Below the pieces are notes generated by a model. The model saw only the letters and a program-made list of their open reading frames with translations. It did no database searches and was not told the origin of the DNA. The translations under genes were made by a program, and so were the position numbers. From contig CAWFJP010000014.1 of NCBI GenBank assembly GCA_963816145.1, forward strand, positions 32,001-96,000: 64,000 nt of DNA. Reading direction: 5' to 3'. Positions 1 to 64,000 of the stretch are shown here, in pieces; position 1 is the first letter of the stretch; the number at the start of each line of letters is the position of its first letter. Source of the stretch: an uncultured delta proteobacterium (GTDB lineage: Bacteria; Desulfobacterota; Binatia; UBA9968).

Positions 1-255
1 GTTGATATCGCCCGACGCCATGCCGGCGACCAAGGTCGGCGCGCCGCGTAAAAAGACTTGCTGGGCTTGCAGGCCGTATTTTGCCAGGATCCCTTGCTCA
101 TCGGTGATCCAAAGCGGCGCGACACGCGCGTTCATGGCGGCAAAGCCGATGACGATCTTGGTCGGCGCGGCCGCGGCGAAGGCCGAAAGAGACCACATAG
201 AATAAATGGCTGCGGTGAGGATCGCGGTGAGTGCTTTGGAGTGAGTACGTTTCAT
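1..255 (-). CDS. ABC transporter substrate-binding protein, NMT1/SsuA-like (partial, runs off window start)
   Basis: Manual translation from ATG at 255: MKRTHSKALTAILTAAIYSMWSLSAFAAAAPTKIVIGFAAMNARVAPLWITDEQGILAKYGLQAQQVFLRGAPTLVAGMASGDIN; signal peptide plus the typical N-terminal motif. Confidence 0.8.
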   Translation of the reverse strand, partial: MKRTHSKALTAILTAAIYSMWSLSAFAAAAPTKIVIGFAAMNARVAPLWITDEQGILAKYGLQAQQVFLRGAPTLVAGMASGDIN

Positions 256-285
256 TGTAACAAATAGTCCTTTCGGATTGATCTA

Positions 286-492
286 ACCACAAAGAGCACA
301 AAGTTCACTTAAGTTAAAGATTGGGATTGCCGTTTGCTCCACAATAACTCGAACGCTATATCATGCCCGTGACTACGGAGTGGAAACTAAAGCAAGATAC
401 ATTTGCACTCGTTGCGGCTGAATAGAATCATCTCTGATCCGAGGGCGCGATGTATCGCGCCCACACTTTGTGTCCTTTGTGCTCTATGCGGT
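286..492. repeat. Imperfect inverted repeat pair of the CACAAAG/CGCAAAG 9-nt-period family
   Basis: ACCACAAAGAGCACAAAG (286-303) versus reverse complement of 475-492 (ACCGCATAGAGCACAAAG); related motifs at 6704, 34590-34714, 35810, 63120-63190. Confidence 0.6.
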
Positions 493-500
493 CAATTCTT

Positions 501-1337
501 TTAATCTCGAAATCGTTCCAGCCAATGGCCGATGATTTCGACCATCTCCGTGGTGTGGCGGTTGTAGAAGTGATTGGCGCCGTCGACACGTTGATACATC
601 GACCGGCCGCCGGCGGCGGCAACAATTTCTTGTGCGTATTCGTGAAAAAACGGCTGCTCGGCGCCGCCGGCGATCGCCAGCACCGGGCAGCCGACGTTTT
701 TCGCGTGGGGCCGGCAGTCGTTGCCGTCATCCCGGCCGTATTTGTTCAAGTGGGTGCGCGCGGTGAAGAGCCCCGGATTGACGCCCACCGGCGCCATCAT
801 CAGTTCTTCGCTTTTACCGTCGGCAACCATCCGCTCCGCCGCGGCGATCAGCTCGCGAAACTGCGGTTGGCGCGCGACGCGCTCCGAGTAGAACTGCTTG
901 GGCGCCGAGCAGGCAACGATACTGGCTATGTCGCGGCGCTGCTGGGTGCCCTGGTAGATGATCGACTTGATGGCGCCGAGGCTATGGCCGATGAGAATGA
1001 AGCGCCGGTAGCCATGCTTCTTTAGAAAGTCGATGGCCGCGTCGAGATCGGCGACGCAATCTTCAAGATTCTCATAAGCAGCGCCGCCGAATTTCTGCAG
1101 ATTGCCCGCCCGCGCGATCCAATCATGGCCGCGCGTGTTGATGACGAAGCTATGATAACCGCGCTGCGCCAGCGCCTGGCCGAAGTTGAACAGCGGCGGC
1201 AAATAAAAATTCATCGCCACGCCATGGACGAAAATCAGGCCGAGATCGGATGCGCCGTGCGGCGGCGTGAGCAGCGCGCCGTGGAGCCGTTCGTTGTCGG
1301 CGGTTTTGAAGGTGTGGATTTGGGTGTGGTAGTTCAT
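501..1337 (-). CDS. Alpha/beta-fold hydrolase
   Basis: FVHG oxyanion motif, GHSLG nucleophile elbow, C-terminal GANHFY histidine. Confidence 0.85.
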   Translation of the reverse strand: MNYHTQIHTFKTADNERLHGALLTPPHGASDLGLIFVHGVAMNFYLPPLFNFGQALAQRGYHSFVINTRGHDWIARAGNLQKFGGAAYENLEDCVADLDAAIDFLKKHGYRRFILIGHSLGAIKSIIYQGTQQRRDIASIVACSAPKQFYSERVARQPQFRELIAAAERMVADGKSEELMMAPVGVNPGLFTARTHLNKYGRDDGNDCRPHAKNVGCPVLAIAGGAEQPFFHEYAQEIVAAAGGRSMYQRVDGANHFYNRHTTEMVEIIGHWLERFRD

Positions 1338-1422
1338 AAATAATTTCAACGATTCTTATGATATGGGAGCTGGTGGGTGTCAAGTTGAGTGAAGCTGAAA
1401 CGCCGGCTAAGGAGATACGGGA

Positions 1423-1701
1423 GTGACTAGCGTTCGAACCTTGCACATAAAGTGGATGAAGGACGGCAAGTACCGCAAAGCCTACAAGGCTCGCGAAGGC
1501 GGGTTCGAGTTATCGCGAGCGGTGATTCAGGCTCGCTCCAACGCTGGACTTACGCAACAGCAACTAGCAAAACGTATGTCTACTACACAAGCCGTGATTG
1601 CGCGACTGGAAAGCGGCCGTAGTAGTCCATCGACTCAAACTCTTGAACGTTTGGCAGTGGCGACTGGAACTAAATTGAAGATCACGTTTGAACCAGCGTA
1701 G
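1423..1701 (+). CDS. XRE-family HTH protein, HigA-like antitoxin (orphan)
   Basis: ARSNAGLTQQQLAKRMSTTQAVIARLESG HTH; only a short toxin-like tail (AKEIRE*, GTGA overlap) remains upstream. Confidence 0.8.
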   Translation: MTSVRTLHIKWMKDGKYRKAYKAREGGFELSRAVIQARSNAGLTQQQLAKRMSTTQAVIARLESGRSSPSTQTLERLAVATGTKLKITFEPA

Positions 1702-1821
1702 GTCAGCAGTTGATGGGAATGGTAATCCGTCGGTTATGATCGTTCCTGCCAATTCGCACTTTTACTCACCGCCGTTGCGCAAGTCTGCAAGGTCTGCCCC
1801 CTCAGCTGTAACCTTCTGAGT

Positions 1822-2382
1822 CTAGCCAAAAACCTCCGTCGCAGACACTTCGGCCCATGCCTGCTTGGGTTCGGCGTGCGGCTTCGTCCGACCTGTGAGC
1901 AGGTGAACCGACGGCTGCGTCCCCTTCTTCCACTCTGCAAGGACGACGCTCTTTGCCCGATGGTGCTTTGCAACCTGCCGTAACCGCTTAATTTCCGAGT
2001 CTATTGGCCAATCCGCATTCCCACCCTTTACTTGGAGAAGGATGATCTCGAAATAGTCTCCCCGCCTAATGACCCCGAATGTTTGACTGTGATCCTTTCG
2101 GATTGCGATCAAATCAACGATGCCTGTCGATTCTCCACCACGTGGGCCGAGAAACTCAACGATTTGCCATTTTACCCCGCTGTTTGTTCTCGTAATCAGC
2201 CACTTCGTCATCGTGACTGCCCAATCGTGGGAGTATCGAACCTTCTCTGTCGTCCTACGAGCCTTTCTGGTGATGGCCGCTAAAATAGCTGGCGCAACCA
2301 TCTTCGGAGACTTGGTTGGCTTTGCCTGTGCTCGGTTGGGCATCTTGGACTCTCGACTAATTTTCTGGACGGTGTTGCTCAT
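1822..2382 (-). CDS. Hypothetical protein, possible PD-(D/E)XK nuclease fold
   Basis: GIVDLIAIRK...IILLQVKGG pattern resembles the D...(E/Q)xK motif of Hjc-like nucleases. Confidence 0.5.
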   Translation of the reverse strand: MSNTVQKISRESKMPNRAQAKPTKSPKMVAPAILAAITRKARRTTEKVRYSHDWAVTMTKWLITRTNSGVKWQIVEFLGPRGGESTGIVDLIAIRKDHSQTFGVIRRGDYFEIILLQVKGGNADWPIDSEIKRLRQVAKHHRAKSVVLAEWKKGTQPSVHLLTGRTKPHAEPKQAWAEVSATEVFG

Positions 2383-2588
2383 GTTGGTTCAGCTTCCTTG
2401 CCACCACAGCCTCCGAAACGTGGGCAGACCGCCAGCCCAATTCTTGCTGCCGAGCAATTTGCCGCCCTTCTCGAAATACGGCAGCCGAATACAGAACCCG
2501 GCTCTGCATTCAGCAATAATTGGGAGGCTCCGAGTTCTCCGCTGAAATCAATTTCTTCGAGATCCTGAAAGTGAAAATCTTTACTCAT
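2379..2588 (-). pseudogene. Probable 5' fragment of an unknown gene, coupled to the HDAC gene
   Basis: ATG overlaps the HDAC stop (ATGA); protein-like first ~40 aa, then low-complexity tail. Confidence 0.35.
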
Positions 2589-3469
2589 ATTATAGAAGCC
2601 ATTACTTCGCAGGTCTGAAAATGCAGATCAACGACGTCTTCAATCTTGCGCGCGTAGCCACCGGCCATCACCACCGCTAATGGTACCTCAGGGAGAAAAT
2701 CCCGCACCATTTCATCTCTCAGTCTGATTCCCTCCCGGGTTAAAGAAAGGCCTCCCAACGCATCACCACGATGCACATCAACTCCCGCGAGATAAAAAAT
2801 CAGATCGGGTTTGAAAGAACTCCTGATCCGGTGCAGAGCCTTTTGCAGCAGTGCAAGATATTCCTCATCGCCACAGCCTGTTTCAAGCCCGACATCAAGA
2901 CGGCCCTTTTGTTTCACAGGATAGTTCTCCTGTTCATGCATCGAGAAGGTAAACACCGACCGATCTCGTCTGAAAATATGAGCGGTGCCATTTCCCTGGT
3001 GAACATCAAGGTCAATAATGAGAATTTGTTTCACCAGTTTTTCTTCTTGCAGCCTGCGGATTGCTACAGCGACATCGTTGACGTAGCAGAAGCCTTCAGC
3101 ATGTTCGGCAAAGGCATGATGAAAGCCGCCGCTCAGATTCATCGCCCGCCCTGTTTTCAAAGCTTCCCGGGCGGCCTGTAGTGTTCCCCCGCTTGCCAGC
3201 AAAATGGCGTCGACGAGTTCCTGAGTCAAAGGTAATTCGCTGTGTTTTGTAGATTCTGTCAGTCTCAGCGTCAGTAAATCATTGACGTATCTTGTCGTAT
3301 GCACCAGCAGCAGGTCGTCGCGATCCAAGGGTTGAGCGAGCACAAAATTTTCACCCGCAAATCGCCGGTCAGAACGCAGTTTATCGCGTAACATTGGATG
3401 TTTTTGAATTGCCAGAACATGCGGACCGATGTCGGGAAGATGGGTAGTGCAACAATCAATAAAGATCAT
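2585..3469 (-). CDS. Histone deacetylase-family (Zn-dependent) amidohydrolase
   Basis: GGFHHA, GFCYVND, DLDVHQGNGT, AGVD and GGY motifs. Confidence 0.92.
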   Translation of the reverse strand: MIFIDCCTTHLPDIGPHVLAIQKHPMLRDKLRSDRRFAGENFVLAQPLDRDDLLLVHTTRYVNDLLTLRLTESTKHSELPLTQELVDAILLASGGTLQAAREALKTGRAMNLSGGFHHAFAEHAEGFCYVNDVAVAIRRLQEEKLVKQILIIDLDVHQGNGTAHIFRRDRSVFTFSMHEQENYPVKQKGRLDVGLETGCGDEEYLALLQKALHRIRSSFKPDLIFYLAGVDVHRGDALGGLSLTREGIRLRDEMVRDFLPEVPLAVVMAGGYARKIEDVVDLHFQTCEVMASII

Positions 3470-3742
3470 GCAGTTACTTTCTCTCGGCGTGGAACAATTC
3501 TTGCCCCGTCTTTGAGTTTTTCATAGAAAGCCCGAAATTCGGCGTTTGGTACGCGCAGGGTCTCATCAGTTGCGAACCGGGGTTTGAACGAAACCAGATA
3601 ATAGATGTCGATTTTTCCCTTGCTCTTTGCTTCAACGCCCCCCCGGTGCTCTGTGCCGAAAAAGTACCGAACTTTCTCAAAAAGATTGCCTGATATGTTA
3701 ATACCTCCGGGGGTGCCCGATGATTCGAGTCGCGAGGCCGTA
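3466..3742 (-). pseudogene. C-terminal fragment of a class III adenylate/guanylate cyclase
   Basis: Manual translation TASRLESSGTPGGINISGNLFEKVRYFFGTEHRGGVEAKSKGKIDIYYL...KVTA*; no start codon; TGA overlaps HDAC ATG. Confidence 0.75.
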
Positions 3743-3928
3743 TATGGATAGTCTTTTTAAACCACCTTTTTCTATGACCGGAGTCATATCGCCTGACCTG
3801 CGAGCCGTCAAGCGCACGAGTGTTGGTGAAATTGCGCTGTTGCTGTGATGGCGCTAGTCGATCCAAGCGACGCCGTGGGCTAGATTAGCGCGAGAACTGT
3901 AGATTGGCTTACGGAAAATACCGAAGCG

Positions 3929-4243
3929 ATTGCATGGATACGCTACGAAGACAGCCGGGGGATACGGCCAATTGAAGAATTCTTGGGATCGCTGAGCGAG
4001 ACAGACCGAGCCGTGGTAAAAGCAAAACTATTCTATCTCCAGGAGCGAGGGAACCAACTCCGATAGCCCATGTCGAAAAGCCTGGGCGCCGGTATTTTTG
4101 AGTTGAGGGTGCACGCCTTTTGGATCTTTTTCTGTTTTCGAAGCGGCAAACGGATCATGTTGCTGCACGCGTTTAGGAAAAAATCTCAAGCCACGCCCAA
4201 GCGGGAAATTGAAACAGTTCGACGAATAATGTTGGAGGTCTAA
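3929..4243 (+). pseudogene. RelE/HigB (Gp49/DUF891-like) toxin pseudogene
   Basis: ...RPIEEFLGSL...LQERGNQLR*PMSKSLGAGIFELRV...LLHAFRKKSQATPKREIE; in-frame TAG at 4064-4066, no clear start. Confidence 0.8.
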
Positions 4244-4555
4244 ATGAAAAAGGGGAAAGCCGTAGCGTTGAATCTGAATCTACCTAAAGAAATGAAAAGC
4301 ACCCGGTTTGCCGCAGCATTTCAAAAGGAACTTAGCCGCAATCGATTGGCCGAGCAAATCGCCGCGTTGCGTCGGAAACAAGGCTGGACCCAAGCCGAGC
4401 TGGCGCGCAAAGTCGGAACTACGCAGTCAGGCATCGCGCGCCTAGAAAACCCTAACTATCAAAACTATTCTTTGAAAGCCTTAGAAAAAGTTGCCGCGGT
4501 GCTGAACGCGCGACTGATCGTGGGCCTCGAAGAAGTTCGAAAAAACGCGGCCTAA
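4244..4555 (+). CDS. HigA-like XRE HTH antitoxin
   Basis: LRRKQGWTQAELARKVGTTQSGIARLENPNY; immediately follows the toxin pseudogene. Confidence 0.85.
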   Translation: MKKGKAVALNLNLPKEMKSTRFAAAFQKELSRNRLAEQIAALRRKQGWTQAELARKVGTTQSGIARLENPNYQNYSLKALEKVAAVLNARLIVGLEEVRKNAA

Positions 4556-4635
4556 GGCGGGTCCTGTGAGTAAGAAGCTCTGGGGCAAATCTTTACTCCC
4601 CGCCCACTCGCTGTCTTCAGGTGACGAGTCTGAAA

Positions 4636-4885
4636 TTATCTCCCGCCATACTCCGCATTCATTTTCTCAAAGAACCCGCTGTCCTCGATTTGTCTTGACG
4701 ATGGTGCTGTCCATCAGATGTCCGACTTTTAGGCTGGCGATCTTGGAGTTCTGTTGTGCCAGTAACCGTTGCAGCGTGCGCGTGCCTTCCAGGATGTCTG
4801 TCTTCAGTCGAGTGGGGATTGTCTCTAGGCTTTGTTTTCGCTTTGCGATTATCCAGTGGTGCGGAGCCGCGCCCTTGTACGTCAT
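4636..4885 (-). pseudogene. 3' remnant of a substrate-binding protein gene, diverged copy of the end of 5547-6572
   Basis: LEGTRTLQRLLAQQNSKIASLKVGHLMDSTIVK/QIEDSGFFEKMNAEYGGR* (one frameshift) versus LEGMRILQRLLAPQNPKIGSLKVENLIDSTIVKKIEDSGFFEKMNAEYGGK*. Confidence 0.85.
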
Positions 4886-4957
4886 TCCTAAGATATTGCC
4901 GGTGATATCAATATTTGATAAAATTCGATAATCTCAATCGGAGCTAGGAGTAGAAAT

Positions 4958-5227
4958 ATGCCATCCAGTTATGCCGTTGGCGAACATTTCGAGCAGTTTA
5001 TCAGAGAGCAGGTGGACGGTGGGCGCTATGCCAGTGCCAGTGAAGTGGTGCGCGACGCGCTCCGTCTGCTGGAGCAGGAGCAGGAACAGCGCGCTTTGGC
5101 CGTACGCGCGCTGAAAGGCGAAGTAAAAAAAGGCTTGGCCAGCGGGCGAGGGCCGTCGGCCGAGGTTCTGCTCGAACGGCTTGAACGCAAATACTCCAAA
5201 ATGGCCGCAGAGCGGCGTAAGAAATAA
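4958..5227 (+). CDS. parD: ParD-family (CC2985-like) antitoxin
   Basis: GEHFEQFIREQVDGGRYASASEVVRDALRLLE signature; RBS AGGAG. Confidence 0.9.
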   Translation: MPSSYAVGEHFEQFIREQVDGGRYASASEVVRDALRLLEQEQEQRALAVRALKGEVKKGLASGRGPSAEVLLERLERKYSKMAAERRKK

Positions 5228-5511
5228 TGCAGGTTGTTTTTAGCCTGCAAGCCGAGATCGATCTTGAAGAAATCGGCGACTACATTGCCGCGGATAATCC
5301 AACGCGAGCGGTTTCCTTCATCGGGGAAATTCGCGAGCAGTGTATCCGGATAGCCGCGGCGCCGCTCGGTTATGTAGCACGTCCGGAACTAGGCGAGGGA
5401 CTGCGTTCATGTACTCACCAGAGGTATCTGATCGTCTTTCAATGTGCTGAAGATGAGGTACTTATCGTTCGGGTGCTGCACGGTTCACGTGACATCACCG
5501 CGCTATTTTAG
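5227..5511 (+). CDS. parE: ParE-family toxin
   Basis: AEIDLEEIGDYIAADNPTRA...RPELGEGLRS...IVRVLHGSRDI; TAATG coupling to parD. Confidence 0.9.
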   Translation: MQVVFSLQAEIDLEEIGDYIAADNPTRAVSFIGEIREQCIRIAAAPLGYVARPELGEGLRSCTHQRYLIVFQCAEDEVLIVRVLHGSRDITALF

Positions 5512-5546
5512 TGAAAAATATCGGCTGCGCTATCATAGCTCCTAGC

Positions 5547-6572
5547 CTACTTCCCGCCATACTCCGCATTCATCTTCTCAAAAAATCCGCTGTCCTCGAT
5601 CTTCTTGACGATGGTCGAGTCGATCAGGTTTTCGACTTTGAGGCTGCCGATCTTGGGGTTTTGCGGCGCCAGCAACCGCTGCAGGATGCGCATGCCTTCT
5701 AGCGACACATAGGGCTTGCGGCCTTCTTCCAATCGCACAAGCGTCGCGACGTCTTGGTAGGCTCCTTCGGCGGCGGCGCTGTCGGTCATTCTAAATTGCT
5801 TGGTCAGCGTTTCCAGGACAACCTGTTTGTTTCTTGGATGGCCGGTGTAGAGCATGCCTTCGATGAGCGCCATCATGACGCCTTGCAGGGTATCGGCGTT
5901 TTGCTGCAAGTAGGGACGCTCGACTAAAACCGTCATGCCGACGGAAGGCAATCGGGTTTCTTCGCAGCGGCCGAGGACGGTGAAGCCTTTGCTTGCGAGA
6001 CGGCGGCTCAAGTAGCCGGGGACGACGGTGGCGTCGATCAAACCGGCTTCGAGGGACTGTGCGAGCACGGTGACGTCGCCGATGACGATCATCTGGATAT
6101 TGTCGCGCTTCTCATCCATGCCCAAATGTTCCAGCCATACCGTCGCGGTTTTCCAAACGCCGCCGCCGACGCTCTGCACGCCGAAGCGTTTGCCGGCGAG
6201 TTCTTTGGCGCTCTTGACATTGGGCCGGGCGACGATGTCGAGACTCTCGCGGCTGGAGAGGCTGGCGATGATCTTCATGTCGCGGCCGCCGAGCGTTGCG
6301 GCGATGGCGGTGGGGGCGCCGCCGTAGGCGATTTGGGTGTCGCCCGATACCAGCGTCGCGATCTGCGCCGGATTGCCGCGCACCCAGACGACTTTCGATT
6401 TGATGCCGTACTTGCCGAAGAAGTTTTGCCGCTGAGTGACCCAGAGCGGGATCGATGTTGTGCTCATGGAAGCGTGGGAGATGATGACCTCGCCGGGAGC
6501 GGCGGCGACGCTGTTGTGCGGTGTCATCGCGAACGCGATGATAAGGAATGCTATGCGGGTCAATCTTCTCAT
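5547..6572 (-). CDS. ABC substrate-binding protein, NMT1/SsuA-like
   Basis: Signal peptide; FFGKYGI, ELAGKRFGV, IDSTIVKKIEDSGF motifs. Confidence 0.85.
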   Translation of the reverse strand: MRRLTRIAFLIIAFAMTPHNSVAAAPGEVIISHASMSTTSIPLWVTQRQNFFGKYGIKSKVVWVRGNPAQIATLVSGDTQIAYGGAPTAIAATLGGRDMKIIASLSSRESLDIVARPNVKSAKELAGKRFGVQSVGGGVWKTATVWLEHLGMDEKRDNIQMIVIGDVTVLAQSLEAGLIDATVVPGYLSRRLASKGFTVLGRCEETRLPSVGMTVLVERPYLQQNADTLQGVMMALIEGMLYTGHPRNKQVVLETLTKQFRMTDSAAAEGAYQDVATLVRLEEGRKPYVSLEGMRILQRLLAPQNPKIGSLKVENLIDSTIVKKIEDSGFFEKMNAEYGGK

Positions 6573-6703
6573 TGCACCAGCCTCCCAGTTTTTGCTTTAA
6601 CCGACATCGTGTCGCGAAACCGGTTGGAATATAGCTGCAATCGATCGGAACCAAGCAAATTGAATTGGCTCAGTGAGCCGCTGCGGTGGAAGAAGTCGGA
6701 TGA

Positions 6704-6844
6704 TCTCCCGCAAAGGCGCCAAGGCGCAAAGGTGTGGAGCAAGGCCCGTCATCCCGAGTGAATGCGAAGGATCTACGAAGATTTCTCCCTGCGGTCGACA
6801 TGACAGTAATTCCCAACTTAGCGTCTTTGCGCCTTTGCGGGAGA
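6704..6844. repeat. Composite palindromic element: 16-bp perfect terminal IR enclosing a GTCAT...ATGAC REP-like hairpin
   Basis: TCTCCCGCAAAGGCGC / GCGCCTTTGCGGGAGA termini; inner element 6748-6804; first 28 nt identical to 63161-63188. Confidence 0.8.
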
Positions 6845-6897
6845 AATTCCGAGCCGCCGTTGCGGCTCTGTAGTCAGCCAAAATTAACCTACAATCT

Positions 6898-6930
6898 ATT
6901 CTTGACATTGTTAGTTGAATTACTTAGTTT
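6898..6930 (+). promoter_or_regulatory. Sigma70-type promoter overlapped by a candidate Rrf2 operator
   Basis: TTGACA (6902)-N17-TAGTTT (6925); ATTCTTGACATTGTTAGTTGAATTA resembles Rrf2/IscR-type sites. Confidence 0.55.
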
Positions 6931-6951
6931 AACGTTCCGGGAGATTGGCCC

Positions 6952-7386
6952 ATGAAAGTCGGCTCTAAAGCATACTACGGTTTTCTCGCCTTGGTTGAGT
7001 TGGCGGGCAATTACAAAATCCGCCGCACCACGCAGGTCAGAGAGATTGCCAAGGACCAAGATATTCCTTCCGAGTATCTCGGCCAGATCATGGTATTGCT
7101 CAATCGAGCGCGCTTGGTGCATGGATCGCGCGGGCCGGGCGGCGGTTATATTTTGGCGCGGCCGCCGGAGACGATCACAGTGAAAGAAGTCATCGAAATT
7201 TTGGAAGGCCCGTTCGCGACGCTGGAAATGCGCGCGCGAAAAAAGGGCGGCACCGGCGCGCTGGCGACGGAGCGGCTGATCCAGACTTGGGCCAAGGGCG
7301 TGGCGGCGATGGAGTCGGTGTTGGAGGACGCGACGCTCGCCGATCTGTGCAAACCCGAGCAAGAATCTTACATGTATTACATCTGA
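6952..7386 (+). CDS. Rrf2-family transcriptional regulator (CymR-like, lacks the IscR 3-Cys motif)
   Basis: EIAKDQDIPSEYLGQI...SRGPGGGYILARPPETITV; C-terminal YMYYI. Confidence 0.9.
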   Translation: MKVGSKAYYGFLALVELAGNYKIRRTTQVREIAKDQDIPSEYLGQIMVLLNRARLVHGSRGPGGGYILARPPETITVKEVIEILEGPFATLEMRARKKGGTGALATERLIQTWAKGVAAMESVLEDATLADLCKPEQESYMYYI

Positions 7387-7410
7387 ATCGCGGAAAAATT
7401 TTTTGGGATA

Positions 7411-7435
7411 ATAACTGACTAAACCAATCAACTTA
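7411..7435. promoter_or_regulatory. Candidate Rrf2 operator
   Basis: ATAACTGACTAAACCAATCAACTTA, an imperfect palindrome similar to IscR type-1 boxes, between the regulator and the reductase. Confidence 0.45.
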
Positions 7436-7593
7436 CTTTTGTTGGACGCTCTGAGGCGCGGGTTCTGGGTCAGGATCATTACGGACCCCCGCGGAAGTGA
7501 GGCGAAGAGATTTCTCGCTGCGCTCGAAATGACAAATGGAATAGCCGTCAGTACTGAGGCGCGATGCCGACAAATCATCGCCGGAGGCGAAAA

Positions 7594-9898
<2,305 letters not shown>

Positions 9899-9928
9899 TG
9901 ACCTGTGGTCATGTGAACATGCGGAGAG

Positions 9929-10013
9929 AAATCCCCCTCGATCCCCCTTTTCCAAAGGGGGAGGGAATGAGTCCGGTTGCCCCTCTTTGAAAAAGAGGGG
10001 TTAGGGGAGATTT
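9929..10013. repeat. CCCCCTTT/AAAGGGGG double-hairpin intergenic element
   Basis: CCCCCTTTTCCAAAGGGGG and CCCTCTTTGAAAAAGAGGG hairpins within an outer AAATCCCCCT...AGGGGAGATTT IR. Confidence 0.7.
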
Positions 10014-10073
10014 TCTTCGGCTGCAGCCCTATCGGAGACCGATATTCATCGCAGCGACGAGATCGGAGCCAGC

Positions 10074-10641
10074 ATGGAACTACAAAAACTGAACGTCAAG
10101 TTTTTCGTCGAGCAGCCCAATGCCATTGCGCTGACCGACTTCATCGAGATCTTTCACTCGTGGATTCAAGCCACCGATGGCGTCTATCACGATGTCGCCG
10201 ATTATAGTCACATGCAGGCGGGGCCGGGGATCGTTCTCGTCGCCAACGACGCCAACGTCAGCATCGATGAAAGCGGCAATCGGCGCGGTTTGCTTTTCAG
10301 TCAAAAGGCGCCGCTCGCTGGGTCGAATCAGGACAAGTTGCGGCAAGTCTTTCGTTCGGCAATGGAATACTGCCGCAAACTCCGAGCGGAACCGGCACTG
10401 CGCGGCAAGCTTCGCTTTAGCGTCAACGAAGCGCTGGTGTCGCTCAACGATCGGCTGCTCGGTGAGAATTCGCCGGCGGCGTTCGAGGCGCTGAAAAGCG
10501 ATGTCGAAGCAGTGGCCAAGGAATTGTTCGGCGGTGGGCGGTGAGTTGGCGCGCGATAACGATGCGCGCAGCGCTTAAACATCGCGTAAAGGAGCGGCGT
10601 CGCTCGATTTGCAACAAGCTATCGAATTTGCGGCCAACTAG
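10074..10641 (+). CDS. Hypothetical protein in the sulfite reductase operon (3' end frameshifted)
   Basis: Clean 156-aa ORF with RBS GGAG; probable degraded continuation to TAG at 10641. Confidence 0.6.
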
Positions 10642-10654
10642 AAGGGGGCTGATT

Positions 10655-10950
10655 ATGACGACGACGACACATGAAAGGATCGGTTGGAAGCGTTGGATTT
10701 GGAGCGGGCCTCGGCGAACCGTGTTGGGCGGGCGCTCGAAGTTTCGCCGCAAATCGCCGGCTGTTCGCAAGCCGAGGATCGGTGCTGATCGACATGATGC
10801 ACCGGCTGCGCGGCAGCGATTTCGGGTTACTTGGACACCGGCGGCTCAATCAGAACATGATTGCATGGACGCGGTGCGCGCGCGTCGGCATCGCTCGAGT
10901 TATTTCCCGCGCGAGTCGAACGATGGTGCCAAGGGGTCCGCGGCGCGACG
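10655..10950 (+). pseudogene. cysH: PAPS/APS reductase N-terminal fragment with many indels
   Basis: Pieces across frames: GSVLIDMMHRL, DTG/RLN, DCMDAVRAR, YFP; RBS GAAGGGGG. Confidence 0.6.
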
Positions 10951-11081
10951 GTAACTGTGGACAGAGACGCGGACGCGCGGCGGCGGCTCCGCCTGCACAT
11001 CAGGATTTCCGCGGGCATCAACGACCTAGCGCAAGCGCTGGCCGATTTGCCGAGGAATTCAACGGTTGCCGGAGCTGTATT

Positions 11082-11828
11082 GTGAATACTGGAAAAGTTT
11101 ATCTCGTCGGCGCCGGACCGGGTGATCCGGGGTTGATGACCATACGCGGTCTGCAATTGCTGCGCGATGCACGAGTCGTCGTCTATGACCAGCTGGTCAA
11201 TCCGGTGTTGCTCGAAGAGGTGTCAGTTGACGCTGAGCGAATTTTCGTCGGCAAGAAGGCAGGGCATCACTGCATCGCCCAGGGCGAGATCAACTCGGTT
11301 TTGGTCGAATATGCTGAGCGCGGCTTCGATGTCGTGCGGCTCAAGGGCGGCGATCCATTTGTCTTCGGCCGCGGCGGCGAGGAGGCGGAGGCGCTGGTCG
11401 ATGCCGGCATTACGTTTGAAATCGTTCCTGGCGTGAGTTCTGCGGTCGCGGTTCCGGCCTATGCGGGCATTCCGCTGACGCATCGAAACTACGCTTCGTC
11501 CTTTGCAGTAGTCACGGGACATGAGGCGATCAAAGCGAAATCTTCAGTCGATTGGGCCAAACTTGCCACCGCGGTCGACACGCTGGTGATTTTGATGGGC
11601 CTGCATAACTTGCCGGCGATCGTCGCCAAGCTGCTCGCCCATGGCCGTTCGGCCGAAACGCCAGTGGCGGTGATTCGCCAAGGCACCACCGAACGACAAC
11701 AAGCTGTGGTCGGCACTTTGACCGACATCGTCGAGAAAAGCGCAGCACTCAAAGCCCCGGCGCTGATCGTCGTCGGCAATGTGGTCAGATTGAAAAGCTC
11801 GCTCGATTGGTTCGCGAGCAATCGCTGA
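11082..11828 (+). CDS. cobA: Uroporphyrinogen-III C-methyltransferase
   Basis: GKVYLVGAGPGDPGLMT, VVRLKGGDPFVFGRGGEE, AGIPLTHR; GTG start at 11082. Confidence 0.93.
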   Translation: MNTGKVYLVGAGPGDPGLMTIRGLQLLRDARVVVYDQLVNPVLLEEVSVDAERIFVGKKAGHHCIAQGEINSVLVEYAERGFDVVRLKGGDPFVFGRGGEEAEALVDAGITFEIVPGVSSAVAVPAYAGIPLTHRNYASSFAVVTGHEAIKAKSSVDWAKLATAVDTLVILMGLHNLPAIVAKLLAHGRSAETPVAVIRQGTTERQQAVVGTLTDIVEKSAALKAPALIVVGNVVRLKSSLDWFASNR

Positions 11829-11890
11829 CGGTGCGGGTTTGTTTCTTCGAGACGAGACTTGTCGCTGAGATTCGTAAGTTGCATTAGTCG

Positions 11891-12779
11891 TTGATGCGGC
11901 GACGCCTCGCATCTGAGAGCGCTCGAGAGCGAGTCGATTCAATCTTGCGCGAAGTGCGGCCGAGTGCCGCAATCCGGCGCTGCTGTTTTCCAGGGGCAAG
12001 GATCCGCTGGTGCTGTTGCTTCTGCGGAAAGGCTTTGGCCGCTGTTTCGTATTCCGCTTTTGCACGTCGACACCGAGCATAATTTTCCCGAAGTCATCGA
12101 GTTCCGTGATCGCCGCGCGGCGAGTTGAGCGAGCGGTTGATCGTCCGCTCGGTGCAGACTCGATCGATCAGGGCGAGTGGTTTGCGATCGCGGACGAGAG
12201 CCGCAACGTGCATCAGTCGGTGACGCTGCTCGATGCCATTGAAGAGTTGCAGTTCGACGCCTGTATCGGCGGCGCGCGGCGCGATGAGGAAAAGGCGCGG
12301 GCGAAGGAGCGAATTTTTTCCTTTCGCGACGAGTTCGGCCAGTGGGACCCGAAGAATCAACGGCCGGAACTGTGGGATCTCTACAACACCCGGGTGCGTC
12401 CAGGTGAAAACATCCGGGTTTTTCCGATCAGCAACTGGACCGAGCTGGATGTCTGGCGCTACATCGCCAAGGAGCGGCTCGAGGTTCCGGAGATTTATTT
12501 CGCGCATGAGCGTGAAGTGATTCGCCGCGCCGGGCGGTCTGATGCCCGTGTCTCGAGTTGGTGCAGCCCAAGCCCGGTGAAAAAGTTGACACGGTTTCAG
12601 TGCGCTTCCGCACCGTGGGCGATATGACCTGCACCTGTCCGGTGGCGTCTGAAGCCGAAGACGTTTGCGGAAATCATCGCCGAGACCGCAGCGACGCGCA
12701 TCACCGAACGGCGCTAACCAGGGTGCATGATGATTCGGATGCTTCGATGGAGCTGCGGAAAAAGGAAGGGTACTTTTAA
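11891..12779 (+). CDS. cysD: Sulfate adenylyltransferase subunit 2 (multiply frameshifted)
   Basis: [49 protein letters not shown]-terminal RKKEGYF. Confidence 0.88.
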
Positions 12780-12863
12780 TCCTCGGAACGGTTCAAATTG
12801 CGTTTGAACAAGCAGGGTTCAAAAAGTTCAAATTCGTTGTTCCGGGGAAAAAGAAGACCGTTG

Positions 12864-14126
12864 ATGCAAACGAATTCAATACGGCGGAAGCGCTGCGCTT
12901 TATCACTTGCGGCAGCGTCGATGACGGCAAAAGCACGTTGATCGGCCGGCTGCTGCACGATTCCAAATCGATCTTCGAGGATCAACTGGCCGCGGTCGAA
13001 CGATCGACCCGGCGGCGCGGCGCGGCGGGGCGTCGATCTGTCGTTGCTGACCGACGGACTGCAAGCCGAGCGGGAGCAGGGCATTACCATCGATGTCGCT
13101 TACCGGTACTTCGCCACGCCGAAGCGCAAATTCATCATCGCCGACACGCCCGGCCATGAGCAGTACACGCGCAACATGGTGACCGGCGCTTCGACGGCCA
13201 ATCTGGCGGTGATTCTGATCGACGCGCGCAAAGGCGTGCTCACCCAGTCGCGCCGCCACGCTTATATCGCCAGCTTGCTGCGCATTCCGCATCTCGTGGT
13301 GGCGGTCAATAAGATGGATCTGATGCAGCACCGCCGCGCAGTGTTCGCCGATATCTGCGAGGCCTTCGGCGAATTCGCCGCCGATTTGAACTTTCGCGAC
13401 GTGATCTACATTCCGATCTCGGCGCTGAACGGCGATATGATCGTCGAGCGCGGCGATCACATGCCCTGGTACGACGGCCCGACGCTGATGGAGCTGCTTG
13501 GACAACATCGAGATCGATCACGACGTCAATCTGGCGGACTTCCGCTTTCCGGTGCAGTGGGTGTGCCGTCCGGGCAGCGCCGAGTATCATGACTTTCGCG
13601 GCTACATGGGGCGCATCGAGTCGGGGACTGTCAAAGCCGGCGATGTCGTCACGGTGCTGCCGTCGGGGCGCTCGTCCAGAGTGAAACAGATTCTGACTTT
13701 CGACGGCCCGCTGACCAGGCGTTTGCGCCGCAGTCGGTGACGCTCTTGTTGGAGGACGACATCGACGTATCGCGCGGCGATATGATCGTCAAAGACCTGG
13801 ATTCGGTGCATGTCGCCAGCGAATTCAGCGCGGATATCTGCTGGCTCAGCGATCAACCGCTCGATACCCGGCGCAAGTATTTGGTCAAGCACGCCACCAA
13901 GACGGTCAAAGTGTGGCTCTCGCGCATCGAGCATCGGGTCGATGTGAATACCTCGCAGCTGATCGGCGGGCTCAAGAGCTTGCAGATGAACGATATCGCC
14001 AGGGTCGGCATCAAAGGTCCGCAGCCGCTGGTGGTCGACAGCTACGCGCGCAACCGCGCCACGGGTTCGTTTATCTTGATCGACGAGGCGACCAACAACA
14101 CCGTTGCCGCGGGTATGATCGTATAA
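12864..14126 (+). CDS. cysN: Sulfate adenylyltransferase subunit 1, GTPase (multiply frameshifted)
   Basis: [68 protein letters not shown]. Confidence 0.9.
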
Positions 14127-14329
14127 GCGCGCGCCGAGGGAAGGGGTCAGCATGTCACAGGTTGGAAGCTATGCCAACATGGGCGACAATCTTGAACGGT
14201 TGGCGACCGAGGAACTCATGGACTGGGCGCAGGGGATGGATTATTTTGGCGACCAACCGTTTGTCTGGGATGGCCATCACGGGTTAGATTCGCAGTCAAC
14301 GATAAAGTTAAACTCGAGTCAAAATGCCG

Positions 14330-14959
14330 ATGAGCTACTATCCAATCTACCTGAAAATGGAGGGTCGGCGCTGCCTAGTGATCGGCGGCGGTGTCGTGGC
14401 GGAGCGCAAGATCGCCAGTCTGCTTGAAGTGGGAGCGAATCCCACTGTCGTCAGTCCGGCAATTACCGATACCATCGCGCATTGGGCGAAAGATCATTTG
14501 ATCGCGTTAATCGCCCGCCGCTATCAGGCCAGCGATTTGACCGAGCATGAGATCGCCTTCGTCGCTACCGACGACGGCGCAGTGAGCGCGCAGGTGTTCA
14601 GCGACGGCCGGCGTCTCGGCGTGTGGGTGAATGCGGCGGACGATCCGGCGCATTGTGACTTTATCTTGCCGTCGGTCTTGCGCCGCGGCGATCTTACGGT
14701 CGCGGTGTCGAGCGGAGGCACCAGCCCTGCGCTGTCGCGCACCATCCGTGAAGAACTCGAACTCTACTTTACCGAAGAATACGAATTGCTGGTAAAACTG
14801 GCCGCGGAAGCGCGCGCCGAGTTGCATGCGCGCGGGCTGAGCGTGCCCTTTGAAACCTGGCGGCGCGCTCTGAGTGGGGATGTGCGCCAGCTCTTGATGC
14901 GCGGTGATGTTGCGCGCGCCAAGGCGTTGTTGCTACGCGAGTTAGGTGTGGAGGCATAA
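14330..14959 (+). CDS. Precorrin-2 dehydrogenase/sirohydrochlorin ferrochelatase (CysG N-terminal-like)
   Basis: YYPIYL, LVIGGGVVAERKI, VNAADDPAHCDFILP, AVSSGGTSP. Confidence 0.9.
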   Translation: MSYYPIYLKMEGRRCLVIGGGVVAERKIASLLEVGANPTVVSPAITDTIAHWAKDHLIALIARRYQASDLTEHEIAFVATDDGAVSAQVFSDGRRLGVWVNAADDPAHCDFILPSVLRRGDLTVAVSSGGTSPALSRTIREELELYFTEEYELLVKLAAEARAELHARGLSVPFETWRRALSGDVRQLLMRGDVARAKALLLRELGVEA

Positions 14960-14967
14960 GCCCGATT

Positions 14968-15170
14968 AATGTCCCTTTCGGGGATGGTTGAAATCCCTCG
15001 CCTTCAGGCGAAGAGAGGATTTGTCATGCCGGCGAACGCCGGCATCCATCTTCGGTTTCGTTGGCAGGCTAAAGAAGGCCTGGATTCCGGCCTACGCCGG
15101 AATGACGAAAGGAAGAGTCGACTTCTAGTCGACGAATTCAGAACCCCTCGGCTTGGAGCCGAGGGTCATT
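14968..15170. mobile_element. Non-autonomous element with IS200/IS605-like terminal hairpins and an internal GTCAT REP
   Basis: AATGTCCCT / AGGGTCATT ends; hairpins TCGCCTTCAGGCGA and CCCTCGGCTTGGAGCCGAGGG; inner GTCATGCCGGCGAACGCCGGCATCCA...TGGATTCCGGCCTACGCCGGAATGAC. Confidence 0.55.
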
Positions 15171-15181
15171 CAGTTTTTTCT

Positions 15182-16030
15182 ATGGAACCGCATACCCGTA
15201 AAAGCCTGCAAGGGCTGAGAATCGTCTGTTTCGAGAGCCGGCGCGCCAAGGAGATGGCTGAGCTCATTCGCCGCTACGACGGCGAGCCGATCGTGGCGCC
15301 GTCCATACGCGAGGTTCCGCTCAGCGAAAACCGTGCTGCCCTCGATCTTCTGCCGCAGATCGAAGCGGGAAGTTTCGACATTCTGATTCTCATGACCGGA
15401 GTCGGCACCAAAGCGCTCAATGAGATTTTACTCACCCAGTTTGCCCAAGAGAGAATTGTCGCCGCGTTGAAAAGATTGCAACTGGTCGCGCGCGGCCCCA
15501 AGCCGATCGGCGCATTGAAGGAATTGGGATTGCAAGTAGCGCTGACCGTGCCCGAGCCGAATACCTGGCGCGAAATTCTCTCAACGTTGGACGCGGCGCT
15601 GGACGTGCACGGCAAGCGGATCGTGATTCAAGAATACGGCATCGCCAATCCCGAGCTTATCGCCGCGTTGGAACAGCGCGGCGCGCTGGTAAAGTCGGTC
15701 TCAATTTATCGCTGGGCTTTGCCCGAAGATCTGGCACCGTTGCGCGGCGCGATCGAAAGGATACTCGGCGGCGAAGCCGAGGTTGCGCTGTTTACCAACG
15801 GCGCGCAGGTGGATCATCTGTTGCAAGTCGCCGGGCGCGATCATCGGGCCGACGCCTTGCGGCAAAGTCTCAAGAAAATCGCCGTCGGTTCCGTCGGTCC
15901 GGTATGCACCGAGGTTTTGGGCCAGTTCGGTATCGTGCCCGACATCGAGCCCCCGCATCCAAAGATGGGTGCCTTGATCGCCGAGGTTGCGGCGCGGGCG
16001 CGCGAAGTCCTGACAAAAAAATCCTCCTAG
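15182..16030 (+). CDS. hemD: Uroporphyrinogen-III synthase
   Basis: FESRRAKEMAELIRRY, LMTGVG, ARGPKP, IQEYG, YRWALP, SVGPVC, PHPKMG. Confidence 0.85.
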   Translation: MEPHTRKSLQGLRIVCFESRRAKEMAELIRRYDGEPIVAPSIREVPLSENRAALDLLPQIEAGSFDILILMTGVGTKALNEILLTQFAQERIVAALKRLQLVARGPKPIGALKELGLQVALTVPEPNTWREILSTLDAALDVHGKRIVIQEYGIANPELIAALEQRGALVKSVSIYRWALPEDLAPLRGAIERILGGEAEVALFTNGAQVDHLLQVAGRDHRADALRQSLKKIAVGSVGPVCTEVLGQFGIVPDIEPPHPKMGALIAEVAARAREVLTKKSS

Positions 16031-16192
16031 ATTTTCTTTTTCAATCTCTGGTGGTCGATTTCCGGCAGCTTGCTGCGTTGTATTAACTGACCCTCGCCTG
16101 CTCGCGGGCAAGTGTGCAACTTTGCCTTGACTGCCGATAGGTTTGCCATTATGTCTCAGACTGTTTGTCCGAGCGGTGCGTTGATGCGTTGA

Positions 16193-17197
16193 ATGGAACG
16201 ATTCATGACTCGCATACTTCTCGCGATCCTGTTTTGTTTGCCGGCTTTCCTGTCGCCGCAACTTCAGGCTGCCCAAGCCAAGAAGCTGCGCCTCGCCTTC
16301 AGTGCCTTTGCCTACGCCAATCCGCCGTTCTGGATCGCCCATGAACTGAAACTGTTCGAAAAATATGGCGGCTATGAGACGGAGCTCGTTTACGTCGGCG
16401 GGTCGCGGCCGATTCAGGCGATGCTCGGCGGCTCCATCGACGCGGCTCAAGTCGGCGGCGCGGCGGCGGTGGCGGCTGCGGCGCAAGGGGCGGAGATCTC
16501 CATTCTCGGCACGGTATTCACCCGGCTTACCTTTGCGATTCACGCCAATCCACAGATTCAACAGATCACCGATCTCAAAGGCAAGATCATTGCCGCCGGT
16601 GCGGTCGGCGGTAATAGTTATTTCGCTGCTTTGGTATTTCTCAAGCACTTCGGCTGGGTGGCCAACCGCGATGTCGGAGTAACCCCGGCGGGCGGTTCGC
16701 CGGAAGTTTTGGCTGGGATTCTCCAAGGTAAATTTCAAGCCGGCGTTTTGACGCCGCCGACATCGACCATGGCGGCCAAGCAGGGTTACCGCGAGATCTT
16801 CGATCTCGCCAGTCTCGACTTTCCGTTTCCGGTGATCTCTGTGGTCAGCACGCGGCACTTCATCGAAGCCAACCCCGAAGTGATTCTCAATATTCTGCGC
16901 GCGACCGCCGAAGCGATCTATCTGTATAAGACGCGGCCGGAGATCACCGTGCCGGTGGTGGCCAAGTATATGCGCATCGCCAAGGACGATCCGGCGTTGG
17001 TCGAAGCGCAGCGCACGGTCGGTCAGCTGTTGAACCAAAACCTGCCGCCATCCCTCGAAGGGATACGCTTCGTGCTCGACTACTATGCCGAGCGCCAGCC
17101 CAACTTGAAAAACAAAAATCCCGCCGACTTCGTCGATATGCGGTTCGTTCGCAAGCTCGAAGAAGAGGGGTTCTTCAAAAAATTTACCACCAAATAG
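16193..17197 (+). CDS. ABC substrate-binding protein, NMT1/SsuA-like
   Basis: Signal peptide; LFEKYG, DLKGK, FVDMRFVRKLEEEGFF. Confidence 0.85.
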   Translation: MERFMTRILLAILFCLPAFLSPQLQAAQAKKLRLAFSAFAYANPPFWIAHELKLFEKYGGYETELVYVGGSRPIQAMLGGSIDAAQVGGAAAVAAAAQGAEISILGTVFTRLTFAIHANPQIQQITDLKGKIIAAGAVGGNSYFAALVFLKHFGWVANRDVGVTPAGGSPEVLAGILQGKFQAGVLTPPTSTMAAKQGYREIFDLASLDFPFPVISVVSTRHFIEANPEVILNILRATAEAIYLYKTRPEITVPVVAKYMRIAKDDPALVEAQRTVGQLLNQNLPPSLEGIRFVLDYYAERQPNLKNKNPADFVDMRFVRKLEEEGFFKKFTTK

Positions 17198-17209
17198 AAA
17201 GAACAAAAT

Positions 17210-18868
17210 ATGCGGGCTGCCGATGCTCTCGTCGATATTCTTAAAACCGAAGGCGTTAAGTTCGTTTCAACTTTGCCGGGGGACGACATCTTGCCGATCT
17301 TCGACGCGCTCCATGAAAACGGCGAGGTGCCGCTGATCCTGACACGCCATGAACAGGCGACGGTCTATATCGCCGACGGCTACGCGCGCAGCACGGGCGA
17401 AGTCGGCGTGGCGATGGTGACCAAGGGGCCGGGGCGCTGCAACGCCTTTACCGCCATCGTCAATGCCTTTACCGACTGTGTGCCGCTGGTGGTGATATTC
17501 GGCCATAGTTCGCGTAACCAGCTGGCCAAAGGCATGCTGCAGGAAGTGCCTTACCTCGACACTTTTCAAACCATGGCGAAGTGGACCTTCAGCGTGCCGT
17601 CAGCGGAGCGAATCCCCGAAGTGTTTCGCCGTGCGTTTACATTGGCGCGTTCGGGGAGACCGGGGCCGGTGATCATCGAGGTGCCGCAGGATATCAGCAT
17701 GGCGCAGGTGGAGATGCCGCCCTATCACAAGACCCGGCGCGTGCGCTTCGGTCCCGATCCCGATGATGTCGAAAAATTGATTGAATTATTGCAGGGCGCC
17801 AAGCGGCCGCTGGTTTACGCCGGGCGCGGCGCGCTGTGGTCGCGGGCGACCGAGGATTTGGTTAAGGTTGCCGAAACCTATGCGATTCCCGTGATGGCGA
17901 CGCTACCGGCGAAGGGAGCGATGCCAGAAGATCATCCGCTCTGTCTCGGTCTCGGCGGTTATCCGCGCGCTGTGTACAGCACGGGGCAGTCGCGCAAGTT
18001 CGCCGAAGCGGCGGATTTGGTGATCGCGCTCGGTTGCAGTTTCCGCCAGCATGCGACTTCAAGCTGGCTGCCGAAGCCGGCAGATGCCAAGTTGGTTCAA
18101 GTCGATATCGATGCGGCCGAGCTGCACAAGAACTATCCGGCCGATCTGGCGATACTGTCGGATATTCAACTTTTTTTGCGCGCGTTGCTGTTACAGGGCA
18201 GGGATAAACTCGCCAGCTATCGCAACGGTATAGCGACAGACGTCGCGGCGGAGATCAAAGAACTCAAGGCCAAGTGGCTGGAGTCGTGGAACACGCGGCT
18301 GACTTCCGATGAAGTGCCGATGAATCCTTACCGCGCTTGCTGGGATCTGACCCACCAGCTCGATGCCAAGAAGACCATTCTCTTACACGACGCCGGTGTG
18401 ACGCGTGCGTATGTGTCGCATCATTACGAGGCATTGAATCCGCTGGGTTTCATCGGCTTTGGTGGTACCAGCGCCATGGGCTGGTCGACCCCGGCGGCGC
18501 TGGGCGCTAAGCTCGGCAATCCCGACAAGACCGTGGTGAATTTCACCGGCGACGGTTCCTTCGGCATGACCGGCATGGAGATCGAGACTGCGGCGCGCAA
18601 CGACATCCGCACTTTAACGGTGATCCTCAACAATGAAAGTCTCGGCGCCAGCCGCGAGACTTTGCACGAGCGCTTCAAAGGCCATGAGATCGGCATCTCG
18701 CTGCGCGGTGACTACGCCGGCGTGGCGCGGGCGCTGGGCGCATTCGGCGAGCGCATCTCCAAGCCGCAGGAATTGCAGCCGGCGCTGCAGCGTGCCTTGG
18801 CCCATCCCGGTCCCGCGGTACTGGAAATCGCCGTGAAGCCGTTGGAGCCGCGGCCATGGCGGACTTAA
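17210..18868 (+). CDS. Thiamine pyrophosphate-dependent enzyme (acetolactate synthase-like)
   Basis: TRHEQ, ADGYAR, KGPG, GRPGPV, GDGSFGM...NN TPP motif. Confidence 0.92.
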   Translation: MRAADALVDILKTEGVKFVSTLPGDDILPIFDALHENGEVPLILTRHEQATVYIADGYARSTGEVGVAMVTKGPGRCNAFTAIVNAFTDCVPLVVIFGHSSRNQLAKGMLQEVPYLDTFQTMAKWTFSVPSAERIPEVFRRAFTLARSGRPGPVIIEVPQDISMAQVEMPPYHKTRRVRFGPDPDDVEKLIELLQGAKRPLVYAGRGALWSRATEDLVKVAETYAIPVMATLPAKGAMPEDHPLCLGLGGYPRAVYSTGQSRKFAEAADLVIALGCSFRQHATSSWLPKPADAKLVQVDIDAAELHKNYPADLAILSDIQLFLRALLLQGRDKLASYRNGIATDVAAEIKELKAKWLESWNTRLTSDEVPMNPYRACWDLTHQLDAKKTILLHDAGVTRAYVSHHYEALNPLGFIGFGGTSAMGWSTPAALGAKLGNPDKTVVNFTGDGSFGMTGMEIETAARNDIRTLTVILNNESLGASRETLHERFKGHEIGISLRGDYAGVARALGAFGERISKPQELQPALQRALAHPGPAVLEIAVKPLEPRPWRT

Positions 18869-18869
18869 A

Positions 18870-18901
18870 AATTGATAATGGAGAATTGATAATTGAGAAT
18901 T
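18870..18901. repeat. Heptamer tandem repeat
   Basis: AATTGAT AATGGAG AATTGAT AATTGAG AATT. Confidence 0.65.
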
Positions 18902-18926
18902 TCGGAGAAGACTCGGAGAATGCCTC

Positions 18927-20168
18927 ATGCTTTATAATAAAGAACGGTTGCTTGCCTTGATGGACAAACATGATCTGGCCGGTGTGGTGGCGGCGACGCC
19001 GGAGAACATTTACTATCTGAGCGGCCATGCGTCGTGGAGCCAGAATGGTTATCGCTACGGCGGCTCGCAGGTTTATGTGGTTTACCCTCGCGATCCGGCG
19101 CAGAAGCCGGCGCTGCTGATCCCTGGCGGCGATGTCGGTTATGCGTCACTCGATGACGTGTGGATCGAAGAGAAGTATATTTATGGCCGGCCGCGTAACC
19201 CGCATATCACCGACATGAAGAAGCTTTCCGCCGTCGAGCAGCGGACGGTGAAGCTCGCCGGCAGCGACTCCAAAGGCCTGACGCCTGAGAAGGCACTGGC
19301 ACAAATGATTCAGGACAAGGGCATGGGCAGAGGGCGCATCGGCTTGGACCATTTTGCGATTCCGATCACGCAGTATGAAAAGATTCGCGCCAGCTTGCCG
19401 CAAGCGACGCTGCTGCCGGCGTCGATGTTTTTTCGCTATGTGCGCATGATCAAGACGGCGGAAGAAATTCACCGGCTAAGAGAGGCCGCCGAGGTCAACG
19501 AAGAGGCGATCAACACCATGCTGCGGGCTTGCCGGCCGCGAGTGACCGAGAACGAACTGGCGAGTATCTACAAGGGCGAGATCGCCAAGGCCGGCGGACA
19601 AGTTTACTGGATGCATATGGCGGTCACCCGCGGTGGCAACTTTCCGGCGATCAAAGACAACGTGCTGCAGAAGGGCGACATCTTTCGAGTTGACATGGGC
19701 TGCTCGATCAACGGCTATCACGCCGACGTGTGCAAGTCCGGCTGCGTCGGCGCCGAACCGACGGCGGAGCACCGTAAACGCTACGACGCGATCCAAGCCG
19801 GCGTGTTGAAGTCCGTCGAAACGTTGAAGCCTGGCGTGCGCCCGCAAGAGCTTTATGAAACCATGATCGCCGGGGTGCGTGCCAACGGCCTGCCGAATTA
19901 TTCCAACTTCTTCCTCGGCCACACCATCGGTTTGGAAGCGCGCGAGTTTCCGTTCCTCCTCGGCCCCGCCGAAGATGTCGACGATCCATTTTTGCCGAAC
20001 ACGACAAATATACCGGTGGAACCCGGAATGACCATGAATCTCGAAGCGTCGAACCACGAAGCCGGTTGGGGCACAGTACAAGTCGAATATACCTGCGCCG
20101 TGACTGAAACCGGGTATGAGCATCTGATTTTTCCGGATCAGCGCCTGATGACGTTGCCGTTAGCGTAA
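18927..20168 (+). CDS. M24 (Xaa-Pro peptidase/creatinase-like) family protein
   Basis: PENIYYLSG, RMIKTAEEI, DMG...YHADV, GHTIGLE, NLE...VE metal ligands. Confidence 0.88.
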   Translation: MLYNKERLLALMDKHDLAGVVAATPENIYYLSGHASWSQNGYRYGGSQVYVVYPRDPAQKPALLIPGGDVGYASLDDVWIEEKYIYGRPRNPHITDMKKLSAVEQRTVKLAGSDSKGLTPEKALAQMIQDKGMGRGRIGLDHFAIPITQYEKIRASLPQATLLPASMFFRYVRMIKTAEEIHRLREAAEVNEEAINTMLRACRPRVTENELASIYKGEIAKAGGQVYWMHMAVTRGGNFPAIKDNVLQKGDIFRVDMGCSINGYHADVCKSGCVGAEPTAEHRKRYDAIQAGVLKSVETLKPGVRPQELYETMIAGVRANGLPNYSNFFLGHTIGLEAREFPFLLGPAEDVDDPFLPNTTNIPVEPGMTMNLEASNHEAGWGTVQVEYTCAVTETGYEHLIFPDQRLMTLPLA

Positions 20169-20338
20169 GATTGGACCCAAGTTTGGACGTGTCGGTGGGC
20201 AGCGGAGTCGAATCGGGCGCTTCTGCAACCGCTTGAGCAATCCTGCAGGCTTTCTATGTGGTCAACGCGCTTGCGCCCAGGTTGTACCGCGTTGTTGGCA
20301 CAATCATCGACCCTAGTATTGTGAGAGGATTACTTTGA

Positions 20339-20500
20339 TGGCTGTCTACGCTGCCATTGGCGGAAAGCGATATCGCGGCAGGGCTGGGTAAGAAGGGGCG
20401 CTTCGTCGCCTTCTCCGCCCTGCCGCATATGGCGATCGTCGATGCCCGGCGCGACTATTGGATGAAGGAAGTCGATCAATTCCTGCAACCCTTACAGTAA
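20339..20500 (+). pseudogene. C-terminal gene remnant, possibly alpha/beta hydrolase
   Basis: ...GRFVAFSALPHMAIVDARRDYWMKEVDQFLQPLQ*, preceded by in-frame TGA at 20336. Confidence 0.35.
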
Positions 20501-20559
20501 CCGGCAAGCCGCCGCGCGCCTCGCTTGCCCTCGGCGCTGATGCTAAGATATTTGGAGAA

Positions 20560-21306
20560 ATGAAAAAGGTCATACTTGTTACCGGCGCCGGCCGAGGTAT
20601 CGGCGCGGCGACGGCGCGTCTGGCGGCGCAGCAGGGCTACGCCGTGTGCGTGAACTATTTGCGCGACGGTAAAGCGGCGAACCGCGTCGTCGATGAAATC
20701 TTGCAAGCCGGCGGCTCGGCCATCGCCGTCGCCGCTGACGTGAGCGCGGAGGCCGACGTCGTACGCTTGTTCAAAACCGTCGACGCGTCACTGGGTTCGG
20801 TAACGGCATTGGTAAACAACGCGGCCATCAATGCCAAGCAGATGCGCGTCGAAACAATGGATGCGGCAAGGCTGGCGCGGGTCTTTGCCGTCAATGTCGC
20901 AGGCAGTTTTCTCTGCGCTCGCGAGGCGGTGCGGCGGATGTCGACCAGGCATGGCGGCAGCGGCGGCACCATCGTCAATATTTCTTCGGTAGCGTCCCGT
21001 CTCGGTTCCCCGGAGGAATATGTCGATTATGCCGCTACGAAGGCGGCCATTGACACTTTCACCATCGGTTTGGCGAAAGAAGTGGCGACGGAAGGTATTC
21101 GCGTCAACGCCGTTCGTCCCGGGGTCGTTTACACCGAGATTCATGCCGCCGCCGGCGAGCCTAATCGCGTCGACCGGGTAAAGGCCTTTGTGCCGATGCA
21201 GCGTGGCGGCCATCCCGAGGAAATCGCGCGGGCGATTATGTGGCTCGTGTCGGATGAAGCTTCCTACTGTACGGGTGCGATACTCGATGTCTCCGGCGGA
21301 CGTTAG
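20560..21306 (+). CDS. Classical SDR oxidoreductase (YgfF-like)
   Basis: TGAGRGIG, VNNAA, YAATK, VSGGR terminus. Confidence 0.92.
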   Translation: MKKVILVTGAGRGIGAATARLAAQQGYAVCVNYLRDGKAANRVVDEILQAGGSAIAVAADVSAEADVVRLFKTVDASLGSVTALVNNAAINAKQMRVETMDAARLARVFAVNVAGSFLCAREAVRRMSTRHGGSGGTIVNISSVASRLGSPEEYVDYAATKAAIDTFTIGLAKEVATEGIRVNAVRPGVVYTEIHAAAGEPNRVDRVKAFVPMQRGGHPEEIARAIMWLVSDEASYCTGAILDVSGGR

Positions 21307-21556
21307 TTTTGCGCATTTGCAGGTCGGATTGGCCGGGTGAAACCCGACGGCTGGAAAGACTTGGGTTTCACGTTCCCGCCTATCACCGGGGGGAGCGAGC
21401 TTTTCTCAACGACTTGTTGTTGGGGCTCGGTAAATCGCTCCGTGAAAACAATGTGGCGATCCGCGGCTTGTGACGGAGAAGCCGGCTGCCCGAGGTAATT
21501 TGGTTGAGCGGCGCGGCAATGCGATGCAGCATGCGCCCAGCCGCGCACAGCGACAT

Positions 21557-22850
21557 TGATGGAGTGGTTCGGAGGTTGCCGACGTGATTGCGCGGCTATG
21601 AAGATTCTAAGTGGGAGCCCTGATGGGAAGGTTGATCTCTTACATTGCGGGATTGGCGCAACTGCGAGCGAGAGCGATGAAGAGCGCATTCCTCGGATTC
21701 TTTACGTTGGAGCCAGCTTTGGGTCGGTGCCCGCGTTGTTGCTTTACGGATGGCTGTTTCTCGACTTCGGCGCGCCGCTAGCGGCCCTGGCAATGTTCGG
21801 TTATCTTGCGATGGCGTTCTTTGCTTACTGCTTTTCGGCCTGACCAGGCGAAATTTCCACACCTATCTGAAGAATCTTTATCAGCGCCCATCTGCTGGCG
21901 TCATTGGCCAGTCACCTTGCGCTCGGCGGCATTGTGGCTTCGGCGGTGCACGCGGTATGGGGATTGTTGACGCCCCTGGGGCGTTGGTGTTGCTTACTCG
22001 CCGAGGGCGGCAATCCGATGGTTTTTGGCTTACCTAGTGCTGCTCGTGATCTGGGCTTTAGGTTCTCGTCAGGCGATCGGCCAACCGCTTCAATACGTTA
22101 CAACCGCGCGGGCTGGATTGCACCTAACGGTCATGAACATTACCGGCGTTTCGATTTTTGCCTTTGCGATTCTCTATTACTTTGTCCAACAGCGGGATCG
22201 GCTTTTTCACCTGCTGCGCGACGAGACGGGAACGATCGGAGGAACTGCTGCTCAATATCTTGCCGAAGGACATCGTGGCAATCCTGAGAGATCGACCGCA
22301 AACTATCGCGAATCAATTTGACGGCGCGACGATTCTTTTCGCCGACGTGGTGAACTTCACGCCGCTGGCAGCCGAAGATGACACCTAACGCAGATCGTCG
22401 AACTGCTAAATCAGGTATTCTCTTACTTCGACACCTTGGTCGATAAATACGACGTCGAGAAAATTAAAACCATCGGCGACTGCTATATGGTCGCCAGCGG
22501 AGTTCCCCGGCCGCGGCACGATCACGCTCAGGTGTTGGCTCGCCTGGCTTTGGAAATGCGCGATTTCGTCGAGTGCCATGAATTTAACGGCGAGCGACTG
22601 GAATTACGTATCGGGCATAAATTCCGGTCCGGTGGTTGCCGGAGTCATCGGTCAGAAGAAGTTCATCTACGATCTATGGGGAGACGCGGTGAACACGGCG
22701 AGCCGCATGGAATCTCACGGCGGCGCCGGCATTATTCAGATCACCGGCGCAACCTACGATCTGATCGGCAATGATTTTGTTTGCGTGCCGCGCGGCAAGA
22801 TCGAGGTCAAAGGCAAGGGCGAAATGGAAGTGTGGCAGGTGATGCGTTGA
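21557..22850 (+). CDS. Membrane-anchored class III adenylate/guanylate cyclase (several frameshifts)
   Basis: [63 protein letters not shown] spread over consecutive ORFs. Confidence 0.85.
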
Positions 22851-23010
22851 TGAAGCGTCGGAACGTATTCCGTGATCTTTGTCTCTCGAGTGGTGCACCC
22901 GTAGCGGATTCTTGGCCTGCAACTCATAATTGAATTTTAGCGCGAGCGGTTTGCTCGCTCGATCTTTCGGCGCTATTACTCAGAAATTCTTTTTTACGGG
23001 CTGCCTCAAC

Positions 23011-24423
23011 GTGGAATCGCGCATAAATTATCTGCTTCTGGCTACCGCACTGCTCGGCACATTTTTTTCCGGCACGGCGACGCGAATTGTTTCCATCTCC
23101 ATGCCGACGGTGGCGCAGAGCTTGGGGACGGACTTGCTCGGGATGTCATGGGCGTTGCTGTCCTATCAGCTTTCCAACATCGGCCTGTCGGTGGTGTTCG
23201 GCCGCATTTCGGATATCTGGGGACGGGAGAAGATGTTTGCCGTGGGATTTCTGGTTTTTGCCGTCAGTTCTTTGCTCTGCGGCTTTTCCCAAACGGTTTT
23301 GCAGCTGATCGCCGCGCGCTTCATTCAAGGCGTCGGCGGGGCGATGTTGCAGTCGTCGAGCCGGGCGCTAGCGTCTGAGGCGGTGAGCGAGGACCTTGCC
23401 GGCAGGGCGCAGGGCTTCATGACCACGGCGCATCATGTCGGATTTATCCTCGGCCCCGGCATCGGCGGGGTGATGATCGATTATTTCAGCTGGCGCTGGA
23501 GTTTTTTCTTATTGGCCCCTGTCGGTTTTGCCGGCACGCTGTTGGCGTTGGCAAATATGAAGCGCGGACGGACCGCAATCACCCATCATCAAACCGGAAC
23601 CATCGATTACCTGGGTGCGGCGCTGCTGTTTGCGATCACCAGCGCGTTGGTGTTTCTCTTCGACCGGCGCACCCAGCATGCGGTCGGCGATGGCATGCGC
23701 ACCCTGTTGATCGGCATATTCCTTTCGTCGCTAATCGGATTTCTAGTGCACGAGTCGCGCGCTCGAAATCCTTTTGTCAATTTGCAGTTGTTCAAGATTC
23801 GGCGCTTTAGCTTCAGCGTGATCAGTTTGTTGATCGTCGCCATGTGCTACTCGTTGACCGGATTTCTCTTGCCGTTTTACCTGCAGGATATTCTCCATCT
23901 GTCGCCAACCCGGATCGGTATCTTGTTCATGGCGCCCTCGGTGCTCACCGTGGCGCTGGCACCGTTGAGCGGTTACTTAGCCGATCGTCTTGGACCTCGT
24001 ATCCCCGCCACTGCCGGTGTTGTGTTCATGATTATTTCCCTGGCTATCGGCGGGCTGCTGCGGGTCGACTCGCACTGGCTGATGCCGACACTATTGGTCG
24101 TCGTCGGCGCCATCACCAATGGCATATTCAATCCCGCCAACTCGACGGCGATGATCGCCATGATGGCGAAGGAGCATCGCGGCTTCGCTTCGGCGATCAA
24201 TCACGTGACCTTCGGTTTCGGCAATGTGTTCGGCGTGGCGCTGGGCGGTTTATCCATGTCGTTGGCTTTCGAGCATTACACCGGTGTGAAGGCCATGGCC
24301 TTGACCACCGTGAATGCCGCGGGATTCGTCGCCGCACTCAATCTGACGTTCGTGGGCGCGATCGTCTTGACGCTGATGGCGGTCGTCACCTCGGCGATGC
24401 GCGGCGCCGAGAAGCCGGGCTGA
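23011..24423 (+). CDS. MFS transporter, DHA2 (14-TM) type
   Basis: FGRISDIWGR motif A, ARFIQGVGGAM, GPGIGG; hydrophobic throughout. Confidence 0.88.
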   Translation: MESRINYLLLATALLGTFFSGTATRIVSISMPTVAQSLGTDLLGMSWALLSYQLSNIGLSVVFGRISDIWGREKMFAVGFLVFAVSSLLCGFSQTVLQLIAARFIQGVGGAMLQSSSRALASEAVSEDLAGRAQGFMTTAHHVGFILGPGIGGVMIDYFSWRWSFFLLAPVGFAGTLLALANMKRGRTAITHHQTGTIDYLGAALLFAITSALVFLFDRRTQHAVGDGMRTLLIGIFLSSLIGFLVHESRARNPFVNLQLFKIRRFSFSVISLLIVAMCYSLTGFLLPFYLQDILHLSPTRIGILFMAPSVLTVALAPLSGYLADRLGPRIPATAGVVFMIISLAIGGLLRVDSHWLMPTLLVVVGAITNGIFNPANSTAMIAMMAKEHRGFASAINHVTFGFGNVFGVALGGLSMSLAFEHYTGVKAMALTTVNAAGFVAALNLTFVGAIVLTLMAVVTSAMRGAEKPG

Positions 24424-24576
24424 CGCGCGTGATTCCAAATTACAAATTTCAGATTCCAGACTAACATCCCAGCGGCCGGCGGGGTAGTATGTTGCCGCCA
24501 ATGGAACTTGGTTTGTAATCGATCTTCGATCTGGGAATAATTCGGCCAGTTTGCGCGGTTTATAAGGAGGCGGCTC

Positions 24577-25536
24577 ATGAGCGATAAGATCGTTTATCTC
24601 AACGGCACTTTTGTGCCCGAGAGCGAAGCCAAAGTCTCGGTGCTCGATTCCGGTTTCAATGCCGGCGACGGGGTTTACGATGTCACCCGCACTTTCGCTC
24701 ATCAACCTTTTCGCCTGCGCGCTCATACCGCGCGGCTGTTCCGATCGCTGCGCTACACGCGCATCGACTGCGGACTGTCCCTAGAACAGATGGAGCAGGC
24801 GACGCTCGATGTGCTCGAACGTAACAGGCCGACGCTGGCCAAGGACGAAGAGGTGGCGATCTGGCAGGTGGTGAGTCGCGGCGTGCGCTCGTCGCGCGGC
24901 AACCATGCGCTCAGTAAAGCGACGGTGGCGATCTACTGCATTTCCATTGGCTTTGAAGAATTCGCGCGCGACTATCTCGAAGGGGTGAAGCTGGTCATTC
25001 CGTCGACCCGGCGGATTCCGCCGCAGTGTTTGGAGCCCAAAGCCAAGATCAACAATAAAATGAATCACAATATGGCGATCTTCGAAGCGCGGCAGGTGGA
25101 TCCCCATGCGATCCCGCTGATGCTCGATCTCGACGGCAACATCAGCGAATCCAACGCGCATAACTTTTTTCTCGTCCTCGACGGCAAGCTGTGCACGCCG
25201 TCAGATAGGAATGTGCTCGACGGCATCACCAAGAAAGTCTTGCACGAACTGGCGGCGAATCTGGAGATCGAAGTCGTCGAAGGCAATTTCACGCCCTACG
25301 ACGCTTACAATGCCGAAGAGGCATTTCTCGCCAGCACCAGCCCGACCATCCTGCCGGTGCAGAGCATCAACGGTGTCAGGCCGACCAAGGAGATTCCGGG
25401 GCCTATTACCAGACGGCTGATTCAAGGCTGGAACAAGCTGGTGGGGCTGGACATCGTCGAGCAAGCGCTGGGGCACCTGGAATCCGCTGAGCGTGATCGT
25501 TTGTTAAAAGAGTGGCGGAGCAAGAGTGCGTGCTGA
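24577..25536 (+). CDS. Class IV PLP-dependent aminotransferase/lyase (IlvE/PabC-like)
   Basis: DSGFNAGDGVYD, AKIN lysine, GNISE, VLDGIT, EAFLAST. Confidence 0.88.
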   Translation: MSDKIVYLNGTFVPESEAKVSVLDSGFNAGDGVYDVTRTFAHQPFRLRAHTARLFRSLRYTRIDCGLSLEQMEQATLDVLERNRPTLAKDEEVAIWQVVSRGVRSSRGNHALSKATVAIYCISIGFEEFARDYLEGVKLVIPSTRRIPPQCLEPKAKINNKMNHNMAIFEARQVDPHAIPLMLDLDGNISESNAHNFFLVLDGKLCTPSDRNVLDGITKKVLHELAANLEIEVVEGNFTPYDAYNAEEAFLASTSPTILPVQSINGVRPTKEIPGPITRRLIQGWNKLVGLDIVEQALGHLESAERDRLLKEWRSKSAC

Positions 25537-25592
25537 CGTCGAGATAGTCGAGACCACTTGGCGGTCTTGATCCTCGTGTTGTTGCTCCGCGG

Positions 25593-26471
25593 TTACTCGG
25601 GAGCGCGGATTTCGATCATCACCGCCTCGGCATCGGCGCCCCAGCGTATTGGCAGAAAGACACTGCCCAAACCGCGCGATACAACGAGTTGAGATTTGCC
25701 GAAGCAATAGACTCCTTCGTCCAAACAGTAGCGGCTTTGACGGATGATCGCTGGTCCGTTGGGCAAGCGGATTTGGCCGCCGTGGGTATGTCCGGAGAGG
25801 GTCAGCGGTATGCCAAGTTTCTCGGCTTCGTAGAACTGGTCGGGGTTATGCGCCATCAGAAGATGCGGCGGCCCATGTTTCGCGGTTAGGCGATCCCAAT
25901 CGGGCCGGCCCATGATCCGGTCGTCGATGCCGCCCAAAACGAAACTGGCAGCGCCATGGGAGACGACCGCGCTGTCGTTCTTCAATGTGCGGATGCCGAT
26001 GGCGGCCAGATCGCTGCACAACTCCTCAGGGTCGCCGCCGAAGTAGTCGTGGTTGCCCATGCAATACCACGCGCCTAAGGGCGCCCGTGTCAGCGTCACT
26101 AGGCGGTCGAGAATGCGCTCCGCCTCGCTGACATGACCGGTGACCAGATCGCCACCAATGACAACGAGATCCGGCTCGAGTTCCATCAACTGGCAGAGTA
26201 TCTCCCACAGCGTTTCGGGCGGCAAAAAAATTCCCGCGTGAATATCCGTGATCAGCAGCACGCGCAGCGGCGCCATGCCGGCAGGCCAACCGGCGGGTGA
26301 AAGCTTTGTTTCGGCGAGCTCGAAGCGCCGCGCTAGCTGCCAACTATAGGGATTCCACATCTTGCCGAGCAGCGGATAAATAAAGCGTGAAATGCTTATG
26401 TCGGCGTAGCGCTCGCACAGTTTGATCAACCCCCGATTGGGATTCATCAGACGGCGTTCCTTACCCGTCAT
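25593..26471 (-). CDS. Metallophosphoesterase (YkuE-like)
   Basis: TDIH, GGD, GNHD, AHNPD, SGHTHGGQ. Confidence 0.88.
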   Translation of the reverse strand: MTGKERRLMNPNRGLIKLCERYADISISRFIYPLLGKMWNPYSWQLARRFELAETKLSPAGWPAGMAPLRVLLITDIHAGIFLPPETLWEILCQLMELEPDLVVIGGDLVTGHVSEAERILDRLVTLTRAPLGAWYCMGNHDYFGGDPEELCSDLAAIGIRTLKNDSAVVSHGAASFVLGGIDDRIMGRPDWDRLTAKHGPPHLLMAHNPDQFYEAEKLGIPLTLSGHTHGGQIRLPNGPAIIRQSRYCLDEGVYCFGKSQLVVSRGLGSVFLPIRWGADAEAVMIEIRAPE

Positions 26472-26747
26472 CGCGCGCGGCGGCGCCAGTTGTCGTCGTT
26501 TGAGAATGGCAGTAGCTCTCCGGTTGTCAAAGTCGCCGCGCTGGCAAGGCGGGTTACGGCACAATTCAATGTGCCGGATTTCCGCGGCAGAGACAACGTT
26601 GGGAGTAAGAGCGGCTCGGCAAGCTCATGTTCCAAGTATGATCGCGCGATCGGCTGGAAGCCTCCGTGGTTTATTTGCCGTGGCGCAACTAGGTACGTTG
26701 AGGAGTGCCCCAAGGTAGTCCCGGGGCCACGGTAAACTTGTTCTCCG

Positions 26748-27492
26748 TTAAGCAGGAGCGGGGCGAGTCGTGAAGGAGTTTTTCGCCAGGCGCAAATAGT
26801 CGAAGACGGCGCGGATGTTTCTGTTGAGGCGGCGCATTTTCTGGGTGACGTTTTTGACGCCTTTGGATTGGAGGAGACCGATGGCAAAGCGGCGTAGGCG
26901 TGAAATATTCTCAGGGCCGTAGCCGGTGCGAATGCGACAGCGGTCCTCATCGAAGGCCCAATCGAGAACGTAGTGGCAGCAGTTTTCGATGGTCCAATGG
27001 CCCCGGTTGATTTCGAGCAAGCGCTGGGGCGAGGCCTGCCCAGGAGAACGGCTGGTAATACCGTAGGCGATTTCACGGGAAGTCTTGCCGGTTTTTTTGT
27101 TGAGGGTAATCCGTTCGATGGCAAAGGCTTGGCCGAGGTGAGGGAAGTTGAGATAAGCGTTGAGTTCAGTGGTGGTCCAGATTTGCCGAGTTTCAATGCG
27201 GCCATGATCGGGCGGGTCGTGCATGACAAACTGGGGTTGATGGCGATCGTTGAAGAACAGCACGAGATCGTCAAGGAGCGAGGGCTGATTGGCTTTAACC
27301 GTGAAGTGGTAGTGGGCTTTGCGGGTGCGGACCAAGTAGTCGGCGAGTTTACGTTGGGTGAGAAGGGCATCGGCGGTTAAGTCTTTGCCACACAGATCGA
27401 GGTCATCGAGGAGTGGAATGGCCATGCCGATCTCGTTGGTTTGTTTTAGCTCAGAGGTGTCGCCATGGGCGGGCAGCGAGCCGACTTTTTTT
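26748..27492 (-). CDS. IS ORF B: ISAs1 transposase C-terminal catalytic part, -1 frame relative to ORF A
   Basis: KVGSLP...TNEI...TADALLTQ, VKANQP, HGRIETR, RGHWTIEN..HY.LD..FDED. Confidence 0.88.
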
Positions 27493-28540
27493 GGGTGTAG
27501 CAGATCTTGGAGTGGTGGCCGACCACGCTCATGACGTGAGTTTGATGGTCGTTGTGATCAAGGGCGTTGCGCATGGTTTTGCCGTCGATAGCGAGGGTAG
27601 AGTCCTGTTGAGCAAAGGCTTGATTGTAACGGTTTAGAGCTTTTTCGAGATCGCTGGGAGCCACCCGGATCATGACATCGCGGATGATCGACTCGCTGGG
27701 GACGAGGTATAGTCCGTTCACGTAACGGCAGCGAAATCTCTGGCGGGCCCGAGGCGAGAGGCTGTGGGCCCAGTCGGCGATGGCCTTATAGCCGCGCATG
27801 CCACACAGAGTAGCGGCACAAACAATGGCCAGGACGCAAGCGAGCGAATGGCGTCGTCCTTGGGCGCGGCGCGGATCGGGGATATCGGCAAAGAAGTCCC
27901 AAAGCGAGAGCATCTGTTGCGCGGTGAGTTTCATTTTCACAACTCCTTGGCGATACGGAACTGGCAAGACGCAGGCAGCGAGCAGGGAGCGGGCCTGTTG
28001 GTGTAAGGACTTAACGAAGACTTTTTTCGGTGCGATAGCGGTGTTGCTGTAGCCCTGAGGGGTGCGCCGATAACCACGGGTCAGCCCGAGATAGCTCCAG
28101 TTGGCGGATTGATAGACCGTGCCGACAAAACGTTGGGGGTCGACGAAGGTCTCCAGCAGCAGTAAGGAATGGCCAAAGCGCTCTTGCCAGTCGGCGCACA
28201 GCCGCTTGTGACACAATGATAGAATCTTGGAGCCGAGATTACGGTGGTGCCAATCGGGGAGGATTAAAAACCGGCTGTTGTTGGCGATCAGTTTTAAACG
28301 GTCGTAGTCGTACTGATGGTGCAAGTCCCAGCCGATCCACTGATCGCGCACGGCACATTTCCAGGCGGCGGCTGAAAACGTCAACAGTGCAATCCACTGA
28401 TCGTGATAGGTGGCCACGTACCACAGGGTCTGACCGATCTTGGGTAGATAGCCCAAGTAGTGATGTTCGGTCATCAGGCGACGGTGCAGCGACTCTTCGC
28501 TGCGCTCTGCCACACGGACTTGAACTTGGTCGAGCTTCAA
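27446..28540 (-). CDS. IS ORF A: DUF4338/DruA-like domain fused to ISAs1 transposase N-terminus
   Basis: HHYLGY...RDQWIGW...NNSRFLILP...LLETFVDP.RFVGTVYQSANW; then IPDPRRAQGRRHSL...AIADWA...IDGKTMR. Confidence 0.85.
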   Translation of the reverse strand: MKLDQVQVRVAERSEESLHRRLMTEHHYLGYLPKIGQTLWYVATYHDQWIALLTFSAAAWKCAVRDQWIGWDLHHQYDYDRLKLIANNSRFLILPDWHHRNLGSKILSLCHKRLCADWQERFGHSLLLLETFVDPQRFVGTVYQSANWSYLGLTRGYRRTPQGYSNTAIAPKKVFVKSLHQQARSLLAACVLPVPYRQGVVKMKLTAQQMLSLWDFFADIPDPRRAQGRRHSLACVLAIVCAATLCGMRGYKAIADWAHSLSPRARQRFRCRYVNGLYLVPSESIIRDVMIRVAPSDLEKALNRYNQAFAQQDSTLAIDGKTMRNALDHNDHQTHVMSVVGHHSKICYTQKKSARCPPMATPLS

Positions 28541-28762
28541 CGCTTGCGGCTTCTGCCTTTTCTCGCAAAGTCAGAACCGTTATACAGGATTGTGCAGGGG
28601 ATGTCCAGTTGTATCGAGAATCTTCTTACTCACCGCGAGGTTTATTGCCAGGACAAATTCACCCTGGTCCCGGGGCGAATCGCCTTGACTTTGCGCAGGT
28701 GATTCCCGTATTTTCACTCGCACGATTCGACCCTTGAAGCGTATTTTATCAAGGAGAATTTT

Positions 28763-30379
28763 ATGAAGCGATTTTTCCAGATCCATGGGTTGCTGCCGGC
28801 GGCTAGATTTCTGCCGTTGATGGCATTGCTTCTAATGATTGCGGGTTCAGCGACCGCGGCCGAAGCGCCGCATCCGGGCGGAGAGTTGGTCTTCGCCGTC
28901 GGCGAAACCCCACCGTCTTACGACGGCCACCGCGAAACCACGTTCGGTATGCTTCATCCGGTGGCGCCCCATTACAGCACTCTGCTGCGTTTCGATCCGC
29001 AGAACTATCCGAAGATCGTCGGCGACGTGGCTGAAAGCTGGACGTCGTCGCGCGACGGCTTGACGGTCACCTTCAAGATTCGTAAGGGCATCAAGTTTCA
29101 CGATGGTTCAGCGCTGACCGCTCATGACGTCAAAGCGACCTACGACAAGATCATCTTCCCGGCCGAAGGGGTCGCTAGCGCGCGCAAGGCGTTGTATGCA
29201 ATGGTCGACAAGATCGAAGCGCCAGATGACTTTACGGTGGTCTTCAAACTCAAGCATATCGCCGCGTCGTTTCTCGCCAACCTGGCGTCGCCGTGGAACT
29301 TCATTTACAGCGCGGCGAAGCTCAAACAAGATCCGCGCTGGTACGAAAAAAATGTCATGGGCTCTGGCCCTTTTATCTTTGTCGAGCATGTCGCCGGTTC
29401 GCACTGGGTCGGCAAGAAAAATCCCAATTACTTCATGGCTGGCCGGCCGTATCTCGACGGCTTCAAGGCGGTATTCATTCGTGACACCGCGCCGCGGGTG
29501 GCGGCGGTGCGCAGCGGTCAGGCGATGGTGGAGTTTCGCGGCTTCAATCCGGCGGCGCGTGATGACATCGTCAAATCGCTCGGCAAAAAGGCGGTGGTCC
29601 AGGAGAGTCCCTGGGCGTGTAATATTTTAGTCGCTTTCAACAACGAGAAGAAACCATTCAGCGATCCGCGTGTGCGCCGCGCTCTGACGCTGGCGATCGA
29701 TCGTAACGAAGCGTCGAAGGCGTTGGCGCAGATCTCAGTGATGAAATTTATCGGCGGGGTATTTCGGCCAGGATCGGAATTCGCAACCCCGCCGGCCGAA
29801 CTCAGCAAGTTGCCCGGTTTCGGCTCGAACATCGACGGCGCGCGCGCCGAGGCCAAGCGCTTGCTCAAAGAAGCCGGCGTCGCGGAAGGGTTCTCGTTTG
29901 TGCTCAAGAACCGCAATGTCAAGGAACCCTATGAAGTCAGCGGGGTTTATTTAGTCGACCAGTGGCGCAAGATCGGTCTCAATGTGACGCACCAACCGCT
30001 CGAGGGCGGGCCCTATTTCAACGATTTACGCCAGGGCAATTTCGAAGCGGGCGTCGACTTCGATTGTGAATTCATGGACGAACCGGATCTTTATCTGCTC
30101 AAGTACTTGAGCAGCGACAAGAGTCCGGTGAATTACTCGCGCTACAAGGATCCGACCCTCGACGAACTCTACGAGCGGCAGAGCCGCATGTTGGACTTAA
30201 AGGATCGTTTACCGATCATCCGGCAGATGGAAAAGCGCGCGATCGGCGATCAGGCGTATCAGTTTCCATTACTTTGGTGGCAGCGGGTGATTCCGCATAA
30301 CAGCCGACTCAAGGGCTGGAAGATTGGGCCGAGTCACTACGTCAACCAAGACCTGCGCGATGTCTGGTTGGGGCAGTGA
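28763..30379 (+). CDS. ABC peptide/nickel-type (family 5) substrate-binding protein
   Basis: GIKFHDGSALTAHDV, GSGPF, PFSDPRVRRAL. Confidence 0.9.
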   Translation: MKRFFQIHGLLPAARFLPLMALLLMIAGSATAAEAPHPGGELVFAVGETPPSYDGHRETTFGMLHPVAPHYSTLLRFDPQNYPKIVGDVAESWTSSRDGLTVTFKIRKGIKFHDGSALTAHDVKATYDKIIFPAEGVASARKALYAMVDKIEAPDDFTVVFKLKHIAASFLANLASPWNFIYSAAKLKQDPRWYEKNVMGSGPFIFVEHVAGSHWVGKKNPNYFMAGRPYLDGFKAVFIRDTAPRVAAVRSGQAMVEFRGFNPAARDDIVKSLGKKAVVQESPWACNILVAFNNEKKPFSDPRVRRALTLAIDRNEASKALAQISVMKFIGGVFRPGSEFATPPAELSKLPGFGSNIDGARAEAKRLLKEAGVAEGFSFVLKNRNVKEPYEVSGVYLVDQWRKIGLNVTHQPLEGGPYFNDLRQGNFEAGVDFDCEFMDEPDLYLLKYLSSDKSPVNYSRYKDPTLDELYERQSRMLDLKDRLPIIRQMEKRAIGDQAYQFPLLWWQRVIPHNSRLKGWKIGPSHYVNQDLRDVWLGQ

Positions 30380-30527
30380 ATGAAGGCAACAGGCAAAAGT
30401 TCAAAGGTAAAAGACAAGACTGGGCGGATGATCGATGATTGAGGATCGAGAATAGAGAATCGACGATTCCGCAGTCAGTCGTGCGCCATTCTCCCTCCTC
30501 GATTCGCTACCCTCGACCCGGTAGAAA

Positions 30528-31481
30528 ATGAGCCGATACATTTTCAAGCGCTTGCTGCTGATGATTCCGACGTTGTTCGGCGTCGCCCTGCTGGTATTTT
30601 TTCTCCTGCGCGTGGCCCCCGGCGATATTGTCGAACTCAAGTACGCCGGAAGCGGCACGTTTGCGCCCAAGGAGGCGCTCGATCGCGAGCGCGCCCAATT
30701 GGGCCTCGATCGACCCTTAGCGGAGCAGTTCGCCAGCTGGATCGCCGGCATCGCGCGTTTCGACTTCGGTATTTCAATGTGGACCGGGCGGCCGATCACC
30801 GAGGAAATCAAGATCCGTCTGGAACTCAGTGTGCAGCTGGCCCTGATGGCGACGTTGGTGGCGGTGTTGATCGCTATTCCCGCCGGTACGCTGGCAGCGC
30901 TTAAGCAGGATACCTGGATCGATTACCTCGTGCGCATTGTTTCCATCGGCGGCCTGGCAATGCCGTCGTTTTGGCTTGGCATCGTGATCATTCTTGGCTT
31001 TCTCATCGTTTTCAAATGGATGCCGCCATTGACGTTTACCTCCTTTTGGATCGATCCATGGGCCAACCTCACCCAGATGATTTGGCCCGCGCTGGCGGTT
31101 GGCTACCGCTACTCGGCGATGTCGACGCGTATGACCCGGTCGGCGGTTCTCGAGGTGCTGCGCGAAGATTACGTGCGCACGGCGCGAGCCAAGGGCTTGT
31201 TGGAGAGCGCCGTGGTGATCAAACACGCGCTGCGTAATGCGCTGTTGCCGGTCGTTACCGTGATCGGTCTTGAGTTCGCCTTTTTGATCGGCGGACTGGT
31301 CGTCACCGAGCAGGTGTTTAACTTGAACGGCATCGGCATGTTGTTCGTCGAGTCGATCACCCACCGCGATTACACCATGACCCAAGCCTTGGTGTTGCTG
31401 GTATCGTTCGCTTTTATTTTCATGAACCTGCTGGTCGACTTGCTTTACGCCTACCTCGATCCGCGGATTCATTACCAATGA
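30528..31481 (+). CDS. ABC peptide-type permease (DppB-like)
   Basis: EDYVRTARAKGL...KHALRNAL. Confidence 0.92.
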   Translation: MSRYIFKRLLLMIPTLFGVALLVFFLLRVAPGDIVELKYAGSGTFAPKEALDRERAQLGLDRPLAEQFASWIAGIARFDFGISMWTGRPITEEIKIRLELSVQLALMATLVAVLIAIPAGTLAALKQDTWIDYLVRIVSIGGLAMPSFWLGIVIILGFLIVFKWMPPLTFTSFWIDPWANLTQMIWPALAVGYRYSAMSTRMTRSAVLEVLREDYVRTARAKGLLESAVVIKHALRNALLPVVTVIGLEFAFLIGGLVVTEQVFNLNGIGMLFVESITHRDYTMTQALVLLVSFAFIFMNLLVDLLYAYLDPRIHYQ

Positions 31482-31491
31482 GTCCGCGCCA

Positions 31492-32346
31492 GTGATCCAT
31501 TCCTCTGCTGCCACTGCATTGCGCATGTTCATTTCCCGGCGCTCCTTGGGCGCCGCCGGCGCGTTGATTATCATTGTGATGGCGCTGGCTGCGCTCTTGG
31601 CAAATTGGCTCGCACCCTACGATCCGTTGGAGAACGATTTCAGCGCGATGTTGCAGGCGCCAGGGTGGCATCATTGGCTCGGCACCGATTCCTTCGGCCG
31701 CGATGTCCTTTCACGGATACTTTACGGCGCGCGCACGGCGCTATGGATCGGTTTCTGTTCGTCCATTATCGGCACGACCGCGGGCACGATCATCGGCGTC
31801 TCAAGCGCGTATTTCGGCGGGCGCGTCGATTTGTCGACGCAGCGCTTGATGGATATTCTTTTGTCATTTCCTTTGATCGTGCTGGCTTTGGTTGTAGTGG
31901 CAATCATGGGATCGGGGATCTGGAACGTGATTTTCGCGATCGCCGTGCCGATGATCCCGCGCGCCGCCTTGGTGGTGCGCAGCAGCGCGCTGGCGCTGCG
32001 CCAGATGCTGTTTGTCGAAGCGGCTTTGACCCTGGGCTCGAGCCATTGGCGCATTATCTTCCGCCATATGCTGCCCAATGTCATGGCGCCGTACTTGATC
32101 CTACTGACTGCGTTCTTAGGTCAGGCGATTTTGCTCGAAGCGTCGCTGTCATTTCTTGGCTTGGGTGTCGCCGAGCCGGTGGCGGCGTGGGGCTTGATGC
32201 TGCGCGGCGCCGCGGTGGAGTTCGCAGAACGGGCGCCGTGGATGGCGCTGTTTCCGGGAATGGCGATCAGTCTGGCGGTTTTCGCCTTCAATATTTTCGG
32301 CGACTCGCTGCGCGATGCGCTCGATCCCAAATTGCGTCTGCCGTAA
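31492..32346 (+). CDS. ABC peptide-type permease (DppC-like)
   Basis: HWLGTDSFGRDV, FVEAA, GDSLRDALDPK; start uncertain. Confidence 0.9.
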   Translation: MIHSSAATALRMFISRRSLGAAGALIIIVMALAALLANWLAPYDPLENDFSAMLQAPGWHHWLGTDSFGRDVLSRILYGARTALWIGFCSSIIGTTAGTIIGVSSAYFGGRVDLSTQRLMDILLSFPLIVLALVVVAIMGSGIWNVIFAIAVPMIPRAALVVRSSALALRQMLFVEAALTLGSSHWRIIFRHMLPNVMAPYLILLTAFLGQAILLEASLSFLGLGVAEPVAAWGLMLRGAAVEFAERAPWMALFPGMAISLAVFAFNIFGDSLRDALDPKLRLP

Positions 32347-32358
32347 CGGCGCGCCAGG

Positions 32359-32541
32359 TTAGACTCTCCGGCCTTTCGAGATATCGATCGGGTTGAAGCT
32401 GGCGTGGTTGCCGTAGTAGCGCGGTTGCAGCTTGCCGGGTTCGAAGTTGGTGAATCCTTCCCGAGGAATCGGCTTCGCCAGATCTTGGTCGATGGCGCGC
32501 AGGGTGAACGCGTAGTAGTTCGGCGCTTGCAGCGATTTTAA
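32359..32541 (-). pseudogene. C-terminal remnant of an unidentified gene
   Basis: LKSLQAPNYYAFTLRAIDQDLAKPIPREGFTNFEPGKLQPRYYGNHASFNPIDISKGRRV*; host-like codon use, no start. Confidence 0.45.
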
Positions 32542-32714
32542 TTGAGCAGTACAGCATCATCTCAATAGCATCGGCGCCAGCGGGACTATCTTTAACGCTG
32601 CCGGTCCCATTCAAAAGCCCGCCGTCCACGGTTCCGCTCACTTGACCCTGGCTGGCTGGGGTCGTACAAATGCCGATCAGTATCGATATTATTTTTCTGG
32701 GAGGCGATCCGATC

Positions 32715-33815
32715 ATGGCTAGTTCTGCGGCAACCGTGAAGCTCCAGCGCGCCGGCAACGAGTTGGGCGCGAAGACCACCTATCAATTGTTTCTCGAACG
32801 CGAAGGCGTGCCCGCTTTGGGCGGCTTTCACATCGAGGACATCAATCATGTCGATTTGTCGCCCTGGCCGCGGGTGGGCGGACGGGGAGTTTATCTGAAC
32901 CTCGAAGGCTCGGAAGGGGTCAATAACTGCTATGTTTGTGAAATCGCCCCGGGCAAATCGCTCGAACCGCAGAAGCATATGTTCGAAGCGTTGATTTATG
33001 TCGTCGACGGCCACGGCGCGACGACGATTTGGCAGGATGACGGCAAGAAGCAAACTTTCGAGTGGGGCGAAGGCTCGCTATTCTCGCCGCCGCTCAATGC
33101 CTGGTATCAGCACTTCAACGGCCAGGGCGACCGGCCGGTACGGTTATTGGCGATGACCAACGCGCCGACGGTACTCAATCTTTACCACAATATCGATTTC
33201 GTCTTTGATTGCGATTATCGCTTCGCCGATCGCTACGCCGGCGAAGACGATTTCTTCAACGGCCAAGCGAAAATACCCGGCGAGGGGTTTCACGATACCA
33301 ACTTTATTCGCGACGTGCGCAGCTACGAGCTGCCCGAGCGCAACGACCGCGGCGCCGGCGGCAAGATGCTGATGATCGAGATGTCGAACAACGTCATGTC
33401 GGCGCACATCTCGCAATTCCCCGTCGGCACGTACAAGAAAGCGCACCGCCATGGCGCCGGCGCCCATGTAATTATTCTCAAAGGCGAAGGATTCTCGGTG
33501 ATGTGGAAGGAAGGCGACGATATCAAGCGCTACAACTGGCGCGCCGGCAGCTTGATGGTGCCGCCGGAGCGCTGGTTTCACCAGCATTTCAACGCCGGCG
33601 GCGAACCGGCGCGCTACCTGGCGCTGAAGCCGTTCAGCAGCCGCAAGTTTCCCGGTTTGCGCAAACAATGGGGCACATCGGAGAGCGTCAAACTCGGCGG
33701 CGATCAGATCGAGTACGAGGATGAAGATCCGCGCATTCGTGCTATGTTCGAAGAGGAACTCGGCAAGAGAGGTGTCGTTAGCCAGATGGGACCGGTGTAT
33801 AAGGCGGCAAGCTGA
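32715..33815 (+). CDS. Bicupin protein (gentisate dioxygenase-like fold)
   Basis: QKHMFE...WYQHFN and KAHRHG.GAH...WFHQHFN cupin motifs. Confidence 0.82.
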   Translation: MASSAATVKLQRAGNELGAKTTYQLFLEREGVPALGGFHIEDINHVDLSPWPRVGGRGVYLNLEGSEGVNNCYVCEIAPGKSLEPQKHMFEALIYVVDGHGATTIWQDDGKKQTFEWGEGSLFSPPLNAWYQHFNGQGDRPVRLLAMTNAPTVLNLYHNIDFVFDCDYRFADRYAGEDDFFNGQAKIPGEGFHDTNFIRDVRSYELPERNDRGAGGKMLMIEMSNNVMSAHISQFPVGTYKKAHRHGAGAHVIILKGEGFSVMWKEGDDIKRYNWRAGSLMVPPERWFHQHFNAGGEPARYLALKPFSSRKFPGLRKQWGTSESVKLGGDQIEYEDEDPRIRAMFEEELGKRGVVSQMGPVYKAAS

Positions 33816-33971
33816 GTGTGGGCGGTTTGATCGGAGTTCCCTCCAAATGCACGAAGGCCCCGGATGGGCTCTGCTCATCACAGCTAGTAGTACGAAGTTC
33901 GGGTTATCAACCCTAGGAGACCTTCGGTCCTGGGTCAGTTAGCTACTAGTCCTGCGGCAGTGAGTCGAATC

Positions 33972-34037
33972 GATTTCTCGCTTCGCTCGAAATGACAAAT
34001 TATGAGGATTCGTCATGCCGAACGAAGCGAGGAATCT
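33972..34037. repeat. GTCAT-type REP-like palindrome pair
   Basis: GATTTCTCGCTTCGCTCGAAATGAC...GTCATGCCGAACGAAGCGAGGAATCT; related half-units near 7508, 42940, 63230. Confidence 0.7.
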
Positions 34038-34109
34038 TTCCGACCAAAACCACCAGCCAAAGCCCGCCAAACTGGCGGCCGCCTGGGCAATCTTTTCCGC
34101 TGTGTCCGG

Positions 34110-34526
34110 CTAGCGACTCTGCAAGACCTGGCCGCCCATGTTGGTGATTTTGTCGACATTGATTTGCACGATAATGCCTTTGCGCTCGGGATCTTTATCC
34201 AGCTCTTCTTTGACCGTGCGCGCCATGCCTTGCTCCCAGATCGGCCCCGATTCATGCAGCACCGCGGTGCCGTGAAAGCGCCAGGCCACTTTGGTTTTGG
34301 CGTCGCGAAACAGCACGATGACTTTGGGGTTTTCTTTGAGATTCTTTAGGTGCACCCGCTTGGTGCGCTCCAAATAGGCAAGGGACTGTTTGTCGAAGAC
34401 CATCATGCTGCCCTTGTAGCCGATGTCCGGTTCGCCGTCGCCGGAGACCGTGGCGAGGATGCAGGGACAGCCGTTGGCCAATGCCGGGTCGATCAACTCT
34501 TTCATCTGGTCGAGTATTTCAATCAT
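34110..34526 (-). CDS. Pyridoxamine 5'-phosphate oxidase-like (split-barrel flavin-binding) protein
   Basis: LATVSGDGEP...NLKENPKV...RFHGTA. Confidence 0.82.
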   Translation of the reverse strand: MIEILDQMKELIDPALANGCPCILATVSGDGEPDIGYKGSMMVFDKQSLAYLERTKRVHLKNLKENPKVIVLFRDAKTKVAWRFHGTAVLHESGPIWEQGMARTVKEELDKDPERKGIIVQINVDKITNMGGQVLQSR

Positions 34527-34589
34527 GGATCACCTCCTGGAGCGCACTACTTATAAAACTATTGGCCGATCGTCAAACTGATCGGGGAG

Positions 34590-34714
34590 TATCTCTCGCA
34601 AAGACGCGAAGGTCGCAAAGTTCGGAAGGGAGTTGTTCACCACGGAGGCACGAAAGGCACGAAGTTCTAATAATAATTTTTCGAAAACCTTCGTGTGCTT
34701 CGCGTCTTCGCGGT
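34590..34714. repeat. Cluster of 9-nt-period CGCAAAG/CACGAAG repeats
   Basis: TCTCGCAAAGACGCGAAGGTCGCAAAG; CACGGAGGCACGAAAGGCACGAAG ... CTTCGTGTGCTTCGCGTCTTCGCGGT. Confidence 0.6.
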
Positions 34715-34729
34715 AAAGGAGCATTCCCA

Positions 34730-35458
34730 TCAGTCCACGACGACCAGCTTGCCGTTGTTGTGTTCGACCGTCTTGCCGGTCATCTCCATGCCGGCTTGGG
34801 CGGCGAGGACGAAGCCGTTGCCGAGGCTATCCGGAGCGGGCAGGCGCTGGCGCGCTTCTTCGGGAGCATCTTCGGTGGCGATCGCCTGCTTCGGGCTGAA
34901 GGCGACGACGCAGACGTTCCATTCGCGCTCTTCTTCAGCGATGAATTTGGTGAAGGTGCGGATCGCGTCTTTGCTGACGACGTAAGGGGACGCGCCGTGA
35001 TTTTCCGGCCGGCCACCGCCCCAGAGATTTACAATATTCCCCGAGCGCCGCTCTTCCATGAACGGCAGGACGTATTTGCTGCAAAGAAATGTCCCGCCGA
35101 GATTGGTTTGAATCACCGCGTTCCAAAAGTCGTAGCTTAGGTTGCGCACCCGCGGCCAGCGCGGGATGCCCCAATTGAAATGCGGCACGATACCGGCATC
35201 GTTGATCAGCGCGTCGATCTGGCCGAAACGGTCGGCGACTTTGTAAACCAACTGGCGCACATCTTTCTCGTCGCGCACATCGGTGGGCACGGCGAGCGCT
35301 TCGGCGTCCAACTGGTGCAGCTCGGCTACTGTTTTGTGCAACCGCTCGGCGTCGGCGTCGGCGAGCACGACTTTGGCTCCCGCTTTAGCCAGTGTATGGG
35401 CGGCGTGTCTGCCGATGCCTTTGGCGCCGCCGGTGACGATGACAACTCTTCCTTGCAT
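34730..35458 (-). CDS. SDR oxidoreductase
   Basis: TGGAKGIG, INDAG, YVVSK. Confidence 0.88.
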   Translation of the reverse strand: MQGRVVIVTGGAKGIGRHAAHTLAKAGAKVVLADADAERLHKTVAELHQLDAEALAVPTDVRDEKDVRQLVYKVADRFGQIDALINDAGIVPHFNWGIPRWPRVRNLSYDFWNAVIQTNLGGTFLCSKYVLPFMEERRSGNIVNLWGGGRPENHGASPYVVSKDAIRTFTKFIAEEEREWNVCVVAFSPKQAIATEDAPEEARQRLPAPDSLGNGFVLAAQAGMEMTGKTVEHNNGKLVVVD

Positions 35459-35552
35459 GGTAATGATCCTCCTGAAGAAATCGTGACTAAGTTGAAATTT
35501 TGCAAAATCGTGGGGATTGACCCGAAACTCGGAACACGGAACCCGAAACGGT

Positions 35553-35756
35553 TTATTTCGCCGTATCGTCCGACTTGAAGCCGTAGTCTTTGTGCGAATC
35601 GTCGCAGAACGGCCGGTTGCGCGATTGGCCGCAGCGGCAGAGGTAAAGCGGATCCAGCGCGCTTTCGACATATTCCTTGCCGTTCACGTCGATCAGCTTG
35701 GCCCCGCCGGCGACTTCGTACGGTCCGTCTTTGAGTGCCTTAACTGTGACTGCCAT
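35553..35756 (-). CDS. CDGSH iron-sulfur domain protein
   Basis: DGPY...LCRCGQSRNRPFCDDSH. Confidence 0.92.
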   Translation of the reverse strand: MAVTVKALKDGPYEVAGGAKLIDVNGKEYVESALDPLYLCRCGQSRNRPFCDDSHKDYGFKSDDTAK

Positions 35757-35930
35757 GGTTTGCCTCCTATGATTGATTCAAGTGAGTAGACTCGAACGGA
35801 TCGAAATATATCCCGCAAAGGCGCTACGGCGCAAAGGGTAAATGCCATTATCGCTTCGATAAGTGGGTGCGCATGAGCGGTACTCATGATCCCACTGGCG
35901 GCTAGCGTACCATTGTGGTACTAGGGCGCC

Positions 35931-36911
35931 ATGAAGATAAGAATTCTGGTGCTCTGTTTACTATTGGCCGGCTCAGTGCTTGATGCATCGGCTCAGGACA
36001 AAATTCGCGTCGGTCTAGGCTCCATCAGCCTGCAATCGGGCCTCGTTCATATCGGCAAGGACCGCGGCTTGTTCGCCAAGTATGGGCTCGTCACCGAGGC
36101 GATTTATATCCCGGGCGGCTCCACCAACGTTCAGGTGCTGGTTTCCGGCAATCTCGATCTGTCGCAATTGAGCGGCGCGCCTGGTGTGGCGGCCAATCTG
36201 GAAGGCGCCGATATCGTTTACTTCGCCGGGCTGCTCGACAAGTTGAACTATCAATTGATCGCCCGCTCGGACATCAAGTCCATCGAGCAATTGAAGGGCA
36301 AGAAGTTTGCCGTCAGCCGCTACGGTTCATCCGCCGACTTCGGCATGCGCGCCATGCTCAAGCGCGTCGGTATCGATCCGGTGAAGGAAGCGACGATCCT
36401 GCAGATCGGCGACGAGCCGGCGCGGATCGCCGCGATCACCTCCGGTAACGTCGACGGCACGGTGGTCAATGCGCCGTTCAGCAGCGAGGCGGAGCGATTG
36501 AAGCTCAATGTGCTCGCCGATTCGGTGAAGATGAATGTGCCGTTCTTCAACACCGGACTGCTCGGCAGCAGGCGATTCTTGGACAAGCAGGACGCCAAGG
36601 TGATGAACTTCCTGCGCGCCTATCTCGAAGCGATCAAGATACTCAAGACCGAACGCGAATATTCCGTCAAAGCGTTGGGCCAGTTCACGCGGGTCAGCAA
36701 CGTCAAAGCGCTGCAGGAAGGCTATGATTACTTCGTCAATCAACTGGCCAACGTGCCCTATCCGTCGGCGGAAGCGATGCAAGCGGTCGTCGCGCAGATC
36801 GCCGAGACCAATCCTAAAGCGCGCGGTATCGACGCCAAGAGTTATGTCAACGATAGATATCTGAAACGGTTGGAAGAAGAAGGGTTTGTGAAGAAATTAT
36901 GGGGGAAGTGA
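35931..36911 (+). CDS. ABC substrate-binding protein, NMT1/SsuA-like
   Basis: Signal peptide; GLFAKYGL, QLKGKKFAVSRYGS, RLEEEGFV. Confidence 0.87.
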   Translation: MKIRILVLCLLLAGSVLDASAQDKIRVGLGSISLQSGLVHIGKDRGLFAKYGLVTEAIYIPGGSTNVQVLVSGNLDLSQLSGAPGVAANLEGADIVYFAGLLDKLNYQLIARSDIKSIEQLKGKKFAVSRYGSSADFGMRAMLKRVGIDPVKEATILQIGDEPARIAAITSGNVDGTVVNAPFSSEAERLKLNVLADSVKMNVPFFNTGLLGSRRFLDKQDAKVMNFLRAYLEAIKILKTEREYSVKALGQFTRVSNVKALQEGYDYFVNQLANVPYPSAEAMQAVVAQIAETNPKARGIDAKSYVNDRYLKRLEEEGFVKKLWGK

Positions 36912-36930
36912 AAAGAGTTTAGAGTCTCTA

Positions 36931-37099
36931 GTGTGCCGACCCAGAATTCGCTATTCAAGTTTATCCGTCATTCCGGGCAAGCCGGCGATAGCTGGCGCGA
37001 CCCGGAATCCAGGAAAATCGCCAACCTGGATGCCGGCTTTCTCCGGCATGACGGTATGAGGCTCTCCGACTTGTTTTGCGAACTTCTGGACCATAACAC
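36931..37099. mobile_element. 169-bp MITE with internal GTCAT REP (copy 1)
   Basis: TA|GTGTGCCGACCCAGAATTCGC ... GCGAACTTCTGGACCATAACAC|CA; same length and aligned core as 40925-41093. Confidence 0.75.
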
Positions 37100-37182
37100 C
37101 AGTTGCCGGTTTCAAGTGGCGGCATCGGGGACTCGGTCGATGTTTTTGCCATGACGTAGTTCCAGACTCTCGGGAGGTTTCG

Positions 37183-38238
37183 ATGAAGACGATCAATCTT
37201 ACGGTTTTACGTTGCTTAATTGTTTTACTGACGCTTGCGCTCACCGGCGATGCGTTCGCCCAAGCTGATTTCTACAAAGGCAAGACGATCAAGATGGTCC
37301 GTGGCGGCGGTCCCGGCGGCTCGGGGGAGTTTCAGACTCGCGCGCTGGTTAAATTTCTCGAAAAATATATTCCCGGAAAGCCGCATATCATTGTTGAATT
37401 TATCGAAGGTGCGGCGGGACGAAAAGCCGCCAACGTGATTTACAGCACGACCAAGCCCGATGGACTGACTATCGGCTCCATCGGCGCCGGATTGGTCGTA
37501 GGGCCGATCCTGGGCCTACCGGGCAGCAACTACGATCTCGATAAGTTCATTTACTTGGGCTCAACCGACGGCGGCGATCCATACGTCTTCTATACTAAAG
37601 GCGAATTGGGTTTGGACAACCTTAGCAAGCTTCGCGCCGCCAGCGGTCTGAGATTCGGTGCCCATGCGGTCGGTCATCCGGTATATGTCACCGGGCGCAT
37701 TGTCGCGCATTTGCTTGGCCTCAAGGATCCCAAGTTCGTTACCGGCTTCACTGGTCCAGAAATTTACATTGCGATCACGCGCGGCGAGATCGATGCCCAC
37801 GCCACCGGAGCGGCCCGCTTTGTCATCGAGCAGCCTGAGTGGATCGAGAAAAAACAGATTCATCTTCACGCGACCCTGACGGTACCCAAAGGGCGCCATC
37901 ATCCGGCGTTCACGCGCCTGCCGGACTTCGACAGCTTTGCCAAGACCGACACCGAGCGCAAACTGCTCGACATGTTTCGCGCCTTCCAGTATCCCCGCTG
38001 GCCCTATATCTTTCCTCCTGGCACACCGAGCGACCGCGTGCAGATCATCCGCGAAGCCATGCGTAAGTCCTTCGCCGACCCGGAATTCCCCGTCGAGTTT
38101 AAAAAGCTCATGGGCGACGGCCCCGCACCGCTCAGCGGCGAAGAACTAGAGCGCGCAATCAAAGAACTGCCGCGCGACAAGGAGGTTGTGCAGCTCTATC
38201 AGAAACTCGCCGGCGCCGATCCGCTGCCGGCGCGGTGA
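37183..38238 (+). CDS. Tripartite tricarboxylate transporter substrate-binding (TctC/Bug-like) protein
   Basis: ADFYKGKTI, KPDGLTIG, FPPGTPSDRV...AM...DPEF. Confidence 0.8.
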   Translation: MKTINLTVLRCLIVLLTLALTGDAFAQADFYKGKTIKMVRGGGPGGSGEFQTRALVKFLEKYIPGKPHIIVEFIEGAAGRKAANVIYSTTKPDGLTIGSIGAGLVVGPILGLPGSNYDLDKFIYLGSTDGGDPYVFYTKGELGLDNLSKLRAASGLRFGAHAVGHPVYVTGRIVAHLLGLKDPKFVTGFTGPEIYIAITRGEIDAHATGAARFVIEQPEWIEKKQIHLHATLTVPKGRHHPAFTRLPDFDSFAKTDTERKLLDMFRAFQYPRWPYIFPPGTPSDRVQIIREAMRKSFADPEFPVEFKKLMGDGPAPLSGEELERAIKELPRDKEVVQLYQKLAGADPLPAR

Positions 38239-38675
38239 GTTGTAGAAAGTTCCAGCGGCCCCAATTAGAGTCCACCAGCTCTGTATCGATGTGGCGAAGG
38301 ATTGCGTAGGTCAGTTGAAAGATGCTGTGCGCAGGTACGTTCGGAAGGTATATTGGGACGATACTGACCGGATATATATATTTCATGTGAATGGATTTCC
38401 TTGGGACCTACGTCGGCTTGCAGCAATCATCAAAGCCAAACTTCAAGATAGCCGACCCGGTTCCGTAATTCCGATTTAAAAGGAGTTCGCGGCTGGCTGA
38501 CGAGTATTCCTTGGTGCTCAGCGTCCGAGCTGATGACTTCGATCCAGCGTCAGCCGACCCTGAGCTCTGTAAGGGAACCGGATAACTCGCGGTTTAAGAC
38601 TGATGTCAAACGCGCTGGCCTTATGGATGTAGTTTTCGATCGCCCAAGTGCTCGTAAGCAAGAAGCTTTGACTGT

Positions 38676-39491
38676 CTACTTCGCAAGAAAATCCGCCACC
38701 AACTTCGCCGTCTCCTCCGCCTTCTCCACATGGGCGCTATGTCCCGCGCCGGCGATCACTTTCAATTCACCGCTATTCGGAATCAGCTTCGCGTAGGTCT
38801 CCCCATGTGAGCGGGGGACGAAGCCGTCTTTTTCGCCCCAGATGATTAGCGTCGGCGACGTGATTCTGTGCAGGCGATTTCTGAGCGGGCGGTTGTAGAA
38901 GTACGGCGGTTTGAAGCCGATGCGCGAGCTCAGGCGGAGCATTTGATAGCGGCGCACTTCGTCTTCGATCTCGCCTTTGCCGTCGGGGAACATTTCCAGC
39001 GCATTCGCTTGATTCGCGCTGGCGAAGAGCATTTCGCGCAACGTCGCGTAGCTTTCGCCTAACTCGGGCTGGGCGTTCATGAAGATGTCGCCGATCAGCG
39101 CGCCTTCGACGAATAGGCCGGAGGCGCCGATCAAGACCAGCTTGCGAATTTTCTCCGGGTGGCGGGCGGCAAGTTCGGCGGCGATCCAGCCGCCGACGCA
39201 GTGGCCGATCAGGTCGAACTTGTCGAGCTTCAAGGCGTCGATGACTTCGAGGTAGTGAAACACCACGTCTTCGATGACGTCGATGTCTTTGTTTTCGTCG
39301 CTCTGGGCGCAGCCGGGATGGGCCGGAGCGATGACGCGGGCGCTCTTCGCCAGCTGTTCGTGGAACGGCAGCCAAGACTCTTTGACCGAGTGCACGTCGG
39401 CGAAGCCGTGCAGGTAAAGCAGCGGCGCGCCGCTGCCGGTTTCCAGGAGCCAAACTTTTCGTCCGTTAACTTCTAGGATGCGACCGCTCAT
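38676..39491 (-). CDS. Alpha/beta hydrolase with Cys at the nucleophile elbow
   Basis: YLHG, GHCVGG, WGEKD, AGHSAHVE. Confidence 0.85.
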   Translation of the reverse strand: MSGRILEVNGRKVWLLETGSGAPLLYLHGFADVHSVKESWLPFHEQLAKSARVIAPAHPGCAQSDENKDIDVIEDVVFHYLEVIDALKLDKFDLIGHCVGGWIAAELAARHPEKIRKLVLIGASGLFVEGALIGDIFMNAQPELGESYATLREMLFASANQANALEMFPDGKGEIEDEVRRYQMLRLSSRIGFKPPYFYNRPLRNRLHRITSPTLIIWGEKDGFVPRSHGETYAKLIPNSGELKVIAGAGHSAHVEKAEETAKLVADFLAK

Positions 39492-40735
39492 TACTGCACC
39501 ACCTGTGCCGATTGCTCGATGTTGATGCCGGGGAATTCATTGGTGAACTGTTTTTGCGAATCGTGGCGCAGGACCGGCGCGACTTTTTCGGCGAACAGTT
39601 TCATGTTCTTACGCGCCAGATGGTCGGGCATATTGCCGAACTGGAACTGAATCAACAGATTACCGACCTTGGCTCTTTCGATCAAAGCGCGGATACGGTT
39701 GGTCACGGTCTCTGGACTGCCGACGATGATCGATTGCGACGCTTCGAGCTCTTCCCAGTTCTCGACGTCGCCCAGGAGCTTGCGCCCCGGCTTGTAACCT
39801 TTCATGTACTCGCGCCAGGCGGCGGCGGGGATGTAGGGCACGCCGGGGCCGTAGGTTAGCTGGCGGCCTTCCTTGCGCAGATGGCCCTTCAAACAATTCT
39901 TCAAAAAATACCAGACACCTTCTTCGCACTCCTCGCGTGCCTGCAGGTCGGTCTCGGCGACGTAAACCGACATCAAAATACCAAATCTGAACGGATGATA
40001 CTTGTCGCCGTGATCCTCCAAGACCTTGGCAAACTCTTGCTGGGCGCGGTGGGTCTCACCGCCATGGCTGCGCGACGAGAGAAAATAACAGTAGCCGCGC
40101 TTGGCCACTTCGATCATCGTCGACGGGCTGCGCGAACCGGGGATCCACACCGGCGGATAGGGTTTTTGCAACGGCTTGGGCCACAGATTCACGTAGCGCA
40201 GCGGGAAGTAGCGTCCCTCATGGGTGAACGGGCCGTCGTCGGTCCAGGAGCGGACGATGAGATCGGCGGCTTCCCAGAATTTTTCCCGGGTGTTGGCCGA
40301 TGGCACGTCGTAATTAAAAGTTTCCGGCCCGCCGCCGGGGGCGAAGCCGGCGATCAAACGGCCGTTACTCATCTGATCGAGCATGGCGTATTCCTCGGCG
40401 ACGCGCATGGGATTCATATGCAGCGGCAATAAATTGCCCAATACGACGATCTTGCCGCGCGAGGTGCACTGGGTGAGCGCCGAGGCGATGAGGTTGGGCG
40501 ACGGCATCAGGCCGTAGATGTTTTGATGATGCTCGTTCAACACCATGCCGTCGAAGCCGAGCTTGTCGGCGAGGGCCAGCTGATCGATGTATTCTTGATA
40601 GAGGCCGCGCGCCTGATTGTTGTCCCACAGCTTATTGGGCACTGTCACCCAACCGCTATGTCCCGACTTGTCGAAATCTTTGTCGAGATAGGGATAAGCC
40701 ATGAAATGCCAGCAGAACAGTTGGACGGGTTGCAT
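39491..40735 (-). CDS. LLM-class (luciferase-like) flavin monooxygenase
   Basis: LGFDGMVLNEHHQ, PMRVAEEYAMLDQMSNGRL, PKPLQKPYPPVW. Confidence 0.9.
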   Translation of the reverse strand: MQPVQLFCWHFMAYPYLDKDFDKSGHSGWVTVPNKLWDNNQARGLYQEYIDQLALADKLGFDGMVLNEHHQNIYGLMPSPNLIASALTQCTSRGKIVVLGNLLPLHMNPMRVAEEYAMLDQMSNGRLIAGFAPGGGPETFNYDVPSANTREKFWEAADLIVRSWTDDGPFTHEGRYFPLRYVNLWPKPLQKPYPPVWIPGSRSPSTMIEVAKRGYCYFLSSRSHGGETHRAQQEFAKVLEDHGDKYHPFRFGILMSVYVAETDLQAREECEEGVWYFLKNCLKGHLRKEGRQLTYGPGVPYIPAAAWREYMKGYKPGRKLLGDVENWEELEASQSIIVGSPETVTNRIRALIERAKVGNLLIQFQFGNMPDHLARKNMKLFAEKVAPVLRHDSQKQFTNEFPGINIEQSAQVVQ

Positions 40736-40915
40736 CGGTCACCTCGCGGGCGCGATTATGATTCGCGGCGAAATTTTTCTGGACTATAGCGGCATCTATC
40801 GGCGCAGCGCAAATGAAAAACCGTCGCGAATTGTTTTGGTGAACGCGGCACCTGCGCGATATTGGCTCGCAAATAAGCCGGGCCACGTGTAGAATCCCCA
40901 CGGTCAGGAGCGATT

Positions 40916-42883
40916 GTGAAGCTAGCGTACCGACCCAGAACGTTGCTTAATACCTCATCCGTCATTCCGGCAAAGCAGGCGATAGCTAGCGCGACTCGGA
41001 ATCCAGGAAACTGGCAAACCTGGATGCCGGCTTTCGCCGGCATGACAATCAGCAGGTCCCCGACTTATTTTGCGGATTTACCGGCCGGGACGCTAATATC
41101 GAGATTCAAAATCATCCTATTGCTGTTAGTTCTGAGCGGCTGTTCATGGCGAGAGGACCTCTATTCCCGTTCGCTGGCGGCCAGGACTTCCGCCGACCTA
41201 GTCTTGCGCGGCGGCAAGATCGTCACCGTCGATGGCGCTTTCTCGATCAAAGAAGCGGTCGCGATATGGGATGGCCGTTTCGTCGCCGTCGGCAGCGACG
41301 GCGAGATCCGCGACTACATCGGCCCGCACACCCGAGTCATCGAGCTTGGCGGAAGGACGGTGATCCCAGGTTTGATCGATTCGCATATCCACGCGACGGT
41401 AGCGGGGCTGAGTTGGGATGCGGAGCTTCACTGGGAGCTTAACCGCACGCTTGCCGATGGTTTGCGGCAAATCGCTACGGCGGCGCAGAGCAAAAAGGCC
41501 GGGAGCTGGATCGTGATCGGCGGCGGTTGGGTGCCGACCCAGTTCGTCGAGAGACGTTTCCCGACGCGCGCCGAGCTCGATGCCATCGCGCCAAACCATC
41601 CCATCTATGTTCAATATCTCCGCCAGGGCGCGTTGCTCAATAGCGCGGCGCTCGCTGCTCTCGGTATCACGAGCCAAACCGCCGATCCGGTCGGCGGCCG
41701 CATCGATAAAAACCCAGCCACCGGAGCGCTCACCGGCTGGTTGCAGGGCGTGGCGGCGTGGGAGTCAGCTTACAATAAGATTGGCCATTTCTCGATTGCC
41801 GACGCGCGCCAGAGCTTGCGCAACTGTTTCCGTGAACTGAATCGTTTGGGGATCACTTCGGTGGCCGACCTGCAAACCGGCGGGGTCAATTTTACCCATC
41901 GGCGATTGCTCGCCGATATGGCGCGCACCGGTGAGCTGAGTTTGCGTCTCAACTATTACGTTGCGCCCAACGAGCCGGGCGACGAGCTGGAGCAGTTGAA
42001 GGTGGCGGCCGAAGAGATCAAGAAGCTTGGTAACAGCGATTTGTTTCGCTTTGCCGGGTTCGGCGAAACGCTGGTGCGCGGCCTCGGTGACGGCGATGTG
42101 CTGTCGAATCCGCAGGGCGTGCAGATCTCCGCCCAAGCGAGCGAAAAGTTACGCGCGATGCTGAGTTATTTCGCCGAGGCGGGCTACAGTTTTCACTTGC
42201 ACGCGACCCAAGACCAAACTGCGCGCCAGTTGCTAGATGTGATCGAGCAGGCGCGCGCGGCCACGCCGTTAGCGCGCCAGCGCATTGTTTTTGCCCATCT
42301 CGAAGACGCCACGGCGGAAACCATCGCGCGAATCAAAAAACTTGATGGCGGCATCGCCGTGCAGGACCGCTTGGCGCTCACCGCCGAACGTAATGTCGAG
42401 TTGTGGGGCGAAGCCAAAACGCGCCGGGCGCCGCCGCTGCGGACGATGCTCGCTGGCGGCATTCCCGTCGGTGCGGGGTCGGATGGTTTTCGTTCGGCGA
42501 ATTATTCGCCGATGCTGTCGTTGTGGTGGTTGATCTCGGGCAAGACGGTGGCGGGATCGGCGATTCGCGATGCCGACCAGAATGTCACGCGCGCCGAGGC
42601 GTTACGCATGTACACCATGGGCAGCGCTTGGATGACCGCCGACGAAGCGCGCAAAGGCTCCATCGAAGTCGGCAAGTTCGCCGATCTGGCGGTGCTCAAC
42701 GCCGATTACTTGACTGTGCCGGAAGAGCAGATTCGCAATCTGGCATCGTTGCTAACGATGGTCGGCGGGCGGGTCGTCTACGCCGCCGGTCCCTACGCTG
42801 CATTGGCGACTGGCGCGCCGGCGGACTCCGGGCCCGGCCGCGCCACTGGCCGAACAGGGAGGGGCTTGAAAGGACTGCAGTGA
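40916..42883 (+). CDS. Amidohydrolase 3 (YtcJ-like) lipoprotein with a 57-aa in-frame MITE insert in its signal peptide
   Basis: AGGAG + GTG; lipobox LSGC; PGLIDSHIH, LHA, FAH, GSD, GSIEVGKFADL. Confidence 0.87.
   Translation: MKLAYRPRTLLNTSSVIPAKQAIASATRNPGNWQTWMPAFAGMTISRSPTYFADLPAGTLISRFKIILLLLVLSGCSWREDLYSRSLAARTSADLVLRGGKIVTVDGAFSIKEAVAIWDGRFVAVGSDGEIRDYIGPHTRVIELGGRTVIPGLIDSHIHATVAGLSWDAELHWELNRTLADGLRQIATAAQSKKAGSWIVIGGGWVPTQFVERRFPTRAELDAIAPNHPIYVQYLRQGALLNSAALAALGITSQTADPVGGRIDKNPATGALTGWLQGVAAWESAYNKIGHFSIADARQSLRNCFRELNRLGITSVADLQTGGVNFTHRRLLADMARTGELSLRLNYYVAPNEPGDELEQLKVAAEEIKKLGNSDLFRFAGFGETLVRGLGDGDVLSNPQGVQISAQASEKLRAMLSYFAEAGYSFHLHATQDQTARQLLDVIEQARAATPLARQRIVFAHLEDATAETIARIKKLDGGIAVQDRLALTAERNVELWGEAKTRRAPPLRTMLAGGIPVGAGSDGFRSANYSPMLSLWWLISGKTVAGSAIRDADQNVTRAEALRMYTMGSAWMTADEARKGSIEVGKFADLAVLNADYLTVPEEQIRNLASLLTMVGGRVVYAAGPYAALATGAPADSGPGRATGRTGRGLKGLQ
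40925..41093. mobile_element. 169-bp MITE with internal GTCAT REP (copy 2), TA target duplication
   Basis: TA|GCGTACCGACC ... GGCCGGGACGC|TA; removing it restores MKLISRFKIILLLLVLSGC. Confidence 0.85.
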
Positions 42884-43052
42884 CCCGGTTCCTGCCGCGT
42901 TGGTCGATGCATGTTGGGTATGACGGCGAGTCCTGGGCTGTGATTTCGAGCAAAGCGAGAAATCTTTCCCATTTGGCGCACTGCAACCAAAGTCGGACTG
43001 AACCATTACGGAAGTCCCAACTGTATTAATCGGATTAACTAAAGGAGGTCCC

Positions 43053-44003
43053 ATGATCTGGGTTCGTAAATTGAGTGTGATGCCTCTGTTGGCGTTAGCG
43101 TTCGTTGTGAACCGGCCGGCATTTGCGGCGGAGCGGTTTTACATCAGCATTCCGGGGCCAACACTGAGCTATGTACCGCTTTATTATGGCCAAGAAAGAG
43201 GCTTCTTCACCCAGGAAGGTTTGGACCTGCAAGTTTTGGTGGTGCGCGGAATCGTCGGTGTCAGCAGTCTCATGTCGGGTGAGATCGATGTCACCTGTCA
43301 TGCCGGCAGCGGCTTTTCGGCGGCGCTGCGCGGTGTGCCGATCAAAGTCATCTCGGTGACGCGTGACCGGCCGATCCATGAATTGATCGTTGCGCCGACG
43401 GCGAATTCTGCCGCCGAACTCAAGGGCAAAGCCATCGCGGTGGGATCGTTGGACGGCACGGCGGCGGTGATGACGCGGCGCATCCTCCAAGCCAAAGGGC
43501 TCGATGCCGCCAAGGATGTTTCGCTCTTGAGCATGGACACGCCGGCGCGCTTGCAGTCGTTGATTTCCGGTCGCGTCGCCGGCGCGATGATGACGCCGCC
43601 GTCGATCTACCTCGCCGAAGAAAAGGGCTACAAAGTGTTTGGCCGCGGCCGAGACTATATGCGCTATCTGCAGACCGGGGTGGTTTCGACGGACAGTCAT
43701 ATCAAACAGCAACGCGACAAGTTGGTGCGATTTCTTAAGGCTTGGAACCGTGGCTTGAAGGCTTACCAGGATAGCCCCGAGCTCATGGTGCCGTTTATTC
43801 AAAAGCGGTTGGGCATCAAGGACGCGCAGCTGGCGCGCCGCATGTATGATGACGACGCGCCGTTCGTACTTAGCGGCGGCCGGCTGAGCGCCGATGCCGC
43901 CAAAGAGATCGTCGAGGTCGGTCGTGAAGCCTTGCGCGTCAAAGAGCCGGTGGCGCCGGAAAAGATCTTTGACTTTTCGCTGGCGTTGGAAGCGGGACGG
44001 TAG
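43053..44003 (+). CDS. ABC substrate-binding protein, NMT1/SsuA-like
   Basis: GFFTQEGLD, ELKGKAIAV, IFDFSL. Confidence 0.85.
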   Translation: MIWVRKLSVMPLLALAFVVNRPAFAAERFYISIPGPTLSYVPLYYGQERGFFTQEGLDLQVLVVRGIVGVSSLMSGEIDVTCHAGSGFSAALRGVPIKVISVTRDRPIHELIVAPTANSAAELKGKAIAVGSLDGTAAVMTRRILQAKGLDAAKDVSLLSMDTPARLQSLISGRVAGAMMTPPSIYLAEEKGYKVFGRGRDYMRYLQTGVVSTDSHIKQQRDKLVRFLKAWNRGLKAYQDSPELMVPFIQKRLGIKDAQLARRMYDDDAPFVLSGGRLSADAAKEIVEVGREALRVKEPVAPEKIFDFSLALEAGR

Positions 44004-44049
44004 GTTGTGTGTTAGGATTTTCGGGTTTTGAGTCACGGCGCCGTGCGCG

Positions 44050-44997
44050 CTATTTCTTCAAAGCCGTGCGCAGAAAACTGTAGTCAACCACATCGGCCTG
44101 CGGGATTGGTTTGGTGATTTTTGCCAGGAACTTGGCTTCGTCGATGGCCGCTTGTAGCGAGCTGTCTTCGACGAAGCCATCTTGGGAGAGGGCGCCGACC
44201 ATATACTTGTAAGCTTCTTCGACGACATCTTTCTGGTAGCCGTACTTTTTCTGGGCGAACGCGATGAATCCGGCGCGTTCGGCTTTCAATGCGCGGGTGG
44301 CGCGGACGAAGGCGCGCACCATGCGCTGGACCTGGCCGGGATTCTTCTGGATCTTTTCGACGCTGGTGGCGAGACCGGTGAGCGGGCGCTGGAGAATTTT
44401 GCCAGCGTAGACCAACTCATGATAACCCTCTTTCTTGAGTTGGATATTGAGCGGCACCGGCATATGCGTCGCTTGCACGGTTCCCGCCATCAAGGCGGCG
44501 TGGCGCAGCGTGTCGGTGCCCAAGGTGACGATGGTCACGTCTTTTTCTGGATCGAGGCCGAGCGAACGCAGACCGGCTCGGGCGGCGAGATCGCCGGTGG
44601 CGCCGAAGGAGCTGACGCCGACTCGCTTGCCTCGCAGGGCGGCGGCATTGGGAATCTCCGGACGGGACATGAGCGCGTGCAGCACGCGCGAGAAATCAAA
44701 AGTCAGATTACGCACCGGCACGCCCAGGATGGCGCCGCGGATGATCGTGCCGACGCTGTAGCTATAGTCGATATCGCCGGAGAGCAGGGCCTTGATGCCG
44801 AGATCGGCGCGCAGCGAAACATAGACCGCATCGATGCCCTCGTCGCGGTAAAAGCCGCGCTCGATACCGTAGAGCAGCGGGCCAATGGACAGCGCGGCGC
44901 GCGCCGAGTGGCCGACGATCACTTTATCTTGTGCCGCCGCCGGCGAGTGAATAGCGAGCCCGATTACTAAAAGAAATGCACCAAAGTATTTTGTCAT
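44050..44997 (-). CDS. ABC substrate-binding protein, NMT1/SsuA-like
   Basis: GFYRDEGID, LRGKRVGVSSFG, VVDYSFL. Confidence 0.85.
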   Translation of the reverse strand: MTKYFGAFLLVIGLAIHSPAAAQDKVIVGHSARAALSIGPLLYGIERGFYRDEGIDAVYVSLRADLGIKALLSGDIDYSYSVGTIIRGAILGVPVRNLTFDFSRVLHALMSRPEIPNAAALRGKRVGVSSFGATGDLAARAGLRSLGLDPEKDVTIVTLGTDTLRHAALMAGTVQATHMPVPLNIQLKKEGYHELVYAGKILQRPLTGLATSVEKIQKNPGQVQRMVRAFVRATRALKAERAGFIAFAQKKYGYQKDVVEEAYKYMVGALSQDGFVEDSSLQAAIDEAKFLAKITKPIPQADVVDYSFLRTALKK

Positions 44998-45095
44998 GTT
45001 GTCATCCTTGAACGTTGGCTCTAGCAATTGCAAGGCGTGCTTGCAAAGCCAATTTGAAACTCGTAGTTCTGGCTAAGCGATTGGGAGCAAAGAGC

Positions 45096-46514
45096 ATGAG
45101 CTATAAGGACGTAAGGCAGTGGATTCAAAAAGTTCAGGAGATGGGCGAGCTCAAAGTCATTGAAGGCGCCGACTGGAACCTGGAAATCGGCGCGTTGTCC
45201 GTCTTGGCGTCGAAGCATAAAGAAAACAGCCCGGCGCTGCTTTTCGACAAGATCAAAGATTACCCCGCTGGCTACCGCATCCTGGTCGGTTTCTTCGAAA
45301 GCTTGAAACGATCGGCATTGACGACGAACTTGCCGCTCGACATCAGCCGTGACGGTTTCATCCAAGCATGGCGCGAGCGCTTGGCCAAGCCGGCATCGAT
45401 CCCACCGGTGACCGTTTCGAGCGGGCCGATTTTGGAAAACGTTTTTACCGGTGACGACATCGATCTTTTCAAATTTCCCGTGCCGTTTTGGCATGAGCGC
45501 GACGGCGGACGCTATATTGGCACCGGTCATGTCGTTATCACCCGCGATCCCGACGACGGCTGGGTCAACGTCGGCTGCTATCGCGTGATGGTGCATGATC
45601 GCAACACCATGGGCATGAATATTTCTCCCGGCAAGCATGGCCGCATGCACCGGCAGAAGTATTTCGATCGTGGCAAGCCGTGCCCAGTGGTGTGCTGTTT
45701 CGGCGTCGATCCGCTCCTGCATATGTTCGCGACCCGCCCCGAGCCCTACGGCCGGAGCGAATTCGATGCGGTCGGCGGTATCAAAGGCGAAGCGATGGAA
45801 GTGATTACCGGAGCGACGACCGGCCTGCCGATTCCCGCCTATGCGGAGATCGCCATCGAAGGCGAGTTTCTACCGGATCAAGGCAAAGAAGAGGGTCCAT
45901 TCAGCGAGTGGACCGGATATTACGCCAGCGGCGAGAAACTCGAACCGCTGATCAAAGTCCATCGCCTGTACCATCGCAACGATCCGATCATTACCGCCTC
46001 GCCGGAATACCGGCCGACGGCTCGGGCCGAGCATTGTTATGAACTGCTGCGCGCGGCCTACATCCGCGATCAAGTGGAAAAGGCCGGCGTGCCGGATGTC
46101 ACCGCCGTCGCCAGTTATTTTCGCAGATTCTTAACGGTCTTGGCGATCAAGCAGCGCTACCCGGGCCATGCGCGCCAAGCCGGATTGATCGCCAGCCAAT
46201 GCCAGGGTTCGGCCTATCTCGGCCGCTACATCGTCGTCGTCGACGACGATATCGATGCCTACGACATCAACGACGTGCTGTGGGCGATGTGCAGCCGCGC
46301 CGATCCGGTGAACTCCGCTGAAATCATCCGGCGCTGCTGGAGCGGGCCGCTTGATCCGATCATTCCCAAGGAGCGCAAGGGGTTCAGCTCGCGCATGATT
46401 GTCGACGCTTGCCGGCCGTTCGAGTGGCGCGACAACTTCCCGCCGGCGGCCCATATCAGTCCGGAACGCCAGCAGGCAGTGATCGCGAAGTGGAAGAAAG
46501 AGTTATTCAGTTAG
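45096..46514 (+). CDS. UbiD-family prFMN-dependent decarboxylase
   Basis: PALLFDKIKDY, DGGRYI, EGPFSEWTGYY, VVDDDID...VLWA. Confidence 0.92.
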   Translation: MSYKDVRQWIQKVQEMGELKVIEGADWNLEIGALSVLASKHKENSPALLFDKIKDYPAGYRILVGFFESLKRSALTTNLPLDISRDGFIQAWRERLAKPASIPPVTVSSGPILENVFTGDDIDLFKFPVPFWHERDGGRYIGTGHVVITRDPDDGWVNVGCYRVMVHDRNTMGMNISPGKHGRMHRQKYFDRGKPCPVVCCFGVDPLLHMFATRPEPYGRSEFDAVGGIKGEAMEVITGATTGLPIPAYAEIAIEGEFLPDQGKEEGPFSEWTGYYASGEKLEPLIKVHRLYHRNDPIITASPEYRPTARAEHCYELLRAAYIRDQVEKAGVPDVTAVASYFRRFLTVLAIKQRYPGHARQAGLIASQCQGSAYLGRYIVVVDDDIDAYDINDVLWAMCSRADPVNSAEIIRRCWSGPLDPIIPKERKGFSSRMIVDACRPFEWRDNFPPAAHISPERQQAVIAKWKKELFS

Positions 46515-46570
46515 AAGCCAGACATGGTTTCGTGGAGCGGAGCATCCAAGCACTTGGGAGTAAACTGACC

Positions 46571-47032
46571 ATGAGCCAATTAATAAAACTGTTGTCGGTG
46601 GCGTTTTTGGCAATATTTTTAAGCGGCGTGGGTAGAGCCGCCGAGACTCCGCCCAGCAAAGAGGCGCCGAAAGCAAGCGTGAATAAACCCGCGCCCCAGA
46701 AAAAGACCACCAAGGCGAAGAAACCGAAGGTGCAAAAATTCGTCGGCAACATCTCGGCCATCGACACCAAGTCTGGCGCGGTGTCGGTCAAGGGAAGCGA
46801 CGGCGAGAAAAATTTCATAACCCAGGACGCCGCCAAAGATGCATTGGAGCGGCTCGCGGTCGGCGACCGCGTTCGAGTTCAGTATACTGAAAAAGACGGG
46901 AAACTCATGAGCTCCTCGGTACGGCGCGTAAAACTGCCGCAGACCAAGAACAAGACAACTGAAGAAACTGCCAAGAGCAAATCGACGAAAACGCCGAGTC
47001 AACAAAAATCAACCAAAGACGCGGTTAAGTAG
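46571..47032 (+). CDS. Exported Lys-rich small protein with a beta-barrel (OB-like) core
   Basis: Signal peptide; FVGNISAIDTKSGAVSVK...LAVGDRVRVQYTEKDGK. Confidence 0.65.
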   Translation: MSQLIKLLSVAFLAIFLSGVGRAAETPPSKEAPKASVNKPAPQKKTTKAKKPKVQKFVGNISAIDTKSGAVSVKGSDGEKNFITQDAAKDALERLAVGDRVRVQYTEKDGKLMSSSVRRVKLPQTKNKTTEETAKSKSTKTPSQQKSTKDAVK

Positions 47033-47120
47033 AAGCCCAGTTTCATCAAAGTGATCAACGACCTTGCCTTTTTTGAGGGATAATGCGATGCGGCTTTGGG
47101 CGTTTCAACATGGACATGCG

Positions 47121-47156
47121 AAAAAAGAGGCCGGATTCTTTTGAATCCGGCCTCTT
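47121..47156 (-). terminator. Intrinsic terminator
   Basis: 14-bp perfect stem AAGAGGCCGGATTC/GAATCCGGCCTCTT with a U-tract on the minus strand. Confidence 0.85.
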
Positions 47157-47234
47157 GCCACTGAACGTGACGGGGGCTCAGTGGCGCCGCTGGTCCCGTG
47201 GGAGCTTGCTGAAGGAGGCAGCGCGGGACGCGGC
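47157..47234 (-). ncRNA. Candidate structured 3'-UTR / sRNA with C-rich loops
   Basis: Two abutting hairpins; apical GCUG-CCUCCUU-CAGC. Confidence 0.4.
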
Positions 47235-47237
47235 AAG

Positions 47238-47435
47238 TCAATTTAGATTAGAGCTGCTGGTCGCTTGCCTCCATTTTTCCCGTTGCAGACGGCGCTGCAG
47301 GTAGGTGTCTTTGGGCCAGTTCCAATTGCGGCCCGGAAGTTCTTCGCCGGTGTAGGCTGCGCCGTTAACTTTGCTCTGCAAGAAAACCCGTTGCCAGTAA
47401 CTCGGTTTGTCCACCGCGGTATCCATTGCTTTCAT
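47238..47435 (-). CDS. Small hypothetical protein (65 aa)
   Basis: Strong RBS GAGGAGG; MKAMDTAVDKPSYWQRVFLQSKV...; promoter and terminator flank it. Confidence 0.7.
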   Translation of the reverse strand: MKAMDTAVDKPSYWQRVFLQSKVNGAAYTGEELPGRNWNWPKDTYLQRRLQREKWRQATSSSNLN

Positions 47436-47535
47436 TTTTCCGTCCTCCTCTTTCTCCTTGATAATTAGACGTTCTAAGGTTCCCAACCGCATACCTGTTT
47501 CTGTCGCTGATCCGTCCTTGTGATTATTCCAATAG

Positions 47536-47551
47536 TGCAGGAGCCGTGCCG
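47536..47551 (-). promoter_or_regulatory. Sigma54 (-24/-12) promoter candidate
   Basis: CGGCACGGCTCCTGCA = GG-N10-GC, ~100 nt upstream of the small ORF. Confidence 0.55.
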
Positions 47552-47892
47552 GAATTCGGAAGAGCCCTGGACGCATAGGCTGTCCAGAATTTTCTTATTT
47601 CAAGACTTTAATATCGAGGCAGCGAGGACCGGAGAAACTGGCCAAATCCTTGGATCGGTCAGAAGTGCCAGACTTATTGGCGACGGCACTGATCCTTGGC
47701 AGAGTGGGCATAAACAGAAAACTACTGAGCCGTCAAAGGCTTACAATGGACGTCTCAACTCACTGGGGCGTGGCCCTGAGATAGCCGCCCGTGCCCTTGG
47801 CTGCCCGGGGGGGCTATCTGACTGCCAGGTAACTTTAGTTACATCCAGGGTAAACAAATGGATACGGGAACATCGATCCGTCCCCTGGCGGT

Positions 47893-48888
47893 TCACACTT
47901 TGAAGGTATCGAGGGTCGCTCGCGGGAAAAGTTCATCGACGCTCAGGTTCCGCTCTGCGAGACCTTGGTCGCCACTGTAGCGGAGGAAAGTTTCAAGAGT
48001 CTTGCGATTAGCCTCGACGCCGTACGGCCAGAAGTCTTGGCCCATGAGCTGGCGTATGTCTTCGGCATGATTGGCGGCCCAGGGGATCGCCGCGTGCATC
48101 GCGTCATTGCGGAAAATCGCATCGATGCACTGCTGCTTGGCGTCGAGCAGCGCTTTGTACAGACTCTGGGGAACCCACGGATGGCGCTTGCATAGCTCCT
48201 CGCGCAATACCATGACATGCATGATAGGAAAAATCCCGGTGCGGCGAAAATGATCGGTCTCGACCGCGCGCGGATCGGCGAACAGCCGGCGCACCTGTGG
48301 CACTCGCCTGACGAACGGCGCCGGCACCTGCGCAGTTAGCAACGCATCGATCTCGCCAGAGACCAACATATCGGAGAGATTTTTGCCGGCGGGTATATTC
48401 CGGATTTCGATCTCGGCTGGCAGTTTCAATGCCACTTTCTCCTTGCGCTCCGAAGACTCCAAACCGCCGGTGAGCCAGCGAATATCGCTCGGCCGGACGC
48501 CGTAGTCATCTTGCAAGAAGCCGCGCAGCCAGACCGTGGCGGTCATTTGCCACTCGGGAATGCCGACGCGTTTGCCTTTCAAGTCTTCGGGCTTGTCGAT
48601 GCCGGCCGCGACATTGACGTAGGCGCAGGAGTGGCGGAACTTGCGATAAACGAACGCCGGAATGCCGACGAACGGATAGCCGCCGTGCGCTTTGCCGGCG
48701 ACGAAGCTGCCGAAGGACATTTCCGCGGCGTCGAATTCCTGATGCATGCCCATGCGCCAATGAACTTCCGGCGGCCGGTTAATGGTGATGAAGTTGATTT
48801 CCAGCCCTTCGGCGCGCACGGCGCCGTCTTTCAGAGGGCGAACGATGTCGTAATCGCCGCAGCCGAGGTCGATGGTTAACTGTGCCAT
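47893..48888 (-). CDS. 4,5-dihydroxyphthalate decarboxylase-like protein (SBP fold, no signal peptide)
   Basis: GDYD..RPL.DG.V..EG, EFDAAEMS, FRHS, GIFPIMH, WPYGVEANR. Confidence 0.82.
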   Translation of the reverse strand: MAQLTIDLGCGDYDIVRPLKDGAVRAEGLEINFITINRPPEVHWRMGMHQEFDAAEMSFGSFVAGKAHGGYPFVGIPAFVYRKFRHSCAYVNVAAGIDKPEDLKGKRVGIPEWQMTATVWLRGFLQDDYGVRPSDIRWLTGGLESSERKEKVALKLPAEIEIRNIPAGKNLSDMLVSGEIDALLTAQVPAPFVRRVPQVRRLFADPRAVETDHFRRTGIFPIMHVMVLREELCKRHPWVPQSLYKALLDAKQQCIDAIFRNDAMHAAIPWAANHAEDIRQLMGQDFWPYGVEANRKTLETFLRYSGDQGLAERNLSVDELFPRATLDTFKV

Positions 48889-49001
48889 GGTATTTTCAGT
48901 TCGTGGTGACGACGAGCTTCCTTTTTCTATTGTCGCGGCGCGTGTTTGTCACTCGTGGCTCGTGATCCGGTCGAACCCGAGCCACGAACACTGTCACGTT
49001 C

Positions 49002-49670
49002 CTACGCGTACGCATTATAGATGCCTCGGAACTTGGCGATCTTGAAGCGCACCATATGTACCGCGGCTTCGCGCACGAGCTGTTGTTGGTGTTCGGTGTT
49101 GGTGTGCTTGGCGATCACTTCGGCGGCCATCGCTGTGTGTTCCTGGTCGGCGATGGCGTGGACCGTGAAGAATTGGATCTGCTTGTCGTTGAGGCCGTAG
49201 TGTTTCTTCAGCGCAAAGATATGTTCTTCGGAGTAACGGCAGACCATGGTTTCGTTGACCAGAGCCGACGCGCGATTTTCCGGCGCCGATCCTAAAAGCA
49301 TGCCGTGAATGGTCTTGCTCGTATGCGCGAGGCACTCGAAGATCGGCGTCGCTTTCTGAAAGTCTTCTTCTTGCAGACCGACTTCAAGTCCGAACTTCTT
49401 CGCCAAGTCCGGGTGATACTGCTCTTCGTTCATCTGATAGAGAAAATATTTGAACAGCTCGGGCTCGTGGCTGTTCTTGACCATGCACAAGGCAAAGCCT
49501 TTGAGCAGCGCATGATTATGCAAGTAATGCTGCAGGGCCCAGCCTTGCAGCCGTTTCTTCGACAACGTGCCGGCGCGCAGCTCGGTGAAGTAGGGCAGTC
49601 CGACCAACTCGTCGACGCCGGGTTGGATGATCTCTTTGATGACTGAATCGATAAATGCTTGAGTCGCCAT
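49002..49670 (-). CDS. Heme-oxygenase-like (TenA/PqqC/CADD) protein
   Basis: WALQHY, EEQYH, NE, FFTVHAIADQEH putative diiron ligands. Confidence 0.78.
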   Translation of the reverse strand: MATQAFIDSVIKEIIQPGVDELVGLPYFTELRAGTLSKKRLQGWALQHYLHNHALLKGFALCMVKNSHEPELFKYFLYQMNEEQYHPDLAKKFGLEVGLQEEDFQKATPIFECLAHTSKTIHGMLLGSAPENRASALVNETMVCRYSEEHIFALKKHYGLNDKQIQFFTVHAIADQEHTAMAAEVIAKHTNTEHQQQLVREAAVHMVRFKIAKFRGIYNAYA

Positions 49671-49776
49671 GGGGTTCTCCTTCTGAGTCTACTGGCATGG
49701 TGTCCATGAATGTTGGCCTGATGGTCGATATTCTCGGGCGGGGATCACGACCCGCCCCTTCTGGGTTTGCTTCTGG

Positions 49777-50766
49777 CTACCGTCGCTCCCTAAAGACTTC
49801 ATCGGTAAGCGTGTAATCCATCACTTGCGCTGCCGGCACCGGAGTGGGGATCAATTTCGCCGCGAATGCTTGATCGTAGATCTCTTGCAAGTCTTTGATC
49901 GGAATCTTGCCGTCGGTGGTGAAGCCGTTGAGCCAGGACTTGTAAGACTCTTCGGCAACCTTCGCTGAAACTTTCCACTTGTTCTGGATGTAGTTGATCA
50001 TCCAGTTTTTTTCTCGCCGATTGAAATCCATGGCTTCGAAGACAGCGCGAATGACTGTCTTGACGCCCGCCGGATCTTTTTTCAGTTTCGCCTCGTGGAT
50101 CGCCATGCCGCCGGAAGCCGAGCGCATGTTGAATTCGGGCGCCGAGGCGATTTCCCGATAGCCCTTTTGCACCATCGTAACGTTGTGCGGCAGCGACAGG
50201 ACTGCGGCGGCGACACTGCCTTGGCTGAGCGACTGGACGCTGTTCGACACCGAACCGGTCTGAATGTAGGTCACCAGATCGGGATTGACGCCTTTGCGTT
50301 TGATCAGGTCACGGGCGACGATATCTTGCAGCGTCGCCAAGCGGTCGACCGCGACAGTCTTGCCGACGAGATCTTCAGCGCGGCGGATGTCGGGATTGCC
50401 GATCAGCCAAAACAGAGTGCGATCGTGGGTCACCATGATGCCTTTGAACGGCAAGCCGCGCGCGGCGGCGACCAATGGGCCGGTGATGCCGGTCAGATAA
50501 TCGATTTCCCCGGAAACTAACGCGGAGGTCTGCACCGCGCCGGCGAGTTGGACAAGATCGACATCGAGGCCATGCTTTCTAAAAATCCCGGCGTCCTTGG
50601 CGACGAAGAACGTCAGAAAGGTTAGGCTGAAAGCCGGGTAGCCCATGCGGACTTTTTTCAGTTCTTGGGCGCCAACGCTCGTGGATGGCGCGGTTAGGAG
50701 CGATAGAAGGAATATGAAAAGAACTCGTGCTGCGAGATCTTGGCGGTGCTTTGGGAAAGTTCTCAT
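49777..50766 (-). CDS. ABC substrate-binding protein, NMT1/SsuA-like
   Basis: GIFRKHGLDVDLV, DLVGKTVAV, VMDYTL. Confidence 0.85.
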   Translation of the reverse strand: MRTFPKHRQDLAARVLFIFLLSLLTAPSTSVGAQELKKVRMGYPAFSLTFLTFFVAKDAGIFRKHGLDVDLVQLAGAVQTSALVSGEIDYLTGITGPLVAAARGLPFKGIMVTHDRTLFWLIGNPDIRRAEDLVGKTVAVDRLATLQDIVARDLIKRKGVNPDLVTYIQTGSVSNSVQSLSQGSVAAAVLSLPHNVTMVQKGYREIASAPEFNMRSASGGMAIHEAKLKKDPAGVKTVIRAVFEAMDFNRREKNWMINYIQNKWKVSAKVAEESYKSWLNGFTTDGKIPIKDLQEIYDQAFAAKLIPTPVPAAQVMDYTLTDEVFRERR

Positions 50767-50774
50767 GGTTCCTC

Positions 50775-50930
50775 TTAGCGATAGAGCCGGTCGATGAAGC
50801 CTTCCTTTTCTATCTCGCGCACAATGCTGTCGTCAACGATATCATCGACGCCGGGTTTGCCGCGCGGGCTTGCTCCAGTTGGATGCGCATTCCTTCGCGG
50901 GTCGCGTAGGGCGTTCGTTCGAACATCTTC
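50775..50930 (-). pseudogene. 3' remnant of a substrate-binding protein gene
   Basis: KMFERTPYATREGMRIQLEQA / DDIVDDSIVREIEKEGFIDRLYR* across a frameshift. Confidence 0.75.
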
Positions 50931-51000
50931 GCAGTGGTGCGGTAGGCTTCGTCCTTTTGAGGATTGGTAATTTTGAATTTGCAACGAGTCCTCGCCGGCC

Positions 51001-51954
51001 CTAGCGCCTGGCGAATACCTTGTCGATGAACCCTTCTTTCGCCAACCGATCGACCAGGCTGTTGTCGATCACCTTCGGCGTCAGCGTTTCGGCATCGACG
51101 CCCTTGACTGGCTCGAATTCCAGCGTTGTGGCGACGTTGCGCGGGTCGACGCGCGGGATTTTTTCAATGTAGCGGTTGACGATGTTGTACATTTCTTCCA
51201 AGAAACCGGGATCGCTGCGTTTGAAGTATTTTTGCAGCACCTTGAGCGTGGTTTCCTTGTCGTGGTGCATCAGCGCGACCGCTTCGATATAGGCGCGCAT
51301 GGCGCGTTCGACGGTGTCTGGGTTCTTGCGCCAAAAGTCTTGGGTGACCGCCATGACGTTCATGGCGAAGGGGATGTCGAGGTCGGCGGCGTTGAGCAGG
51401 GCGCGTGCCGGCGCGCGCGGTTTTACCGCGGTCACCATGCCGGCCAACTGCTTCTGTTCGAACGCGGCCTGGACCTCGGGCGCGCCGCCGAGCGGTCGCT
51501 GGGTGACGGACTTCTCCATGCCGAGCTTGCGCAGGATGAGGGTCGTCACCGTATGCGCCGTCGAATTATATCGGGTGATGCCGAGAGATTGACCCTTGAG
51601 CTGATCGGTCCGGGTGATTTCCGGCTGGACGTACAGCGTCATCGGCGGCTTGTTAGTCATGGCGCCGATAGCGAGTACGGGTGCGCCGCGAGCGGCCGCC
51701 AGCACAACGCCGCTCATGCCCGGCGCGCTGAGATCGAGACTGCCGCCGAGCAGCGCCTGGATATTCGTTCCGCTCGAGGCGATGTAAACCAGTTGCACGT
51801 CGAGACCGTATTTCTTGAACATGCCGGTCTCATGCGCCATCCAAACGCTGGCGACGGTGGGGCCGACGACGGAGTAGGATAGGCGCAGTGGCGCGGCAGC
51901 GGCATCGGTCTGTATAGTCGCAGCTAGAATGATCGCAAGTGAGATTCGTTTCAT
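51001..51954 (-). CDS. ABC substrate-binding protein, NMT1/SsuA-like
   Basis: GMFKKYGLDVQLVYI, QLKGQSLGITR, IDNSLVDRLAKEGFIDK. Confidence 0.85.
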   Translation of the reverse strand: MKRISLAIILAATIQTDAAAAPLRLSYSVVGPTVASVWMAHETGMFKKYGLDVQLVYIASSGTNIQALLGGSLDLSAPGMSGVVLAAARGAPVLAIGAMTNKPPMTLYVQPEITRTDQLKGQSLGITRYNSTAHTVTTLILRKLGMEKSVTQRPLGGAPEVQAAFEQKQLAGMVTAVKPRAPARALLNAADLDIPFAMNVMAVTQDFWRKNPDTVERAMRAYIEAVALMHHDKETTLKVLQKYFKRSDPGFLEEMYNIVNRYIEKIPRVDPRNVATTLEFEPVKGVDAETLTPKVIDNSLVDRLAKEGFIDKVFARR

Positions 51955-52118
51955 GCCGGCGAGTGTATCCATGTCGGTAGCGAAATTCGAGAGGGAACCG
52001 TGGCTGGGCGTTTGTAATTACCGTTGTGGGTTTGTTGGCGCTTTTGGGAATTCGTACCGCGCCTTTCCCGATCTTGGGAAAATTATCTGTGGATTTGCCG
52101 TGGCAAGCGGATTTGCGG

Positions 52119-52133
52119 TGGCATCAGGGTTGC
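52119..52133 (+). promoter_or_regulatory. Sigma54 promoter candidate for tctCBA
   Basis: TGGCATCAGGGTTGC = GG-N10-GC. Confidence 0.6.
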
Positions 52134-52236
52134 GATATCTGTTGGCTGGCTGCGATGAATGGTTGCTTGTGGCTCGTCTAAGCGTGGTCTCGCCAGGGCT
52201 GTGAGCACGGCGAGTCTATTATTAAGGAGAAACATT

Positions 52237-53211
52237 ATGAGAACCAAGCTGTTTAGTATCCTCGCGGGGCTGGCGCTTCTCGGCATCGTCCCGTTGAATG
52301 CTCAGGAGTACCCAAACAAAGTGATCACCATGGTCGTGCCATTTGCCGCGGGCGGACCGACTGACACGGTGGCTCGGCTGATTGGCGTGCCGATGAGTAA
52401 GACGTTGGGGCAGCAAACCATCGTTGAAAACGTCGCCGGCGCCGGCGGTACCATCGCGGCCAACCGCGTCGCCAAAGCATCGCCGGATGGATACACGATT
52501 TTGATCCATCACATCGGCATGTCGACTGCGCCGGCGCTCTATCGCAAGCTGCCGTACAATCCGATCACCGACTTCGAACCGATCGGCCTGATCAATGAGG
52601 TGCCGATGACCCTGGTGGCGAAAAGTAGTTTCCCCGCCAAAGATCTCAAGGAGTTGATCGCCTACGTCAAAGCCAATAAGGACAAAGTCAATTATGCCAA
52701 CGCCGGTCTCGGCGCCGCATCGCACCTGTGCGGCATGCTGTTTATGACTGCGATCCAAACCGACGTTACCACCGTGCCCTACGGCGGCACCGGTCCGGCC
52801 ATGAACGATCTGCTCGGCGGCCAGGTCGATTTCATGTGCGATCAGACGACCAACACGACCAGTCAGATCAAAGCGGGAAAGATCAAGGTTTATGGCGTGA
52901 CAACGAAAAAGCGCGTGCTGTCTCTGCCCGATGTGCCGACCATGGACGAGGCTGGCATGAAGGGCTTCGAGGTTTCGGTCTGGCATGGGCTCTACGCGCC
53001 GAAGGGTACGCCGAAGCCGGTTATCGATAGGCTTACCAAGGCGCTGCAGGATGCCATGAAAGATGCGACCGTCAAGCAGCGTTTCGCCGACCTCGGCACC
53101 GAGCCTGTGGAGCAAAACCGCGCGACCCCCGCGGCCCTGAGCGCGCATCTCAAAGCAGAGATCGAAAAATGGGCCCCGATCATCAAGAAGGCTGGAGTTT
53201 ATGCCGACTAA
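52237..53211 (+). CDS. tctC: Tripartite tricarboxylate transporter substrate-binding protein
   Basis: VPFAAGGPTD, ENVAGAGG, PDGYT, VPYGGTGPAMNDLLGGQVD. Confidence 0.92.
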   Translation: MRTKLFSILAGLALLGIVPLNAQEYPNKVITMVVPFAAGGPTDTVARLIGVPMSKTLGQQTIVENVAGAGGTIAANRVAKASPDGYTILIHHIGMSTAPALYRKLPYNPITDFEPIGLINEVPMTLVAKSSFPAKDLKELIAYVKANKDKVNYANAGLGAASHLCGMLFMTAIQTDVTTVPYGGTGPAMNDLLGGQVDFMCDQTTNTTSQIKAGKIKVYGVTTKKRVLSLPDVPTMDEAGMKGFEVSVWHGLYAPKGTPKPVIDRLTKALQDAMKDATVKQRFADLGTEPVEQNRATPAALSAHLKAEIEKWAPIIKKAGVYAD

Positions 53212-53238
53212 GCGTGGCATACATTACATAGCAGTTGT

Positions 53239-53269
53239 AAAGGCCGGGTTTAGCCCCGGCCTTTTTTTT
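53239..53269 (+). terminator. Intrinsic terminator/attenuator after tctC
   Basis: AAAGGCCGGG-TTTAGC-CCCGGCCTTTTTTTT. Confidence 0.85.
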
Positions 53270-53355
53270 GCTTTGTTTCAATAACGGCTTGTTATACAAG
53301 GCGCATAATCGACTTGTGCTATGGGGGGTCCGTCAGTAACGCTTTGAAAATTCTT

Positions 53356-53808
53356 ATGACGCGCAATCCAAGAGATTTCTGGACTGGTTTGCTCTACATA
53401 TTCTTCGGCGCGAGCGCGATGATCATCGCTCGTGATTACAACATGGGAACGGCCGTCAGGATGGGCCCAGCTTTCTTCCCCACTATTCTCGGCGCGGTGC
53501 TCGCCGTCATCGGCGCGATTGCAGTGATTCGATCCTTTATCGCGCCCGGCAGGCCGATCGGTGGGTTTTCGTTCGAGGGGCTGGTGCTGGTCACACTGTC
53601 GGTCGTCGTCTTTGGCTTCCTCGTGCGCGGCGCGGGATTGGTGGTTGCCCTGCCGCTGCTCGTGATCATCAGCGCGTACGCGAGCACGCGCTTCCGATGG
53701 CGCATGACGCTCATCATGGCGGCGGGTCTAACGATCTTTTGCGCTTTGGTTTTTGTCAAAGGCTTGGGTATCCCGCTGCCGATCATCGGTCCCTGGTTGG
53801 GCGGTTGA
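53356..53808 (+). CDS. tctB: Tripartite tricarboxylate transporter small membrane subunit
   Basis: GTAVRMGPAFFP, VFVKGLGIPLP. Confidence 0.9.
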   Translation: MTRNPRDFWTGLLYIFFGASAMIIARDYNMGTAVRMGPAFFPTILGAVLAVIGAIAVIRSFIAPGRPIGGFSFEGLVLVTLSVVVFGFLVRGAGLVVALPLLVIISAYASTRFRWRMTLIMAAGLTIFCALVFVKGLGIPLPIIGPWLGG

Positions 53809-53838
53809 TAGCGATCGTTAGAAACGGGCGGACAACGA

Positions 53839-55338
53839 ATGGAATTACTCGATCATCTGCTGCTGGGTTTTCAGACGGCCGCGACTCTCAGCAATTTGTT
53901 TTACTGCTTCATCGGCGTTTTTCTCGGCACGGCGATCGGCGTGTTGCCCGGTCTCGGTCCCACGGCCACCATCGCCATGCTGCTGCCGGTTACGTTCGTA
54001 TTACCGCCGGTGACGGCGCTCATCATGCTGGCTGGTATCTATTACGGTTCGCAGTACGGCGGTTCGACGACCTCGATTCTGGTCAATCTTCCCGGGGAAG
54101 CCGCTTCGGTGGTTACGACACTGGACGGTTACCAGATGGCTAAGCAAGGCAGAGCCGGAGCGGCGCTTGCGGCTTCCGCGATTGGTTCGTTTTTCGCCGG
54201 AACCGTCGCCACATTTTTGATCGCCGCCTTCGGCCCGCCGCTGGCCGCCGTAGCGTTGCAATTCGGGCCGGCGGAATTTTTCTCGCTAATGGTCCTTGGC
54301 CTAGTGGCTTCCGTAGTGCTCGCGCAGGGCTCGTTGCTTCATGCCATTGGCATTGTCGTGCTCGGCCTGCTCTTGGGTCTCATCGGTGCCGATGTCAATT
54401 CCGGCACCCAACGCTTTACATTCGGCATTTATGAGCTTGCCGATGGCATCGGCTTCGTCACCGTGGCGATGGGCATGTTCGGCCTGGGCGAAATTATTCG
54501 CAACCTGGAAAACGAAGAAGAGCGCTCGGTGATGATCAGTAAAATCACCGGGCTCTGGCCCACTCGCGAAGACTTCAAACGCATGGTTGCGCCGGTTCTG
54601 CGCGGCACGGCGATAGGTTCGATATTGGGCATCCTTCCCGGCAGCGGTTCGATCTTGGGATCCTTTGCCGCTTATGCCATCGAAAAGAAAGTTTCCAAGA
54701 ATCGAGCCGAGTTTGGCAAAGGCGCGATCGAAGGTGTTGCCGCCCCGGAGTCCGCCAATAATGCCGGCGCGCAAACATCTTTTATTCCACTGCTCACTTT
54801 GGGAATTCCGTCCAATCCAGTCAGCGCTCTGATGGTCGGAGCCATGATTGTCCACGGCATTCAGCCCGGACCGTCGGTGATCACTGAGCAGCCAGCGCTC
54901 TTTTGGGGCATGATCGTGTCGATGTGGATCGGCAATCTTTTTCTCGTCGTGCTTAACTATCCGCTGATCGGCATGTGGGTGCGCTTGATCATGATTCCCT
55001 ACCACCTACTATTCCCAGGCATCCTGGTTTTTTGCGCCATCGGAGTGTTTAGTCTTAAAAATGCCACTATTGACGTATATTTGATGGCCCTGTTCGGCAT
55101 AGTAGGCTATGTTTTTTCCAAGCTCGGCGCTGAACCGGCGCCGATGTTGCTGGCCTTCATTCTCGGTCCGTTGATGGAAGAATATCTGCGCCGCGCCATG
55201 CTGCTTTCGCGCGGCGATCCGATGGTATTCATCCGGCGGCCGATCAGCGCAACCTTATTGGCCATGTCTGTGCTCGCCATGCTATCGGTTTTAATTCCGA
55301 CGTTCAGCAAGACCAGGGAAGAAGCGTTCAAAGAATAA
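53839..55338 (+). CDS. tctA: Tripartite tricarboxylate transporter large membrane subunit
   Basis: GVLPGLGP, IYYGSQYGGS, APESANNA. Confidence 0.95.
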   Translation: MELLDHLLLGFQTAATLSNLFYCFIGVFLGTAIGVLPGLGPTATIAMLLPVTFVLPPVTALIMLAGIYYGSQYGGSTTSILVNLPGEAASVVTTLDGYQMAKQGRAGAALAASAIGSFFAGTVATFLIAAFGPPLAAVALQFGPAEFFSLMVLGLVASVVLAQGSLLHAIGIVVLGLLLGLIGADVNSGTQRFTFGIYELADGIGFVTVAMGMFGLGEIIRNLENEEERSVMISKITGLWPTREDFKRMVAPVLRGTAIGSILGILPGSGSILGSFAAYAIEKKVSKNRAEFGKGAIEGVAAPESANNAGAQTSFIPLLTLGIPSNPVSALMVGAMIVHGIQPGPSVITEQPALFWGMIVSMWIGNLFLVVLNYPLIGMWVRLIMIPYHLLFPGILVFCAIGVFSLKNATIDVYLMALFGIVGYVFSKLGAEPAPMLLAFILGPLMEEYLRRAMLLSRGDPMVFIRRPISATLLAMSVLAMLSVLIPTFSKTREEAFKE

Positions 55339-55415
55339 TTAAAAATTTTCCCAATGGTTTGAAAGGATTTAGCGCGATCTGATAGACCCGCCTCGTCATC
55401 TTGTTAAAAAAACCT

Positions 55416-56219
55416 ATGAAATTGCTTGATAAAATTGCGCTTATTACCGATTCGAGCAATCCCTGCGGCAGGGCGATCGCCCTGGGCTTTGCTCGTGAAG
55501 GGGCCGACTGCGTTGTCTTCGATTCGCGCGCTGACACGGCCGAACAATTGGCCATGGAGCTGCGTGCGCTGGGCCGGCGCGCGGTTGGACTGGCCTGCGA
55601 CGTTTGGCGAAAAGCGCAAGTTGCTGCTACGGTAGAGCGCGTGGTGGAACAATTCGGAGGGATCGATATTTTGCTCAATTGTTCGACCGCTGACTATGGC
55701 TGCGACTTTCTGACCGTCACCGCGGACGAATTCAATCGCGCCATCGAGCAGGGTCCTAAAGCGTACTTTTTATTCTGTCAGGCGGTTGGGCGGGTTATGG
55801 CGCGGCAGCGCGCGGGCAAGATCATCAATCTCGCCAGCACCGATGCCCGGATCGGCTCCGGCGAGTCGGTGTGCACGAGTACGGCGCACACAAGTATCGA
55901 CGCATTGAGCCGCGCCGTCGCGCAATCGTTGGGTTACTACGGCGTCAACGCCAATGCACTCTTGTGCGGGCCAATGTCAGGCGCGTCGTTGAGCGCTGAA
56001 GAGCGTGGCGAACGCTTGCGGCGCATACCCTTTGGGCGGCTGGCTGAACCGGAAGACTTCGTCGGCGCGGCAATTTTTCTCGCCAGCGATGATGCCAAAT
56101 TTATCGCCGGGGAAAGTCTCTGCGTCGATGCCGGTTACGCCAACGCGGCGGTGACCGAGGATAGCTTTCGCCCCGCTTGGGGGCGGGTGTGGAGGGAGTT
56201 TACGATCCCAGGAAAGTAA
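55416..56219 (+). CDS. Atypical SDR-fold protein (no GxxxGxG, no YxxxK)
   Basis: ITDSSNPCGRAIA; GKIINLAS; CTSTAH in place of YxxxK; IPFGRL..PED. Confidence 0.78.
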   Translation: MKLLDKIALITDSSNPCGRAIALGFAREGADCVVFDSRADTAEQLAMELRALGRRAVGLACDVWRKAQVAATVERVVEQFGGIDILLNCSTADYGCDFLTVTADEFNRAIEQGPKAYFLFCQAVGRVMARQRAGKIINLASTDARIGSGESVCTSTAHTSIDALSRAVAQSLGYYGVNANALLCGPMSGASLSAEERGERLRRIPFGRLAEPEDFVGAAIFLASDDAKFIAGESLCVDAGYANAAVTEDSFRPAWGRVWREFTIPGK

Positions 56220-56267
56220 GACGATTTATTGAGGGCGTTCGCAATCACAGACGCATGGAGGTTGTTT

Positions 56268-57147
56268 ATGGGCACTAAATTCAAAGAAGTAAATACTCTG
56301 TCTTTTATCGGTCACATCGGTCCCCAGACCGAGCGGGTTTGGAAGGAAGTCGATGAAGAGATCGACATCATAGGCTGCAAAGAGAAAAAAGCTCGGCCAT
56401 GCGAGCTGATCACGCCGCTCGGCCTATTGCAAAAGGATCTTCCCGGCGACGGCGACACCAAGCAGGTGGCGATTTTTGTCAATGACGATGTGCGTATTGA
56501 GTTGATGTATTGCCGCGCCGGTAAGGGCCAAGATGGCCGTCGTCCATCCGGCTTCTGCGAGACTCAGGTGCAAGTTGCCGGTGCTCGTGTCACCAAGACT
56601 TCGGAGGGCGATTTTCCCAATGGAGGTGGGCGATCTCCTGGTCGTGCCCAGTGACGTAAGTCACGAAAACCAGGGCGACGGACCGACCGCCCGCTTGATG
56701 GTTTACACGCGTAATCCGGTGCAGATCGCGCAGACTTACCCGGTAAAGGAAAGTGTCATACCCAACAAGCAGTGTACATTGCTCAAGCCCACCACGGTGC
56801 TCGACAAAGTCGAGGAAGGCGGCTCCGGCGGCAAGCATTTCGAGTTGGTGGAAAACGCCGATATCATGATCGAAACCACCCACAGGTCCGATGCCCAGCG
56901 GATCTATCACCGCGGTTTCGGCCAAGATGAGATCGCTTTTCAATTGACAGGCCGGCGCGCGACGCGCACCGATCAGGGAGAATATATGCTCGAAACCGGC
57001 GATTTTCTTTTGATCCCGCCGGGCACCTCGCATCGTAATGTCGGTGAAATGGCGACCATCCGGATCATTCTCTACACCAGAAAGCCCGTGCGGTTGGCCG
57101 ATGAATTTATCGAGAGGGCCAGACGGGCTGGGCAGGCAGCGGCGTAG
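56268..57147 (+). CDS. Bicupin protein (frameshift near 56615)
   Basis: GDLLVVPSDVSHEN and YHRGFGQDE...GDFLLIPPGTSHRN; RBS GGAGG. Confidence 0.72.
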
Positions 57148-57167
57148 CGGACGATCGATTCGATTCA

Positions 57168-58160
57168 ATGCTCCCAGCGGCAAAACATCGCGGTCTTCAA
57201 TTGCTCGGCGCGCTCGTGCTGCTCTGTGCGGTCGCTTCAACAGCGTCAGCGGTCGATACCATCCGTGTGTCCTACGCCACGTTGAGCGCGGCCTACATGG
57301 ACCATATCTGCGCCATGGCCAAAGGATACCTGCGCGATGAGAATCTCGCCGTCGAAGTGATCCGCGCCCCCGGCGGCGTGGCGACGCCAGGGCTCATGTC
57401 AGGTCAGTTTCAGTTCAGTTCGTCGGCGAGCTCGTCGCTCAGCGCCGGTGTGCGCGGCGGACCGGTGAAGATCGTCTATACCAATCTGTCGCGGCCGAGC
57501 TACACCTTAGTGTCACTGCGTAGCGAGATCACCAGTGCCAAGGATCTGATCGGCAAAAAAGTGGCGATCAACAGTTTCGGCGACACTGGCCATCTGTCGA
57601 CGCTGCTGTATCTCAAGAAGATGGGCGTCAATCCGTCGCAGGTCTTGTTCATAGCCGTTGGCCGCAATGAAGTGCGCATGCCTGCGCTGGTGTCCGGTGC
57701 CATCGACGCAGCGCCGCTGGTGCCGCGTGATATGGTGGTATTGGCGAAACAGAAGCCTCAGGTGCTGGCTGACCTGGGAAAAGAAATTCAACTGGTGTGG
57801 AACGGCGTGTCGACATCGAATCGCATGTTGGCGGAAAGCCCGCAGCTGGTCGAGCGCTTCCTGCGCGCGCTCGCCAAGGGACGAGAATTTGCCCGGCGCT
57901 ACAAGGACGATACCGTGGTGCTGATCGGCAAGCATGATCCGTCGTCGGTGGATGCGATCCGGGTCGATTACGACGTGACCAAGGCGAGCATGACCGACGA
58001 AGGTTGGCTGCCTGACGACGTGTTACGCGAAGAAGTAGCGACGCGGGCGGAGCTGACCAAAGTTGCCAATCCGCCGGGCCCGGCAGCCTTGTTCGATTAC
58101 AGCTTCACCAAGCGAAATTACGCCCAACTGAAAGCGAGCGGCTGGCAGCCATCACGATAA
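57168..58160 (+). CDS. ABC substrate-binding protein, NMT1/SsuA-like
   Basis: GYLRDENLAVE, DLIGKKVAINSFGD, LFDYSF. Confidence 0.85.
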   Translation: MLPAAKHRGLQLLGALVLLCAVASTASAVDTIRVSYATLSAAYMDHICAMAKGYLRDENLAVEVIRAPGGVATPGLMSGQFQFSSSASSSLSAGVRGGPVKIVYTNLSRPSYTLVSLRSEITSAKDLIGKKVAINSFGDTGHLSTLLYLKKMGVNPSQVLFIAVGRNEVRMPALVSGAIDAAPLVPRDMVVLAKQKPQVLADLGKEIQLVWNGVSTSNRMLAESPQLVERFLRALAKGREFARRYKDDTVVLIGKHDPSSVDAIRVDYDVTKASMTDEGWLPDDVLREEVATRAELTKVANPPGPAALFDYSFTKRNYAQLKASGWQPSR

Positions 58161-58164
58161 TCTT

Positions 58165-58950
58165 ATGAAACTTGAAGGGAAAATTGCCATCGTCGCCGGT
58201 TGCAACGGCGAGTTCGGCGCCGCTATCGTACCCGGCTTCGCGGCTGAAGGTTGCGATGTCGTATGTGTCGATTATCAACAGGCCGATGCTGATGTCGCGG
58301 CGGAAAAGGTCCGGCAAAAGGGCCGGCGCGCCATGGCACTGGCTGTCGATTTGCGCGAAAAGGGCCAAGTCGAGTCGATGGTCGAGCGGGTATGCACTGA
58401 GTTCGGCCGCATCGACATCCTGGTCAATACGACGATGGCATCGCATAACCAGGAGTTTTTGAATTTCAAAGAAGAAGATTTCGACGATTCGCTGAACCGC
58501 GGCGTCAAGAGTTACTTTCTCACGTGCCAAGCGGTCGCGAGCCAAATGATCAAGCAGCGCTCGGGTAAAATTATCAATCTAAGCTCGATTGTCGGCGTGC
58601 TCGGGCCGGGGCAGGCGGCTTCGTGGACCGCCGACCGCGGCGCAGTCAACGGACTCACTCGGGCGGCGGCGCATGCGCTGGGATTCTACGGCATCAACGT
58701 CAACGGCTTGGCGCGCGGAAACACCGCGCGCAAGCCCTATAGTGCCGGCGTTCTCGAACGGCTGCGCCGCTTGCCGCTGGGCCGCACTGAAACGCCTGAA
58801 GACATGGTTGAGCCCTGCGTCTTTCTCGCCTCCGAAGGCGCAAGTTACATTACCGGGACAGTTCTCTACGTCGACGGCGGTTACACCGTCGCCGGTGTCA
58901 CCGACGATCGCTACCGTCCCGAGTGGGCGCGCAAGGGCACAGAGGAGTAG
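58165..58950 (+). CDS. Atypical SDR-fold protein (no YxxxK)
   Basis: AGCNGEFG, GRIDILVN, SWTADRG, LPLGR..PED. Confidence 0.8.
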   Translation: MKLEGKIAIVAGCNGEFGAAIVPGFAAEGCDVVCVDYQQADADVAAEKVRQKGRRAMALAVDLREKGQVESMVERVCTEFGRIDILVNTTMASHNQEFLNFKEEDFDDSLNRGVKSYFLTCQAVASQMIKQRSGKIINLSSIVGVLGPGQAASWTADRGAVNGLTRAAAHALGFYGINVNGLARGNTARKPYSAGVLERLRRLPLGRTETPEDMVEPCVFLASEGASYITGTVLYVDGGYTVAGVTDDRYRPEWARKGTEE

Positions 58951-58982
58951 TAGGTTCGTTGCTTAATTGATCCTGCGCGAAT

Positions 58983-59060
58983 CGTCATCGCCGCAAATGC
59001 GGGAACCAGATTTGAAGCCGCCCCACCTCCACCTGGATACCGGCTTTCGCCGGTATGACG
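58983..59060. repeat. GTCAT-type REP-like palindrome between convergent genes
   Basis: CGTCATC...CCAG...CTGGATACCGGCTTTCGCCGGTATGACG. Confidence 0.7.
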
Positions 59061-59075
59061 GAAGGTCTTTTTAGC

Positions 59076-60044
59076 TCAAATTGATTCCGCTGCCAGCGCA
59101 GTCTCGGCGAACATATCCTTGAGTTCAAGCTTGCGCTCGGTGATGCCGACCATCTGGGCGTAGCGCGCCATGGTTTCCAGCTCTTTAAGATTGTCTCGCA
59201 AATTGTAAGGCCACGCGTTGGCGCCGAAAAGCTCCAGCTCTTCTTCGATCTCCGCGCCATACCAGGCGAGAAACGAGCGCCGCGTGTCGCTCACATGCTT
59301 GATGCCGATCTCTTTGGCTTTGGTGAAGGCGTCGACCAGGCTCTGCGCCACCCAGGGATTCTTTTCGAGGATGTCATTTTTCACCACCACGACATGGCGA
59401 ATCGGGAAAATCTTGGTGCGCAGATAGTAAGCCTTTTCCACTTCGCGGAAGTTGGGCCAAAGCCGGCGCACGCCGGCGGTTTGGCGGCCGAGCTTAGGGC
59501 GAATCTCCGGCAGCATGCAGCCATCGATCTCGTTCTTGAGCAAGGCATCTTCGATTTTCTTTCCTTCAGGAACCCGTTGAATGTCCATCCACTCCGGCGG
59601 CTGCCAACCCGGCACTTGTTCGCGCTGATTGGTGCGGAGCTTCAACGATCGCACCGGCACGCCGAATTCTTCCTGCAACAGGCCGCGCACCCATAAAGAC
59701 ACCGGGTTGAAATGGGCGCGCATGCCGATGGTACGGCCGGCAAAGTCTTGCGGGTTTTGGATGCCGCTCGCTTCCGTGACCAAAATGTTGCCATGGCAAA
59801 ATTTGCGATGGGGAAAAACCGGGATGGCGGTGAACGGCGCGCCGCGATCCATCCAGCCGAGAAAGACGCCCATTTGCAGCTCGCAGACATCGAACTCCAG
59901 AGTGCGCGAGAAACGCGCGTGGCGTTGTTCCGAGGGCAGCATGACGATATTCAGCCCGATGCCTTCGGCCTGCACCGTGCCGTCGACGAGAAAGCGCGTC
60001 CGGTCGTAATCGTTGCACGATAAGGTGAGTTTCAAGCCTGCCAT
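59076..60044 (-). CDS. 4,5-dihydroxyphthalate decarboxylase-like protein (SBP fold, no signal peptide)
   Basis: DYDRTRFLVDGTV, EFDVCE, PVFPHRKF, IFPIRH, WPYNL. Confidence 0.82.
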   Translation of the reverse strand: MAGLKLTLSCNDYDRTRFLVDGTVQAEGIGLNIVMLPSEQRHARFSRTLEFDVCELQMGVFLGWMDRGAPFTAIPVFPHRKFCHGNILVTEASGIQNPQDFAGRTIGMRAHFNPVSLWVRGLLQEEFGVPVRSLKLRTNQREQVPGWQPPEWMDIQRVPEGKKIEDALLKNEIDGCMLPEIRPKLGRQTAGVRRLWPNFREVEKAYYLRTKIFPIRHVVVVKNDILEKNPWVAQSLVDAFTKAKEIGIKHVSDTRRSFLAWYGAEIEEELELFGANAWPYNLRDNLKELETMARYAQMVGITERKLELKDMFAETALAAESI

Positions 60045-60045
60045 G

Positions 60046-60999
60046 CTATGCTCTCAATCGCGGTTTGATTTCGCCGAGCAGCATATTTGCTTGGCCACGC
60101 ACGTCGTCGGAGGCGATGCGGGCGATAATCGTCGTCAGGCCGGCGTCGGCATAGCTCTTCAAAAGCCTCGCGCATTCGTCTGGCGTGCCGAAGATTGTAA
60201 AGTGGTGGCCGAGTTTGCCGCGCGGCTCGCCGAAGAAGTTTTCCATCCAGCGCCAGCCTTCGTCTCGAGCTTTTTCCGCGTCGCTGAGGATATTGAAAGT
60301 CGCGTAGAGAGCGGCGGCGCCGAGCTTTCCCGCGCGACCGTATTCTTTCGCGTAGCCGTCGATCCGCGCCTGCGCGCCGGTGAATCGCTCCAATGTCGGC
60401 GCCAGTGTCACCCAGCCGTCGCCTAGCCGCGATACCCGTTTGAAGCCGGTCTCGTTGCGGTCGGCGGCGATCCAGATCGGAATGCCGCCTGGGCGCGCCG
60501 GGTGCGGCAGGATGCCGACATCGTGCAGTTTGAAGTAGCGCCCTTCGTAGTCGATCTTGGTTTCGCACCAGAGCCGGCGCATGATCTCGATGGTTTCGCT
60601 CAAGCGGCCAGCTTTCTCCTGAGGTGGCACGCCGCAAGCGGCGAACTGGCGCTGAATATAATCGCGCACCGGGCCGACGCTGACGCCTAAGATAATTCTG
60701 CCATTAGAAATCACATCAATGGTCGCCAACGCGTGGGCGAGCAGCACCGGATTACGCAACGCCGGTAGCATCGGCACGATGCCGAGACGAATATGGGTCG
60801 TGCGTGCCGCCAACGCCGCCATGGTCGTCAAGCAATCGCCGCGCGCCTTGTCCAAGACCGTGACGCTGTCGCCGACCCAGATATGATCGAAACCGAGTTC
60901 CTCCGCTTGCGCGGCATCGGCCCAAAGGTGGTTGAAGCTCTTGGCTGCGTCTTCGGCGCGGATCAGTTGGCGGGTGTGCAACAATAATCCAATGTCCAT
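60046..60999 (-). CDS. LLM-class flavin/F420-dependent oxidoreductase
   Basis: AEELGFDHIWVGDS, ATIDVISNGR, IPIWIA, GDGW. Confidence 0.88.
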   Translation of the reverse strand: MDIGLLLHTRQLIRAEDAAKSFNHLWADAAQAEELGFDHIWVGDSVTVLDKARGDCLTTMAALAARTTHIRLGIVPMLPALRNPVLLAHALATIDVISNGRIILGVSVGPVRDYIQRQFAACGVPPQEKAGRLSETIEIMRRLWCETKIDYEGRYFKLHDVGILPHPARPGGIPIWIAADRNETGFKRVSRLGDGWVTLAPTLERFTGAQARIDGYAKEYGRAGKLGAAALYATFNILSDAEKARDEGWRWMENFFGEPRGKLGHHFTIFGTPDECARLLKSYADAGLTTIIARIASDDVRGQANMLLGEIKPRLRA

Positions 61000-61024
61000 G
61001 GTTAGCCGATTCTCCCGAGAACAT

Positions 61025-61094
61025 CGTAAGGGGTAAAGGGTCAGGGGTGAGGCGATCCGGAAAACGCCTAACCCTTCACCCCTTACGCCTTACG
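61025..61094. repeat. Inverted pair of heptamer repeat tracts
   Basis: CGTAAGG GGTAAAG GGTCAGG GGTGAGG ... CCTAACC CTTCACC CCTTACG CCTTACG. Confidence 0.7.
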
Positions 61095-61105
61095 ATCTTC
61101 CGTCA

Positions 61106-62113
61106 TTACTTCACTCTCAGCGCCCGCTCCCAGCCTAGCTCTCGCAGCTCTTTATAAACTTCGCGGGTGAAGCGGAAGTCGAAAATCTGCTCGACAGGCA
61201 CGTCTTTCTGGACGTTGAGCATACGTTTGGCGATCTCGATGTCCGACTTCTGAGTTTCGACGTCCTCGGTGCCGTCAGCGGTCATCATTTCCATGGTTGC
61301 GTCGTAGTCGGCGCTGCGCACGTCGTCGGGGGATTTGTCATATTTCTTGCCGAGGGCGAGGGCTTGAGCTTTATTGCGTTTGAGGAACTCGCGCCCCTTG
61401 ACCGTGGCGCGAAGGAAACGGCGGACCAACTCGGGCCTTTTGACCACGGTTTCTTCCGTGGTGGCCAGCCCCATGTAGAGCATTTTGATTTCCTGGCCGA
61501 TGTTGACGACCTCATGCACTTGGAAACCACGCGTCTGCATGCGCAGCGAGTCGGCAAAGCCCAATACAGCCGAATCGACGGTCTTGGCGGCTAACGAAGT
61601 CACGCGACCGCCGGTGCCCAGCGCGACCCAGATGACATCGCGCAAAGGGTCCATATTGTACTTGCGCAGTATCAAATTCGCCGCGCCTTCCATAGTGTCG
61701 CCGCGGGAGGCGATGCCGATGCCTTTGCCGCGCAGGTCCGGCACTTTGCGGATCTCGTCGCGCCAGCTAAGTATTTTATAGAGCGGACGGTCAAGGTTGA
61801 CGTAGACGACTTTGAGCTTGATGCCGCGCAGACTGGCATTCAAAGACGACCCCGCCGAGGTGCTGAAATGCAAATCGCCGGCGACCAAAGCCTGGGTCGC
61901 TAAGCCGCCGGGCATGGCGATGAATTCGACATTGAGGCCCTCGTCGCGATAGTAGCCGAGCTCTTTGGCGAGGAAATTGGGATAGTAAATCACGCCGGAG
62001 CTGGCATAGGAGACGCGCAGATCGTCGAGCTTGGCGCTTTGGCCAAAAAGCGGTGTTACCGAAACGAGCCAACTTAGCAACGCGACGAACATCGAAAGAC
62101 GAGGTAGATTCAT
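61106..62113 (-). CDS. ABC substrate-binding protein, NMT1/SsuA-like
   Basis: GYYRDEGLNVE, DLRGKGIGIASRGD, IFDFRF. Confidence 0.85.
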   Translation of the reverse strand: MNLPRLSMFVALLSWLVSVTPLFGQSAKLDDLRVSYASSGVIYYPNFLAKELGYYRDEGLNVEFIAMPGGLATQALVAGDLHFSTSAGSSLNASLRGIKLKVVYVNLDRPLYKILSWRDEIRKVPDLRGKGIGIASRGDTMEGAANLILRKYNMDPLRDVIWVALGTGGRVTSLAAKTVDSAVLGFADSLRMQTRGFQVHEVVNIGQEIKMLYMGLATTEETVVKRPELVRRFLRATVKGREFLKRNKAQALALGKKYDKSPDDVRSADYDATMEMMTADGTEDVETQKSDIEIAKRMLNVQKDVPVEQIFDFRFTREVYKELRELGWERALRVK

Positions 62114-62217
62114 ATGCAAGTTTTATTACTTTCGATACGTTATAAACGCAAGCACGGCAGTGCAACTTGTCTCTGCCGGCGGCGTGCGATATACACGCGA
62201 TTTGAGGAGTAAATGTT

Positions 62218-63111
62218 ATGACGAATTCAAATCAAATTCTATTGGAACGCATCGACCACGGTGTCTTGCCGTCCAATGACCTCGGCCGGGCTTTTCGATT
62301 TTGGTCGGGATTTATGGGCGGGCAGATCGGCCATCACACCAATTTCAACACCCGCGGGCTCAACCGCGAAGTGCCGATGATTATTTTTATGACTGTGGCC
62401 AATCACCGCGGTTTCGGCTTGGCGTTGCAGGATTTTCGCATCTCGGCCAATCCGGCGCGCCGCTTGGACGGCATTGTCTGGGGCTTCGAAGTGGCCACCG
62501 ACAATCTCGATGCGGCAGTTGAGGTAGCGCAAAAGCAGAATCTCCGCTGCGAGCGCGTCGCGGACTATCCGGCATCGAGCCCGATCAAAGACTCGCTGTT
62601 CGTGCTTGATCCCGATGGCAACACGGTAGAATTATGCGTGCGCAAACAGCCCTCGAGCCAAGCGCCGCAAGCCGGCCCGGTGCCGCTTCGGCGCATCAGC
62701 CATGTGCGCGTCGAGGTCACCGATCTTGACCAGGGGCGGGAATGGTACGCCAATACGTTCGGCTTGGTGGTTGGCGAACAAGTGCCGGGTGATGGGCAAC
62801 TAACCATGACTGTGGCCAAGTCGAATCAGCTGGTGATCCTGCGCAAAGTCGACAAAGTTGCCGACCGCAGCACTCAATGCTACAAAGGCCCCCACGTCGA
62901 TCTGCGCTCGGATGAAGCGTCCTATCCGGAAATGCTCAAACGGTTCAACCGCAAAGAGACCTACTGGGGCCCCGATCCCAATCTGATCCCCTGGCATGAG
63001 CCCGACACCAATACGGCCTATGGTTACGATCCGTTCGGCAATCGTATCCAAATCGGCATCATCGCCAAGCGGCCGATGCACCACGGCGATATCGCGCGCT
63101 TTCGGACGTAA
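62218..63111 (+). CDS. Two-domain VOC (glyoxalase/extradiol dioxygenase-fold) protein
   Basis: RIDH, DPDGNTVEL, RISHV, DPFGNRIQI. Confidence 0.85.
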   Translation: MTNSNQILLERIDHGVLPSNDLGRAFRFWSGFMGGQIGHHTNFNTRGLNREVPMIIFMTVANHRGFGLALQDFRISANPARRLDGIVWGFEVATDNLDAAVEVAQKQNLRCERVADYPASSPIKDSLFVLDPDGNTVELCVRKQPSSQAPQAGPVPLRRISHVRVEVTDLDQGREWYANTFGLVVGEQVPGDGQLTMTVAKSNQLVILRKVDKVADRSTQCYKGPHVDLRSDEASYPEMLKRFNRKETYWGPDPNLIPWHEPDTNTAYGYDPFGNRIQIGIIAKRPMHHGDIARFRT

Positions 63112-63160
63112 GAAATTTAGCCGCAACGAGCGCAAAGAACGCAAAATAGGAATCGGAATA

Positions 63161-63290
63161 TCTCCCGCAAAGGCGCCAAGGCGCAAAGTTGACGGGCACA
63201 AGCCCGTCATCGCAAGCGAAGCGATGAGATCTAGATTTCTCGCTCCGCTCGAAATGACAATAAAGTCGAACCGAGCGTCTTTGCCGGAGT
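63161..63290. repeat. Composite CGCAAAG-shell/GTCAT-REP element (second copy)
   Basis: TCTCCCGCAAAGGCGCCAAGGCGCAAAG identical to 6704-6731; inner GTCATC...GAAATGAC. Confidence 0.75.
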
Positions 63291-63305
63291 AAATCCCAAA
63301 TTGAA

Positions 63306-64000
63306 ATGTTATCACTAAGAATCCTGTTCTCGGTTTGCGTGGCATTCGTACTCGCGTTGATATACGCGCAAGTAATCTCGGCCGCCGAGGAGAAGGTCCG
63401 CTTCTCCGTCGCTGCGGTTACGGCCAGCTACATGGACGAGTTTGTCGCCATCGAGAAAGGGTATCATCGCGACGAGGGTCTTCCCGTGGAGATGATCCGC
63501 GCCGGCGGCGGGATCGCGACCCAGGCGCTGATGGCCGGTGATCTGCACTTCAGCACCTCGGCGGGATCGGCGTTGAGCGCCATGCTGCGCGGCGCCGAGA
63601 TCAAAGTGGTCTACACCAACATCGACCGGCCCGGTTACCAGATTTGGTCGGGACACGCCGATATCAAGCAGTTGAACGATTTGCGCGGCAAACGGGTCGG
63701 CGTGACCAGCCGCGGCGACACCCAAGAGTTGTCGGTGCGCTTGCTGTTGCGCAAGCATGGCATCGACGCCAACTCCGTCGCCTATGTGCCGGTAGGCTTC
63801 GGCGCGCAGCGGTTGGCCGCGCTGCAGGCGGGCAGTGTCGAAGCGGTGCCGTTGGGCGTCGGAGATTTCGCGCAGTTGAAAGAGCCCAAAGGCCATATGC
63901 TCGGCGATACCAAAAAGGAGATTCGCTTCGCCTACGTCGGCTTGGCGGTGGCGAGCAAGCTGATCGCGCGCCGGCCGGAGCTGGTCGAGAAATTTCTCCG
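63306..64000 (+). CDS. ABC substrate-binding protein, NMT1/SsuA-like (partial, runs off window end)
   Basis: Manual translation MLSLRILFSVCVAFVLALIYAQVISAAEEKVRFSVAAVTASYMDEFVAIEKGYHRDEGLPVE... Confidence 0.85.
   Translation, partial: MLSLRILFSVCVAFVLALIYAQVISAAEEKVRFSVAAVTASYMDEFVAIEKGYHRDEGLPVEMIRAGGGIATQALMAGDLHFSTSAGSALSAMLRGAEIKVVYTNIDRPGYQIWSGHADIKQLNDLRGKRVGVTSRGDTQELSVRLLLRKHGIDANSVAYVPVGFGAQRLAALQAGSVEAVPLGVGDFAQLKEPKGHMLGDTKKEIRFAYVGLAVASKLIARRPELVEKFL

Follow-up and report, generated by a model that had tools for sequence, protein, structure and literature searches.

Insertion sequences are usually viewed as bare transposase genes, and the ISAs1 family as a single-ORF family whose members, as catalogued in ISfinder, have ends starting with CAGGG and 8–10-bp target duplications and are typically ∼1.2–1.5 kb long. 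In the IS1 and IS3 families (IS911, IS150), OrfA and OrfAB are made by −1 programmed frameshifting at A_AAA_AAG. DNA modification enters the biology of such elements through the host, whose Dam methylation controls IS10, IS50 and IS903, and a further DNA modifier, Mom of phage Mu, acts on adenine N6 in a Gly-tRNA-dependent manner. The DruA domain has been named only after the DruA component of Druantia, and we know of no role assigned to DruA in that system. The element described here is almost certainly an ISAs1-family insertion sequence with a two-frame transposase and a fused GNAT domain.

The window, by which we mean the whole 64,000-nucleotide stretch of DNA that was analysed, contains the complete element between the following boundaries:

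26728..28666, minus strand (genes): whole insertion sequence, ISAs1 family, 1,939 bp, bounds set against the second full copy
26718..26727, unstranded: target-site duplication copy 1, 10 bp, GTCCCGGGGC, exact repeat
28667..28676, unstranded: target-site duplication copy 2, 10 bp, exact repeat
26728..26744, unstranded: terminal inverted repeat at the genes' 3' end, CACGGTAAACTTGTTCT reading inward, an end shared by relatives
28650..28666, unstranded: terminal inverted repeat at the genes' 5' end, CAGGGTGAATTTGTCCT reading inward, compared with relatives

The first-pass annotation had reported inverted repeats and a perfect 10-bp duplication, and both are present. The inverted repeats are imperfect, with CAGGGTGAATTTGTCCT and CACGGTAAACTTGTTCT agreeing at 13 of their first 17 bases by manual count. 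Relatives at ∼61% protein identity carry CACGGTAAATTTGTTCT at the same 3' end, the 5'-end counterpart in relatives is CAGGGTGAATTCGTTCC, and relatives share the common ends together with 10-bp target duplications. The sequence GTCCCGGGGC has exactly two matches in the whole window, and two or more matches occurred in 0 of 100 shuffles. With ends that start CAGGG/CACGG and a 10-bp duplication at two genomic sites and in relatives, the element shows the inverted repeats and the 8–10-bp target duplication of the ISAs1 family.

A second full copy (L002), also of 1,939 bp, sits elsewhere in the genome with its own 10-bp duplication, CCTTTGATGT, and differs from the window copy by 2 substitutions and no gaps (99.9% alike); a third, truncated copy is present in the same genome. 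The entire element was also found with 8 substitutions and no gaps in a DNA contig from a different sample (contig X8, public Logan contigs). The element is recently mobile, as had been proposed from the window alone: two full copies that differ at two bases stand within separate 10-bp duplications. The flanking genes beyond the duplication encode a metallophosphoesterase (Metallophos) and a solute-binding protein (SBP_bac_5). When the element was scanned for promoters and terminators, no terminator was found, and the sole promoter-like site lies on the opposite strand outside the insertion sequence, at the level of shuffled sequence.

Within these boundaries the coding features are arranged as follows:

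27446..28540, minus strand: OrfA, 364 aa, TTG start, TAA stop, the zero-frame product, from the ORF and profile matches
27971..28540, minus strand: Mom/DruA-type GNAT domain, OrfA residues 1 to ∼190, from Pfam, the AF2 model and the structure match
27626..27901, minus strand: DDE_Tnp_1_assoc (PF13808), OrfA residues 214–305, Pfam E 1.3e-20
27485..27491, minus strand: A_AAA_AAG, a slippery heptamer in frame with OrfA, within the C-A7-G run at 27493–27485
26748..27485, minus strand: OrfB, −1 frame, 245 codons plus stop, with the second D and the E of the DDE core, from the ISAs1 model

OrfA runs from the GNAT domain through the ISAs1 DNA-binding domain, presumed to be the end-binding domain of ISAs1 transposases (DDE_Tnp_1_assoc), to the beginning of the DDE domain. 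The motifs HHYLG, NNSRFLILP and ETFVDPQRFVGTVYQSANWSYLG all precede ...DIPDPRR in its N-terminal part, where they had been placed before the ISAs1 N-terminus, and Pfam and NCBIfam matches on one ORF bear out the earlier claim of a fusion: the DUF4338/DruA domain and the N-terminal DNA-binding domain of ISAs1 share one reading frame. With 97% identity, P0001 is the nearest database cluster to OrfA, and its length is likewise 364 aa. The match of the NCBIfam ISAs1 model (NF033564) begins at OrfA residue 236 and is divided, with model positions 1–116 on OrfA (54.5 bits) and 119–314 on OrfB (133.8 bits against a cut-off of 70, E 7.5e-39); the two matches jointly span the model, as in members of the ISAs1 family. 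The OrfB match starts 5' of that frame's first start codon (ATG at 27425). The first catalytic Asp, as we read the sequence, is on OrfA, and the −1 frame encodes the other catalytic residues. Because the model splits over two frames, the element can be called intact, as the first-pass annotation had it, when the whole insertion sequence is meant but not when the transposase ORF is meant, since no single ORF encodes the transposase.

The element thus resembles the ISAs1 family in its DDE_Tnp_1_assoc plus DDE_Tnp_1 transposase (model positions 1–314) and differs from it in three respects: it is 1.94 kb long against ∼1.2–1.5 kb, it carries a GNAT domain of ∼200 aa before the usual N-terminus, and a pair of overlapping frames, joined at a conserved −1 site, replaces the single ORF. 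We treat the two-frame layout as a variant inside the ISAs1 family and as no ground for exclusion.

The break between the frames is conserved. Among 42 loci of OrfA relatives, which come from several phyla at 53–77% identity, 37 have both ORFs, and in every one of the 37 OrfB occupies the −1 frame. Of these, 35 have A_AAA_AAG in frame at the equivalent position, and in the two relatives without the heptamer the OrfB matches are truncated too. The full C-A7-G run is found in 34 of the 35 heptamer-bearing relatives, and one locus (L032) has six A's only and nonetheless keeps the heptamer. The zero-frame stops of the relatives vary in position (19, 34 or 55 nt beyond the reference point), and the −1 frame encodes a conserved VGxLP...TNEI before any start codon. 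The site accordingly has the features of a −1 frameshift site, namely an X_XXY_YYZ heptamer in the zero frame that is conserved and has its downstream ORF in the −1 frame. A fused form of ∼597 aa was absent from the best 120 of the more than 7,000 database clusters that match OrfA at E ≤1e-5 (65–97% identity; lengths 200–637 aa).

Because the −1 arrangement is found in 37/37 and the heptamer in 35/37 relatives across phyla, we believe that a programmed −1 ribosomal frameshift very probably yields a 597-aa OrfAB. On this reading of the sequence the ribosome would slip −1 after OrfA codon 352 at A_AAA_AAG, joining OrfA codons 1–352 to 245 codons of the −1 frame, with a predicted trans-frame junction of ...CYTQKK/VGSLPAHGDTSELK. 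OrfAB would be the minor product and the active transposase, and OrfA the major product, as in IS1/IS3. The likeness to those families lies in the same heptamer and in a DNA-binding OrfA in the zero frame, with the complete transposase obtained only after a −1 slip. In contrast to them, the present element belongs to another transposase family, its OrfA carries an enzyme-like domain, and a stimulator is unsupported. RNAalifold returned no consensus pairs for 28 distinct junction sequences, and no Shine-Dalgarno-like motif was seen by eye 5' of the heptamer. A hand-picked GC hairpin 10–11 nt 3' of the heptamer was rejected as a frameshift stimulator; the proportion of its cells that pair is 68.7% (67.7% on average in shuffles), and its covariation score was reached by 173 of 500 shuffles. 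Both the frame break and the conserved A_AAA_AAG had been overlooked in the first-pass annotation.

The same change of frame could arise in transcription, with RNA polymerase slipping on the A7 run and adding one A. On our own reading of the sequence one extra A gives an identical OrfAB, the C-A7-G run is complete in nearly all heptamer-bearing relatives (34/35), and the want of a supported RNA stimulator also speaks for such a route. We nevertheless regard it as improbable, given that A_AAA_AAG keeps the exact zero frame for tandem slippage in 35/37 relatives, that L032 retains the heptamer with its six A's, and that efficient bacterial transcriptional slippage needs longer runs of ∼9. Contigs from public RNA libraries (Logan) match parts of OrfB and the GNAT region at at least 99%, possibly with DNA carry-over, and contain no indels over the element, though none spans 27485–27493 and rare variants are invisible in contigs. 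A further explanation, that a frameshift has inactivated the transposase and left dead copies, moved in trans or never, appeals to the ready mutation of homopolymer runs, to the description of ISAs1 transposases as single ORFs and to the existence of single-ORF GNAT-ISAs1 proteins of 556–606 aa in 9 of 57 scanned proteins, which are more distant relatives, and in L058. This is barely credible against an identical break, frame and heptamer across several phyla in 35/37 relatives, purifying selection on both frames, fresh 10-bp duplications at separate sites here and in other genomes, and the absence of the fused form from the best 120 clusters. Programmed ribosomal frameshifting is therefore the reading that we carry forward.

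The N-terminal domain of OrfA was compared with profiles of both families named above. Pfam DruA (PF14236) matches OrfA residues 8–157 with an E of 8.6e-28 and 97.8 bits (threshold 27) over profile positions 53–220 of 297. Pfam Mom (PF25680) gives an E of 3.4e-4 and 20.8 bits for the whole OrfA or 22.8 bits for the domain alone, which misses its threshold of 27.1. These results answer the profile check against DUF4338 and Mom that had been proposed earlier. Some relatives pass the PF25680 threshold (e.g. P0185 with 28.1 bits and L083 with 30.8 bits), and the profile matches 18 of 71 aligned family members at E ≤0.01, the best at 1.9e-8. By hhalign the GNAT domain family aligns with Mu Mom at an E of 0.0066 and with a 34-sequence Mom profile at 7.5e-4 over 124 columns, the latter at a probability of just 25.5%; identity between the window domain and Mom is 15–16%. 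A feature search of the ESM Atlas that excluded PF14236 placed Mom-like viral clusters in the top three positions at 0.85–0.87, which is under the tool's guide value of 0.9 and makes this a lead only. Searches of the PDB with phmmer and the GNAT domain found no match, and with the profile of alignment A2 a chance urease match only (E 1.4).

The AF2 model of the domain has GNAT topology with a pLDDT of 91.7 and a pTM of 0.88. Against the PDB, Foldseek places phage Mu Mom at the top (8bv8_B, E 6.8e-8, TM 0.60), as does VIA-align (8bv8_A, Z 15.5, rmsd 3.7, 170 residues aligned over model residues 1–190), with the runner-up at 13.3. After Mom come the protein N-terminal acetyltransferases RimI and Naa60, SpeG and AAC(6') at Z 12.2–13.3 (Foldseek E ∼1e-7). 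The model thus predicts with confidence a GNAT fold, and among solved structures phage Mu Mom is the nearest to it, in line with the Mom-like fold that had been suggested from motifs. Hundreds of ordinary acetyl-CoA GNATs with protein, polyamine or aminoglycoside acceptors also score Z 12–13, so that the fold leaves donor and acceptor unfixed. A helical (HTH-like) insertion between β6 and β7 is absent from the model, which has short strands only at residues 153–173; the β6/β7 stretch comprises ∼16 residues against ∼38 in Mom by manual count. Deletion of this insertion abolishes Mom activity (PMC13219725).

Residues of the kind expected in an active site are strongly conserved. The same paper, whose Mom numbering we use, reports R111, S124, D149 and R151 as essential by mutagenesis (PMC13219725). 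With hhalign, H27/Y28, S104, D134, R137 and Y143 pair with Mom H58/Y59, S124, D149, R151 and Y159; R90 corresponds to the essential R111 by motif spacing only, hhalign placing R111 in a gap. Among 71 sequences the window residue is kept in 70 at H27, 68 at Y28, 71 at R90, 67 at N101, 66 at S104 (a further 5 have Thr), 66 at D134, only 51 at R137 and 70 at Y143, and R65, R90, D117 and E130 are found in 71/71 down to 39% identity. CoA-type GNATs have the motif Q/R-x-x-G-x-G/A, and in our reading the loop x-N-L-[AG]-S-[RK] of the present family appears nearer to R-N-S-E-S-R of Mom. Over 9 pairs, dN/dS is 0.10–0.20 for the GNAT domain and 0.11–0.22 and 0.09–0.22 for the other two parts; purifying selection is as strong on the GNAT domain as on the transposase core. 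The domain therefore resembles Mom (8BV8, PF25680) in its closest structure, in cross-matches to the Mom profile and in the residue counterparts given above, and differs in scoring under the Pfam cut-off, in lacking the helical insertion and in being part of a transposase, Mom being a free phage protein.

Similar fusions had been expected in databases and prove abundant, as the more than 7,000 clusters matching OrfA attest. At 50% identity, 6,219 representatives match the GNAT domain at E ≤0.001, of which the best 150 were itemised. From a sample of 200 other genomes of the same phylum, 23 loci with the GNAT domain were scanned, and in 12 of the 23 the domain is fused to, or adjoins, a transposase above curated cut-offs (ISKra4 2, IS66 4, IS4 2, IS701 3 and ISAs1 1); where it is not fused, it is encoded just 5' of the transposase. 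The survey of IS families that had been recommended earlier thus finds the domain with five families among the 23 loci. In P0263, L064 and L081 it is fused to Tn5-like IS4 transposases. The occurrence of the same domain in five unrelated IS families suggests that it plays a general part in transposition. The combination of a GNAT domain with a probably frameshifting transposase is widespread in environmental bacteria and appears to be undescribed; the GNAT-ISAs1 subgroup was nowhere described in the literature searched.

The first-pass annotation had considered that the insertion sequence might carry a defence cargo, in which case the domain would be an anti-phage module of the Druantia DruA type and the insertion sequence a mere carrier. 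The PF14236 family does bear the name of DruA, and mobile elements often carry defence genes. The window domain also shares R65-D66...W71, G152 and G156 with canonical DruA, which together with PF14236 make up its likeness to DruA of type I Druantia (PADLOC PDLC00001/2). However, the PADLOC DruA models give no match to OrfA at E ≤0.001, against 367 and 275 bits for the true DruA proteins L066 and L067, and no dru genes such as druB–E lie beside the element, the immediate flanks beyond the duplication being the metallophosphoesterase and solute-binding protein genes. In a MAFFT alignment the Mom-like H-Y, R90, N101, S104 and Y143 are missing from two canonical DruA proteins, which also contain a ∼48-aa insertion, a difference that is tentative at n=2. 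The YprA/Druantia preprint makes no mention of DruA, DUF4338, acetyltransferase or Mom. Since the domain is moreover in one chain with the DNA-binding domain of a transposase and recurs beside five transposase families, the cargo interpretation is disfavoured, and we consider it highly unlikely.

We propose instead that the GNAT domain functions as an enzyme, transferring acyl or aminoacyl groups by a chemistry like that of Mom. Its conserved residues and predicted fold suggest that it is probably catalytically active. DNA would be its most likely substrate, a tentative assignment to which we give somewhat less than an even chance. As the domain is without the helical DNA-binding insertion of Mom, the joined or neighbouring DNA-binding or transposase module would bring it to the ends of the element or to its target; a modified base placed there could license, time or limit transposition. 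Such control by a mark would be like that of Dam on IS10/IS50, with the writer encoded by the element. The comparison with IS10, IS50 and IS903 is a functional analogy only, in which an adenine mark at the ends couples transposition to replication; the host writes the mark there, whereas the present element would write its own. For the explanation as a whole, a frameshifting ISAs1 element with an active Mom-like GNAT and DNA as the leading guess for its substrate, we see the chances as about even. It is unlikely, though conceivable, that Mom/DruA-type GNATs are a general self-encoded mark-writing module of DDE transposons. At least five families (ISAs1, IS4/Tn5-like, IS66, IS701 and ISKra4) would then mark their own ends or targets with acyl or aminoacyl groups, the frameshift would set the ratio of OrfA (writer) to OrfAB (writer-transposase), and DruA of Druantia would be a domesticated offshoot of the module.

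An active GNAT could also act on something other than DNA, such as a protein (the transposase, or a nucleoid or repair factor), an aminoacyl-tRNA or a small molecule, and so couple transposition to physiology. TacT and AtaT toxins act on aminoacyl-tRNA, and a toxin-type target is opposed by the finding of no antitoxin-like partner within the 1,939-bp element. The ranking of RimI, Naa60, SpeG and AAC(6') next after Mom and the missing helical insertion fit a non-DNA target, and PMC10853773 counts DUF4338, as a GNAT, among the N-terminal domains that vary between DndF conflict proteins. Set against these points, Mom stands ∼2 Z units over every other GNAT, the conserved residues correspond to its essential set and the loop is more Mom-like than CoA-type, and we judge a non-DNA target to be somewhat unlikely. 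A catalytically dead domain serving the transposase as a scaffold for dimerisation, DNA binding or regulation would be compatible with the loss of Mom-like residues from two canonical DruA proteins, which indicates that the fold can outlast them. Mom itself is an obligate dimer (PMC13219725), and a GNAT could persist for assembly alone. A scaffold is distinctly improbable, however, in view of polar residues of active-site type that are near-invariant in 71 sequences (R65, R90, D117 and E130 in 71/71; H27 and Y143 in 70/71) and a dN/dS of 0.10–0.20. 

Annotation pipelines will label such elements as frameshifted pseudogenes, 'DruA' or 'GNAT acetyltransferase', and the last two are indeed source names among the database clusters of OrfA. 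Defence surveys that use PF14236 alone will miscount GNAT-transposase elements. The element belongs to a very large ISAs1 subgroup, spread across phyla, in which a conserved, very probably programmed −1 frameshift and an enzyme-like domain nearest to Mom occur together, both unreported. If the domain marks DNA, these would be the first insertion sequences with their own epigenetic writer. That would, if true, assign a function to the domain, which so far bears only the name of Druantia DruA, and would hint at the origin of DruA.

The insertion sequence proposed in the first-pass annotation is confirmed. The window contains the decamer GTCCCGGGGC at exactly two places (26718-26727 and 28667-28676; two matches in 0 of 100 shuffles), which bracket 1,939 bp whose ends, read inward, are CAGGGTGAATTTGTCCT and CACGGTAAACTTGTTCT, identical at 13 of 17 bases. 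The genes flanking this copy encode a metallophosphoesterase and a family-5 solute-binding protein. Two more copies are present in the genome containing the window (7.8 Mb, 31 contigs): a second complete one (L002) of 1,939 bp, with two substitutions and no gaps, flanked by its own perfect 10-bp duplication CCTTTGATGT, and a third (L003, G000:C11:420960-425468) that is cut at both ends and 100% identical over IS positions 261-1769. The third copy lies between a DDE_Tnp_1_4 transposase gene and an EamA transporter gene. The IS is mobile and recent. Matches at E<=1e-10 were found in 7 of 40 related genomes, all at 30-43% identity, and 2 of 24 same-genus genomes had a match (one being G005, an unpublished genome), so the window's element was not found in the relatives searched. 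Public sequencing runs of soils, sediments, wetlands and plants contain most of its 31-mers; half or more occur in 14 public runs, 6 of which may be the source sample, and one sediment contig carries the whole IS with 8 substitutions and no gaps. We also note several long ORFs opposite or out of frame to the IS genes on both strands of 26422-27534, such as 26468..27370 (300 aa), which look like by-products of G+C-rich coding sequence; none is needed to explain the IS.

The transposase is encoded in two frames, for which the relevant features are:

28540..27446, minus strand: OrfA, the 364-aa ORF holding the motifs from which a transposase-fused DUF4338/DruA domain had been proposed
27493-27485, minus strand: the junction, with sequence C-AAAAAAA-G

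Pfam PF14236 matches OrfA residues 8-157 with an E value of 8.6e-28, which bears out the proposed DUF4338/DruA domain. Pfam DDE_Tnp_1_assoc follows at residues 214-305 (E 1.3e-20) and the NCBIfam ISAs1 transposase model starts at residue 236. In the ISAs1 form, a GNAT domain beginning at residue 8 precedes the transposase's own DNA-binding domain. Positions 1-116 of the ISAs1 model fall on OrfA and positions 119-314 on the downstream -1 frame (E 7.5e-39), where the match begins upstream of that frame's first start codon (ATG at 27425). Homology with full-length relatives places the aspartate of AIDGK in OrfA, and the aspartate of TADAL and glutamate of HWTIEN in the -1 frame. These acidic residues probably form the DDE triad, and with this assignment the triad is divided such that neither ORF alone would be a complete enzyme. 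At the junction the OrfA frame reads CAA_AAA_AAG, which places A_AAA_AAG (27491-27485), a classical -1 slippery heptamer, in the zero frame. With a -1 slip, reading would resume at GTC to give a product of 352 + 245 = 597 aa.

Searching one genome per species gave 52 loci, 42 of which (L004-L045) resemble OrfA over the GNAT part. They come from short-read and long-read assemblies alike, labeled Acidobacteriota, Binatia, Gammaproteobacteria, Gemmatimonadota, Ignavibacteria, Desulfobacterota-type deltaproteobacteria, Gemmataceae, Bacteroidales and others, with several being copies from one genome and hence not independent. The OrfB part is present in 37 of the 42 (no OrfB match in L025, L029-L031 and L039), and in all 37 it is in the -1 frame. 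A_AAA_AAG is kept in the OrfA frame at the homologous place in 35 of these 37, with neighbouring synonymous positions varying; the exceptions, L007 (CAAAAAGAG) and L044 (CAAACAAAG), both have truncated OrfB matches. The junctions comprise 28 distinct sequences, which were aligned. The zero-frame tail past the heptamer is variable in length and the -1 frame is a conserved VGxLP...TNEI. L032 has only six A's (CGAAAAAAG) and keeps the heptamer, which fits ribosomal slippage better than transcriptional slippage. No fused form of about 597 aa was found among the best 120 database clusters (65-97% identical to OrfA, 318-467 aa; 200-637 aa searched), and the junction sequences of relatives gave no support for a stimulatory RNA structure. 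The frame break is conserved, and its sequence context suggests that it is crossed by -1 ribosomal frameshifting. The ends (CAGGGTGAATTCGTTCC and CACGGTAAATTTGTTCT) are shared by relatives at about 61% identity, in which fresh 10-bp duplications mark separate insertion sites (L010, L021, L022 and L045 among them), indicating that elements carrying the putative frameshift do transpose.

A further class of GNAT-ISAs1 genes ends at DDE_Tnp_1 profile position ~110-116, about 100 residues later than the window's class. Its members are L088:1-1680 and the database clusters P0166, P0179, P0205, P0213, P0224, P0226, P0237, P0245, P0268, P0269 and P0270. In L088 the break is TTT_CCC_CCC_TGA, and the +1 frame encodes the remaining transposase. 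The break resembles a +1 frameshift site of the CCC_UGA type, and may therefore be a second, independent recoding solution.

The N-terminal domain of OrfA is a Mom-type GNAT, as judged from a predicted fold and from aligned residues. Residues 1-205 matched 6,219 of 1.84 billion cluster representatives at E<=0.001 and 377 at <=1e-30. An AlphaFold2 model built from a 71-sequence alignment (A2, identities 39-84%) has a mean pLDDT of 91.7, a pTM of 0.88 and the GNAT order b1-a1-b2-b3-b4-a3-b5-a4-b6-b7. The Mom-like fold suggested in the first-pass annotation is what structure searches with this model return: phage Mu Mom is the top PDB hit by Foldseek (8bv8_B, E 6.8e-8, TM 0.60, 15% identity), with a narrow lead over RimI and AAC(6')-Ib, and by VIA-align (8bv8_A, Z 15.5, rmsd 3.7 over 170 aligned residues), which separates Mom from other GNATs better, the next 49 entries scoring Z 13.3-12.2. 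The Pfam Mom model PF25680 matches OrfA below threshold (E 3.4e-4, 20.8 bits versus a cut-off of 27.1) and 18 of the 71 A2 proteins at E<=0.01 (best 1.9e-8). By hhalign, A2 aligns to Mu Mom at E 0.0066 and to a 34-sequence Mom profile (A3) at E 7.5e-4 (124 columns), the latter match having a probability of just 25.5%.

According to a 2026 paper on Mom (PMC13219725), whose Mom numbering is that of the AF083977 record + 10 at ten residues checked, Mom moves glycine from Gly-tRNA(Gly) to N6 of adenine in dsDNA; R111, S124, D149 and R151 are essential, H58, Y59, W48, Y159 and W181 matter, and an HTH-like insertion (residues 175-209) is required. The hhalign alignments pair IS residues H27/Y28, S104, D134, R137 and Y143 with Mom H58/Y59, S124, D149, R151 and Y159. 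These are conserved in 70 (H27), 68 (Y28), 66 (S104, plus 5 Thr), 66 (D134), 51 (R137) and 70 (Y143) of the 71 A2 sequences. R90 is invariant across A2 and probably corresponds to Mom R111, a pairing that we infer from the common pattern N-(x)-R...[PR]-N-x-x-S since hhalign puts R111 in a gap. Unlike Mom, the modelled domain lacks a helical insertion separating beta-6 from beta-7, and with it Mom's own DNA-binding element. The GNAT part is under purifying selection: across nine pairs its dN/dS is 0.10-0.20, no different from 0.11-0.22 in the DNA-binding part and 0.09-0.22 in the -1 frame part. Saturation affects two of the estimates, and dS is mostly high; for L010-L021, the pair with the least saturation, the three values are 0.20, 0.22 and 0.18, respectively.

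PADLOC DruA models gave no match to OrfA at E<=0.001, which speaks against reading the domain as a Druantia component. Bona fide DruA proteins in our phylum sample, L066 (G128) and L067 (G063), score 367 and 275 bits against PADLOC. In a MAFFT alignment of these two sequences (19-20% identity), equivalents of H27/Y28, R90, N101, S104 and Y143 are missing, and an insertion of ~48 residues precedes the last strand, roughly where Mom's HTH-like insertion sits. Druantia DruA may tentatively be regarded as catalytically different from the transposon forms.

The Mom/DruA-type GNAT is a recurrent transposase module. Among the best 150 of the 6,219 representatives we Pfam-scanned the 57 of at least 341 aa (the other 93 are shorter); 52 of the 57 combine DruA with DDE_Tnp_1_assoc, in line with the expectation that similar fusions exist in databases. 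Nine are single-ORF GNAT-ISAs1 transposases (556-606 aa), 11 end at DDE_Tnp_1 profile position 110-116, one (P0263, 773 aa) fuses the GNAT to a Tn5-type IS4 transposase, and one (P0126, 620 aa) has the GNAT and DDE_Tnp_1_assoc followed by a D12 Dam-type N6-adenine methyltransferase (Pfam E 2e-55; PADLOC MTase_II 1.4e-81) in place of the DDE core. P0126, a single cluster, may represent a domesticated protein or else a chimeric assembly. A 793-aa GNAT-Tn5-like fusion (L064) occurs in a genome of the window's own genus.

A survey of IS families bearing the domain, as the first-pass annotation had advised, found it linked to transposases of five families. PF14236 matches occur in 27 of 200 other genomes drawn evenly from the phylum (28 of 201 with the window's genome). 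Thirty loci were returned and 23 scanned, leaving aside L086 (the window genome's own), L087 and L089 (stops or short frames) and L090-L093 (weak short matches). Twelve of the 23 have a transposase that scores above curated cut-offs, either in the same protein or immediately downstream:

Transposase families fused to, or immediately downstream of, the GNAT
ISKra4: L068, L072
IS66: L073, L079, L083, L085
IS4: L076, L081
IS701/DDE_5: L077, L078, L084
ISAs1: L088

Four more (L075, L082, L080, L095) have sub-threshold transposase matches, and seven (L066, L067, L069, L070, L071, L074, L094) have none. Where the GNAT is a separate upstream ORF, it has its own N-terminal extension of ~90-125 aa. L068 and L095 share a contig (G163:C69:1-4874) on which one ISKra4-family transposase gene is flanked by two GNAT genes. 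In L063 (G039:C2:2412000-2418500) a DruA-type domain is C-terminal (residues 595-746) in a 772-aa ORF whose first 590 residues match no Pfam family; it lies also at two further places in G039, so that this one genome has it as three open frames of 948 aa, and may be another repeated element.

We propose that -1 ribosomal frameshifting would yield OrfAB, the transposase, as a minor product beside more abundant OrfA. In OrfA the GNAT domain would be coupled to the presumed end-binding domain, an arrangement resembling the regulatory OrfA proteins of IS1 and IS3. The IS66- and ISKra4-linked forms have the GNAT as a gene of its own, which fits a function supplied in excess and in trans; the frameshift in the ISAs1 form would likewise supply it in this manner.

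As for what the GNAT acts upon, DNA, either the element's ends or its target, is ranked as the likeliest substrate, since the closest characterised enzyme acts on dsDNA and Mom's insertion has been swapped for transposase DNA-binding modules. This assignment is tentative. A protein, tRNA or small molecule as the target is ranked second and seems somewhat less probable, and a non-catalytic role of the GNAT domain, ranked third, is improbable. If DNA is the substrate, a self-written mark could act by analogy with Dam methylation, which controls IS10 and IS50. P0126, with its Dam-type methyltransferase, would agree with such a mark but is one cluster and possibly chimeric.

Our search of PMC open-access articles and bioRxiv found no description of transposase fusions of the DUF4338 domain or of ISAs1 frameshifting. 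The sole statement on the domain is in PMC10853773, which describes DUF4338 as a GNAT that some DndF proteins carry as a fusion; a preprint mentions Synechococcus phages with DruA-like folds. Judging from the source names of clusters, the GNAT-transposase architecture has evidently been seen by database annotators. Taken together, this IS is genuine and well defined, a widespread variant of an element type already known, with two features that are unreported in the literature searched, and the putative function of its GNAT domain is testable and potentially important.
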